From Camelus dromedarius (Eukaryota): 64,000 nucleotides of DNA. Position 1 is the stretch's first letter; the number at the start of each line of letters is the position of its first letter. The stretch is taken from the NCBI RefSeq assembly GCF_036321535.1, contig NC_087436.1:15314001-15378000 (forward strand). The letters are read 5' to 3'. Below, piece by piece: positions 1-64,000 of this stretch. The notes under the pieces are model-generated. The model worked only from the letters and a program-made list of their open reading frames with translations. It was not told where the DNA came from and did not search any database. The position numbers and the translations under genes are program-made.

Positions 1-81
1 TCAGGAAGGGCTGAAGCACTCTCGGGGGGCCATCCAGAAAGTTCTTGCCACTTCCTGTCCTGGAGGCGTCCTGAATGGGAT
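1..81 (-). CDS. FHIP1A: FHIP1A final coding exon, 5' part (truncated by window edge): (D)PIQDASRTGSGKNFLDGPPRVLQPFL...
   Basis: Acceptor TTCTTTCTGGTTTCAG|AT. Peptide matches the recalled FHIP1A C-terminal segment; the stop codon lies outside the window. Confidence 0.9.
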   Translation of the reverse strand: MPFRTPPGQEVARTFWMAPRECFSPS

Positions 82-1594
82 CTGAAACCAGAAAGAAGCC
101 AGTCTCGGTGACCCTGCAGAGTCCCTCCCGTTGGCCTCTTAGTGGGGCGTGTGTGCTGCACGGGGGGCAGGGAGGATGGAGGGGCTGGTCTCGGGTCCAG
201 CGGCCACACCGCCCGCAGGCTGAGGACACGGCCCTGCCCGCCCTCACCCCACTCCGTCTGCAGATCTGCCCTGTGGCTCAGCTCCAGCGCAGGGCCTGTG
301 ACCTGAGACTTTGATCCCAAGTTCTATATGAGGAACTTCACGCAGCCACTGTGGCAGGAATATGTTTATCAGGAACCCTCCATGCCTAGGACATGGAGGT
401 CTGGCGGCGAGACAGAAAAAAAGGCATCTCCTGCCGCTGCATCCACAAGTGAAGACTCAGCTCAGCGTGTTATTTAGGGATGTCCAGGGCCTCCACCTGC
501 TCCCCGGCTCCCGTTGTTGGGGGGCCCATCCTGCCTTGGCCAGCTAAGCCCTGACTGCCCGGCAGAGCTGCAGAAGGCGGACTGGGCTACACACCTGGCC
601 CGGGCTCCAGCCTCTGGGGCCCCCTGGCCACCCCCAGCTGCTTCTGGCCGGCACCTCCAGCCTTTGTGGAGAACAGAATGGAATTTGCCTCTTAAAGGTT
701 GGGAATGATGGACAGGAAGCTGGGTGCCAGTGAGACCACACCAGGAACTTCCCTTAACCGTGGGCGTCCGGTGGCAGCGAGTGGCTTGGACCTTCCACTC
801 GAGGAAAGTTTCCAGGGCTTTCGAGCTCAGTCTCGGGTCTAATGTGAGCCTAAGACCATATGAGCCCAAACTTCAACATGTTCCAGTGATTTGCATTTTC
901 ACATCTAAATAGTTCTACCAATTAAAACAGTTTGACTTTCCCAACTGTTTAATTCCTCAGCATCTCTGGCCTTTATATTTCTAGGAATTATTTATGCCTT
1001 CTTCTGCCCCCAACTCAGACTCATTACTCCTTATAAATCATTATATTCCAGCTCTTCATTACTTTGGCTGCTTTTTAGAATTCAGCCCCGTTTTTTAACA
1101 CTCCTCTCAGAGTGTCGTTAACTACAGTACTAAAAATTCTTGACATTTATAGTTCTTTCCACATCTCACTAGTATAGTCTTCAGTGTTAAAAAAAAAAAA
1201 AGTCCTCCACTTTACTGCTTTAAATATCCTTTTAGATTAGAGCTTATCACAGTTCGTGCCACAAAGAACTGGAAACGTGGAGAATCTGCTGCCACCTTTC
1301 AGCAGAAACTCACAAGATGTCTTGACAACAGAGTGAGGACAAAAGTGTTGACATCCTTGAGGACACTGCCAGTCTTGAGGACCGTGCCTCAGCACCCCAC
1401 CCCAGCCCTCCAGCCGCTCAGCTCTCCAAAGGGTCCCACGAGGCTCACCAGGGAAGCTGGCCTGGATACGGTGGGGAACGGGACACCGCGGGCACAAGCC
1501 CCAGACCGAGACACGCACTGCTCACGCCAGTTCCCCCCGCCGGCATTCCTTCCCCACGGCTCTGCACACCTAAACCTCGCCAGGCTTGAAGGGA

Positions 1595-1750
1595 CCAGTG
1601 CAGTAGTTAAGAGCATAGACTCTGCCACTTACTGGCGGAGTGACGACAGGCAATTTGCTCTACCTCTCTGTGCTTCCATGTCCTCATCTGTCAAAAGCTC
1701 ACAGTTGTTAGGGATTAAATGAGTCAACAGGTATCACGACACAAGGTGTC
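1595..1750 (+). mobile_element. MIR SINE
   Basis: GTAGTTAAGAGCATAGACTCTG...CTCTCTGTGC...CCTCATCTGT...GGATTAAATGAG. Confidence 0.65.
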
Positions 1751-3570
1751 AACCATCGTATCACCATCAATTCAGCTGCCGCTGACTTCACAGAGCACCT
1801 CGACTTCCTGCCCAGGAAGTGGTCCCCTGCTCCAGCCCCCACTCGTTTACTTCCCGACCAGGGCTGCAGTGCCCTTCAGCCTTGCCTTGTGGTTTAGGTT
1901 CTTTCTCCTCAGCTAGGCCTTGAGGTTTCTGAGAGCTGAGCCCCTACGTGATGTGTCCTTCGTGGCCCCCAGCGTACTTCCTGATTCACAGGGGAGACTA
2001 ATAACACTTGCTGAATGAACGAGGGGAGGAAGCGACCCACGTCAGGTCTTCCCGACACCTGATCTCCCCGGAGCAGGTTCATTTCATCTCCATCTTCCCG
2101 TTTCAAATTCGTCTCTTTCCCCCAAGAGGGCTTTTGTGGATCATTTATCCAGCTTGATCTATGAATTTTTAAAGTGTCATTGCTCAAGCTCATTTATCCA
2201 GTTGAGTCCAGGAACTAAAACTGTCCACTAATGAATGAAGGCAGGTGCCACCCAGTGAGGGAGCTGGAGGAGTGGCAGGGACACCCCACGGTGGTTCCGT
2301 TCCGTCAGCCGGGGACTGGCCTTCTGTGAGTCGCAAAGCACCACTGAGCTCTAAAAACCAGCAGCCCCAAGTCACGGCCCCCACCTGGCAACTAGCTAAC
2401 CATATGACTCAGCTTCCTTTTCTGTAAAATGGGGATAATGCCTTCCCGACCCCCTTCCAGAACCAGAGATCAGTGAAAGGACTCTGAATACTGAAAGTAA
2501 ATACCATATGGAAAGTACTCGAGAGGAAAACGAAAAGCCTGGCAAGGGGCCGAGCCTCAGAGACCAACAGTGTCAGTAGTGACAGCGTGGCGGGGGGCAC
2601 AGGAAGTGAGGAGTCTCAGGGACTCTGACCTCTGCCTGAGGTGTTAGTGAGGAAGCCTGTCCTGCACCAGGGCTGCCGGGAGGCCGCGGGCGCAGGGCCT
2701 GGACTAGGGAGCAGGGCCTGGACGAGGGATCAGCCCTGGCTGTGGGCCCCTGAGCTACGCCCAGCGTAAAGGGACCCCACGAGCAGGCATGGTGTCTGCA
2801 GGCGAGGAGGGGAGGCAGGGAGGTATGCGTCAGTGTCAGAATCGGGAGCCATCTCCCAAAACGCTGCCCTGGGTCCGCAAAGCTGCACAAAGGGTTTTCA
2901 AGATGACTGCAAAGACATGAGAGGTCAGGAGAGACAACCATTCCCCGGTGTTAGATGGGGCACTGCACAGAGACTCTGGGCCCCCAGGACACGGCCTGTG
3001 ATGGGGCTCTGGTCATTCACTGTCCTGTGTCCCGGTGAGAATGAGGCTCCCAGATTCAACTCATTGAGAGGCGATCACATCCCACACGATGCTTTGGGAG
3101 TCAGTTCTGTCCAAGGGGACAGAAACCTTTGACGTTCTGCAAGTTTAGAGAACTTTAAAGTTGAGGGGAGGGAGTCACTTTGCTAACCTGAAAGAAGTGA
3201 GGAGGTTAATCTAGAAAACTCCATCAAAGGAAGTCTTCTATCCCGAGAGAAGCTGCCTACAAGTCTGCACCCCTGGGACGTCACAGACCTTAGAAACCAT
3301 CCACCAGTGCTGCCCAATCTGACAACCTTATGTGGTGGGAACAAGGTCCCCAGACACATATCTGGCAGCCACGGTCATCACACAGCCTGAAGCACAGGAC
3401 AGAGCACACAGTGTGAGCACCCCCCACCCTCACCCAGATGGTGTGGGTCCAGGGGGCCGGCCAGGGTGTGTGTCCTCGGATCCTCAAACCAGGCCCCTGA
3501 GCTCTGTGATCCTGGCTGACCACCCTGGGCCTCTAATTTCAGCTTCCTGCTTATGAAAATGAAGCCAACA

Positions 3571-3700
3571 GGGGCAGGAGGAGGGTATAGCTCAGCGGTA
3601 GAGTACATGCTTAGCATGCGTGAGGTCCTGGGTTCAATCCCCAGCACCTCCATTAAAAAAATTAAAAATGAATAAATAAAAAAAATCCTTAAAAAAAAAA
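3571..3700 (+). mobile_element. tRNA-Ala(AGC)-derived SINE (camelid vic-1 type)
   Basis: 3581-3652 is a 72-nt tRNA-Ala-like body with A and B boxes, followed by an A-rich tail. Target-site duplication AAAATGAAGC(C/T)AA on both sides. Confidence 0.88.
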
Positions 3701-3959
3701 TGAAGCTAATGGCACCTCTCCTGCCCACTGCACAATGCCGTGCACAATGCTGTTTGAAAATAAAAATTGGGAAAGTACTTTACAAATTGCAAAATACAAA
3801 TGAAGACCAAGCCTGAAGTGCAACTTGAAGACACTGCAGAAATTGCCGTAAGTCCCTGCAACTCTTTACATTGAGAGGTGCGGGTTTGCTCTGGGCTCAG
3901 CCAACAGAATGCAGGGGAATCGACCTTGTGGGGTTCCAAGCTACAGCTCCAAGAGATTC

Positions 3960-4249
3960 TGTGTGCTCCTGCAATCCTACAGCCATGAAGCTGACAAGCC
4001 AGGACTAACCTGCTGGATGATGAGAAACACGGGCCCTGTCATCCCCATCTCCCTGGCCCGCAGCCACTGATGTGAGGAAGGCCACCCGCTGATAGCAGCC
4101 CACGAGCCAATCGCGCCAACGTCAGCCTCGTGGCCGGGACCAGCAGGTCACCAGGGTGAGCACACAGATTCACAAGCCTGAGTGATGGCTTTGTTTTGAA
4201 CCCTGGAGTTTTTGTGGTGGTTTATTTTGCACAAATGCTAACTGATGCA
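3960..4249 (+). mobile_element. MaLR LTR fragment (MLT1)
   Basis: MLT1-type 3' end: TTGTTTTGAACCCTGGAGTTTTTGTGGTGGTTTATTTTGCACAAATGCTAACTGATGCA. Confidence 0.65.
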
Positions 4250-5460
4250 TATCCTCTTGTGGGGTGAGTCTCGGCAGCATGGGCCCCTGCTCAGGAGGGA
4301 CACAGCCAACAGGCCAGCTGTCCACACTGCTAGGAGAGGCCACATGGGGCCCGCAGGCCACCTTCCCACAGACACGGAGGTGGTCTCCCTCCCTCTTCTC
4401 CAGGGTCAATGCTCAAAGCAGCCCCTGCATTTCCCCAGAGACAGAAGGCCCCCGTTTCTTTCAAAGTCTGCCTTGCCGTGCCCTTAGGCCTGTCACGCCC
4501 AGAGTCCTACAGCCATAAAGGACTCCAGAGATGGAGGGAAAACCCTTCACTTAAGAGCTGAAGCACATGAGGCCCAGAGATGCAAAGTGACCAAGATCAA
4601 ACAGCTACACAGAGGTCAAGCCCTCGAAGCCTTAAAGCTGCCCGAGTGAACCTTCTGCCTCGCACTCCGCATTGTTTCTGGTCACGTGCTTTAGCCCAGG
4701 ACTGAGAGCCCCGCTCCCTCCACGGCTCACCTGCCACAAAGAAGCCTGACTTGTCCTGGGGGAGAGAAGCAAAAGCCAGGGCGCTAGGGGCCATCTCCTG
4801 GTCTGCACTCGCCAAGGCCAAAGCCACAGCTCCAAAGACAACTGTCGTCACATCTGTGCAAGCTGACCAGCGAGGCCCGGCAGCTCTGCTCCCCCAACGC
4901 CGCCCTCCCCACCAACCGCTCGGCCAGGGCCCTGGAGCAGCTGGAAAGGTGCTCTCCGGAGGTTCAAGGTGCACATAAACTTTACTACTCCCGGTCCAGA
5001 TGAATGCTTTCTACCTTCTACAGCCCTAAAGCACATTTACTTGAGGCCTGAGAGTCTCTGGAAACATAATAAAGAGAATGGATGCCCTCCTCGGGGTAGG
5101 ACTGGCCAAAAAATCGCTCAGGGTGTGCACATAACACTGCTTTCTGACCCATGTGTACTAAGTTATTTCTTCTAGCCTGGCAATAACCCCATGTCACTCC
5201 TTCTCAGAATTACTCTGAGTTACGAAAACAAATGCCCTGCTAGGCCCTCCAAATGGGGACCAGGCCAGGTGTGGGCAGGGCAGACCTTCCTTTCGGTTTA
5301 AGGACACTCAGAAGAGGCACCTCCCTGTTGGGTAAAAATGGAAATCTATTCATTGCTTTTAGGATCCAGGAGCTGGAGCAGCACCTGCGACCCCAAGTCG
5401 AGAAGCTGGGGAACCGGAGGAGCGGGTGATGGAGAGACACAGGGGAGGAACCTGGCGGAC

Positions 5461-5599
5461 CTTTGGTCAGTGCCTCGGGGCTCGGGTCGGACACGTCCAC
5501 GCGGAAGAGCAGGTACTGCTGGGCTTGGATGAGGAGGCCTGGGAAGTCTCTCTCCACGGAAGCAAACTGCTCGATCTTGTTTTTCACAGATGCGAGGAC
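5461..5599 (-). CDS. FHIP1A: FHIP1A coding exon H, 139 nt: VLASVKNKIEQFASVERDFPGLLIQAQQYLLFRVDVSDPSPEALTK(D)
   Basis: Acceptor TTTTGACAG|GTC, weak donor AAG|GTCCGC; phase 0/1, completing Asp with the AT of the next exon. Confidence 0.92.
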
Positions 5600-5915
5600 C
5601 TGTCAAAACCAGCACTAATGTCGTTAATGCTTCACAACAGAATTCCGCCCTCCATTATCAATACATCTGCCAGGCACAGCCTGCCCCTGCAGGTTTCTAA
5701 CTGCCGGGGTGTTCTTGGGAGGGCACTCTCGGGACATCAAACTAAACAGAGCTTTGCAGTTTTTCTAGAATCATCGACACCACCCCCAGCGTAACGGGAC
5801 AGGGAAGGGGAGCAAATGGATTAGAACAGAGGGTCTTTGAACAACAGCAGTGTGACAGGGGTGGGGGGAGGAGGGGAGGAGCTGGCTCAGCCGCATCTCA
5901 GGCAGCAGGTGGTAC

Positions 5916-6094
5916 CTGGTAGAGGGAGCGGACGCTGGGCTGGAAGACCATGTTGGTGTTGAGCAGAAAGGAGCGCAGGAGGGGCTGCGGGTAGCTGGCC
6001 AGCTGAGTGATGATGCCGATTAGCAGCAAGTTCACGTGCAAGGAGTTCTCCAGCATGTTCTCCAGCTTGGACAGGACCACACTGATGAACGGGC
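5916..6094 (-). CDS. FHIP1A: FHIP1A coding exon G, 179 nt: (G)PFISVVLSKLENMLENSLHVNLLLIGIITQLASYPQPLLRSFLLNTNMVFQPSVRSLYQ
   Basis: Conserved FHIP C-terminal domain. Acceptor CCTTCCGCAG|GC, donor CAG|GTACCA; phase 1/0. Confidence 0.96.
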
Positions 6095-7249
6095 CTGCGG
6101 AAGGACACGAGGCTTCAGGGCTGGCTGGGCACATGGGATATCTCTCCCCCCAAACCAAGGAGCCACGGGAGCCCCCGCTGGCCCACCAGGTGCAAATCAA
6201 ATACAAAGGCGGCACATGCAGCCAGGTCTTCTGCCTCCAATCCCAACCACCGCCACAAAAAGAAAGCAGGAACACGTGCATGGGAGCTAGCATTCTGATG
6301 CTGGGAGCAGTTTCAATCCTTTGAAAATTATCATAGACCTTGAAAAAAACAGATGACAAATAATTTTTAAAATCAAAATATACTTTCCATACTATTTCTG
6401 TATTTCTTGGGGCTGCCAGTGCTCAAAGACATGCCATTCATCGTCCTGTGATGCTGCGTCCTGTAGGGCTTCATGCAAACATTAGAGCCCTTCAGAAGTC
6501 TTAGTGAAAAAAACATTCGTCTTATTAAAGAATAGCAAACACATACCAACTGTGTTTACCAAACAATAGCGCTGTGAACAGGGATTGTCTGTCCCCCATA
6601 AGCACCATGGGAAAGATTCTGTCTCACTAACGTCACAACGTGGAAGAATCAAAAGAAAAATGAGGAGTGAACGCAGCGTGGCCATAACTTTAGGGTCATG
6701 CTTAATTTTCAGGTACAAGGGAGAGAGGAGAGGGGACAGGAGAGAGGGGAAAGGGACTCGGTTTGGGGAGCTATAGTTTGGCATGTAGTACTTCCTTAAG
6801 GGAAATCCCTATGACTATAAAAGCAGTTTGTAAAAAAAAAATAGAAAGAAAATTAGGCAAAAAGCAGCTTTGACTAAATTGGGTCACTCGAAGAATAATA
6901 TGCTTTATGTCTGAGTTCACTGAAGACAGGGAAAATCAAGAAAATAAATCCTGCGTTTAAAAAATTACTTGAAGATGTTTCCCATTTTCACCATAAAAGT
7001 GGTCCATTAAGCAAAATCAATGAGAATTTTCTCTTTTCCCCACTGGAGCTATTGATGATGCCACTAAACCATGGCATATTTATAACAAAAGCACATAACC
7101 CTTGATGAATAAACATGCCTTATGAAGATTTCACCAACATTAATAAGAGTTTAACAAAAACATACTTCCTCACGAGATGCTTCATTCAGAAGCCTTAGTG
7201 GTGTAAGAGGATAAATCCTCTACAAGAAACATAGTTTAAAAAACAAAAT

Positions 7250-7420
7250 AAAACAGATTTCTTCTGTATAGCACAAGGAACTATATTCAATATCTGATAA
7301 TAACCTTTAATGAAAAATAATAAAATGAATATATATATATGCATGACTAGGACATTGTGCTGTACACCAGAAACTAACACATTGTAACTGACTATACTTC
7401 AATTAAAAAAAAGAAAGAAA
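7250..7420 (+). mobile_element. L1 3' end fragment (artiodactyl type)
   Basis: CTGTATAGCACAAGGAACTATATTCAATATC...GACTATACTTCAATT followed by poly(A); similar to the copies at 44496 and 48299. Confidence 0.85.
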
Positions 7421-8799
7421 CAGAAACAAGAAATCTGTGAGGAACGGGACACCAAACTAAGCCTCACCCAGGCAGGCAAAGAGCAGGGGGTAATGGCAAT
7501 GTTCCCAGCACAAGGAACATGGAGGAGGACTCTACCAGGCCTCGAAATAGAAGAGACTCTCGCCTGTATGTTGAGATTAGCCCCCACTTCCCCATCCTTG
7601 GGAGGGGGCTGAGCTCCTGAGTCACTTTCCATGACACAGGAGGTCAATGAACTCTTGAACAGAAAGGCTCTGGGGAGCCACTGCTTACAGAACAAAAGTG
7701 GGAGAGTTTGCCAAACACATTCAGAAACTCTAGATTGGAACCCCACTTTGAAAGCAATTTGATGAGATTCCATCCAGAACCCCAGAAATGTTGCCGGTAC
7801 GTAGCTCTTCTTAATTCTAGCCCTCCAGGAAGATCTGCAAGGAGAAGGCTGCTGTCCTCACTCAAGCCCGCACCCAGTCTTTTCCCATCCCCTCTCACCA
7901 CTCCCCCACAGTCCTGTAGGGCTCAGCATTTATTTCCTTCCAGAAGAGCAAAGACAGGTGAATTAAGTGACACTTGGGAGGGAAGCACCTCCTATAAAAC
8001 AGATCTCCTTAATATGAGCGCTCAACTTCCCTTCCCTATACTTGGCCTCCAGCTATCCTACAAACACGACCGCTGAACCGTGCGGTGGCCACTGAGAACA
8101 TCTATGGTCCATCGCTGCTGTGAGTGAGGGAAAAACCCAGCCTGAACCCCGCGCCCTGCGGAGAGGAGGTGTCATAACTGTCTCACCTGAACGACAGGCT
8201 AGTAGGTCAAGATCAGCAGACTGTCATTGTAATCCACTAACGACATTAATTACAATTTCTTAGGCATGTGCAATAAGAGACATATATTAAACCTTTACAA
8301 GTTCCTATTTTATTTTTAGTTGATTTCTAGCAGTTAAAAAAAAAAAAAAACCTGCTTAGCAAAAAGCAGTTGCTAGGAGAACCTGGCAAGCAGCTGAAAA
8401 TGAGAAAACTCAGCTATAATTCAGAAAGCCACAGGTGTGTATTGGAGATGAGATAGTTTTTCCCCCCTTCCTCTAGGAAGACACATAAATTCCCCACCTG
8501 TAAAATACTGAATTTTCAGAACGACTAACACTGTGTCCACCACCCCTCCCTATCGTTGCCTTCTCTCCTCAGTGTAACATCCCCAACCCCGAGTTTCCCA
8601 GCTGTGGGAGGAGCCGCCACTATGCCCCGCCCTGGCCCCGCCCCTGGCTTGGCCCTGCCCTGGCCCCGCCCCATCGCTTCCACCCTGGAACCCTCTGCCG
8701 AAGGCAAACCAGCACCTCTGCCACCACCTCTGCCAACTGTTGGACTTAGCAACAGTTTCTGTTTTAAAGATTAAAATGATCTAATTTTTTTTTTCTTCC

Positions 8800-9171
8800 A
8801 ACAGTACCAGAATTATAAAGAACAGACCTCCTGCCTGGAGGCAACCCCTGTTAACAGATCCGAGTGTATTCTTCCAGAAATACGTGTATAATAAAACTAA
8901 TAAACTTCTGTGCCTATCATAAACTAATAACTGGTTTATCCTTAAAAGCATTTATTAATCACGTTATGTGCCAGGCAGTGTTCTAAGCACTTTCCATGTA
9001 CCAGTGAGCTTAAATATTCACAACCTACAAAGTGTGCTTATTATTTACCCCCCTTTAAAGATGACACAGAATGCCCAGTGCACAGGTGGTACATGAAGGT
9101 GTCACAATTTTAATTCAGGCCATCTGTTTCCAGCTCCCATGCTCTCAACCAATGCACTGTCTTGAATCCTG

Positions 9172-9208
<37 letters not shown>

Positions 9209-9580
9209 GTGCATGTGTCAATCTCCTGGTGTAAAAAAAAAAAAAAACACCATTTTTTAAACAAATGACAAGATGACAACCTTGTCTACACACCATTCAG
9301 CCCCCTGGTTTTCCACTGCACTTTATATCCCAGAGACACCCCACATCAGCACACACACAGCTGTGTCACTCATTCACAAGATATTCGGTTGCCATGGGTA
9401 TTGCATTAGCAAAAGCAGTCCCCTCCTGGTGGACACTTAGGTTACTCCTGGCCATTTTCTATTACAAATAACGGTGCAGTGAACACCTCTGTGTACACAT
9501 CTTGGCACATCCGTGTGAGCACAGCTGTGAAAATGTTCCCAGGGGCATTATTACTGGCACATTCTCAATTCGGACATGAT
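8800..9580 (-). mobile_element. Ancient L1ME-like fragment interrupted by a MIR (about 8945-9135) and (TG)n (9172-9206)
   Basis: GGTGGACACTTAGGTT...TACAAATAACGGTGCAGTGAACACC L1-type motif; MIR core TGTGCCAGGCAGTGTTCTAAGCACTTT. Confidence 0.55.
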
Positions 9581-9619
9581 GACATGTCTTACTTTGCTCT
9601 TCCTGGTGCCAACCTCTCC

Positions 9620-10150
9620 CCAGTGCTCTCTCCATGCTCTCCAAGCTAGCTTTTTCCTTTCCAAATACAGATCTGGTCACATCATTCACCAACTCTAATA
9701 CTTTGAAGGCATCTTCAGTGCCAGGAGCACAAGACCACCATTCCTCAGCTTGGCCCGAGGGCCCCCATGAGCTGGCATCAACTAGCTTTGTGGCTTCCTC
9801 TCTGCCTCCCATGATCCGTGCCCATCACTTCCATGCGCTGTTAGGCTCCTTTGTCTTCACTTGTCATTTCCTCTGCCTGGACTGTCATCCTCCGCCACTT
9901 TTACCCGGAGGCTTCTGGTCACTCTGTTCCTCCTCTGTGAAGTCTTTCCCACCCCAACCCCTCCCACTGAGCTCCCCAAAAATTCAAATACAATGACTGC
10001 TACACATCTCTCACGAAGAGAGTACTGTTCTTTGTTTACGTCTCCTCTGAAAGTCTACAGGTCCCTTCATTTTTGTGTCCTTGGTAACTGGCACAGAACC
10101 TGCCAAACATTTGGAGATCAATAAAAGATTGCTGAACCCATGAATAAATA
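9620..10150 (+). mobile_element. L2 3' fragment
   Basis: Pyrimidine-rich body ending ...CAATAAAAGATTGCTGAA...ATGAATAAAT, typical of L2 ends. Confidence 0.55.
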
Positions 10151-10792
10151 CAATTAATTAGATCAATGAAATGGGATGCTTTGACTTTGCTGAGAAGCAG
10201 ATTCATTTCAGCGGAAATCAGGATGCCATGGAGAGAGGGGAGTTAAGCCAAAGGCTGCAGAACAGATTCAGAAATTCAGAAACTACAAAGCTTGGATACA
10301 TGGAAGGAGAAAGTACGTTTCCTGAAGCCATATACAAGTTTCAAAGGAGGAAAAAGGAGAGGCTTTAGCTAAAATTACCTATATGTGTCAGAAAACTCAG
10401 ATTGTTTTGTTCTCAGGTGTATCATTCAAAATATTGATGCTATTGAACAAGCGGTGTATTCACTTTCTTTTTGCCCTAAGCTATACTTTGTTTCCTCAAT
10501 TTACATATTTCCCAGGGATGAAGCTCCTTTATAAGCAAGCTGGCATTCTAAAGAACAATCTTCATTAGCGGTGGGTAGCCCGGATGTCCTGGAGAACACT
10601 GCAGACAAAGCTGGGACTCCTGCTAGGTGAGAGTAACCCGGGGGCAGAACTGGGGCTGAGCTGGGTCACTTCTGTCCCCTTCCCTCCCACCAAGCTCTCT
10701 GCCCTGCCTTCAGTGCCTCCCTTCCCTCTTCCCATAGCAATTAGGAAAAGCCAGATTATTTGACCCTTTGTACTTATGATTGACTGATTGAA

Positions 10793-11172
10793 TTTATATA
10801 TATATATATATATTTTTTTTTTTTTTAACTTTTGAAGTATAGTCAGTTTACAATGTGTCAATTTCTGGTGTACAGCATAATGCTTCAGTCATACATGAAC
10901 ATACATATATTCATTTTCATATTTTTTTCACCATAAGTTACTATAAGATATTCAATATAGTTCCCTGTACTATACAGTATGAACTTGTTGTTTATCTATT
11001 ATATATAGTAGTTAGTATCTGCAAATCTCGAACTCCCAATTTATCCCTTCCCACCCCTTTTCCCAGCTGGTAACTGTAAGTTTGTTTTCTACGTCTAGGA
11101 GTCCATTTCTGTTTTGTAAATAAGTTCATTTGTCTTATTTTTTTTAGATTCCACGTATAAGTGATATCATAC
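10793..11172 (-). mobile_element. 5'-truncated L1 with TSD
   Basis: L1 3' UTR with a poly(T)/(TA)n tail on the plus strand. TSD GACTGATTGAA at 10782-10792 and 11173-11183. Confidence 0.9.
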
Positions 11173-11767
11173 GACTGATTGAAAATTAATTAAAATCTAT
11201 TTGCACTGAACTGTTATCTCTGCTAGAACCTCAAGCCTTTTCATTGTGGAATTAAAAGATTTCTCCCTGTTTAAATAAATTTTCAGGCACCAGCAAACAG
11301 AGTAATAAATGTTGGAGGAGGGTGGAAGAGCTCCTTGAAATGATGTTACACCTGCCAGCTGACCTGGAAGTGCTGTAATTTCATGTATTTTGGGTGACCC
11401 CAGGGAGGTAGGGGCATGGTCTCTCCCCACCAAGCTGCTCCCTGCTGGCCAGGGAAGGACAGGCCTCAGCTGAGGCTGCTGCGGGCTGCCTGTGATAACA
11501 GTGATGACACAGCCCCCACCCCACCTCAGTATCACATTTAGTCGTCCCAGGGTTAGGGCACCAAGGCCACATGGCAGGAAGGGTCAGAGCCAGCATTCTC
11601 CCACAGGCCCGACCCCAAGACCAGTCTCTCCCTCTGAGATGCCAGCTCCTTCAGGGACCTCTCCTCTAACTGAAAACCATTCAGGGGTCCCACCCCAGAT
11701 GTCCCTGAGCCTGAGGAACCTCCTCTGTGCCAGGTCCCCGAGTATCATGATTTGCAGGTTCAGATTT

Positions 11768-12459
11768 TGTGATGGAGCAGGATCCTGTGGGGCCTTCCCA
11801 GGAAAAACCCCACCACCACCCACCATGTCCTCCACTTGCCTCTTGTCTGTAGAAAAACTTTAGCTGAAGAATAAATTGAATCAGAGAAATGAGAAAATAC
11901 AAAAGTAAAGGAATACAGTCAAGCAAGACAAAAATAATAAGAGTTTAGCCATTAAACAAAGTCAAGGGCCTTTAGTTCCTCCTCCAGGGCTGTTGATAAT
12001 ATTCTGAGCCATGCCCTTTGAGCTGTTTTACAGAGACTGAAACCCCCACCAGGTGGAAGAAGTTAACTGCATGCTGACCAGACTGTAGCCATGACACAAT
12101 TTCGAGAACTGGCCTCAAAGAGATGGGAACAAACTGACCCTGGAACTGAAGATTAACTGTACTTAAAACAATCAAGATGACCCTGATCAGACCTCCGCAT
12201 GTCTAATTTTAAGATGATTGTCAGAGCTGACTGTGCTGTTCTGCATGTAGCGCCTCCCTCCACCTATGCCCCCTTGACACTCTCCTTTAAAAGCGCTTGC
12301 CCTCTGTTCACCCGGGGGGCAGTTGACTTTTGAACATGAGTCCATCTTCGCCCCAGGCTGCCAGCCCCTTGAATAATGCAATCTTTCCTTTCCTACCAAT
12401 ACTTGTCTCTCAAGTACTGGCTTTTCAGTGGCAAGCAACCGAACCTCAGTTCAGTAACA
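11768..12459 (+). mobile_element. Solo ERV1-class LTR
   Basis: TGT...ACA termini, 4-bp TSD ATTT (11764-67 and 12460-63), TATA-like TTTAAAA near 12286 and poly(A)-signal-like AATAAT near 12372. Confidence 0.85.
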
Positions 12460-13242
12460 ATTTTACTTAGCTAATAATTTAATGAAAATTCTACCATAAT
12501 TCCTCACACCAATCCATTTACCTGATACCCTCTCCTGTCCCTCTGCCTCTTCCATGATTTCTCCCTGCTGTTAGGGGTATATCATGGGAACACACTCATC
12601 CTTTGGTACAGTGATGAGTTTATGTAGGTCCACTCCATTTACTTTTGTATGAACATTTTGTGATTAACTGAAATGAGCTCCCAGGCAAAGGCACGACTAA
12701 CCCCAATGGCCTCCCTCTGATGTGTGTACACAGCTACACTGATTCAAGGTATTCTGAGCACCTACTATGTACTCTGTCCACTGTTCAAGTCTAGAAGACA
12801 GCCGAGAATAAGCCAACCCCCGTGTCCTCATAAAGCACACATTTCAGTGGCAGAAACTGTAAATTTTTTTAAAATATGCATAAAAACAAATGCTGAGAAA
12901 AATATAAATTAGACTAAAGGAAATAAGGCTATTAAATACTGAGACAGCCTTTTCTGTGTGGCTTAATCAGTCCTATGGTTTTATCAAACACATACCAAGG
13001 GAAGTTACTCAGCAGCAAAATTTAACCTCTAATTTGCTAGGGAAAAAAAAAACCAAGACAGTCATTGCGAGTGAATGAAATTTTTTGAAAAATGAAACCA
13101 CCCCTCCCTGCTCCTTACAATAGCTTCACCCCTCTGTTAGGTAAAGTGATCATGCTTCTTACCTTTACCTACCTTACTCTTCTGGTACAATATGTACAAG
13201 TACTTTCAAAAGCAGAAACCACAATGCAATTAAGAGTGTCAC

Positions 13243-14421
13243 CTGTAAACGGCGTGCTCTGAGTCCTCGCAGGACGCTGACTGGCAAAGGCAGCTTCATC
13301 TCTGGCCCCAAATGGGGACGGCTGGGTCTCTGCGGCAGGAGTCTCAGATATGAAAGCATCAAAGTCATCCTCCTCCTCCTCCGGCTCCTTCCTCCCTTCC
13401 TCCTCTCCCTCCTCCTCTCCTCCTTTGTTCTCCTCTCCCTCCCCATCAGGCTCTTTTGGGAGAGGCAAGGGATCAGGTGTGGAGAAACTCTGCTCCAAAA
13501 AGCCCTCGGTGCCAGAATCCAGTTCCTTAATGATCTGGTCATACTGGGCAATGAAGTCTTCACCCTCGGGGTTAGTCACCGTCGGGTGTGCACCCTGCTC
13601 AGCCCTGGAGGTGGGGGCTGCTACCTCGGAGTTCGGTTCTAGGGCAACTTCAGGCTCTTTCTCTGGTTCCGGTTCCCTGGACACATTGTGAAACTCGTCC
13701 GAATCATCCCTATTCTGTTCCTCCTCTGACTCTGACTCTGACTCTGACTCTGACTCTGACACTGGCTGAGGACGGGGCAGGGGGCCATTGTTCACAGGCG
13801 GGCTCTGGACTGCAGTCTGGGCTGGGGTTGGGGGTCCCTCAGGGTCCTCCCGTGAGTTCCTGGTGTCCTCCGCGTCCTTCTCGGCACACAGCCTGTACAC
13901 CATCACGTCATCCTGAAAGTCGGACTCCTCGATGTAGGCGCCTTTGAAGAGCAGGATGGCGTTCTTCTTCATCTCCTGGATATGTTTGGGGGGGTCGACC
14001 GGGGCGGGGGGGCCCGAGCTCTCCGCATCCTCGTAGGGCCCCGGGGAGCCCGCGTCCGCCCCCGAGGAGATCCCGGTGTCGTAGCTGTCGTCCCACTCCA
14101 GCTCCGTGTGGCTCTTCTCCTTTCTGGGAGCCCGCGGGGGCCCCATCTTCTGGGGGAGTGGCTGCGGGAGCCCGAGCACGGGGTGGGCGGAGCTCGGAGC
14201 CCTCTCCTCAGACGGAGCCGGCACACTTGGGTAAAGCGCCTCGGGGTCGGGGGAGTCCCCGTCGTACAGGGCGGACCACACGTGGCAGTCCCGCATGCAG
14301 CGGAGGATGTTGGTGTGGGCCTCCCACAGGTACTGCAGGTAGCTGATGTCCAGGGCTTTGCCGTACTCCACGATGCAGGCCGATGGCGGGAAGGCCTCGG
14401 GCAGCGGCTGCTCCGTGGGCC
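13243..14421 (-). CDS. FHIP1A: FHIP1A large coding exon F, 1179 nt: (G)PTEQPLPEAF...ACIVEYGKALDISYLQYLWEAHTNIL...acidic low-complexity linker...RTQSTPFT(G)
   Basis: Core of ORF 13169..14509. Acceptor CTGAC...CCGGGCCAG|GG, donor CAG|GTGACA; phase 1/1, continuing into GPFISVV of exon G. Confidence 0.94.
13725..13760 (-). repeat. Coding hexanucleotide microsatellite (TCTGAC)6 encoding (Ser-Glu)6
   Basis: Six perfect copies; the protein reads PQPV-SESESESESESE-EEQN. Confidence 0.95.
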
Positions 14422-14520
14422 CTGGCCCGGGAGACACACAAGTCAGAACCGGACCCCTTCTGACGCTCACGAGGAGGGGGGGACCCAGCAGTGGACGGGA
14501 ATGAGACACACGGGGCTGCC
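13860..14520. other. Intragenic CpG-rich island overlapping the 5' half of exon F
   Basis: Visibly high GC and dense CG dinucleotides compared with flanks; boundaries estimated by eye. Confidence 0.65.
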
Positions 14521-14721
14521 AAGGCTCTGTCCCACCAGCTACTTTGGTTCTAGTAATTTCTGATTAAATGATACCCAAATAATGTTTTTTTTAAGTGGTT
14601 AGACTTTAAGAAGGAAAGTTGAGAACAGAAACTCTACCTTCACAAATATATAGACCCAATCTGGCCGGTCAGATACTGGCTATTGCCAGCAGAAGTCTGT
14701 TACTTGGTATCAGTTTTTGAT

Positions 14722-14828
14722 GGGGGAGAGGAGAGGGTGTAGCTCAGTGGCAGCACACATGCTTAGCATGCACAAGGTCCTGGGTTCAATCCCCAGTGCC
14801 TCCATTGAAAAAAAAGAGAGAGAGAGAG
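14722..14828 (+). mobile_element. tRNA-Ala-derived SINE (vic-1 type)
   Basis: GAGGGTGTAGCTCAGTGG...GGTTCAATCCCCAGTGCCTCCA followed by an A/(GA)n tail. Confidence 0.85.
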
Positions 14829-15264
14829 TAATAAGAGCTAATAATGGCAACCTCTCAAGTTGCTGAGAGGATTAACTTATTAGGTAATATATCGAATATG
14901 GTACCTGGCACAGAGTAGGTAATAAAAAGAATTTTACTCTGACTCTAAACTGGAAAGCCTATATAATCCATGAATTTGGAGAAGAGATGTGTTCTAGAAA
15001 CCCCTGGGGTTTTCAAAAAGTTTAACTCATTCCACCTTCCTAGGAACTCCTGAGATGTTGTACATATTGTACCAAATGGTGTCTTACGATAAAGTCATAT
15101 TCACTACCAAAATAACCCTTTAACCTAAGAATTATACTCTGACTACCTTTGATGTAAAAAGTTCTCAACCGTGTAACTGAAATAGCTGTGAAAACATCCA
15201 TATTTAAGTTTACATTTTCCTTTAGAAAAAGAAAAAGGACTCAGACAAGGGAAAATACAAACTC

Positions 15265-16080
15265 TACCATTTCCTGAACATCAACTACCTGACAGGTGCT
15301 TTATGAATGTTCCCTAATTTAATCCTCACAACGACAGTATAGGGAGATACTATTTTCTCCATTTACAGATGAAGAAACTGATGCTGAGACGAAGATCACC
15401 CAGTGGGTCGGGGGCAGAGCCACAAGTCAAGCAGAAGCTGTCTCACATCAACCTCTCTCCTTATTTTGTTCGATGCCACACCTTTCAAGCCTTTTGTCCC
15501 TTCAGACTCCTTTCAGACTGAACCTTTGAGAATACAAATTTTCATATCACTAGGGTAGACACAATTCATTTTTTACAGCTCTACTGTTAAAAGTCTCTCT
15601 CTTATCCACTTTGACTACTGATAATATTTATTTACCACTTACTACAAACCAGGCAATTTTCTAACAGCTTTGTATGTCCTACATCACCTATCCTTGGAGC
15701 AACCGTTTGAGGAAGGTACTATTTTAGAGATGAGGAGAAAAGCTTAGAAAGATCAAATAACTTGCCTAAGGCAGTAGCAGAGCTGAGATTCAGCTCTTAA
15801 CCACTGCACAATTAAACTGTCTATCTACCCACCTCCTTATCCACATAACCACCATGGGGACATTTATCTACCAGAAAGCAACCCCAGAGGGAGGAGAGTG
15901 GGAAGAACATGGGATCTGGAATCAGAGGACCTACTACCAGCTGTAGGTAACCTTGAACCAGTCAATGCCTCTCTCTGAGTCTATTTCTGTAAATTGAGAC
16001 TATGACTATCTTCAAAGGATTAAATGTGATAACACAGAGAAGGGACGTGGCAAGTTGCAGGCACTCAACCATCGTATGTT
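15265..16080. mobile_element. Cluster of three MIR SINEs (about 15265-15430 minus, 15620-15810 minus, 15895-16080 plus)
   Basis: Core motifs CCATTTACAGATGAAGAAACTGA, TAACTTGCCTAAGG, CTCTCTGAGTCT...GGATTAAATG. Confidence 0.6.
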
Positions 16081-16416
16081 TAACTTGAAATCTGAACTCT
16101 TTTTAAAGGTCAGCCATAGAATCATTCTTAAAACAACTTCTTTAGTAAATAAAAAAGACATCAATTTCTTAAATATGTTTTTAAAAGTAATTACTGGGTA
16201 GGAAAATATAAGATACCCATACTAGTTTACCTAACAGGAAAATATATTTAATATACAACTTGTTATACTGCTGAGTAAATTACTAATTTACACGATGCAC
16301 TATATCTTTATTTAAAAACCAAGAACCAGTAAGACAACCCTAATTTCCAAAAATTACATTTATATCACAAATGCTGACATTTTCTTAGTCAAGCAGCCCA
16401 GCTCTTAGACAACATC

Positions 16417-17375
16417 TGTTATCTAAGAGGACTACAGCTGGGTGGACAAAATGACATTGTTTGGGGGGCTATCAAAATATAGACAGGAAACCTGGAGTCA
16501 ACACTGGGCCTGGACCATTTCCTAGTGGTCACAGGACAGACAGAATCTTCCTGAACTGAAGAAGCCTCCTGACCACCAAAGACACACAAATGCCTCCTTG
16601 CTACAGCTGCCTGTGGAGGGAGGACCAAAGCTGACACAGGTCGCCATTTAAATTTTACTTGTACGAGATCAACTACCACAGCTGGCAAACACCAACCACA
16701 TGGGCACCATGACTCCTGGCACATCAGAGTAATTATGAAAAACCCTCACGAGGTCAATCAAATGAATCATATCTTGAGACAGGAGGGAAGGGGGCAGGGC
16801 ACAACCATTAAAAAAACAACACAGCTATTGAAGATACGACATAAACTGATTAGAACCAACTAGGCCAAGATGGCGGAAGATTCACTTCCAGCAGAACTCG
16901 AGCCTCATTATAGGCTCATTGTAATACATTAGCTGCTAAATGACACACGACAGTCACCATGATAGTTCCTGACCATAAAAGGCCAGGAGGGGGGCAACTC
17001 CTGAAAATCTCTGCCCCTTCCCCAAAGTAGTTGGAATAATCCTCCCACTTGCCTATGAAATTACCCAACCCATAAAAACCAACCATGCCCGCTCCTCAGA
17101 ACCCACTCTTGCTTTCCGAGACGACCCCATACCCTGGGGCCATCTCTCTGGCCTTCTGAGACAGCCTACACTCTGTGCATGGAGTGTGCATCCCTCTGAA
17201 TAAATCTACTTTCACTTTAATATAAAATGTGGTTTTCGCAGGGCTGCTCTCCCTTCTAAGACAGACCGCACTGTCTATGGAGTGTGTATCTCTCTAAATA
17301 AACTTGCTTTCACTTTACTGTGGCTCACTCTTGAATTCTTTCCTGAGAGAAACAAGAACCTGCTCTAGGGTAACA
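16417..17375 (+). mobile_element. Solo ERV1 LTR, MER41-like
   Basis: Imperfect terminal inverted repeat TGTTATCTAAGAG...CTCTAGGGTAACA, CAAGATGGCGG motif, and a duplicated AATAAA-containing 3' block. Confidence 0.8.
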
Positions 17376-17815
17376 ATACTGTTGCCATATCACAAATTTC
17401 ACGTTTTAGAATGATATATTATGGGCAGGCAAGCATCCATAAATGGGTAACTTTGGAAATTAAAATAAGGGCGAATTCTATCTGAGCCCTAGCCACCTCC
17501 ACACCCCCCGCCCCATTTTGTCTAAGGAGACAAGCAAGTACACGTTTTCCTGTCGTATTTGGACTTTGAGGAGACCCCTAGAAAGCCTAGTTAAAATAAA
17601 GGTCTCACTGACGAGGTGAGAACTGGGCATGTCAATGAACACTGATCGCAGGTGTCTATGATTCTCTACGAAGCAGAAGAGGACCCCCAACTAGTCAGTC
17701 GTAAAAGAAATGGGACCCACTGCATCATTCCGCGTCTACCTAGAGAGAGAGAGCGCGCGATGGAACTTGGCACCCTTTCGTTTAAAGATGATCAGTACCA
17801 GAGAGGTCCTCCTAC

Positions 17816-18006
17816 CTGGATTATCATGCGTGCACTTTGACCAGAGAATATAATCCCTCTCCTGGTTCCCCAGTGTCAGGGTGATCCCGCTGGAGCAGCA
17901 GACGGGGGTCAAGGCAAGCAGCTTGGCCGCAGAAACGGAGTAACAGTCTCTCTCCTTCACGGCCCACCGTTGACTCAGCATCATGTGATTGCAAGGGATC
18001 AGATAC
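17816..18006 (-). CDS. FHIP1A: FHIP1A coding exon E, 191 nt: (R)YLIPCNHMMLSQRWAVKERDCYSVSAAKLLALTPVCCSSGITLTLGNQERDYILWSKCTHDNP(G)
   Basis: Within ORF 17736..18074. Acceptor GTTCCAG|G, donor CAG|GTAGGA; phase 2/1. Confidence 0.95.
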
Positions 18007-18655
18007 CTGGAACGACAGAGGGCCGGCGTCAGTGTCTGTGCGGTCTGTTCCCAGCCAGCCACTACCCGAGCCACAGCCAGGACCAGTCACATCTTCTCCC
18101 CACCTCACTCATGCATCCTGCCAGCCCTGAGGGCTCACTCTTTTATGAAAACTTGTCAAGGGCTTCTCCCTTCTGTAAGGGCCTTCACACTTCATTCTCC
18201 ACACGCGGCCCCATCTCTCCACAGCTCTGCCATCCCTCTGTGCCTCCGAGCCTGTGCACCCACTGCTACCTCCCCCTGCAGTGTGCCTTCCGCTCCCCTT
18301 GCCTGACAAATGCCTGGTCACCCTACAAAGTCTAGCTTCTGTGTCACCTTCTCCAGGAAGGCTTCTAGGCTTCCTACTCCAACACAGAGCCACTCTCTGC
18401 CTCCCACGATGCTCACAGCCCTCTCCTAAGGCACTGTTACCAGTATCACAATTATGTCTGTGTCTGCCTTCTCAATATAATGTGCTACCAGAGCCAGCGC
18501 CTCCTCCAATAGTTTTGTCTCATAACCTCAGAAACTCTGGCTCAGAGTGGGTACCAAATGACAACAGTGGCAGAAAAAGGCAAAGAACCCATCATAGTGC
18601 AAATCTCCTCTTGTATTCTCATGGGTGATCTCTCACCAGCTCCAGTGGGGGGGTG

Positions 18656-19298
18656 TGTAAGTGGTAGGGGGTGGTCCCCACACCACCAAGCAAGATGTCC
18701 TTCTTTCCAACTAAATTCCAACAACATCTACCCAGAGAGAGCAGCCCACCCCACACACAGGTCAAGGGTTCAGTCCTACAAGACTGCCCCTCCCCAACCC
18801 TCAACACACAACACACTTCAGATGCCAATACAAGTCCAAGTTGTCACTTGCGCTCCTGACCAATCGACTATAAATCAGAGGTTCTAACAACCATTGCCTT
18901 GGGTTCAATGAATTTGCTAGAGTGGCCTACAGAACTCAGAAACATTTTACTGACTAGATCACTGCTTTATCATAAAAGGATATAACTCAGGAACAGCCAG
19001 ATGGCAAGATGCACCGGGTAAGGTACATGCGGCAGGGAGCGGAGCATCCATGCCCTCCATGGGCAAGTCTCTCTCCCAGCACCTCCACGTGTCCTCCAGC
19101 CCTGAGGCTCTCCAAACCCAGTCTTTGTGGGTTTTTACGGAGGTTTCATTACGCAGTCACGGATGACTGAATCATTGGCCACTGGCGATTCATTCAACCT
19201 CTAGCCCATCTCCCCTCCCCAGATATCAGGGGATGGGTGGAAAAAGAAATAGGGAGAAGACTAAGCGTATAGTTCTTATTACAAATCAGAGTACGATA
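18656..19298. mobile_element. MER21-like LTR element
   Basis: Recalled hallmarks: CAGTCCTACAAGACTGCCCC, CTTCAGATGCCAAT, CTATAAATCAGAGGTTC, AATTTGCTAGAGTGGC. Confidence 0.75.
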
Positions 19299-22200
19299 GT
19301 GGCCAAGGACTCACTGGGGAGCGCTGGGCCCCATTTCACACAAAACGCTTTTGGTTGGTGATCAGAGCCTCTTGGTATCAGTATGAAGCTGGAAAGAAGA
19401 AAACCCGGGCAACTGTTTCTGACACACTTGGAGCACAACACAGGCTTTGTGGGTAGAACAAAGTGCCTTTAAATAGCTTTCTTTCTTAACAGGGAGAAAG
19501 ACCATGCTGTTTACTTAAACAAAGATGGAACAAACTGGATGGAGGTCTCACGGCCAGAGCCAAGTGTCCCATGTCTGTGCAGGAGCCAGTTCCAGAGACC
19601 CTGAGCCTGTATGTGAACAACCACAATCTTCAATAAACCAGAATGTTTTTGTTTCTGTGTTTAGGTTTTGAGAAAGAGGCAGTACAAAGGAATACAAGCT
19701 ATGATTAAGGATTCAGTGAAACAGGTAAAAGTACAACTTCCAGGGTATGTTTGGGGCCAGTAAACATTAAGCTTCTGTTCCTCCTGCAGCTCCTGTTCAT
19801 CTGAAAGAGGAAAACCTGTTTACATGAATGACTGACAGACTGCGAGTGCCTGAGTCCAGGCAGAGAAGAGATTTCATTTTCTTCATAGCATTTTACACTC
19901 AAAGGCCTTAATAACTTTCAAAGGATAAAATGATAAATTTGCACTTAACCTTCCATTTTCAAAAACAAATGAAAAAAATCAAACTGTGCTTCAATCAGCC
20001 CAAACCTAACTATGTAGCAGGTAAGGGGTCCTAGTCTCCCCTCCCCACATACAACACACACACACACACACCTGAGCCAAAATGGCTATCACTAAGATCC
20101 AGGCACACCCGCAAGTCTTATGTGGTGGCGTCTGTTTTCCTATGTTCAGCTGCGTGAAAGTCAAAGCTTATAAGAATAAGAAGGAAGGACAGAGGAGGGC
20201 AGTCTGGGAAACAGAGCAGTTCTGTTCTAACTCCTGGCCCAGCTTTGGGAACATGGACCTGAGCCCTACGGGAGAAGAAACAGATGCTGGAGGTAGAAAA
20301 TGAAGGCGCTCTTTTCACAAGGATTTCTGGGGGAAGAGATGTTTTGCTGACCAAGAATGATGCTTCTCCCACCAATCTGAACCCAGCACCGCTCTCGCCT
20401 TGAAGACACAAGGAAAAGCAGTGCCTCTCCAACACTGCAGGCCCCATGTGCTCTCAGGACAGGGGAGGGCTCCAACCCAGGGAGCTCAGCAGATGAGGAG
20501 GCCACGGCCAAGGTGCTACAGTAGCCGTGGTGGGGGACAGGCTTGTCCGCGAACGCATGTAAGACCCCTCCCTTGGGACCCTCCCAGAAGTGATGGCTGA
20601 TGCCAAGGTCTTAGATGAGGGGCGGGGTTAAGAGGCAGGGAAACCTATCCTGTGGGTGTTGACATGAACCCTCCTGTTCTCATAAGCTGGTAAGGCCCAA
20701 GGAAATTCAGATCGCACAAGATTTATTGTATCCTTATTTTGATTATTAATTATTTAAGAAATAAACTGCTTTGATGCTTTTATATACTGCAGGAACTCAA
20801 CGACTACTTATAGCCCAACCCAAGCCTATTTCATGATTAAAGCCGATATACATAGATTTCTACTCTTTGTTTGAAGTACTGAAAAAAAAAAAAAAAGAAC
20901 ACTGGATCAAACCTAATAAAGCTATTTATCAAGTATCACCAGTGGGTAGCTTGAAACTGTATTAGAATAAAGAGTTACTGGGAATTTGCAACTTTGCAAA
21001 TACACGCCTTCAGTAGAAACCAAGAATTTTCTTCGGAGTAAATCGAATAAAGGAAGATCCCCATAGGTTGAAGGAGGAGGTTCTTTCTATAAAATTGGAA
21101 ATTGGAGAGTCAGCTCAAATGAATAACACTCTGTATTCAAAGCAGCTCTCCTATTACTGTGCCTTTATAATGAAGGACTGTCCTGGGGGAGAGCAGGAAA
21201 ACCATACATGGTCACTCTGTCTTTCCGTCATTTACTGGGAAAGATGAGAAACAGAATAAAATCAGAAGCTCCCCAAGTGTCAAGTATCGAAATGAAGTGG
21301 CTGAATAGCAGAAAAATCACTTAGGAATTCAGTATAGATATCTGTCATCAAACTACATTTAAACTACACTTATTTTGTTTGGGGATATTATTTAAACTCA
21401 GAAAGTGGTAAAAAAATGATCAGAGACTAGTAAATGACTGATTTGAGAGATCCAGCTTACTCAACACCATCCCGCAATATAGCAGGAAAAAAAAAATATT
21501 GCCCACATTGTCCGCCCTTTTTTCATGATTTCCCCAACCCTCTGGAACCCTGGATCTGTTTTCTGTTTTCCTGGATATCACTCATTAAAACAAATCATTA
21601 TCACTTTCGAAACAATTCAGTAACAACCAATCAATAACAAGGGACATGTATTGTCTATTGCTACAATGACAATAAAAACAAACAAAGCCGTGAAGTCCGA
21701 GGATGTAAACACAGTGCTTCTTATGAGATGTTATCATCAATGCACCAAAAGGCAAAAATCTCAAAAGCAACCTTAGTGAATTTCAAATACTTGTTAGTTT
21801 CACAAAGACATCCTGGCCATATTTCTCCTATTCGTCTTACCCTAGGCTGACTTTTTTTTTTTTCCCCTCTCCTCTAGACACCTAACACCCATACAAAATG
21901 GAAATGTTTCTGAAGTGCTCGCGCAGCTTCTCTTCAAGCAAAGCAGCCTCTATCTGAATACAGCAGGCAATGCAGTTTACAAGCCTGACAAAGGACCGGC
22001 CCTTCTGGAAAAAACACCCCAACCAGAATGTTCAGAAATAGGCATTCAGGGTATTAAGCAATTAAATGTTGCCCAAACTGAGAAGTGCCAAGAACATGGG
22101 GGTGATGTGTCCCTTCACTGCTTGTCAGCATTTCCTGCCGGCCTTTGGTCTAACGTGTGTCACATCCCTGAAGGTGGACAACCTCTCCTTGGTTTCCTGC

Positions 22201-22600
22201 TTGCTTAAATAGCCTCTCTTCTGGGGTTCCTTATTTTAACTTACCTTTCTAGTATTTTGCTAAAGGAAATAAACAGATCAGTTACAAATGGATTATCGTT
22301 TTGCAATGTCAATAATTAAGAGTATTTGGGTTGCAACAAAAATGGATGCAGGTATTATTTATCATGTAACAAATAACTTCATTAGAAGGATTCATGTAAC
22401 CTTCATGGCTCTACTGCCTCGCAGATCTACAAGTCTGTCATGTACATTTCAATGGCTACAGTGGTAACAACAAAAAGGACAGATTATAAATCTATTTTTT
22501 GTGTCCCTTAAAATAAAATTGAAATGACTAAATAAGGACTTTTCATTGTCTTTGCTTTTGGTACAGATTCTAAAGCAGAAAAAAAACATTGTTTTCATTA

Positions 22601-23209
22601 CAGTAACTCCCTTCTTATCCCTTCTTATCTGTGGGGGATACATTCCAAGACCCCCAGTGATACCTAAAACCGTGGACAGTACCGAACCCTATATATGTTG
22701 CATTTTTCTTATACATACAAACCTATGATAAAGCTTAACTTATACATTAGGCTCAGTAAGAGATGAACAATAGCTGGTAATAAGACAGAACAATTCTAAT
22801 AATAAACTGTAAAAAATAAGTTCTGTGAATGTAGTTTCTCTCTCTCTCAAAATATCTTATTGTAGTGTCCTCATCCTCCTTCTTGTGATGATGGGAGATG
22901 ATAAAATGCCTACCTGATGAGCTGAAGTGAGGTGAGTGATGTAGGCGTGGTGATGCAGGGTTAGGCTATTCTGACCTTCCGACATACTGTCAGAAGGAGG
23001 GCCGCCTGCTGAAGGTGAGCCTGGACCACTAAGCCATGACGAGGTCACTGTTTGGGGGACGGTGTGAGATTCTACCACCCTACTCAGAACAGTGCATAAT
23101 TTAAAACTTATGAATTGTTTATTACTGGAATTTTCCATTTAATATTTTTAGACCACAGTTGACCATGGGAAACCTTGGAAAGCAAAACTGTGAGTACAGG
23201 GGACTACTA
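22601..23209 (-). mobile_element. MER44-type (Tigger/TcMar) non-autonomous DNA transposon
   Basis: TA|CAGTAACTCCC... and ...GGGGACTACT terminal inverted repeats; internal GGAATTTTCCATTTAATATTTT. Confidence 0.82.
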
Positions 23210-23641
23210 CAGTTTAAAATGCATTTTCTAGAAAATTCCCCTCCTTTAAATTTGTATGGTATATTACAGTGTCTCAAGACATTTTCACAGATATTACCAC
23301 AGTTGATCCTCCAAAAACCCTTGTGAGATACAAATTCCAAAACCAGAATAGGTCAAGAGGCTCTAACTGCATACGTTACATCTTATCATTCCAGTCACCA
23401 TTGTTCACAGCTTCGTCCTCATATTTTTAAATCTCCTTATTACTTACTGCTGCAAACTTAGTAGTAACGTTTCAAATCTATCTTCTAGTTCATTCATTCT
23501 CTCTTAATCTGTAGTTTAAATGTTATTTACCCTACTCATTTTTCATTTTAATAATTACAGTTCTTACTTCTAAAACCCCCAGCTGGTTCTTCAAATCTGC
23601 CTGTCATTTTTGCTTGATTATCAAAATGCCATTTTTGTTTT

Positions 23642-24317
23642 AACAGAAAATAACAACTATTTGGAGGGGCTATGGAGAAACTGGAATCCCATGCACTATT
23701 GGTGGGCACGTAAAATGTGCAGGCTGTTATGGAAAACAACAAAAAAAATTAGATAGAATTACCATATGATCCAGCAATTCCACTTCTGGGTACATACATA
23801 AAAGAATTGAGAGCAGGGTCTTGAGGAAAGATATCTGTACACCCCTGTTCACAGCAGCAATATTCACGACAGCCGAAAATGAAAGCAACCCAAAATGTCC
23901 ATCAGTAGATAAATGGATAAACAAAATGTGGAATAAACACTGGAAAATTATGCAGCCTTAAAAAGGAAGGAAATTCTGACACATGACACAACATGGATGA
24001 ACCTGGAAGACAATGTGCCAAGTGAAGTAAGTCTGGCACAAAAAGACAAATACTGTATGAGTCTGCTTACATGAGGGACCTAGCCCAGTCAAAGCCAGAA
24101 AGACAGAAAGAAGGGTGGCTGCCAGGAGCTGAGGGTGGGAGAAATGGGGACCTGTTGTTTAACGGGGACAGAGTGTTTCTTCTAAAAAGAGAAAACAGCT
24201 CTGGAGACCGATGGTGGTCGTGGCTATACAACAATGTGAATGCATTTAATGCCACTGAACCATATGGTTAAGATGGTAGATTTTAGGTTTTGTGTATTTT
24301 ACTACAATTAAAAATAA
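23642..24317 (+). mobile_element. Older L1 (L1MB-like) ORF2 end and 3' UTR
   Basis: CCATATGATCCAGCAATTCCACTTCTGGG, AAATGTCCATCAGTAGATAAATGGATAAACAAAATGTGG, ending ...TACAATTAAAAATAA. Confidence 0.85.
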
Positions 24318-25429
24318 TTGTTAAATGTGGGGCCGGGGGAGATCAGCAGTTCAGAGGACACAGACCGGGAACAGAGGTTTCCTCTGTGTCTCCCATGTGC
24401 CGACTTTTGTGTCTGTCTGTCCTCTCACTTGCTTTTCACAGATCCCTCAGGGATGTGCAGTAGGATTAGAAATACAGAAAGTATTAAATAAAGGGTAGCT
24501 CCTATTATCACAGTATCATCAGCATTCTCATTAAGGAAACAGAGAAGAAACTCAGGACCAGGTGGTCATGCCCGGCACCCTTTCCACAACTCCACTCAGA
24601 ACCTGTGACAACGCGCCCTCTGGGCACTTTCCGGGAAATGACTCGTCCTCACTCGCCCTAGGAATGACAGGCCTTGACATGGACATGTGAATATTTCAAC
24701 CACAAGCTGATTTCTTCACCTTTGTAAGGTACAGGTCTGGGTCTCAAAAGAAGCTTTAATACAACCTCCAAAGACAGTTCGTACACAAGCACAGCTTTAG
24801 GAGTGGATGAGGGTGATCAGAGTTCACCTCATACAGGTCACTGAACAGAAGCTTCCACCACCTGGGCTCAGTCTCACCCAGTGACCCAGAGCCGGGATGC
24901 TCTGCGTCCCCAAGCAGGGCCGGGCTCCAGGGACACGGAAAAGACAGCTGTTCTCTAGGCCATCAAAGAAGCGGCATTCGAGAATTTCACATTGAAATAT
25001 AATCAGGATTTACCCTTGCTGGAGGCAAAGTCTGGTTTTTGTCAGTCAAAAAGGATTTAACAAGTTGCTCAGATGCATTTCCTCCAGGCCCTGCTAATGC
25101 ATTCTGTCCTATCAGTAGAGACTTGAGGGGAAGCTAACGTAATCCTTTTAGGACAGATAAATGACACTCTCCCCCGACTACCCAGGGTGTTTCTTTATGA
25201 TCGGATTTGTTCTTTGCTAATGCCCTAAGATTAGCTACTGATGACCTGATCTAAATCCCTAAAATGTCCCAAACCTCTCTTTACACTAAAAAAATTAATG
25301 GGCGATACTCTCCCCTGAAACGGTAACTCCGTGAGGCCCCCACCCTTGTGCCACCACCGCCTCACCCCAACCCCAGCACTGTTACCGCCCCCTTCTGCAG
25401 GGCACCATGCACTGCACCCTTCCTCAAAA

Positions 25430-25610
25430 CAGAGGTTCTCAGACTTAGCCACCATCAGAATCCCCCAGAGAGTCTGCTAAAACACGACTTGCTGGACCCC
25501 ACCCACCCCCAGGGTTTCTGATCAGCACACAGGGGAGAAGGCCAGCAGGTGCATCCCTAACATGCTCCTGGGTGACGCCTCCACTGCTGTTCCCAGGATC
25601 TCACTTGGCC
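25430..25610. mobile_element. MER5A-like hAT-Charlie element
   Basis: CAGAGGTTCTCA...CATCAGAATC...GTTTCTGAT motif order. Confidence 0.65.
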
Positions 25611-26653
25611 ACCCTCCAACTTTTCCACGGCTACTCCGTGGGAATGCTGTCTCCACAGTAAGTCTCCTCACATCACGTCTAGACCCCAGTGGAGACCAGG
25701 GACAGCCCAAGTCTCCTCCTCTTGCCCTGCCCTCAGCTCCTCCTGCCCTTCCACCCAAGAAGGGGTCAGAGGCAGGATCAGAAAGCCCAACAAGGAAAGA
25801 GGGGGTGGAGACTCACATGCCAAGGACCTGTCTGGCTTTTTCCTTTCTGCTTCCACATCACCAGAGGGGAGTGTGGGCAGACAAACCCTTATCAGCTCTC
25901 TCTCCCTTCACAAAGCAGATGCTTCCCTAGGGGACCCTGAGAAGAGAGGCACTGCTGGGCCAAGGCAGGATTTGATGTCCCTGAGTCTCCTGCCAAACGA
26001 CCAAACTAACAACGTCTTGATAGCAGTTCATCCTGACTCCGGATACCCGTCTTCAGCCACCAGCCACTCCGTGACACCTTGCCCACCCGTACTTGGGAAG
26101 AGTGTACCTTTTCTACCTGGTATACATACAAGCCCTTTTCAATCCATCCACTCTGTGCCTTCTTCTCTTCTGAATTGTATACAGAAAGTACTCATTAAAT
26201 GTTTACTGAGTTCAATTGAAACATTCACAGGTCAGATAGTGCATACTGTAGGTGCACTGTCACGAAAGCAAGAGGCATAGAAATTACACATCCACAGCAT
26301 TTCATACTTAGGAAAGTTGTTTTCAATAACGTGAGTCGCCCAAAAATGAGCTTCTGGAGAAAGACACTCAGCTACAGATCACAAGAGCTTTCACAATACT
26401 TCTGAAAGTTTCCAAACATTCTATTTAATACTTCCAGGAGCATATTTTTAATATCATGCATTTGGCCCCCCAAAAAAACTTTTAAAGTAAAACTAAAATT
26501 AACCTTGAGAAATAATACAGAAGTGAAATTGATTTCTTGATGATTTTCTTTCTTAGAAGCACTGCCTTACTTAGCTTATGTTACCAAAGAAAAATATAAC
26601 AACAATATTAATATAGAGTTTTTCTTTAAAAGGAATAAAAGATGGCAACTCAC

Positions 26654-26733
26654 CTTAGAACTAGCTGTAACATCACATCTTCACAATGTAAACCGATGAG
26701 AGTTCTAAATAATGCCAGGGACACCACACAAAG
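26654..26733 (-). CDS. FHIP1A: FHIP1A coding exon D, 80 nt: LCVVSLALFRTLIGLHCEDVMLQLVL(R)
   Basis: Absent from the ORF track. Acceptor GCTTCCCAG|CTT, donor AAG|GTGAGT; phase 0/2, matching exon E. Confidence 0.95.
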
Positions 26734-28252
26734 CTGGGAAGCAATAAACAAACACATACTGTATTTCAGATATTAGAAGGATAGCTCTCCTTCCCACAGA
26801 AGGTAAATAAATCAGAATTACAAATAAAATGGCCTTTTTAAAAAAGAAATTTTGATTAAAAAAAAAAAACCCACACTGCTGCCAGAGAGAATGTATATAT
26901 TCAGGCCATCAGTTCTACAGGATTTGATTCGACAGCATACACCTGGAATTATGCCATTACACAGAATTACCCTCCTACAAGACGCCTACGTTCATACTTC
27001 CAACTTTCAAAGATCCAAATAAATATGCCACCTACCACTCCCCAACACACACACACAATCCCCTATGTCATTTGTTTTCCTAGGTTGTCTTCAATGTGAA
27101 ATTGATTATTTCCAGACAGGACTAACAGAAAACTGCATACACCCTGGCCAACTCTCTCCAGAGTCCTCAGCCCCAAGCCCCAGCTCCCTTGGCTTGTCTC
27201 TTTGGCTTTGAGGCAAACATTCTCCTTGGTTCCATTTCCCGTAGTGCTGAGGGTGTGACGATGTACTTGTCTAAGAAGGTCATTAAAAATTGCAAGAATT
27301 CTTGCAATCTCGGATTTCCAAAAAGGAGAGAGAAACAGCCCAACAGAGAAGGTTCCCAAAGGGGCATTACAAAATCACCATGCCCTTTTGGGAGTAAGCT
27401 TTTATCCTTCTAACAAGCCACTCAGGTAATTTAGGCTCTCATCTTTTGTACAGGAGAGTAAGTGCTAGTCTGTCTTCTAGGCAGGATGGGTTTACAGCCT
27501 CGTCGGTGAAATCCATAATGGTGTTGGAGAGAAGAGCTGCACTTGGCGTGCCCCAAAACATCTCTTGTGCACAGGACGGGTCACGCCTTGTAGTGAGGCA
27601 GAAGCAACATCCTTCAACCCATTCACTGCACGCCTTTGCACATGCTGTTCCTTTGCCTGGTATGTGTTTCACTGTCTCCTCCACAGGATAACCCCAACTT
27701 ATTCTCAAAGGCTGACCCTAGGTATCACTTCCCCTAGGAAATCTTTCTTCTCTGTCTCCCAGAATTACCACTCAACACCTCCCTTCCCCAGTCTGAGTCC
27801 TTTCTATATGTTGCCATAGTAACCCCAGCAAATCACTGTATCTGTCTTCTTATTAGTGAGTCGCAGGAGTTCATTATTCTGCATGCAAGCATCTTATCAG
27901 AAACATGACTTGCAAAGATTTCCTCCCATTTTGTGCATTGTCTTTTCAATTTCTTAATGGTGTCCTTTGAAATACAGAAGTTTTTACTTGTTCATAGATT
28001 TTTGATTTCTTCTCGAATCAGTTTCAGAAGTTTGCGCCTTTCTAGAATTTGCCTGTTTTATCTAAGTTATCCAATATTTTGGCATACAGTTGTTCATAGT
28101 ATTCCTTTGTAATCCTTTTTAGTTCTGTAAAGTCATAGTAATATCTTCTCTTTCATTCTGGATTTTAGTAATTTGAGTCTTCTCAATTTTTTTCTTGGTA
28201 GTCTTAGCTAAAAGTTTGTGAATGTTGTCAATCTTTTCCAAGAACCAACTTT

Positions 28253-28915
28253 TTACTTTTTAGGGGTTTTTTTGTTTATTTATTTTTACTGAATGAAAGT
28301 TTCTTTAAATTCTATAATGCTTTACAATTTTGACAAGTTTCACACACATGATTTCAAATAATCCCATAATACTCTTTTTTTTCCCCTTACTCTTAATTTG
28401 CCCCCTCTACTTCCTGCCCCCTACTGGTAACCACTAGTTCCTTCTCTCCATCTGTGAGTCTGTTTCTTTTCTGTTCTATTAACCAGTTAGTTGTATTTTC
28501 TAAATTCCACATGTAAGAAATATCATACAGTATTTGTCTTTCCCTGTCTGATTTACTTCACTTAGCATAACATTCTCCAAGTCCATCCATGTTGCTGCAA
28601 ATTGCAAAATTTCTTTCTTTTTATGGTTGAGTAGTATTCCATTGTATATATACCACATCTTTTTTATCCAGTCTCCTGTTGATGGACACTTAGGTTCCTT
28701 CTGTATCTGACAACTGTAAATAGTGCTGCTATAAACATTGGGATGCATTCACCTTTTTGAATTAATGTTTTTATTTTTGTTTTGTTTCAGATATATACCC
28801 CAGAGTGGAACTGCAGGGTTGTACGACAGTTCTATTTCCAGTTTTTTCAGAAACCGCCACACTGTTTTCCACAGTGGCTGTACCAGTTTACATTCTCACC
28901 AGCAGCCTAGGAGGG
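28253..28915 (-). mobile_element. Younger L1 insert nested in the old L1, with an atypical 3' end
   Basis: ORF2 C-terminal peptide ([16 protein letters not shown]). TSD TCCAAGAACCAACTTT (28237-52) / TCAAAAAACCAACTTT (28916-31). Confidence 0.82.
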
Positions 28916-29104
28916 TCAAAAAACCAACTTTCAGTTTTGTTGTTCTTCTCTCAGTTTTGTCGATTCTGTTGTTTTTCTAGTCTCCATTTCATCAATATCT
29001 GCTCTAATCCTTATTAATCCCTTCTTCCTGTTTGGTTTGAGTTTGCTCTTCTTTTTCAAGTGTTTTACAATGCAAGGTTAGGTTACTGCTCTGAGATCTT
29101 GCTT

Positions 29105-29883
29105 CTTTTTTTTTTTTTTTAATTGAAGTAGTCAGTTTACAATGTTGTACCAATTTCTGGTGTACAGCATAATATTTCAGTCATACATATACATACATAT
29201 ATTCTTTTCCATTATAGGTTACTATAAGATATTGAATATCTGTGCTATACAGTAGAAACTTGTTGTTTATCTATTTTATATATAGTAGTTAGTATCTGCA
29301 AATCTCAAACTCCCAATTTATCCTTCCCACTCCCTTTCCCCCCGGTAATCATAAGTTTATTTTCTATGTCTGTGAGTCTATTTGTTTTGTAAATAAGTTC
29401 ATTTTTGTCTTTTTTTTTTTTTGAATCCACATATGAGTGATTTCATATGGTATTTTTCTTTCTCTTTCTGGCTTACTTCACTTAGGATGACAATGTCCAG
29501 GTCCATCCATGCTGCTGCAAATGGCATTATTTCATTCTTTTTTATGGCTGAGTAGTATTCCATTGGATAAATATACCATATCTTCTTTATCCAGTCATCT
29601 GTTGATGGACATTTGGGTTGCTTCCATGTCTTGGGTATTGTAAATAGTGCTGCTGGAATATTGGGGTGTATGTATCTTTTTGAATTAGAGTTCCCCTGGA
29701 TATATACCCAGGAGTGGGATTGCTGGATCATATGGTAAGTCTATTTTTAGTTTTTTAAGGAATCTCTATACTGTTTTCCATAATGGCTGCACCAAACTAC
29801 ATTCCCACCAACAGTGTAGGAGGGTTCCCTCCTCTCCACACCCTCTCCAGCATTTATCATTTGTGAACTTTTTAATGATGACC
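29105..29883 (-). mobile_element. Young 5'-truncated L1 nested in the old L1
   Basis: ORF2 C-terminal peptide ([20 protein letters not shown]...), poly(T) on the plus strand, TSD CTT(G/T)CTTCTTTTTT on both sides. Confidence 0.9.
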
Positions 29884-31144
29884 CTTTCTTCTTTTTTCAT
29901 GTAGGTGTTTACAGCTGTATATTTCCCTTTAAACAGTGCTATACTGCATCCAATAAGTTTTGACATGTTTTGTCTTCATTCTCATTTATCTCAAAGTATA
30001 TTCTCATTTCCCTTGAGACTTCTTCTTTGATCCATTGGTTATTTAGAAGTATTGCTTAATTTCTATGTATCTGTGAATTTTCTTTCTATTAATAAGTGTT
30101 CATTTTAATCTACTGTGGTCAATAAACACACTTTGAATGATTTCAATCCCTTTAAATTACTGAGGTTTTATCTTATCATACGGTCTGCCTTGGAAAGTGT
30201 TTGCTCCATGTGCACTCAAGGAGAATGTGTATTCTGCTGCTGTTGGGTGGGTGTTTTATAGACCTCTGTTAAATCTAGTTTTTTTACAGTGTTGTTCAAG
30301 TCTCCTATTTCTTTGTTCATCTTCTGCCTAGTTGTTCTATCTGTTATGGAAAATAAAGTGTTGAAATAGCCAATAACTATTGCTGTATCTTCTATTTCTT
30401 CCTTAAATTTCATCAGTTTTTTGCTTTATAAATTTGGGGGCTCTGTTTTTAGATGCATATATATTCATAATTGCTGTATCTTCCTGATGAGTTAACCTTT
30501 ATCATTATTAAATGTCCCTCTTTCTCTAGTAACAGGTCTTGTTTTAAAGCCTATTTTGTGGCTTATTGGTATAGCCACTCCAGCTTTGTTTTGGTTGCTG
30601 TTTGCATAACCTATCTTTAAACATCTTAACATTCCATCTACTGTTATCACTGAATCTAAAGTTTATCTCCAGGTGGCAGCATATAGTTGGATCCTGTATT
30701 TTTATCTAGTCTTGTCAGTCTCAGCCTTTTGATTGAATTTTTAATCTGTTTACATTTAATATTATCATTATAATTGGATTTATGTCTGTCATTTTACTTT
30801 TTGTTTTCTAGATGTCTGATGTCTCTTTTGTTCCTCTGTTCCTATTTTACTGTCTTCTTTTACATTAAATGAATATTTCCCCCACTGTAATGTTTAAATT
30901 CCTTTAATGACTTTTTTCACTATATTAATTTTGAGTTATTAGTGGTTGCTCTAGGCCTTACCAGATACATCTTATCAGATTCGACTTCAGATTTATACTA
31001 AATTAACTGCAGTGAAAAACAGAAATACTACTCCTATAGAGCTCTTTTCCTTCTTACCACCCCTCTTTGTGCTATTACTGTTATACACATTACATCTAGA
31101 TATGTTACAAACTCAATAACACTGTTAATTATCCCTTTGTTCTC

Positions 31145-31598
31145 TTTTTTTGCATTTCAATGGAGCTTTTTTCCCCAGTATAGTTGCTTTATAATATTAT
31201 ATTAGTTTCAGGTGTACAATATAGCATTTAAATATTTTCATAGATTATATACTCCATTTAAAGTTATTATAAAATATTGGCTATGTTCCCTGTGCTGTAC
31301 AATATTTCCTTGTAGCTTACTTATTTTATACATAGTAGTTTGTACCTCTGACTCCCCTACCCCCAGCTTGCCTCCTCTCTTCCCTCTCCCCACTGGTAAC
31401 TATCAGTTTGTTCTCTATATCTGTGAGTCTATTTCTTTTGTCATATTCATTCATTTTATTTTTTAGATTCCAGATATAAATGATAGATTCCAGATATAAG
31501 TGGTAATGTACAGTATTTGTCCTTCTCTGTTCTAACTTACTTCACTAAGCATAATACCCTCTAGTTTCATCCATGTTGCTGCAAATGGCTAATATTCC

Positions 31599-31641
<43 letters not shown>

Positions 31642-31785
31642 AGGCATACACACTTCTTTAACCATTCATCTGTTAATGGACACTTAGGTTGCTTCCATAT
31701 CCTAGCTATTGTAAATACTTCTGCTATGAACATTGCAGCATATGTATCTTTTCAAATTAGTATTTTCATTTTCTTTAGATATACC
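31145..31785 (-). mobile_element. L1 3' end containing a (TG)n microsatellite (31601-31638)
   Basis: Peptide MFIAEVFTIARIWKQPKCPLTDEW plus L1 3' UTR; internal 20-bp tandem duplication TAGATTCCAGATATAA near 31464-31500. Confidence 0.85.
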
Positions 31786-32316
31786 TTTGCTTTTAAAACA
31801 ATAATTGCAATTAAATAGAGACAGCCTTTGAGGAGGGGATTGCAAAGGATTACACTAATGGTATAAAAGTTAATCAGAGCTCCAAACTAAAGAATGACTA
31901 TCTTAATTCACAACTGCCCAGACATGCATTTCAAAACATTTGTGGACAGAGATAAAATCGCTGATACCCAGACTTGATACACTTCAGTTCCTTGGCTTTA
32001 CCTGCACTTAAGCCCAGCACCTTGACTCCTCAGAAGCACATTCTGCTGGTTCTACAGAAGAATGTGCCAATCCAGACAAATTGAGAAAAATGTCCTGAGA
32101 AAGGCAGTAAGTGCCACCTCCCTGATAGAAGAGCTACTGAGAGCTAAACAAATTATCTACTTTCTCTCTTCCAAAATAGAAAAAGTAACAGCTGAAAGAA
32201 ATAAAGAGGGGTACAGGAGGAGGAGAGAAAGAGAATATTCATTTTTATTCCCCAAAACAAACTCTTCTGAAACCTGTTCTGAGTTATAAATCCCCTTCCT
32301 CTGGAGCTCTCCTTAC

Positions 32317-32484
32317 CCGAAATGGGGTGTTGATTCTGCTCGTGAGAGTATCTAGGATGTGGACGTTCTCGTGCTGGTGCAACAGGATAAAACGGAGGAA
32401 GATCTCAAGTAGAGCTGGCTCGGAGATGCTCCGCAGGAAAAGGTCCAGATAGGCAGTTGTGGTCATGACCTCCTCCACAGTCAC
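32317..32484 (-). CDS. FHIP1A: FHIP1A coding exon C, 168 nt: VTVEEVMTTTAYLDLFLRSISEPALLEIFLRFILLHQHENVHILDTLTSRINTPFR
   Basis: Within ORF 32284..32616. Acceptor TCCCAG|GTG, donor CGG|GTAAGG; phase 0/0. Confidence 0.96.
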
Positions 32485-35400
32485 CTGGGACCAATGACAG
32501 TGTGCACAGGTAAGCAGCCTCCCGATGCTGTGATACACGCCTCCCCTCTCCCCTACAGCCCCCGGCCTCACTGCAGTGACTTCATCAAGGTAAGAACATG
32601 CCTGTCCCGAGCACACACTTCAGAGCTTCATCTGAAGCCCATAACCTATTCACATTCCACAATACCTCGTGCTGTTTCCGCCCTTTAAGTCATAAGGGGA
32701 AACGCAACGGCATAAAGAGGCAATTCAAGTGCTCCAACAACTCCAATCAGCAGATGCAGTTCAAATACCATAAAGATTTTAGTGTGTGATCACGATGGGG
32801 AAAGAAAAGATAATAGAAAGTATTTCCATGGTCAGTAAAGGATTAATTAGAAAACTCAGTATGACTTGTTTCATTATTAGTCATTCAATAAACCTTTATG
32901 GGGACCTGCTATGTACAAGGAGCTAGAAACACTAGAACATATTTTCTGTCCAGGAAGACGGGTTACACATATGATTTAGCAAACAAAATAATAAAATAAG
33001 AAATAGCAAATGAGAGATACAGACACAAAGTTGCAGATATTCAGATATGTTTCTGGAAAGTGTCAAGTCAAATTTTTATAACTGAATAACACATGTAAAG
33101 TATTATTTATAAAGTGTTTACTGCTTATGAAATAACTGACTTTTTTAATAATACAAATGACCTTTTTCTATGTGGTGTGATTTTTCCGTGCAGTAAAACA
33201 TCAATCTTTCAGGAAACAGAACTCTTGAAGAAGTCAATTTCAAAGAGCTGAGGATTTGATGCTAAAAGCATCAAAATTTTAATTTTTAAATGTTTGATTA
33301 GGAACAGTTTAAGAGCTTATATATGTTTCTTTGTCTTCCTAAGAGCAGAATACAGGTCGTCAACTGCCTTACTGACATCAATTGCCTGACTGTCTAATAC
33401 AGAAAGACTCAAACAGGACTGCATGAAGATCACACGGAAACAGTTCAACATTTCAGATTCCAACCCTGTACGAGAAATCTTAGAATTTCTAAAAATTTCC
33501 CCTGCCATGAGTCTCATACACTTGATGCTACATGAAACAGATGGTGATCATTTTTGAATGATTACATCTTCATCTTTTCTTTTCCAGTTTTCCATCTTCT
33601 TTCTTCCTCCCTTTAAAAGTGTTAACTGTCACTTTATCATACTGTTCCTGGGATGTTCCTTTTAAATTACATTCCTCTTCTTCTCTTCTACTTTCAAAAT
33701 CTAAATCAGTTTAGAAACCAGATCTCCAAACCTGCTACACAAGCATACACAGGCCTTGTGTGGATGCATCTGTGCAAAAAAAAGGCTTAGTTTTATAAAT
33801 TTCTTGGTTCTTCAGGATGTTCTAGATACATAATTCCAGATAGATAAGATACCACCAAATCAGTTCTGTCTGTTTTCCTTATTCTAAGCAAGGTCTCTAC
33901 AGCACATCTCAATCCACTCAGAATTACTGACAGGTCACCAGCAGTACCCTGAGCGGCCTGAGCGCTGCCCTTCCCTTGCCAGGTCAGCGCCAGTCTCATG
34001 AACCCTCAAACTCTCAACACACCCCTGTATCATCTGACCAACTTTAAAGGGTTCTCTGTGGCCCAAATACAGCGAGGGAAACAGGTAAGCATCACCCCCC
34101 TGGCAGATAAATCACCCTGAGAAGAGTGCATCTCCTGGGCTGCCCTGCCTCAGAAACAAACCCCTTCTCTCCCTGTGTTTTCCCGTGTTCGCTGGTCCCA
34201 GGCTGTCCTGGGACACAGGCTATGTCTCTTTCTGTATCATCCAGGGCAAAGTTCACAGCCTGGCACACAGAAGGTACTTAACAAACATTTCCTGAGTAAA
34301 TGACAGCCCCCAAGGACCTAGCAATCCACACTGGCCAGGGCTGAGCTTAAGTTTTGAATTCCTTTCTCTTCTTTACATGTGCTCTGAAGGCCCCAGAGAG
34401 TGGGGACTTCTTTTTTTTTTTTTTTTTTTTTTATAAAATGTATAAAATAACTGATGTCACCCAGTATGGCTAAGGGGGAAAGGACTCACACACCACCAAA
34501 CGTGTAGTTCCATCAGCTCACGCCCATTCCACAACTGCAACGTCAGGGTCCTATAGCAAGCAGAAGCTTAGCCCTAAACCATTTAGGCAAAAATCGAATT
34601 CCCTAATGATCTCGATCACTAGGAAAAAAAAATAGCACTAATCATTCCAAACGGGCCACGCGTGTAGTTTCTGCCATACTGTATTTTCAGCTTACCTACT
34701 GAGCATGCTGAGCTGACCGTCCTGCGGAATTCCAGAAGCTGCCTCTGCACCAATGACGCAGCATCAGCTTCCCCCTCCCCACCCTCGTTAAGTTATGCGT
34801 GACCTTAATAAGCTCAAAAGTACAGCAATAAACTCTTTAGAATAGAAGTCTCAGTCTTTGGGGGCTGACATGAAAGGAAGGCATTAAGCATCTATTGTTT
34901 ACTACTCTTAGGCTGGATAAATGAAAAGACTTTTTTTTTTTTAAGAAATCAAAGCTGTCATTTATAAGCTAAGAGGATTTAAGAAAGCACATGGAGGGGC
35001 AGCATTTACATAACGTGCTATAAATATTAAAAACCCAATTCCTATTAAGTGTCAAGTTGCAAAGTCTTCATAAATCGAGGTCACACTCACCTTAAACTAA
35101 TACCCGGACCAAGAGAACCTAGTTCCCTTCTCTTGCCATCTCTTCCCTCCTCCATATTCTCAGAGCCCTCAGAAGCCTTTTATCCCAGAAAATCTTCTCC
35201 CACCCCATTATCTTACTTTTCAGAAACTTCCTGTAATTTCCCAAATAGGCAACCCCCTTAACAAGGATGAGACCAGAGCCTTAGTGTGATCACATGAAAG
35301 CTAATGATGAAATGAACCACCAGGGGAAAGCGGCTTGTGCAGAATACAGAACTGAGGCTTCCACTGACGCCCCAGAGAGCATGTACTGGCAATGCGGGAG

Positions 35401-37351
35401 AGTCACCTGCTCTTCATGGTTCAATTATGAAGGGCAATCGGCTGCTGATGTAAGACCTTCTGCCTTATAGCTGAGTATCAGTATTTCAGACCTTGTTCTA
35501 AAAGAGTTGCAGGTAGCCACACATCTACACAGAGATTCTAGCAGAAATAGTAAATGAGGTTCTACCTTACTACCACGTAATACACAATAATAACGTTTAA
35601 GGATATTAAAGCCTGGGAACGGGACTTCTTCCTAAAGGTAGACCACAATGGCCGCAATGACTAAGGAAAACTCAGTTCCCACAACCAAATAATTATCCTT
35701 GACAAGGTGAGTTCAACCATGAACCCAAGCAGTCTATCTGCTTGAGCACTGTGATGTGCTCACTTTCAGCCAGGTCCTAGAAGGGAGCCCTGACTCAGGG
35801 ACTTACTCTTACCGCTGTCGAGTCCAGTTTAGTCTATTCTTCGAAATCTCTTCCTTCGCCCACCTTCTCCACCTCCACCAGCCTTGACCTGAGTTCTCCT
35901 CCACGCCTAGTGCCCTTCACCAAGCCCTTAAACTGGTGTTTTTCAAACTACAGTTTGCGAACCAAAAGTAGGTAGTAAAATCAATTTACTGGTTCACTAA
36001 TGGTTTAGGCCAGATTCAAATAGAAAGTATTCACGTATACTGCATGGAGGAAGAGTGAGTACCGTTTTGTGAAATTTTTATATACATATTTTGTTCAAAC
36101 TCTACATAATCAATATATTATACATGCATGTACCGTGTGCTATAGTCACTAAAAAATACACACATGCAAATGCATAAAATAAATTTCTGGCTGTGCATCA
36201 GTCAAAAACATCTGATGCTGTGCTATCAATTGTAAAAAAAAAAAAAATCTGAAAAGCACTAAAACAGCACAGCAATAACCACGCCAATTCACACCCCTGC
36301 CTGCCACCCCTTCCCAACAGCTCCCCAGACGCCAGGCTATCACCCAGCAGGGGCTGAATGTGGCCGAACTGCGTGGATAGTTGAGATCCGTTCTCTGAAC
36401 AGGATGGCAACTGAATTTCAGGTCAATCTACCCCTTTTTATCTTAGCCTAAGAGCTCCAAGAGTGCATTTTTATTTTTTAAATTAAAATGTCAAGTTTCT
36501 CAGAAATGGACAAAATCGAGATTCTGTTTTCTTTCAACAAGGAGGTGACAGGAAGGGAGGAGTGGATACTGTGTGCCACATTCCACTTCTGTCAAGTCAA
36601 AGCTCCCTCAAAAGTGCAGGCGAGAACCGAGCCCAACCATCACGCCCACAATCACAGCAGCACGTTAACTTGATGTGCAGCGTAGGAGTGAAACTGGGCA
36701 CATAGACATCCTGACATTTCTGTAATCAGCTCTAGTTGGGCAATTCCATTTGCATCTAAACTGGCACCAGAATCCTCCCTGTAATGGCAGGTTTATGGTG
36801 TGTCCCGAAAAATACATTTCCCACCTGCTAACTGGTTTTTGTGCGTGTGTGTGTGTGATCCAGTCACACTGGAACAAACAGATGGGTCCTACCGTCTGTC
36901 GCCCAGGCAGGTGGCAGGAAGTGGGATCAGGTGACTGCTGCACCGTCTCCAAGTTAGAAGCCACCCTTCCTTGGCTTTTCCTTCGGTATAGAGGAGAAAA
37001 CTAGCCAACCACAGTTCACCTGGGTCCGCTGTGAGCCCTCAGCCCCAGGGGCTCCAAGTGGAGACCAAGAAACCATGCGACCAGGTGTACCCTGCCCACT
37101 GAAAGCAGCCGCAGAGAAGGGAAGATGAGGCTGGATCTCATGAAACAGGTGTGATGGGGTCTTTCCAGGGAACACAGGCTAAGACACTGCTCGCTGCTGC
37201 CAGAGAGAGACAAGATAATGAGCAGGCGGGAGGTGTGTCCACTGGAGGGCAGCCCAGGGCAGCCGCTGGATGGACTCCTCACAGCCATCTTCTTCCCTCC
37301 AAGGACAGAGTGCAAAGAACATTCAAGTACAGAAGGGAGTGGCCCCACTGC

Positions 37352-37391
37352 TTCAGCCAAAATTCAGCCAAAATTTCAGCCAAAAATTCAG
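37352..37391 (+). repeat. Short tandem repeat (TTCAGCCAAAA) x about 3.5
   Basis: ttcagccaaaa-ttcagccaaaat-ttcagccaaaaa-ttcag read directly. Confidence 0.85.
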
Positions 37392-39132
37392 GACAGAAAA
37401 CGTTCAATTATTCCAAGTCTGAAAAGAGTCTGCAGTTCATGCTCCCTCCCTCTGGGCCCCCTTCTGCTCCTCGACCTCCAGGCACTCACTTCATTGACAC
37501 CACAGCCAGAGGCAGGAATGGAGGTGACATCCAAAGTCAGCAAGTGTGCCTGTTTATTCCTAAAATATCTGAGGAAGGAGGAAATTAAAATGATGGCTAT
37601 AATGACTTCAGCAACATATTTTAAGGAAAAGATATTTAAAATAAAGCCAGTCTCTGTCTCTTTCCCCCAGCACTCCCTCCATGTAACTGTAATACGTTAA
37701 ACATAATAATTAATTAAATCAATTAAATATTAATTCATTGACTAATTAAGTAGAATAAACTTCCTCTTGCCTGTGATAAACCTCTCCCTGGAGAAGTCAG
37801 CAAATTATTTCTAAAGCCTTTCTTCCTATTCTCTGCACGTATTAAATGTACCTACTACTTCATTATAATGTAACTTATCAGAGTATAATTCAATAGATGA
37901 TCCATTATATTTAAACCACATCCTGTAGAATTTAGTTATTGAAATGCTCCAAATATCACATAAGAAAGGTATTTCATAGTATGGCTCTGAGGTCAGAATT
38001 AACAGGGAAACTCTGGGATGAAACATTTTTTAGCTCAGAAGCAAAGATCTCAAAATTATTCCAAAGATCATTTGCTCCAAGCCTTTCCTGCTTATGAGTT
38101 ATCCCAGAAAGATTCTTCTGAGTTGCAAGAAGGATCATAAAAATGAAAATAATATCAGCAATCAGTTTTTGAGCGCCTATATACTCTCAGCATACTGTTT
38201 CAGCTCTCTGAGTCCACACCGTCTCCTGAGAACTGAGTTGACCCAAGCAGAAAACATACTTATAGGAAGGAGCCCGGGGTAGCTAACAGAATTATCGGAC
38301 ACAGGAAGAGCAAGCTTAGAGGTCTGCTGCTGGGCAGCCAAAAACCCAGTCAGACAGGGATCACATAGCTCCCTTTGGCAACACAGCTCAGCGGGTCCCT
38401 CCAATCAGAAAGGATTCCGCGTTGTAAAGGAAGATTCCACCTGCTGTAATTCAAAGCGTGCCTTACCCTGCCCTCACGTTAAGAAGTGGTGATGGAGAAA
38501 TGCTGTCCCCTCAAACTCATCCTTCCTCCCTGTTCTGGAATTCTTATTAAACCTCTCAGCTTCCTCTTTTCTAAGCTAGGTCCATCCCCTTTCTCAGTTT
38601 GCTTAATGCATTTATCCATCCTTGAAGATGGCAAACTTACTGCGGAAACCACTGTTGTCTGACCTAGAGTACGAATTCTCAAAACGCCTGGTATGCTGGC
38701 AGGTACCCAAGGGATATTCAACAAAGGTGTCACGAGGGAAATCAGCTGCCCTGTTACTAACAAGAAAAAAATGTGGTTTTCACAGTGCATGTTGGGGATG
38801 CCTTCATTAGCAAGGTAGTTAGACTAATTTGATGATACGTGAACAGCAGAGGAAATCTTCCTTTAAGAGTGAGTAACATGTTATTGAAAATACAGAGCCT
38901 GACTTATGCCATGCTCTTGATTATGGCAACTGAGCAAAGTGATCCATTGGGAAAAAGGAAATGCTTCCTCAGGCTTCCTCCTAATTTCTCTTCTTGGTTA
39001 ACAAGACAATAGTATTGAATTCTGATGAGACTGACATTAAGCCCAATGGTAGAGGGGAAGTGGTTCATGGGCCAGTCTCAACCAGCAGCTTCTTTAGAAT
39101 GAAGTATTTAAGAAAAAATGAGACAGTGGTGA

Positions 39133-39248
39133 GGGGAGAGTATAGCTCAGAGGTAGAGTGTGTGCTTAGCATGCACATGGTCCTGGGTTCAATCCCCTGG
39201 ACCTCCATTAAAATGCTAATACTAATACTAACACTAATAATAATAAAA
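39133..39248 (+). mobile_element. tRNA-Ala-derived SINE (vic-1 type)
   Basis: tRNA-like head with a (CTAATA)n/(TAA)n tail. Flanks AGACAGTGG / AGATGGTGG fit a TSD decayed at a CpG. Confidence 0.85.
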
Positions 39249-40486
39249 AGATGGTGGCATCTAATGCCTGCCAGCCCCACCCCCATCCAATCCGCCTGCT
39301 GGGTCCCACATATTGTTCGGAGATGGAATTTTATGTACAGATGGTTTTCCTAGACACCAAAACTATAACAAAGGCAAGTTCTGATGATAAAGGACAGATT
39401 TCACTCCTGGCTTAATTTCCATGAGAGACAGGAAGACCTCAACACAGTAGAAGACTGGGAAAACACGCAGGTGATTGCCCCAACAAATTCAGTAATTCTA
39501 GTCTTTCTGGTCATCTTTCTCTGTTGTCCCAAACCTGCTCATTCGCAGGCACTGCATAATCACAGGGGAAGGCACAGGGAGGGGCAACTTGCCAGAATTA
39601 TTCTGTCTCACCTGAAACAAAAGTCAGACATAAAAATGAAGGGAGAGCGGGCCCTTTAAAAAAGCTAGTGTATAAATGCAAATGTTTACAAGGAACAACT
39701 TTCTCTGCTATTAAGAAGTCTTCCACATTTTATTGGAAGAGCCCATTGAGCGAATCTTTCTTAATTTCTAAACCAAGTAACTATATCAGTTTTAGAATAA
39801 GGAAATGAATAAATATAATACATAATTTTTTAAAAGTTGGCATGGGACAAAAGAAAATTACACCAAGAAAGTAAAAGAAGCAGACTATAAACTCCCTTTC
39901 TGTTTTCCTTGCTTTTTGGTTTTCTTACAACTACCTGAAGAAAAACGTGTAGGGCATTTCTTGCTGATAAATTTTTAATGATCTCTGAGGAGCGTGCAGA
40001 GAAAGAGTAAAAGGTTTACACCAACTTGCAGATGAAATTCTCCCTCCTCTCTGCACATTGGTTTCCAAGACGAACACCACCTGGCTGCCTTAGATAAGGT
40101 GGGGTTTTGTGTGAGGTGGTTTTTTTTTTTTTTTTTTTTTTGCATTTCTCTGTGTAGAGTGGGTGGGACCCTTCCTATCTTTTCAAAACTGATGCTTAAG
40201 ACTGAATCCTTTTGTATTGCATTATCTCCTTCATACACTTTTTGAAATTAAAAAGAAAGAAATCTAATTTTCCATTTCAAGTCAAAAAATAAATATAAGC
40301 GTAATTGATAACCCTAATTTTCCTCTCCTGTGACTGGAGAGAGGTGACATGAAGTTAATACAGGGAGGTCAGAGATAAGGGGACTTCACAGTACCTGGGA
40401 CCTGTTGAAACTCTAAAAAATGTACTGTGTGTGTGTGTGTGTGAAGACAGTGAGTACAGGTTGGTCTCCTAACTTCTATAATTTTT

Positions 40487-40636
40487 CCTACCGAAGTGTA
40501 GTTGATTTACAGTGTTGTGTTAGTTTCAGGTATACAGCATATTGACTCAGTATTTTTGCAGATTATATTCCATTATAGGTTATTCCAAGATAATGGGTAT
40601 AATTCTCTGAGCTATACAGAGTGTCCTTGTTGCTTA
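40487..40636 (-). mobile_element. Short L1 3' end with an 18-bp TSD
   Basis: TSD CTAA(C/T)TTCT(A/G)TAATTTTT at 40469-86 and 40637-54. Confidence 0.85.
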
Positions 40637-41109
40637 CTAATTTCTGTAATTTTTAAAGTAGCAAATCTAGGTGAGAAGAGCTGTCCTAGGAAAAGGGGCA
40701 GAACCAGGTGTATCTTGGATCACACGTTTAAGGCCACCTCTAGGCTACCTGGGACCCAGCCTCTGAGCCAAAACCAGCCTGTATAGGGCATGTCGGCAAA
40801 GTAGTAAAAGGGCCCCCCGGGGCCACAGTCTGGCAAGTGGATGGCTCGGCCAGAGCCAAAAGGTCCTTCTGCCGATGAGATCAAGGTGCCCTTGCTGTGG
40901 GCAGACACGGCCCCACGCGAGGGCACACGGTCAAGCAGGATGTGCACTTCATCTCCCCCATCTGCCCCTCAGCAGGGCATCCCTGTGCTATGGGCAACCT
41001 GCACTAACCTGTCCCTGCCCGGCTGGTGCATTTCCAGGAATCACAATAACAGAAACGTATCATCAACAGAAACAACACTTTGTTAACAAGTAAGAAATCT
41101 TGAGGTATT

Positions 41110-41338
41110 TGTGGTAGGCACTTTTACATGTCTGCCAATACTCAGTCTCCCTTTCTTCCTCGGGAATAAACCCTAACTTTACAGCTGAAAAACTACATTT
41201 CCCTTCTTCCTTTGTGTCTAGGTGTGGCTGTATATGTCTTGGCCAGTGAGGTGTAAACGGAATCGGTGTATGGAATAGGGAAAGATTATTAAAGAGAGTT
41301 TTCTGTTATCTACAGCTAAATCTTATGCAAACTGATAG
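41110..41338 (+). mobile_element. Old MaLR LTR (MLT1J/K-like), internally deleted
   Basis: TGTGGTAG start, ACTACATTTCCC...TAGGTGTGGC motif, and a TTCTGTTATCTACAGC...AACTGATA end. Confidence 0.6.
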
Positions 41339-44300
41339 TGTTTTCTTTGCAAATAAGATGATTTGCTCTGCAAGTAAATTGTTAAAGAGATCTCACCGCC
41401 AGCATTTAGAAGAGTGTCTCGCATATACTGGGCAATCAAAATATAAATGAATGTTTTCTACTAAGAGAAAACCAGCTAACATTTGCAGTCCATGATGAAG
41501 CAGAAATGTAGCATCAAGATAAATTTCATAACCCGTTCTCCAAATAATCCTCCAAAACATGAGAACAGTCTTTTTGAAACTTTTTAAAACTATGACCCAT
41601 AAGAACTGTATTTTACAATAATATGGTATTTACCATTACCAAATATAAAGCAGTGTTATATTTTCTATTTTATTCTGTTTTGAAGTGCTAATTGTGACCT
41701 ACCAAATTAACTTTGTGACTCAATATGACAAGATTCAGTGCTGGAAAACTCTTTAAAAATATATATGTATTTACTTCAGTGCTAAATTTTTTGTTCACTA
41801 ATAAATGAGTAAGAGCCAATACTATTTTTTAATTAAAAAACAAAATTATTTAAAATTTAATGGAAAAAAACAGTGGTAGAAATAACTAAAACACTGCACT
41901 TATTTGTACATTTTTATACGATAGTTAAATACGATCACTGATGTCTCGGGATCTCTACGACCGAAAACTAATATTGAATCTGCACTGGGCAAACCTGCCT
42001 GGGACTTAGGAGGAGCGGAGAGCTGGTGAGGTGACCTGCCCTCCTCCTGCCTCGACTCCTGCCTTCCACTCCGCACTGGCAGAGGGCCGCATCCTCTCTC
42101 TGCACTCGGCAAAGCCAGGATGTCCTGGCTCCAGGCTGGGCTCCTAGCCTCCTACCAGGGGTGGCTTAGTACTTGTGTTAGCTGTTCTTTCTCTTTGCTG
42201 AGCAGAAAATCAAATATGTGCTTCCTTTCTAAGCCAGAATTTTCAGAGTCTAGAGATAATAATTTGAGAAAGAAAAAGTCATCACGGGCTAGTTGAAAAT
42301 GGATTGCATGGGAATACAAAACACTTGCATTTTAATCCTTAGTATCTGGGCACCTTGGGCAAGACAAGTAATCTTCCAGGAAATCAGCTTCTGTGGCCGC
42401 ACAATGAGCGCGGCACCTCTGGCCTGCCGTGGAATCCCATGCAGGGCGTTCACACGTGTCAGTGAAGGTCAATGATGACACGTGGTGATAGCTTTTGGGA
42501 GAAGCGCCTTCCTCCACAGATTTTGGGGAGAACATCAAGAAGTGAGGTTCTATAAGATATTAGAAAAGCACTCTGGAACACTCAGAGGAATCCCTAATGT
42601 GTATATAAAGCTGTCACATAACCCTGGATAATCTAATGTTAAAGAATTGAAACATCATCTATTTCATATCCTCTATTCCTCTCACAAATATTCAGCTCAT
42701 AGACTCTGAATACCTCCTTTCAAAGCATGAGCCTCAGTGTTTTCAGCTGTAAAAAATAAATAAATGGGGTTGAACTAGATGACTTATCCTCTCAGTTCCC
42801 AAAATTGGAGATTCTTGGATTCCATGTCAACAGCATGAAATAAGAGCAAATTTCAATCCTTCGCCTTGGTCATTTTATCTTCCAGCATAACCAGCACACA
42901 ACTCTGTCCTAGTGCAGTGATAAGGGTGCGAGCCACAGTCTTTTGATACGTTTATTTAACCGACTGCGTATTGACTGAGTGCTTTCCATGTGTACAATAT
43001 GCGAGCAGCTGAGGACACATAAAAGAATTATGAGAAACACCCCGTCCCTCGTGGTCCTGACAGCAGCCGGCTGGTAAGATTCACACGATGAGCCAAGTGC
43101 TAAACTGCGTGGTCCCCGGGGGAAAGTGCAGCAGCAGTTTAAAGATGAGAGAAAGCAGTGTGTGCTGAAGTGCGAGGCGCTGGCCCAACGTGGGGACTGT
43201 CCTGGGACTTAACAGATGAACACATCTTGGACAGACTGACAGGAAGTAGAAAGAATTATCCAGCAGGAACACTATAATAAGAACAGAGGTCCATGAGGGC
43301 ACACTCTGACTTGAGATTTGCATCTAAAAATCATGGGGGAAGGAGGGTTGATCAGTAGGATGGGGTACGATTCGGACAGGTTTTCAAAAACAAGTGAAGG
43401 AACCTGGATTCTCTTCTGCAGGTAACTGGGACAGGTTATAGGACCTTGAGCATGGGAAGGACATTTAAACCACCCCTACTTGTTGTTTTTTTTTTTTAAT
43501 ATGATTTACGGTTTCCAAATTTGCTAGAATTTTAAAAGGTTGGATTTTTGTAGACTTGCTAGAGAAAAACAATGTCTCAATCTTAATGTTTCCCCGCAGC
43601 ACAGGCTTTCCTCCAGAGTACTTCCTACTCTCTCTGCCTCCTTCAGTAACTCTTCCCCTGGGGCGGGGTGGGGGCTAACCGTCATTGTGATAAGCCTGTC
43701 CCTTCCTCTCTCTTTTTTCTTCTGGGAGCCAGGCTGCCAGCAGGAAGTATGTATTCTTCTCTGCATCTGGGAGAGTCTGTCTAATTCTGGGCTCAGTATC
43801 AGGATATCTTACCCACAGGTATCAACCCTATTCTCCAGCATCAGTTTTATTGCTAATAAAGGTCCTCCAGCTGCCTCATTCACTTTTCCTCAACTTGTCA
43901 GAGCTTAGATGGGGAAGAAAGCCCTTAACACCCAACTGGACTGTACCGACTTTGCTGAACCTGCATTACAGGTCCCCCAGCTATGCAGATTCAGTTTACA
44001 GTGACACATACAAATGTTTTCTACTCTAGGCTCAGGGCTGCAGTGAAACAGTGCTCTCCTCCAGACACTGCCAACTTACAGCAAATGACCAAGGTGGTAC
44101 CAAGACAAACTTATGGCAACACACAGGCAGTCCTAACAGGGACTTGGGGACAGCAATTCACAGCAGACGGCTGCTGAATTTGGGCCCCCACTACCCTCCA
44201 GTCCTGTGTCCTGGCATCACCTATCTTGGCTTCCCATTGGCCCAACTCTTTCTGTATGTCCACAGCCCACACCACCCCATGGTAGCAAAGACCAGGTATG

Positions 44301-44495
44301 ACATACTGAAGTAATCCCCACAAATCACATTTTCCCTTCTTCCCTACTAACTCCGCCTCTACATTGTTTAAATAAAAATCTGTAGTCTATTTCCTCTGAG
44401 GTAAATGAGCAGGACATACACAAGATGAGTGATCAGTGAATTTAACTCTTCTAGGGAGAAGCTACATTTTAAGGAATTAACATAGATTAAATTAT

Positions 44496-45012
44496 GACAG
44501 ATGACTGGATAAAGAAAATGTGGTATATATACACAATGGAATATGACTCAGCCATAAAAAAGAATAAAATAATGCCATTTGCAGCAACATGGATGGACCT
44601 GGAGATCATCATCCTAAGTAAAGTAAAACAGAAAGAGAAAGAAAAATACCATATGATATCACTTAACTGTGGAATCTAAAAAAAAGACACAAATGAATTT
44701 ATTTACAAAACAGAAATAGACTCACAGACACAGAAAACAAACTTATGGTTACCAAGAGAGAAAGGGGCTGGGAAGGGATAAATTGAGAGTTTGAGATTTG
44801 CAGATACTAACTCCTACATATAAAGTAGATAAACAGCAAGTTTGTACTGTATAGCACAGGGAACAATATTCAATATCTTGCAGTAACCTCTAATGAAAGA
44901 ATATGAAAACAAATATATGCATGTACATGTATGACTGAACTATTATGCTATACACCAGAAACTGACACAACATTGTAAACTGACTATACTTCAATTTAAA
45001 AAATGGGAAAAA
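44496..45012 (+). mobile_element. 5'-truncated L1 with TSD
   Basis: ORF2 C-terminus ([15 protein letters not shown]...), 3' UTR and A tail. TSD AGATTAAATTAT at 44484-95 and 45013-24. Confidence 0.92.
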
Positions 45013-46244
45013 AGATTAAATTATAACATGTTGGTTATGTGAAGATGAACATTCTGAGGACAACTTTCCCAGCCGGGACTCCTGTCAACATCACTTTGCC
45101 ATCCCCATCCTCAGCCCACCACGGGGACAAATGGACACGAGAGCCGTGACACTACTTACACCTCAGGCACCATGTCCGAAGGAGGGGAAAACAGCTGCTT
45201 ATTATTATCATTATCATTAATTATTACTATTATCAATGGCAGTTCCAGAAGTAGCTACCATTTCTGGAGTCCCAGCTCTGTGCCAAGCATTGTGTTAGGG
45301 GCTTCACATACATTATCTGAATTAATTTCCCTTGGCCTAAGAAAGACAGGTATTAGGGTTCTCATCTTACAGATGCTCACAAACTTGCCAAGCAAAGTAC
45401 ACAGTAAGTGGCAGAGGAGAGATCAAGTCTGCCTGATACCAAATTTCACATTCTTTATACAATAGTATTGCCTTAGAGAAGCCAAGACAAGAATTCTAAC
45501 AATTCTTTGATATTCTCATCCCCCTGTCCTCTGAAAACAGAGCAGAAATACTTCGAAATTGAATAGCTGCATTAACTGCGTGGACTAATTAAGGTCAAAG
45601 ACGCGGTTTCTCACTGTAAGAGTTCAAGTTATGGCATTTTGGAAGATTTATACCCATCCCTGCCCTTTTATGGCCCGACCCCGCCTCCAAACAATTCAGC
45701 TCCATTTCTCAGAAATAAGCTGCTCCCAGGGACAGATTAGGACTTCAGAAAATAGCTTCTCTAAAGAACTCACTGGCCCACCACAGAAAGAGGTGAAATT
45801 CATCACTAAGCCAACAAGATAAAAAAAAAGTTCTTAAAACCAACAAAAGGAAAAAAATTTAATATGCGATATCAACTTTCCTACTGTCACTGGGACAAAT
45901 GCCAACAACAGAGAAGCAATGCCCTCAGCTGAGGACAACTATAATAATACATTAAACCCACCAGTCCCAAAAGCATTAACTCCTGGCCTCACTGCTCCTG
46001 GCTAGCCCTGTAAGTACTCGGTTCCTCAGACCTGGATCATGCATTCAGGACTGATTCCACCAGCACCAACTAGAGATGGACGCATGGAGTCATTCAGCCA
46101 CAGGATAACTTCCTTGCTCCCATCACAATACAGTACAAACTTCAGGTCCCAAAAAGAATAGTGGTTTTCAAATACGGGTCTCCAGTGTTCAAACCTGATT
46201 TGGAATCCAATGATTCACAATACACTTTCAAGAATTATCATCCA

Positions 46245-46401
46245 GCAGTGCTTCTGAACCCTGGTGCCATGTTAGAATCCCCTGGGGAGCTTTTTAAAAA
46301 TACGCCTGCTCACATCCCACCTGGATCCAGGTAAATCAGACTCTCGAGGGGTGGGGCCAGGCTTCCCTTGATTCTGCTGTGCACCAGCATGAGAACCACT
46401 A
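46245..46401. mobile_element. MER5A1-like hAT-Charlie element
   Basis: CAGTGCTTCT...TTAGAATCCCCTGGGGAGCTTTTTAAAA...TGAGAACCACT. Confidence 0.7.
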
Positions 46402-47322
46402 TCACAAAGGATGCCTGCCCCACACAGGTGATAAGGAGCCATGTAAGATATTTCAGCTGATGCAATAACAAATGGAAAAAAAAGAAAGAAGAGAAAGAAA
46501 CAAACCTGGATTTTGCTGAGCGGTAAGTACTCTGTAAATATTAAGATGAACAATGACATTCTTTCCGAAGAAAATTCAGGCCCAGAAGGTAATGAGCACT
46601 TAAAGGCATCGTCAGTGATGAAATCCCCCGCCCTGTGTTGCCCACTCAGTCATCAAGTCATTCTGCTTGACACACTATCTTCTACCACCTACCACACAAG
46701 ATAAGTATTTTGTAGAGCTTGAGAAAAGATTTAAATCTCTATTGAAGGAAACAAAGGAGTCATTTGGAAGCTTCCCAAAACTTCATTTATCCAACTGGGC
46801 AGCGGAATACTGCACATGATTGAAAAAGTTAATTGCCCAAATGAGTACTTGCGGCTTTCCTAGGAATAATAGCAGGATTTAACTAATTCCCAACTATTAT
46901 GAGAAGACTCATGCCAGAAGAGTTAATGTTTTGCATTAATGAGTAAAAGAATCTAAGCGCTGGATACAAAAACAGGTTGCCAGACTACCCACTTTTTTAC
47001 CTTCCTTCTACCAGGAAAGAACCAACAGCCTCGTCTCTCACGTGCCGTTTCTAGCATGGTGAGGTACAAAGTGACCCAACCATTGCTCTGCACTGCCACC
47101 CTCACTTTCATGGTAGGAACAAAGGGTTCCATGTGAGATCTGCAGGTTAATGAAGTAAAAATACTGTTCCTTTCTTCTTCTTTTTTGAAGCTAGAACCCA
47201 TCCATCGGAGATGTATTTGCAATCAAGAACCAGGGTTTTAATGCTGGGTGTGGCAGTCCTATTCCTTTCTTCTTTTAAAACAGGGCCACCAAAAAATTAA
47301 ACCCAAGAGCCTCTTTTTAGCT

Positions 47323-47336
47323 CCACTAGATGGTGC
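47323..47336 (+). promoter_or_regulatory. Candidate CTCF site
   Basis: CCACTAGATGGTGC is a close match to the CTCF core CCACYAGRKGGCRC and lies in unique intronic sequence. Confidence 0.5.
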
Positions 47337-48298
47337 AAGCTCTCCTTTTGGAACAGACTTCCCAGGAGGAGAAACTCAAGCAGGACATCAAAAAATGAAT
47401 ATGGGCACAACCAAGCAGCCCCTGCCCTTCACAGGAGCCTGGGTGGGAAGGGGGTGTGCTGTCTAAGAAATCATTCTATTTTGAAATTAACAAAAGCATA
47501 AGGAAAATTTTTTTTCTAAATTCTGCATTAGAAGCTCAAGAGTTAACTTATGCCATGGAAGGAATCGTGAAATTCAGATTTACTTCGAGGGAAGCAATAG
47601 AAAGAGATGACATTGAAGCCTCAAGACCTGGAGACCTGGGCTCTGTAATCAGCTGTGCGAGCCTGAGCGAGTCACCGGACCTCTCCAGTCCTCAGGGTCA
47701 TTATCTGAAAAATGAGGATCTGGGACTAGACAATCTCTGGAACTATGTCTAGTACTAAATCCTGTCTAGTACTAAAATCCTATGAATGTGCATAACGTAT
47801 TCCGTTTCCATCTTCAATTTAATCTCTCCACTTTAGATTTGGCAAGAACTTTAAATACAAAGGATATGTTTTGTGAAATCCATGCAGTCTGAAATTTGTT
47901 TTAAATTAGTTATTAATTCACTTACTGAAAAACTGAGATCTTATTAATTTATTTATTGAAAAACAATTATAGAGCGCCTACTGGGTGCCAAGTATGGGGC
48001 TAACAGTGGCAGGGAATGAGGACTGGGAGACTTTGAATGAGTCCCTCACCTCTGCTCCACACGTCACTCCTCCACGAAACTGAACTCTAACCGATTGCAA
48101 AGTTCTCAACTTCAACGATCTAAGAAAAAACTGCACAGCTAAACCCACTAGCTCTATTAAAGCATTTAACCCAAATGTAAATATCATACATTCTGACCCA
48201 GATAGTTTGATGCCTTGATAACCATGGCAATGATATACCATCAATTATTTTCGACTTGATCTCTCGTAGCCAATGCTTCAAGCCAAAAATAATAAAGA

Positions 48299-48570
48299 GG
48301 GTGGGAAGGGATGAATCAGGAGTTCAAGATTTGCATATACTAATATATATAAAATAGATACATAACAAGTTTATACTGTATAGCACAGGGAACTATATTC
48401 AATAATTCAATTCTTGTAGTAACTTGTGGTGAAAAAGAATATGAAAACAAATATATGTATGTTCACGTATGACTGAAACATTATACTGTACACCAGAAAC
48501 TGACACAACATTGTAAAATGACTATACTTCAATAAAAAACATGTATATACAAAAAAAAACCCACAAAAGA
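48299..48570 (+). mobile_element. L1 3' end with TSD
   Basis: TSD CAAAAA(T/C)AATAAAGA at 48284-98 and 48571-85. Confidence 0.88.
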
Positions 48571-49769
48571 CAAAAACAATAAAGAAAAGCTGGCCCACTA
48601 GTATAATTTCATTTCTAAGTGTGGAGAGCACATTTCAAACATGAATCTTAGCGCCATCACTAACTCTTTAGTAATATTTTTTGTTCATTTTCCTTCTACT
48701 TCTCTAAGATAGCCATATCCTCCTTTATATTTTTCCTGAAATACCTGTCTCAGGTTGGGTCATTTCCCTTTTGGACCTCCACAACAAATGAGCACTGTCT
48801 TGCTTTCAGCAAAAGCCACCTCCAGCCAATCCTAAACACCCCTTCCCTCAGGCTCCCCACTTCTCGTCCCCTCCACGCCACCCCAGAGGGCTCGCTGTCA
48901 GCCACACATCAGTTCACCAGCCTGACTTGACCCCAACAGACTGGAACTCTTCAACCTCTCCTCTGCTTTCTCCTATCACTCCTTCACAGTTGCTCCACAC
49001 ACTATACCCCCACCTACTCACCATATTCACATTCACATGTTTACTTATTTATTCAGAAAACAGCACACTACCTACTGTGCACAGGGCACAGGGTGCTAGA
49101 CATGTTGCCATCATATGGGTTCAAGGAAGGGATGGATAAATACACGCGGATGGTCTCTACCCTCATGGCGTCCACCTCCTGGCAGGACAGGTAAGACATA
49201 TTAAACCCACAGTGACCACACAAGGGGATCTTTAATGCCATGCAAGTGACAGCGGCCAAAGTTGAGAGAAGTGAGGAGTGATTGCCTCCTTCTGGCTTGA
49301 TCAGAAAGACTTCCAGAGGGAGGGGGCATGTGGTCTGGACACTGGAGGATGAGAAAGATTGGGATAAGTATAGGTGTAGGAGAAAGGCAGCTCAAATACA
49401 GGGAAGACATAAGCATATGTATTTAACTAGAGGGCTAATTCACACCCGGTATACAGCAAAGGGTCCGGGACAGCTGAAGAAGTGAGTCTCTGGAGAGGGG
49501 AGGAGGGGGAGGTTTGGGACTGGCCTAGGAAACATTCATATAACTGGGCTCCACCAAGTCTCATCTGAGTTACTTCTCCAGGACCTTGAAGTCTCCAGTT
49601 CTTCACCTATCTCCTCCTGGCAATATGCCAAGTTTTATATTAATACAGACAATAATAACAGTATTATAGTATAGTATTACCACTCAATGAAAGCACTGTT
49701 GGGTCATGTAAAATTATGATTTTCCAACAAGTACATAATATATATAGAAAGAGTTACAACAGCGTTAAC

Positions 49770-49985
49770 ATAAACATAGCACTTACTCTGTGCCAGGTGT
49801 CACTTTAAAATTATTTAATCCCCACAACTCCTAAAAGGTATGCACCATTCATTACCAACCTCATTTTACAAATGAAAATGAGGAAAATGGTTCAGAGAGG
49901 TTAAAGATTCTGCCCAAGGGCACACAACTAGCAAGTGGCAGAGCTGAGATATCAACCCTGGCAGTCTGACTCTAAAGTCCACATT
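49770..49985 (-). mobile_element. MIR SINE
   Basis: CATTTTACAAATGA...AGAGAGGTTAAAG...GCCCAAGGGCACACAACTAGCAAGTGGCAGAGCTG. Confidence 0.7.
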
Positions 49986-51445
49986 GTATCAAACACTTTG
50001 CAAAGACCTTACTCACTAGATACCACTACCTCTAGGTTTAAGTCAATGAATGAATAAATCTGGCTTCCTCTTTGCTCTCTATCTGAAGTCTACCTACTCA
50101 AGCCGATGTTTTTTGGTTTTCATTTTTATTTATTTTGGCAGAGCATCAGAATCAGCATTATAGAGACAGGGATGCCCCACAAGCCTCCACGAAGCTGTCG
50201 ACACCAAGGTGATGACCTCCTGAATCCTATGGCCAGTTAGTTAGTTCACTATTTGGCCTGTGAATATGAAAAATAAGAGGAAAGATTTGGATTTTCATTC
50301 ACATAACGATACGCCCAGGCCTCAGCTACATACACACCAGCTGCCTTACCTGGAACCTCTGTGTCTACAAAATTTCCAAAGACATAGTGCTTAAGTAGGC
50401 TAGAAACTCAGCACAAGACCTTAGATATGAATTACAAGATTTTCTTTAGGAGAAAAAAAAAAGGCGAATGTTCCAATAGCTTCTATTATAATCTGTTTCC
50501 ACATTCTCAGGTGCTTTCTACAATAAATACTAGACATTATATTTTGTTCCATAGTTGGTCCACAAATGATAGCTCTGGGATAAACCATGGACTCTCTGAG
50601 GCTTTTCTGTATGCTGATAAGGAGAAAAGGACGTTTGCATATGGATCTAAACAACTGTATGCATCATCAACCCAGAATATGGGAAGTGAAGAAGTTACGG
50701 TCAACGATCAACCAGAGAAAGTCTGCCCACCCCCTTTATCTCAAGGGACTTTTTTGCCTTCTGCCCACAGCACCAAGGCACCTGGGAGGACCAGCAGCAG
50801 TGGAATGGTGATGCCCTGTAACATTCTGTGACATACGTGACATCGGTGAGTGGCTAGTATTCCCACTGCAGGCTGACAAGATTTCCATCTGAAAGGCGTT
50901 TTTATGATATTAACATCACTGTCCACATATCCTAGTAGCATCACACGGGAGAGCAGAGCTGATTTCAGGGTAACAAATATGATGCTCGTCCAGCGTCCTG
51001 AACCATGTACCTCAGTCAAACACTCTATACACCTCAGGGGCAGAAACACACTTTTAGAACCCTACAATCTCCTTGCACGACTCACCTTTGGAGAATGCTA
51101 CTACTAAGTCCTTAAATTATGCAAAGTACTTGGACCTACATTACCTGCTTAGACGGCTAAAACAGCTCCAGACGGGGAAAGGGGAGATCTCACCCCTGTT
51201 TGAATACCTTGCTCATTTGGAAGAGGCTTCACAGCTTCCCAAAGTGTTGTTAATCCACCTGCTTGTCTGATGCTCACCACAGTCTTGGGATGCTGACAGG
51301 GTGGGACTATTACTACATCAGAAAACTGAACCCTTAGCTGAGTTAAGACCCTTGCAATCACACAGAAAACTAGAACCCATGTCTTCCGAATCCTAGTTCA
51401 ATAAAAGAGCATCAATAATCAAAGCGTCAGCAGAAGGTCACAGGT

Positions 51446-51612
51446 CAGTGTGTCACCCGAGTGTGGTCCTTGGAGCATCTGGGTGTTGGCTGAAGTGCAA
51501 ACTCCTGGGCCTCAACCTGACCTCCAAAACTCACATCCCCAGCACTCGGGAGTTTGCCTGTAAGAAGTTCCCAGGGAACTGCCCCTGCACGTTCAAGTTT
51601 GAGAACCTCTGG
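51446..51612. mobile_element. MER5-like hAT-Charlie element
   Basis: GTGTGGTCC...TGCAAACTCCTGGGCC...AAGTTTGAGAACCTCTG. Confidence 0.6.
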
Positions 51613-51955
51613 CACTGAGAATTAGAACAAATAGGAAAATAACTCTGTGAACAACTGAGGGAAATAAGAAAAGAGTAAATCTAAAGACAGCAGTCTATTA
51701 AATAATGTAAAAATGTGTTAGGGAACAATAAGCATATTATCTAAAATCAAAACAGTGCAAAAAATGGTAAACACAAAAAAATTCACTGTCCAGTAACATA
51801 CAATGTCACAGGAAGGATGTTTCATTTAGAGATTCAGCTGGCTAATAGGTAATATGTATTCGGTACTAAGTGCCAGAGACAACAAGCACATTAAATGCAG
51901 TATCTCATTTATTCTTCACAAGAACCCAACAAGGCAGGTATTATTATCCATAGAT

Positions 51956-51958
<3 letters not shown>

Positions 51959-51998
<40 letters not shown>

Positions 51999-52003
51999 AC
52001 ACA
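51959..52003 (+). repeat. (CA)n microsatellite inside a MIR
   Basis: About 22 CA units with one TA interruption. Confidence 0.9.
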
Positions 52004-55000
52004 CAGATGAAGGTGCTTGCCACAGTCACATTGCTAGTTAAACAGCAAAGCCCCAGAACTCAAACTAAGGTCTCTCTAAACTCAAAAGCCATTTTTCCAA
52101 ATATTAAGCTAGACTGCTTCCCCAAATTATATTAATCAAATACAGTGCATTAATAGAATGTATTAGATGACACACACTTTCAGTTTTCAATTAATAAATC
52201 AAATATGTCCACGTCAAAGCCTCTTATAACTGTCACTGAAAACTTCTAGGTCTACTTAATAACAGGCTCTCCTTGGATAGAGCAATTATTAATTTAAGAT
52301 GTCTAGAGCTGGCCTGCTGAGTATGATTTTTCTTCAATCCAAGTTTAACAGTGGACTGCCAATCCACGTCACACAGCTGCAGGCCCGCGACAGGACTGGG
52401 CCTTTTAATTACCTCATTCAATTGCCTTTCCTGATGACAGACTATAGTGATCGTCACATTTGGCCTCTCTGCTTCCACAGAATGCTCTGTGAAGTCCAGG
52501 CTGACTGACAAGGCAGAATTATTGCTTGGGCCAGGCCACTGCCATCCCTCAGATGCACCCGGGCGGGACTAAGATGCCATTAGGTGCTTCAAGCCTTCCC
52601 ACTGCTCCAGCTGCCATCTGGCCCTGAGGGGACACCTCCCTGCCCAGAACCCACTGGAGCCCACCTCAGAGGCTGTGGGGCAAGAGCAGCAGCTCCCAAG
52701 GACCTCATTTCTGCTGGACACCCCTGAGGCCCCTTCACTGCACACAGACCAGCCACCTGCGGGCCCAGGTGGGCACACAGGTATGCTGTCCATGCAATGA
52801 GAAGAGAATCATTTCAAGTGCTGGTTCACTCCAGGAGTGCTGAGAAGCAAAGTTCCATGTACATAAGTACAGCTCAACGTCATTATAGGAAGAGGATAAG
52901 GAGCCAGCAAAAAAAATAAATAAATAAAATTAAAAAGGTAGGATTATCTTTGGGAGCCTTTGGTAACTGGGTAACTGGACAGTTGGGTTAATAACGTAGA
53001 GAATGCATTTTAAAAAGCAAATGACTGAAATGCATAAATAAAAGTACGAAATGTAGAAACCAAAACACTACCCCAGTACAGTTTTCGGTATAGTTCACCC
53101 CAGGGAGTCTAGCGTGAAGCTCCATGACTCACGGGAAAACTATAAAAGATTTAGCAAAGAGACATCAAAGTTGAAAAATAAGATCTTGAAAGTCTAGGGC
53201 CAAGATGGCATCCTGATTCCCTCTTTCTTCCAATCTGCCACTGAAAGGAATGACCTGGTCAATGCAATTTTACAGCATTACTGGAAACCAGACACAAAAC
53301 GTCAAGGCGTTTGTCTTCAAGAAGTGACACCGATGGCAGCAGAGTGAGGAACAGCACCAACTTGCTGGGCATCCAAAATTGCAACAAGAAGTCAGCCAGA
53401 AGGGCGAGCAGGGGGGCTCATCTCTACCCTCCTGCCACCCCAAGCCCCTCCACCACCTCCCAGACTAGAGATGCACGAAGAAGGATGGACATCAGTGACA
53501 GTTAAGTGACAGGCTGCTCTGCCCACTCCTCACAGGAGACTGAAAACCCAGGCGTAAGGGCTCAGTATACACGCAGCACCCAATTATAGCTTGTCGATAG
53601 TCATTAATGGTGCTTGTTTGAAGATGGTACTTAGTTGCTCTTAAAATCTTCAGTCTCCAGTTTCACTGGGCAGGAAAGTCAAAAACGTCCCCAGCGAGTG
53701 AGAGCTCCACTGGGCTCTAAAAGGGGTCCCAGCCCACCCCACAGACAGACACACGAAATGCGCAACTCACAAGTGCGGCTGCTCCCAGCCTCTCAAAATT
53801 TCCATTTTCTCTAATCCCCCCAAAACTTCAATCCATCAACCTCAGTCACTAAGCTGTGAATTATTGAGCTCACAGGATACAGATCATGAATATGTATGTG
53901 CGTGTTCGGAAGACGGGTCTGTAAAACAAATGGGCTCCACAGTGGCTTATGAGAAGCCTGTGCGCGCACGCCTGAAAGGGAATGGGGGAAATGACTGTGC
54001 GCGTGTATGTTGTTCAAGCATGGTTTTAGCACACAAGAGATGGTGGGACAAATCAGGTGTTTTGGTGGCTTTTTTTGCTCCTGTTTCTCCAAGCGTACTT
54101 GTATGGAATAATTTGCTGAGTGAAACACAGCTGGCTGCTCTTCACAAAAAACCAAAAGGAACAGGCTTTCTCTGAGGTCACAGTTATTACGGCTAACGCC
54201 TGTGAGCTGCCTGCAGAAAAGGATGGTGTGTTATTTTTCCTTCCATCATTCATCCTTTACTTCTTCAGTGCACTCCCCTCAAGGTCTCCAACTACCACAG
54301 ACAGCCCCAGACTTCTGCTCTAATCTCCTCATGGGCTCCAAACAAAGAAGCCAAAATAACCCACAAAACAGACCAGCCTGGTTCACAAGACGCTGGACAG
54401 AAACAATATGATGGTGCTATTAACGCAACCCTGTCCCTTCTTCCAACCCTTCTGGGGCCACGGCAGCAATGAAGCCACCTTTGGCTGCTACTGCCACCTG
54501 TCTGCTGGTCTCCTACACAACACACCTGGACAAAGATTCCTCTAAGCTGGTGACAAACCCAATCAGCCTGCTCCACTTCTGTTCTTGTCTGCAGCCCCTC
54601 AGCCTGATCACAACATTCAAAAAAAAGTATAGGAGGGTGCATCTCTCTACCTGGGGGCTTTCTTCCACTATTATCATCATCCTCAAATATTTATTGATCA
54701 CCTAAAATATACAGGACACCATGCTATCCCCCAGAGTTCAGGGTCAGCACATTTTTTTTGTCCTTCCCCCACCGGCTCACCATCAAGGCTCAGCACCGAC
54801 TGACTCTCCCTAACTGCTCACTCCTCTGAGTCGCCGCACACCCCTCGCTTCTTTCTCTCTTCCACCACTTATCTTCGTCTATCTTGCTTCAAGTCTGTGG
54901 CTGGCCTATCAGTCTCCTGGGTCCCAGATCAGAAACTCCATGGAGATGAGAGGGTTTCTCGGCCCGTTCCCCCTCCATCTCCCCACAGGGTGTGGGAGTG

Positions 55001-55114
55001 TGCTTTGCACCTGGTGCACACTCACTAAATGGTCTTCAAACAAATAGCATTATCCTCTGACCGCATATTAGAGGGCAGAATTTGTCCTGGATTAAGTAAG
55101 ATAATATCTTTGCA

Positions 55115-55305
55115 TTTAACAGCATACTGTCTTCAGAATGCGCTCACATGATGAAAGAGGAGTATTACGATCCCCACTGTGCAGCTGAGGAAAATGAGAC
55201 TCAGGGAGGTTAAAAGCTTTGCACAAGGTCACACAGCAGTAAATACAAGAGCCAGGACCAGAACCCAGACCTTCTGACTCAGTCTAGAACTCTTCCACTG
55301 CACAC
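55115..55305 (-). mobile_element. MIR SINE
   Basis: GAGGAAAATGAGACTCAGGGAGGTTAA...CAAGGTCACACAGC...GAACCCAG. Confidence 0.7.
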
Positions 55306-55579
55306 CCTGCCTCTGTGTGAATCCACGTAATAAGCTTGACTTGGTGATGGTTACCTGGGCTTGAGATAGTTCCTTGTTCATGTCTCATCTGTTGTTAGGT
55401 ATCTGCCTGTCACATTAACATCTAACTATGTTTTAGGTTCCAGAGGATAAGAATCGGTAGATATATCTAGGCAGTTACTACAAACTATACTTTCTTACAT
55501 GTTTCTAGAAAAATTTAAGCCACAACTTACTTAAGCACAAGATCCCAGTACGCTCTTACAGGGGCCTTCTATCCCTGCT

Positions 55580-56320
55580 AGGGAACACTCTGCAAGGCTG
55601 ATATGAGCACAGAAGTGTGCTGGCATCTCCCACCTGCCCCTCTGCATCTTCTGTCCATCTTTCCCTCCTTGCTCTGAGCCCTGATTCACCCACTTCTTCT
55701 CCACGCTTCCCCTGCCACAGGGATTCCATCTGGGTTCAACCAATGGGAGCCTGGTAGGAGATGGGAGGAAGGGAAGAGAGTGACGTTTGGCTGTTCATTC
55801 CCCTGACTCCCTCTCTGACCGGCTGTGACCCACGGCTGAGGTCTCTGGCTCTTCTCAGGTGGTCCTCTCCATACAGCTCTTTGACCGTCTGCACACATTC
55901 AGTCCCGGGATGGTAATCAAGGTAAACCTGCCCAGAATATGGGCACAAATCCTTTGACACTCCTATCACCAAGAGGTGGGGGCTGTGTCCTCTCCCCTTG
56001 AAAGCTGGGGGGCTCTGTGACTACCACGGACAATAAAGTACAGCGGAAGTGACACTGCTCCGGTGTCCAGACTGGCAGCTTGTACCAAGGGATGCTAAGG
56101 CAGACCTGTTCCTGGAGAAGCCGTCCTCCCTGGCAGGTCTATCTCAGATTACCCAGGGGGCCCAGACACTCCCAGCCAGCCCCTCCCCGTCCCTGCGTTC
56201 GGGGTCAGATCAGCACTGCAGTTGGACAGCACCCCTAGCCTTCCCCACCTCATTTCCTACTTTCTCTCTCATGTTGAGTCCTATCTTGGCATCCTCTTCT
56301 CTGAGGACCCAGACTAATAC
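55580..56320. mobile_element. Cluster of old ERVL/MaLR LTR fragments (LTR33/LTR16-like and MLT1-like)
   Basis: GGGTTCAACCAATGGGAG, AAATCCTTTGACACTCC...GGAAGTGACACTG and GAGGACCCAGACTAATACA motifs; subfamilies uncertain. Confidence 0.5.
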
Positions 56321-56589
56321 AACCACACCAATAAATATTCAGCCTTGAAAATTTAGCATTGATAAATTAAACATACAGACATTAGAACTAGCTCTTGCTG
56401 AAGAAGGGCTGTCCCATTAACCTATAGTCATAAATAACCAGTTTTATACAATGTGATGTCCAGATCTGTGGCCAGATCTAATTCCTACATGACCGATATT
56501 AACACAGTATCATTTTCTTTAATATTATTTTTACCAAGTATAATTTGCACCTATCTCCAAAAATGTGTCCTTCCCTAAATGTCCAAAAG

Positions 56590-56930
56590 AGGCTTCCAGT
56601 CCCTTATCCAAAACCCTGGAGATCATGTGTATTTTGGAACTCAAAACTTTTCAGAAAGTACGATGTACATCTGCCACATTTGACTTAACAAAACAGCAGG
56701 TCTGAGGTAGAACTCTATAATCAAATGCATTAATATTTCTTCCATGAAATGTATAAATATTAACACAAGTACTATAAAAACAAATAGCCTTGAGGCAGTT
56801 CAGGCATGCGTTTGCCACCAAATGAGTTTAGCAAAGGTTAGACTGGACCACCATATGAATTATAAAAACACATTCAGTTTTCAGAGCTTTTCCAATTTTT
56901 GAGTTATGCATAAGGGACTGTGGACCCATA
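56590..56930. mobile_element. Tigger-family MITE (MER46-like)
   Basis: Inverted ends CAGTCCCTTAT... / ...ATAAGGGACTG. Confidence 0.6.
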
Positions 56931-57919
56931 TAGCCACACTACAGAAAACTAAGCAACCCTTTTAAAAACACCACTACTCCTTTGTACTAGCACAGAGGAA
57001 TGATCGGCCATCCCATGGTGTGGGATGAAGACAGCACATGACTTGCAAAGAAAGAACACAGAGTGGGGAGAAGAAAGGTGGAGACAGTCTTCACTTGTCA
57101 GGACCTGCCCACTCCCCACCATTTATTACCCAACCCTTAGTAATGGCTTCATTTCTGGTTAAGAAATGCCGAGAAATACTGTCTAGGAGTACTGATTGTG
57201 ATGTGGGAAAAATTTTAAGTCTGAATTTTTTATATTATTTATGAGATGCAGAGAGAGTAAGTTCACCTCTGCAAAAGGCCTCCGCTGACAGCAGGTAACT
57301 AAAATGTTAGGCATAAATTGGGGCTGAGATAGTACACAAAGGAAACTTATTTAGGATATGAAACGAGGCTCAAGGCAAAGGACATAGAATGTGAAAAATA
57401 CAGGCAGGAGCCCCTATGATAGACCTGAGACTTCCGGACATCCCTTCCCATGTCCGAGGCGAGGATACAGGATGTGTCTGCTCCCAGTGGGAACTCCTCA
57501 AGAAACACCGGGGTCTGGGCTTCTTCCCTCCTCTGCCTCTGAGCTCCTGTCCTGCCACTCATGAAAGGCTCATTTGTTCATCGACCACTCAGGGAGCCAG
57601 GAGCCAGAGAAGCTGTCCGCATTCCCCTGCTGCCCTGTGCCTTCCTAAACCTTTTAATTCAAAGTGATAAAAACACAAACAATAAAAGATGAAGAGCAGG
57701 GAGAAAAATAAATTAAGAAGGAAATATTCTCCTCAGTTGCTAAGTAGCCCTGGGGAGAAATGGTCTGCAATGGATAAAAGTTAAGGAATCTTAATTAGGG
57801 GGTGGAAATTCAAATTTGATATAGTAATGCTCACTTTGCATTTTATATATTCAGTATTGACTGTTTTTTGCCACAGTAACCATGTATTTATAATAACTTC
57901 ATGACTTTTTAAAATAGGA

Positions 57920-58051
57920 TTATTTTATTTGGGGTTTTTTGGGGGTGTGATAAATAGGTTTATTTATTTTTGATGGAGGCACTGGGGATTGAACCCAGGA
58001 CCTCATGAATGCTAAGCATACACTCTACCACTGAGCAATACCCTCCCCTCC
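57920..58051 (-). mobile_element. tRNA-Ala-derived SINE (vic-1 type)
   Basis: Reverse complement of the same head, with an AAATAAATAAACCTA... tail. Confidence 0.85.
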
Positions 58052-59903
58052 TTAAATCTCTTATTTTAATTATAGGCATAATTAAGTAACAATATTAGTT
58101 AATATACGTAAAGTGCTGTTATTTTTCTCCATGCACCACTGGCTGGGACTGTACTGAGTGCAAACACCCTGCCTGGCATTTTAATAAGCTTCATTCCATA
58201 TGTGTGCTGCTTATTCAACCCTCTAAGTCTAAGGTACTTTGTGTGGCGCTGGAGATTCCCCAGTGAATAAAACAGGTGTGAACTCTCCCCTCCCAAGAAG
58301 CAGGCAAAGCCTTGTGGAGACACTGAACAAGGTACTGCACATTTCATGATTTACTTTCACTTGTGGTAAGTGCTAGGAAGGAGAAGTACCCAGTGACCAG
58401 TCAGAGCCTCACAGCAGCTCTCCGAGGAGCACCTCATCCTCGATTATGGATAAAGCATCATCATTAGTATCTGTAACATCAAAGTATGCTAGTTACAATA
58501 ACATAAAATATCCCGAACAAATAATAATCGTCATTATTGCTATCATAATAACAACTTGGGGAATTATTTTCTATCAGCCGGTCAGTGGGAAAAAGGATGG
58601 GAATCAATGAGGAAAAAAGCCAAAACATGCGAAAGTGCACATGGATAATTACTCCCAAAGAGTTTCTGGGGCGCTAGGAAAATTCCTCCCTCCAGAGGCA
58701 GGGAACTTCAGTACGAGACGCCCACCCCACCTCCAGAACAGCAAGGTACTAACGGAAGGACCACCTGGAAACAAACACAAGATTTGTCTTTTCCAAAGAT
58801 ATGTCCCATATTTTCTAAGACAAATTTATTTTCAAAGACATAGCCCTTCTGTGGGAACCCTCAATATTCTGATGTTCAAACCACATCCAAGATTACCTCC
58901 TGAACCGTGAAGTAACACAAAACTCCTAGTCAGGCCAAGTGCCCTGTTTGTTTTGGGAATTATCACCACTCTGCTCAAAAGGCACGGATAGTAAGACGTG
59001 GACATCTTCCATCGAGACCTGCTGCTCTGAACCAGAACTGCCATCAGAGGTACAGCCAGGCTTCAAAGCTGCCGCCATCAGATACTCCTGGATTCTGTAA
59101 GATGGGAGCCCATGGAAATGGAACTTCCAGATACACAAAGGTGGGCGTTCCATCAAAAGGCATGTGATATGTTGCTCCTCGCTTCTCTCCCCACCAGGGC
59201 TGGCAACTCCAATAACTGGACAAACATCCTCTGAACTAAATACTATATATGTCTCTTTTCTTAGTGAAGAAAAAAACTCCTTAAAATTAGAATTCCAGGT
59301 CCATGGATGTCTCCTGACAGCTCACAACAGAAAAGATATCAGTTGATTTATTATACAAAATGAGCGTATCATGAGGAACTCAGAGTGATGCTAATGAGAC
59401 AGCCAGCCTTTGATGGGACCCTAACTTGGCTTCACTTTAATTCTTGCTGTCATAAAACTGTTGTAATAAAAAATTATGTTCTATTAAGCAGATGGCAACT
59501 CCATAGCACTGGTGCTACCAGTGCCCCTCTCCATGTCCTCAGCAAACCATGTGCTCACTTTGACAGACTTGTTAAGCTCAGGGGATGGCACAACAGAGAG
59601 CCCCAAGTAGCCACTACCTATGAACTCAAGTAGACACAAGAGCCGGTCTAGTTGACAGTCCTTGTTTAGACTGCCTTAACTTGACATTGACAAGGCCCTA
59701 GTCTATGACATCAAGGGATCCCATCAGACTTAGGCTGTCGACATCTTGAGGACCTGTGTTTGCTATTGGTAAGGAATAAGGATGGAAGGAGAAGGGAAAC
59801 AAGGCTCAAGTCACCATCAAGTCAACTATACTGTGTTCGCCTTCCTTGGCTTCCATCGGTTGTACTACGAACAGAGGAAAAATTACAGCAGCCGATCACT
59901 GAC

Positions 59904-59990
59904 CTTATGGAGAGCAGGAGCCAAGACTGGGACCAAGAATCCATTGTAAATGTAACTGACAAGCTGATTACGAATCAAGGGGTGAGCCAC
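59904..59990 (-). CDS. FHIP1A: FHIP1A coding exon B, 87 nt: VAHPLIRNQLVSYIYNGFLVPVLAPALHK
   Basis: Absent from the ORF track; found by reading the minus strand. Acceptor TCTCCCTTAG|GTG, donor AAG|GTCAGT; joins exons A and C in frame. Confidence 0.96.
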
Positions 59991-60606
59991 CTAAGGGAGA
60001 AACAAGTAGTCATAAAAAAGACAGAGTTCAATTTTTAGGTCTTATTAAAAACAAATACTTCTGTGTATATCCTGAATTCAAAAAGGAAAGCCAAATTTTG
60101 GCCATTTATTTCATGGTTAAAGAATAAATCAGACTTCAAACTGCCATATAATTTTTCCAGATGGTTTATTCCAGTATAAACAGCTTGGACTTGAAAATTT
60201 TTAAAACCCTGGTAATTTTAAGTTTCTATTTGAAAAAACAGCTAATAAATAGATCGGATATACATATGGACTCATAAATTAAAATCAGCAAACTGGAAAG
60301 TATAATTTTTGCTCCATAACTTCATCTCTGTCCTATCTCTACTTGTGACTAATTAAAACAAACAAACAAAAGAATTGTCAAAATGGACATTTAAATACAT
60401 TCATTTGCTAGCAGAAAAAAATTCTTATTTTAAAATACATTTCCTGATAATCGTTTATATTGGGGAGGAAGGCATTTAGAAACTTTTCATAAAAGATAGA
60501 TACTTTTCAAAAGCAGAACACATCATCAGCGGTATGATACTTCCTATATTTATTTTTCAAAATACATTTATCCCAGAATAACCCTTACTAATATCTTTTA
60601 TAGGTA

Positions 60607-60946
60607 CAATCGTCCTTGGGTATCTGTGGGTAACTAGTGCAAGGATGCCCCCACCCCACCAGGATACCAAAATCTGCAAATGCTTAAGTCTCTTATATAA
60701 AATGGCATAGTATTTGCATACAATCTGCATACATCTTCCCATATACCTTCAATCATCTCCAAATTACTTCTAATACTTAGTACAATGTAAATAGTTGTAA
60801 ACAATGTAAATGCTATGTAAATTGTTGCTGGTGCACAGCAAATTCAAGTTTGCCTTTTGGAACTTTTTTTTTTTTTTTTAATTTTTTCAGATCCTCTGTT
60901 GGTTGACCCGACAGGTACAGCACTTGCAAATACAGGGGGCCAACTG
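60607..60946 (+). mobile_element. MER2 (Tigger) DNA transposon
   Basis: TA flanks, TIR-like ends CAATCGTCCTTGGGTATCTG / CAAATACAGGGGGCCAACTG, and internal TATAAAATGGCATAGTATTTGCATA. Confidence 0.85.
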
Positions 60947-62114
60947 TAATCTTTTCACTAGTTCCCCCAAACACACTGGCCTCCATCTCAAAATGTGTTA
61001 TGAAATGTGTCATTTCTCTGTCCATGCCTGTTAGCTTTACTTCTCTTTCTTAAAAAAAAAAATTATAAAGGCAAACAATAAAGTAAAAAGCAATTTCTAG
61101 AGAAGAGAGGCTAGATCTTTAAATTACTGATAATCTCTCTTTGTGTGTACATTTGGGGAGAAACTAATAGTTCCATCTTTTTTATTTCCACACACTTCTG
61201 CAAGAAAACGTTGATAGGATGCAATACTAAAGGAAAAAAAATAACAAGACATAATCCATTTATCTTATACATAAATAAAATTTCCTTTGACTTAGCAATA
61301 AAAATGAGATAGGAACTAAAGTAATTTACTTGCATTTTCTTCCAGAAGCTATTTCTTTATTTGGTAGATAAACAGATTATAACTAACATTTTTCATCTTA
61401 CAATCACCATAAAGAAAATTCAATTTCTTAATAAATCCAATATTAAGGAAATATTTGTGCTATATAGAAATAAAACATTTTTGATGAAAATCTACTATGC
61501 CCTTAAATATATATAAAATTTGGTTTTTATTGAAAACAGTAACAAGAAATCTGAAGGTAAAAATCTAATCAAGAAGCCAAATATACTAGAGTTCAGTGGT
61601 TCTTTTTTCCCCGAAGCGGGCCAATTTCAAAGCAAATTTAATTTGTGTTGCTAAGATGATGCTTAACTTCTTCTAAATTCAATTGGGATAACAATATTCT
61701 TTATGTAGTATGCACCATTAAGCAAAATAAAGTGTTTTCCTTTGTAGACTCCCAAGAAGACCTTGAAGTAAAAGTGGTATAATCTGAAGTACACACAAGC
61801 CTAAAAATACCTATTTAATGAGTCAGGCATTGGACTTCTTTTTGATGGTTAAGTGGATAATCAAAACAGAATTAACACTTTTTATAAGGAAGATAAAGAA
61901 AATCTACTCATTTTTTTTCTCAATTAAAACTTCTCGGAAACCTATCAACTAACAACATTTTCCCTCATTCAAGGACATTCAGTGTGCTTAAAGCAAAGCA
62001 TCAGTATTCCATAAACATTTATTCAGGTAAGAAAAGGGATGCTTATAAGTGGATCCTTCAGGTTGCTTGCATTCTGGATGGACCACGACACGGGGTCCCC
62101 TCACTGCCCGGTAC

Positions 62115-62273
62115 CTGAATGACGGCATTGCAGAACTCGAGGGAGTTCATGAACTGGACGAGGGGAGGCAGCAGGAGCCAGTCGTCTTTCAGGAGGCAGT
62201 GCCATTCCTCGCCTTTCTCTTCTAGCTTCGTAGGCAGGGAAGAGTAGAGACCACTGAGCCCAGTTGCAAGCAC
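62115..62273 (-). CDS. FHIP1A: FHIP1A (FAM160A1) coding exon A (first in window), 159 nt: VLATGLSGLYSSLPTKLEEKGEEWHCLLKDDWLLLPPLVQFMNSLEFCNAVIQ
   Basis: Peptide recognised as the FHIP/FAM160 N-terminal domain. Acceptor ...ACACAG|GTG and donor CAG|GTACCG; phase 0/0. Confidence 0.96.
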
Positions 62274-64000
62274 CTGTGTTTGGAAATAAAAATGTTAATA
62301 AGCTCTTTCCCCAAGTTCTTAACCTGCAACTAACAGCTTCCAGGTGATTCCACTGCTGCTGGGCCAGAGACTGTCCTTTAGGTAGCAAGGTAGTCAAGCA
62401 TTCGGCGACAGCAGCTGGCTGGGAGGACTCAACAGGTGGAGGCAGGAGGGAAGGACAACTCCAGCAGGGGGACCAGAAGCCCCAGAGGTCTTCCGCTAAT
62501 CCACATGCAGATGCTGTGCGTTGCTGATCTCTTCCGCGCCAGGCGTATGCTGGGTTGGGGTAGGGGGGAGTGAGAGAGACATGTGCAAGAGGAAGAAAAC
62601 ATGATTCCAGCCCCCAAGGTGTTGAAGAGAGGGGCAAACCCATAAAGAACACGTTATATTACAACACGCTGAGTGCAAATGCAGGGATGGCCCACACTCC
62701 TGCCCACGGGAGGATGCCCTGGACTGAGGCGGCCCCGTACAGAAGATCTCACAGGAGAACCACAAGTAGCTTCAGGACAAAGATTCCTGCTGACATGTTA
62801 AAGTCATGATGGACACGTTGCATGGGTACAGTTTAGAAAGCACTTTAATCTCATCTCCACAAATTATAGCAAGAAAAAAGAACTGAGGGTCAGTTAGATG
62901 TGATGTCAGTAGTTCAAACAGAGCAAAAGGGGGTCAAAACTGAAGCAGCAGCAGCAGGAGAAAGAGGGGCAAAGAGCTGAGTGTCACCTGTAAAGTGGAA
63001 GCCAGGGTGATGTAACTGCAATATCTATCTATCCAGTATTAACCCAAAGCTCATGAGGTTTTCCTCCTCCCTCAGTGTTCTGTTCCCAAACGACACTGCC
63101 AGCGTTTGTGCTCAGGAAGGGAGGATGAGTGAGAACTCCAAATTGTCCCATTACTCAGCTTCACCAGGATTAAGATTCATCAAGATTAAGAAAATAGTGA
63201 TGCCTTAAAGAGATAGAAATGGAGAAAAGGAACACCACGTTGAGCATCTGTTGGTTTTAGGCACTTGTGCAGAATAGGACCAAGGAAAACAATTAACTTC
63301 GCAGTGCTGGGAAGTGATGCTAGCCAAACAGCACCTTAGGGATCCTGACCTGGCAGATATGCAAAGGATGGACAGAAATGGCCCAGAACAGAAGCCAGGA
63401 AGTGATCGAGAGAAGGTGTTGCTCAAGGGTAAGCCCTGAGGTGATGAGGGACTCAATGGGATAGAAACATTCAAGAAAACATTCACTCCTGAGTTAGGCC
63501 CAGAAAACAAACAGCAAAGTGTTCACTGATCTCAGTGTCTAATAAGAGATCAACAAGCAATTATAAGAGTGGAAAAATGCTCAGACTACATGACAGAAAA
63601 TATATGTCTCTGTGGATGTTACAAAAAGCCCTTACACCAGACTTGGAGTGTTCGGAGCAGGAAATGTTCTCAGAAGTGATATCCAAGCTGCTGAAGAATA
63701 AATAGGAGTTAGCCAGAAAAAGAGTGCTGGAGGGAAAACCACTCCTTGCAGCAGATGTACAAAAGCTCAAAGGAGACAGAGAAGATGGCATCTTCCAGGA
63801 ATAAGAGAAGGCAGTACTATGGGGGTGGAGAACTAGAGGTGGAAGGAGCCTGGCAAGGTAAGCAGGAGGCAGATCCTGCAGGGTCTTGGAGCACAGAATA
63901 AAGAGCTCGGGGACCCAGTGGACAGCCCAGCAGACAGCATGTGGGGCTAACGCTCAGGAGAGGGACCAGCCTGGAGATGGTGATCAGGAGGTGCCGTGTA

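Follow-up and report, generated by a model that had tools for sequence, protein, structure and literature searches.

FHIP1A and the candidate unit in its intron

The window, a stretch of 64,000 nucleotides of the dromedary genome (contig NC_087436.1, positions 15,314,001 to 15,378,000), carries exons of FHIP1A (FAM160A1) on its minus strand. Nine FHIP1A exon pieces map to it, and their translation is free of stops. The top protein match came from alpaca (P0001), in agreement with the host gene named by an earlier, sequence-only reading of this DNA, while proteins from Camelus itself were nearer in the long exon (94-95% vs 91% for alpaca). The gene is an ordinary member of its kind in a camelid, and it was present in 18 of 24 listed RNA runs. 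The intron of interest (18007..26653, minus strand; 8647 nt, phase 2) separates an exon of 80 nt that ends in phase 2 ('D', 26654..26733, minus strand) from one of 191 nt ('E', 17816..18006, minus strand), and contains old interspersed repeats between about 24330 and 22620. A minus-strand open frame at about 29740-29400 of the window, within the intron that precedes exon D, may represent the 3' end of a LINE-1 ORF2, which it resembles.

Within the D-E intron lies a candidate cassette of 15 nt bounded by AG and GT (22259-22245, minus strand). Its 3' splice region (22260..22376, minus strand) consists of a TAG acceptor (AG at 22261-22260), eight pyrimidines and branch-point-like motifs with the A at about -23 and -19. 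The 5' splice site (22239..22244, minus strand) is a full-consensus GTAAGT preceded by AAG and, by an approximate matrix, outscores all eight true donors in the window. Inclusion is predicted to insert S-K-I-L-E between L408 and R409 (alpaca P0001 numbering), with the frame kept and no stop. Re-reading the minus strand bore out what the sequence-only reading had said of 22245..22259, namely its sequence, coordinates, strand, phase and frame, the full-consensus donor, TAG acceptor, pyrimidine tract and branch-point-like motifs, and the stop-free insert of five residues (junctions 26654 and 18006, phase 2). The setting had also been called non-repetitive, and indeed the 351 bp surrounding the unit are single-copy in the genome, the old repeats lying farther upstream in the intron; an Rfam search around the unit gave no match. 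Length (3-27/30 nt), AG and GT borders and a place on the sense strand of an intron are those of a microexon, and the preserved, stop-free frame is one that a functional microexon would have. At the same time, consensus splice sites that are missing from the annotated products are a mark of a pseudo-exon.

One feature was absent from the earlier description. The 115 nt preceding the acceptor are free of AG, a zone that includes the branch-point-like motifs. It is the longest among the 97 pyrimidine-tract AG sites in the window, where the true acceptors have AG-free zones of 13-48 nt and only 12 of 9269 AGs have one of at least 100 nt. Long AG exclusion zones characterise regulated, eMIC-dependent microexons in flies and mammals, according to PMC8797185. 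As to enhancers, the acceptor has no TGC within 25 nt, the nearest being at -46, so that the missing UGC beside the 3' splice site, noted before, is confirmed; the RBFOX motif TGCATG does not occur within 300 nt on either side.

Chance expectation in the window and the genome

With approximate splice-site matrices, whose base frequencies do not come from a tool, the unit reached 14.0 bits. This made it the top in-frame candidate in the 60 kb of introns, with a sense-strand, in-frame runner-up at 8.5 bits and a best antisense-strand score of 12.5. The same 14.0 bits were reached in 7 of 200 dinucleotide shuffles of these introns. Such a unit is thus a roughly 1-in-30 event per window, which is unusual locally, yet expected when many windows are scanned. 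An out-of-frame unit of 25 nt outscores it (15.6 vs 14.0 bits); this AG..GT unit, at 4755-4731 on the minus strand in the window's last FHIP1A intron, is either a chance pseudo-exon or possibly a poison exon.

Across the whole 2.3-Gb genome, we counted a strict form of the motif (eight pyrimidines followed by AG, n bases, then AG/GTAAGT). In-frame lengths of 12, 15 and 18 nt gave 45, 38 and 28 copies, and out-of-frame lengths of 13, 16 and 17 nt gave 39, 43 and 49, which totals 111 against 131, a ratio of 0.85 (95% interval 0.65-1.10). Since in-frame lengths are no commoner than out-of-frame ones, most hits to the strict motif are best explained as chance. Besides, regulated microexons are mostly in frame (0.74 in the neuronal and muscular clusters; PMC7821500), so the lack of an in-frame surplus argues that most of these hits are not regulated microexons. 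Any in-frame excess comes to at most about 9% of the in-frame hits (about 13% without duplicate rows), a bound that covers hits of every kind; for intronic hits in sense orientation, the true fraction might be as high as about a third, on the assumption that about 20% of chance hits are of this sort. Reversed-pattern controls yielded 40-58 per length and did not serve as the main control, as their composition differs. Motifs like the candidate number some hundreds in the genome, about 40 per length. Outside the genome, a single metagenome match to the pattern was rejected as chance (26% GC, 28 nt aligned, dissimilar flanks).

What sets the unit apart from these motifs is again its AG-free zone, which ranked first of 38 among the 15-nt hits and second of 78 once 16-nt hits were added, the ranking covering all 37 other hits of 15 nt and, of the 43 at 16 nt, the 40 that were left after two duplicates and one more row had been set aside. 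A zone of 100 nt was reached by none of the 37 other 15-nt hits and by one of the 40 16-nt hits. Further short-exon motif hits with long AG-free zones were L071 (136 nt; G000:C21:29139812-29139843), L046 (96 nt), L026 (90 nt) and L015 (81 nt). When the six other hits with the longest zones were compared with a mouse microexon table by exact 9-mer, itself a weak test, none of the six was matched.

The 14-nt length (325 copies) was left out of the frame comparison, as it is dominated by one repeat family. A 30-mer from a large repeat unit accounts for most of the listed rows of these 325 hits. This unit is clustered at a spacing of about 51-61 kb on many contigs, including many small ones, for instance at C1:40681-422456, C3:118.8-119.2 Mb, C6:82-88 Mb and C11:66-70 Mb, and on C15, C16, C22 and C23. 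At a sample locus (L080:8770-9100), it contains a frame of 110 residues, matched at 150 or more places in the genome with 76-100% identity and often without a stop. Pfam, PDB and Rfam searches with this frame returned no significant match; it may resemble the N-terminal part of TRAPPC9. The large repeat unit is possibly a gene fragment, or a gene family, that has undergone strong amplification.

Proteins, catalogues and the fold at the junction

Our sample of mammalian FHIP1A proteins comprised 120 of 415 hits with at most 15 members per cluster, 374 sequences in all, including camelid models and proteins from RNA assemblies (Logan). Of these, 338 span the D-E junction, one is a model without the upstream exon and 35 fall short of the site. 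None of the 338 spanning sequences, among the matches listed, carries an insert at the junction. The same holds for the six camelid models (P0001, P0007, P0121-P0124), one of which is an ab initio prediction. A short-fragment search listed 120 of 149 matches, 118 of them new; by our own pattern, 19 span the junction, 12 as direct joins and 7 with other inserts, and no SKILE-like insert was seen in these 19. Six of the seven inserts are longer and resemble intron read-through. The remaining one, of nine residues and unrelated in sequence, sits at the candidate's junction in a bird FHIP1B gene model (P0424) and is probably due to an alternative or mis-called acceptor.

Microexons do go missing from annotation, and the sequence-only reading had pointed to microexon catalogues as a check; the human and mouse tables searched had no entry for the unit. 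In the MicroExonator table (about 2,980 mouse microexons), chr3:84-86 Mb, the presumed location of mouse Fhip1a, is without a row on the minus strand; the coordinate search was validated by rows found at 86.8 Mb, and a motif search of the same table gave no 15-nt match. FAM160A1 was absent from the PMC8797185 supplement, in which the control APBB1 was present, and the same was true of the searchable part of the PMC4317164 files, which is not their full list. No publication was found that joins FHIP1A or FAM160A1 to the term 'microexon', a result that VastDB or further supplements could change. Among publications on FAM160A1 with 'splicing' and 'exon', none by its title concerns the unit, and nothing relevant to it appeared among the camel publications listed.

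We then consider where an insert would fall in the protein. In an AlphaFold2 model of P0001 (87-sequence alignment), L408 and R409 lie inside helix 400-411 with a pLDDT of 97, and the junction is placed three residues from the predicted C-terminal end of that helix. The modelled fold matches FHIP1B of 8QAT (E 7e-35), the cryo-EM structure of FTS-Hook3-FHIP1B (PMC11996680), whose human FHIP1B chain aligns across the junction without a gap. Of 1702 representatives of divergent homologues, 150 were compared; their alignments reach position 408 in 113 cases, and no insertion follows any of positions 385-410 in these 113. The nearest insertions come after 384 (one residue) and after 411 (15), and many are found in the loops 258-267, 324-328 and 377-382, which suggests that the block around helix 400-411 resists them. 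C399, E400, D401, L406 and L411 are at least 90% invariant. Judged from the residues, the I and L of the insert would take the places of L411 and I412, and Y410, mostly aromatic in homologues, would be substituted by K. According to PMC13759335, real microexons do occur in helices, and helix-disrupting lengths are enriched near helix ends.

At another FHIP1A exon junction (P0001 325-328), eleven divergent FHIP homologues (P0270, P0305, P0321, P0375, P0280, P0323, P0319, P0293, P0274, P0285 and P0325) have an insertion of 13-17 residues, which may stem from an exon or splice site used alternatively outside this lineage.

Interpretation and comparison with known microexons

Taken together, we favour the reading that the candidate is a silent or noise-level pseudo-exon in the FHIP1A intron, to which we assign a probability of about two in three; this figure and the weights given to the three alternatives are judgements based on the counts. 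By chance, a good acceptor would have come to lie 15 nt from a consensus donor where the intron is AT-rich. Skipping is what we infer, as an exon of 15 nt is hard to define unless an enhancer helps: the unit would be below the size that ordinary exon definition needs and, as neither UGC near the acceptor nor TGCATG offers a recognisable enhancer, the spliceosome would join exon D directly to exon E. Any inclusion would stay at noise level, and the protein would keep helix 400-411 as it is. The unit has the shape of a microexon but lacks the UGC and RBFOX motifs, and we keep it as a candidate rather than file it as a microexon.

The long AG-free zone and the position near a helix end make it possible that the unit is a real exon of restricted distribution, a cassette microexon of camelids or artiodactyls that some tissues include by virtue of its strong core signals, without recourse to SRRM4. 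Placed close to where helix 400-411 ends on its C-terminal side, its five residues could then lengthen the helix without breaking it. The window's strongest donor, the good acceptor with branch-point-like motifs and 115 nt free of AG, the unique sequence and the stop-free frame speak for such an exon, as does a junction three residues from the predicted helix end, where disruptive lengths are enriched (PMC13759335); the species-specific, unannotated Cltc exon of mouse and rat offers a precedent (PMC13676984). On the other hand, none of the six camelid protein models carries the insert, the strict motif has no in-frame surplus, K would replace a mostly aromatic Y410, and none of the six other hits with the longest AG-free zones was found in the mouse catalogue by the weak exact 9-mer test. 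We therefore rate a lineage-restricted exon as unlikely, at a level that still deserves attention. Its fuller form, in which a microexon born in camelids or artiodactyls and independent of SRRM4, recognised by its perfect donor and by the 115 nt without AG before its acceptor, is turned on in one particular tissue and lengthens helix 400-411, otherwise free of indels, giving a tissue-specific FHF dynein adaptor with altered partner or cargo binding, is a long shot.

The proposal made at the outset went further, to a conserved mammalian neural or muscle microexon that tunes FTS-Hook-FHIP assembly or cargo binding. It can draw on a strong donor and long AG exclusion zone that match the published architecture (10.1101/2024.09.17.613571, PMC8797185), on the quarter or so of SRRM3/4 microexons in which UGC is missing (10.1101/2024.09.17.613571) and on the association of FHIP1A with Hook1 and Hook3 (PMC8730729). 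The indirect evidence nevertheless leans against conservation and regulation: none of 338 mammalian proteins from many species, among the matches listed, has the insert, no row appears in the mouse region or in the other tables searched for human and mouse, the strict motif has no in-frame surplus across the genome, UGC and TGCATG are both absent, and no publication was found linking the gene to microexons. We hold this proposal to be quite improbable. Least credible of all is that the signals belong to another unit, either a cryptic exon of greater length, of which they would mark one end, or a site of recursive splicing. Together with the same donor, an acceptor farther upstream, at 22506, would make a 262-nt exon, but that acceptor is weak (1.0 bit), and all other donors within 300 nt fail to score above 0. 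In a recursive site, the donor directly follows the pyrimidine-tract acceptor, an arrangement typical of much longer introns, whereas the sites here are 15 nt apart in an intron of 8.6 kb.

As a pseudo-exon, the reading that we prefer, the unit is of little importance. Were its inclusion to be shown, it would define an FHIP1A isoform absent from annotation, whose insert falls in a block devoid of insertions across divergent animal homologues, and would allow a test of whether splicing, besides the choice of paralogue, diversifies FHF dynein adaptors. It would also be an example of a young microexon, within a well-known class.

Set against known systems, the candidate resembles intronic pseudo-exons in its consensus acceptor and donor deep in an intron, its absence from annotated products and a motif that is frequent by chance; it differs from typical ones in being very short and frame-preserving and in its unusually long AG-free zone. 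It is likewise unlike the known FHIP1A isoforms, none of which, among those listed, carries its insert. With the SRRM3/4 (eMIC) neural and islet microexons of 3-27 nt, it shares length, frame, a strong 5' splice site and a long AG exclusion zone. In that class, UGC lies between branch point and AG in 74-79% of cases, about a quarter being without it, and the pyrimidine tract tends to sit farther from the AG (10.1101/2024.09.17.613571); the candidate lacks UGC, a typical rather than strict feature, and its tract abuts the AG instead of being set back. Like the RBFOX/PTBP1-regulated micro-exons described in PMC4317164, it is a short cassette in a coding intron, yet the (U)GCAUG that such exons have in the flanking intron is not found here, TGCATG being absent for 300 nt to either side. 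The nearest parallel to a lineage-restricted exon is microexon 33 of Cltc in mouse and rat muscle, species-specific and unannotated, and shown by RNA and mass spectrometry (PMC13676984). That exon alters the C-terminus, while the present candidate would be an in-frame insert; both are unannotated and lie in trafficking genes, and the candidate, like the Cltc exon, is possibly restricted to its lineage.
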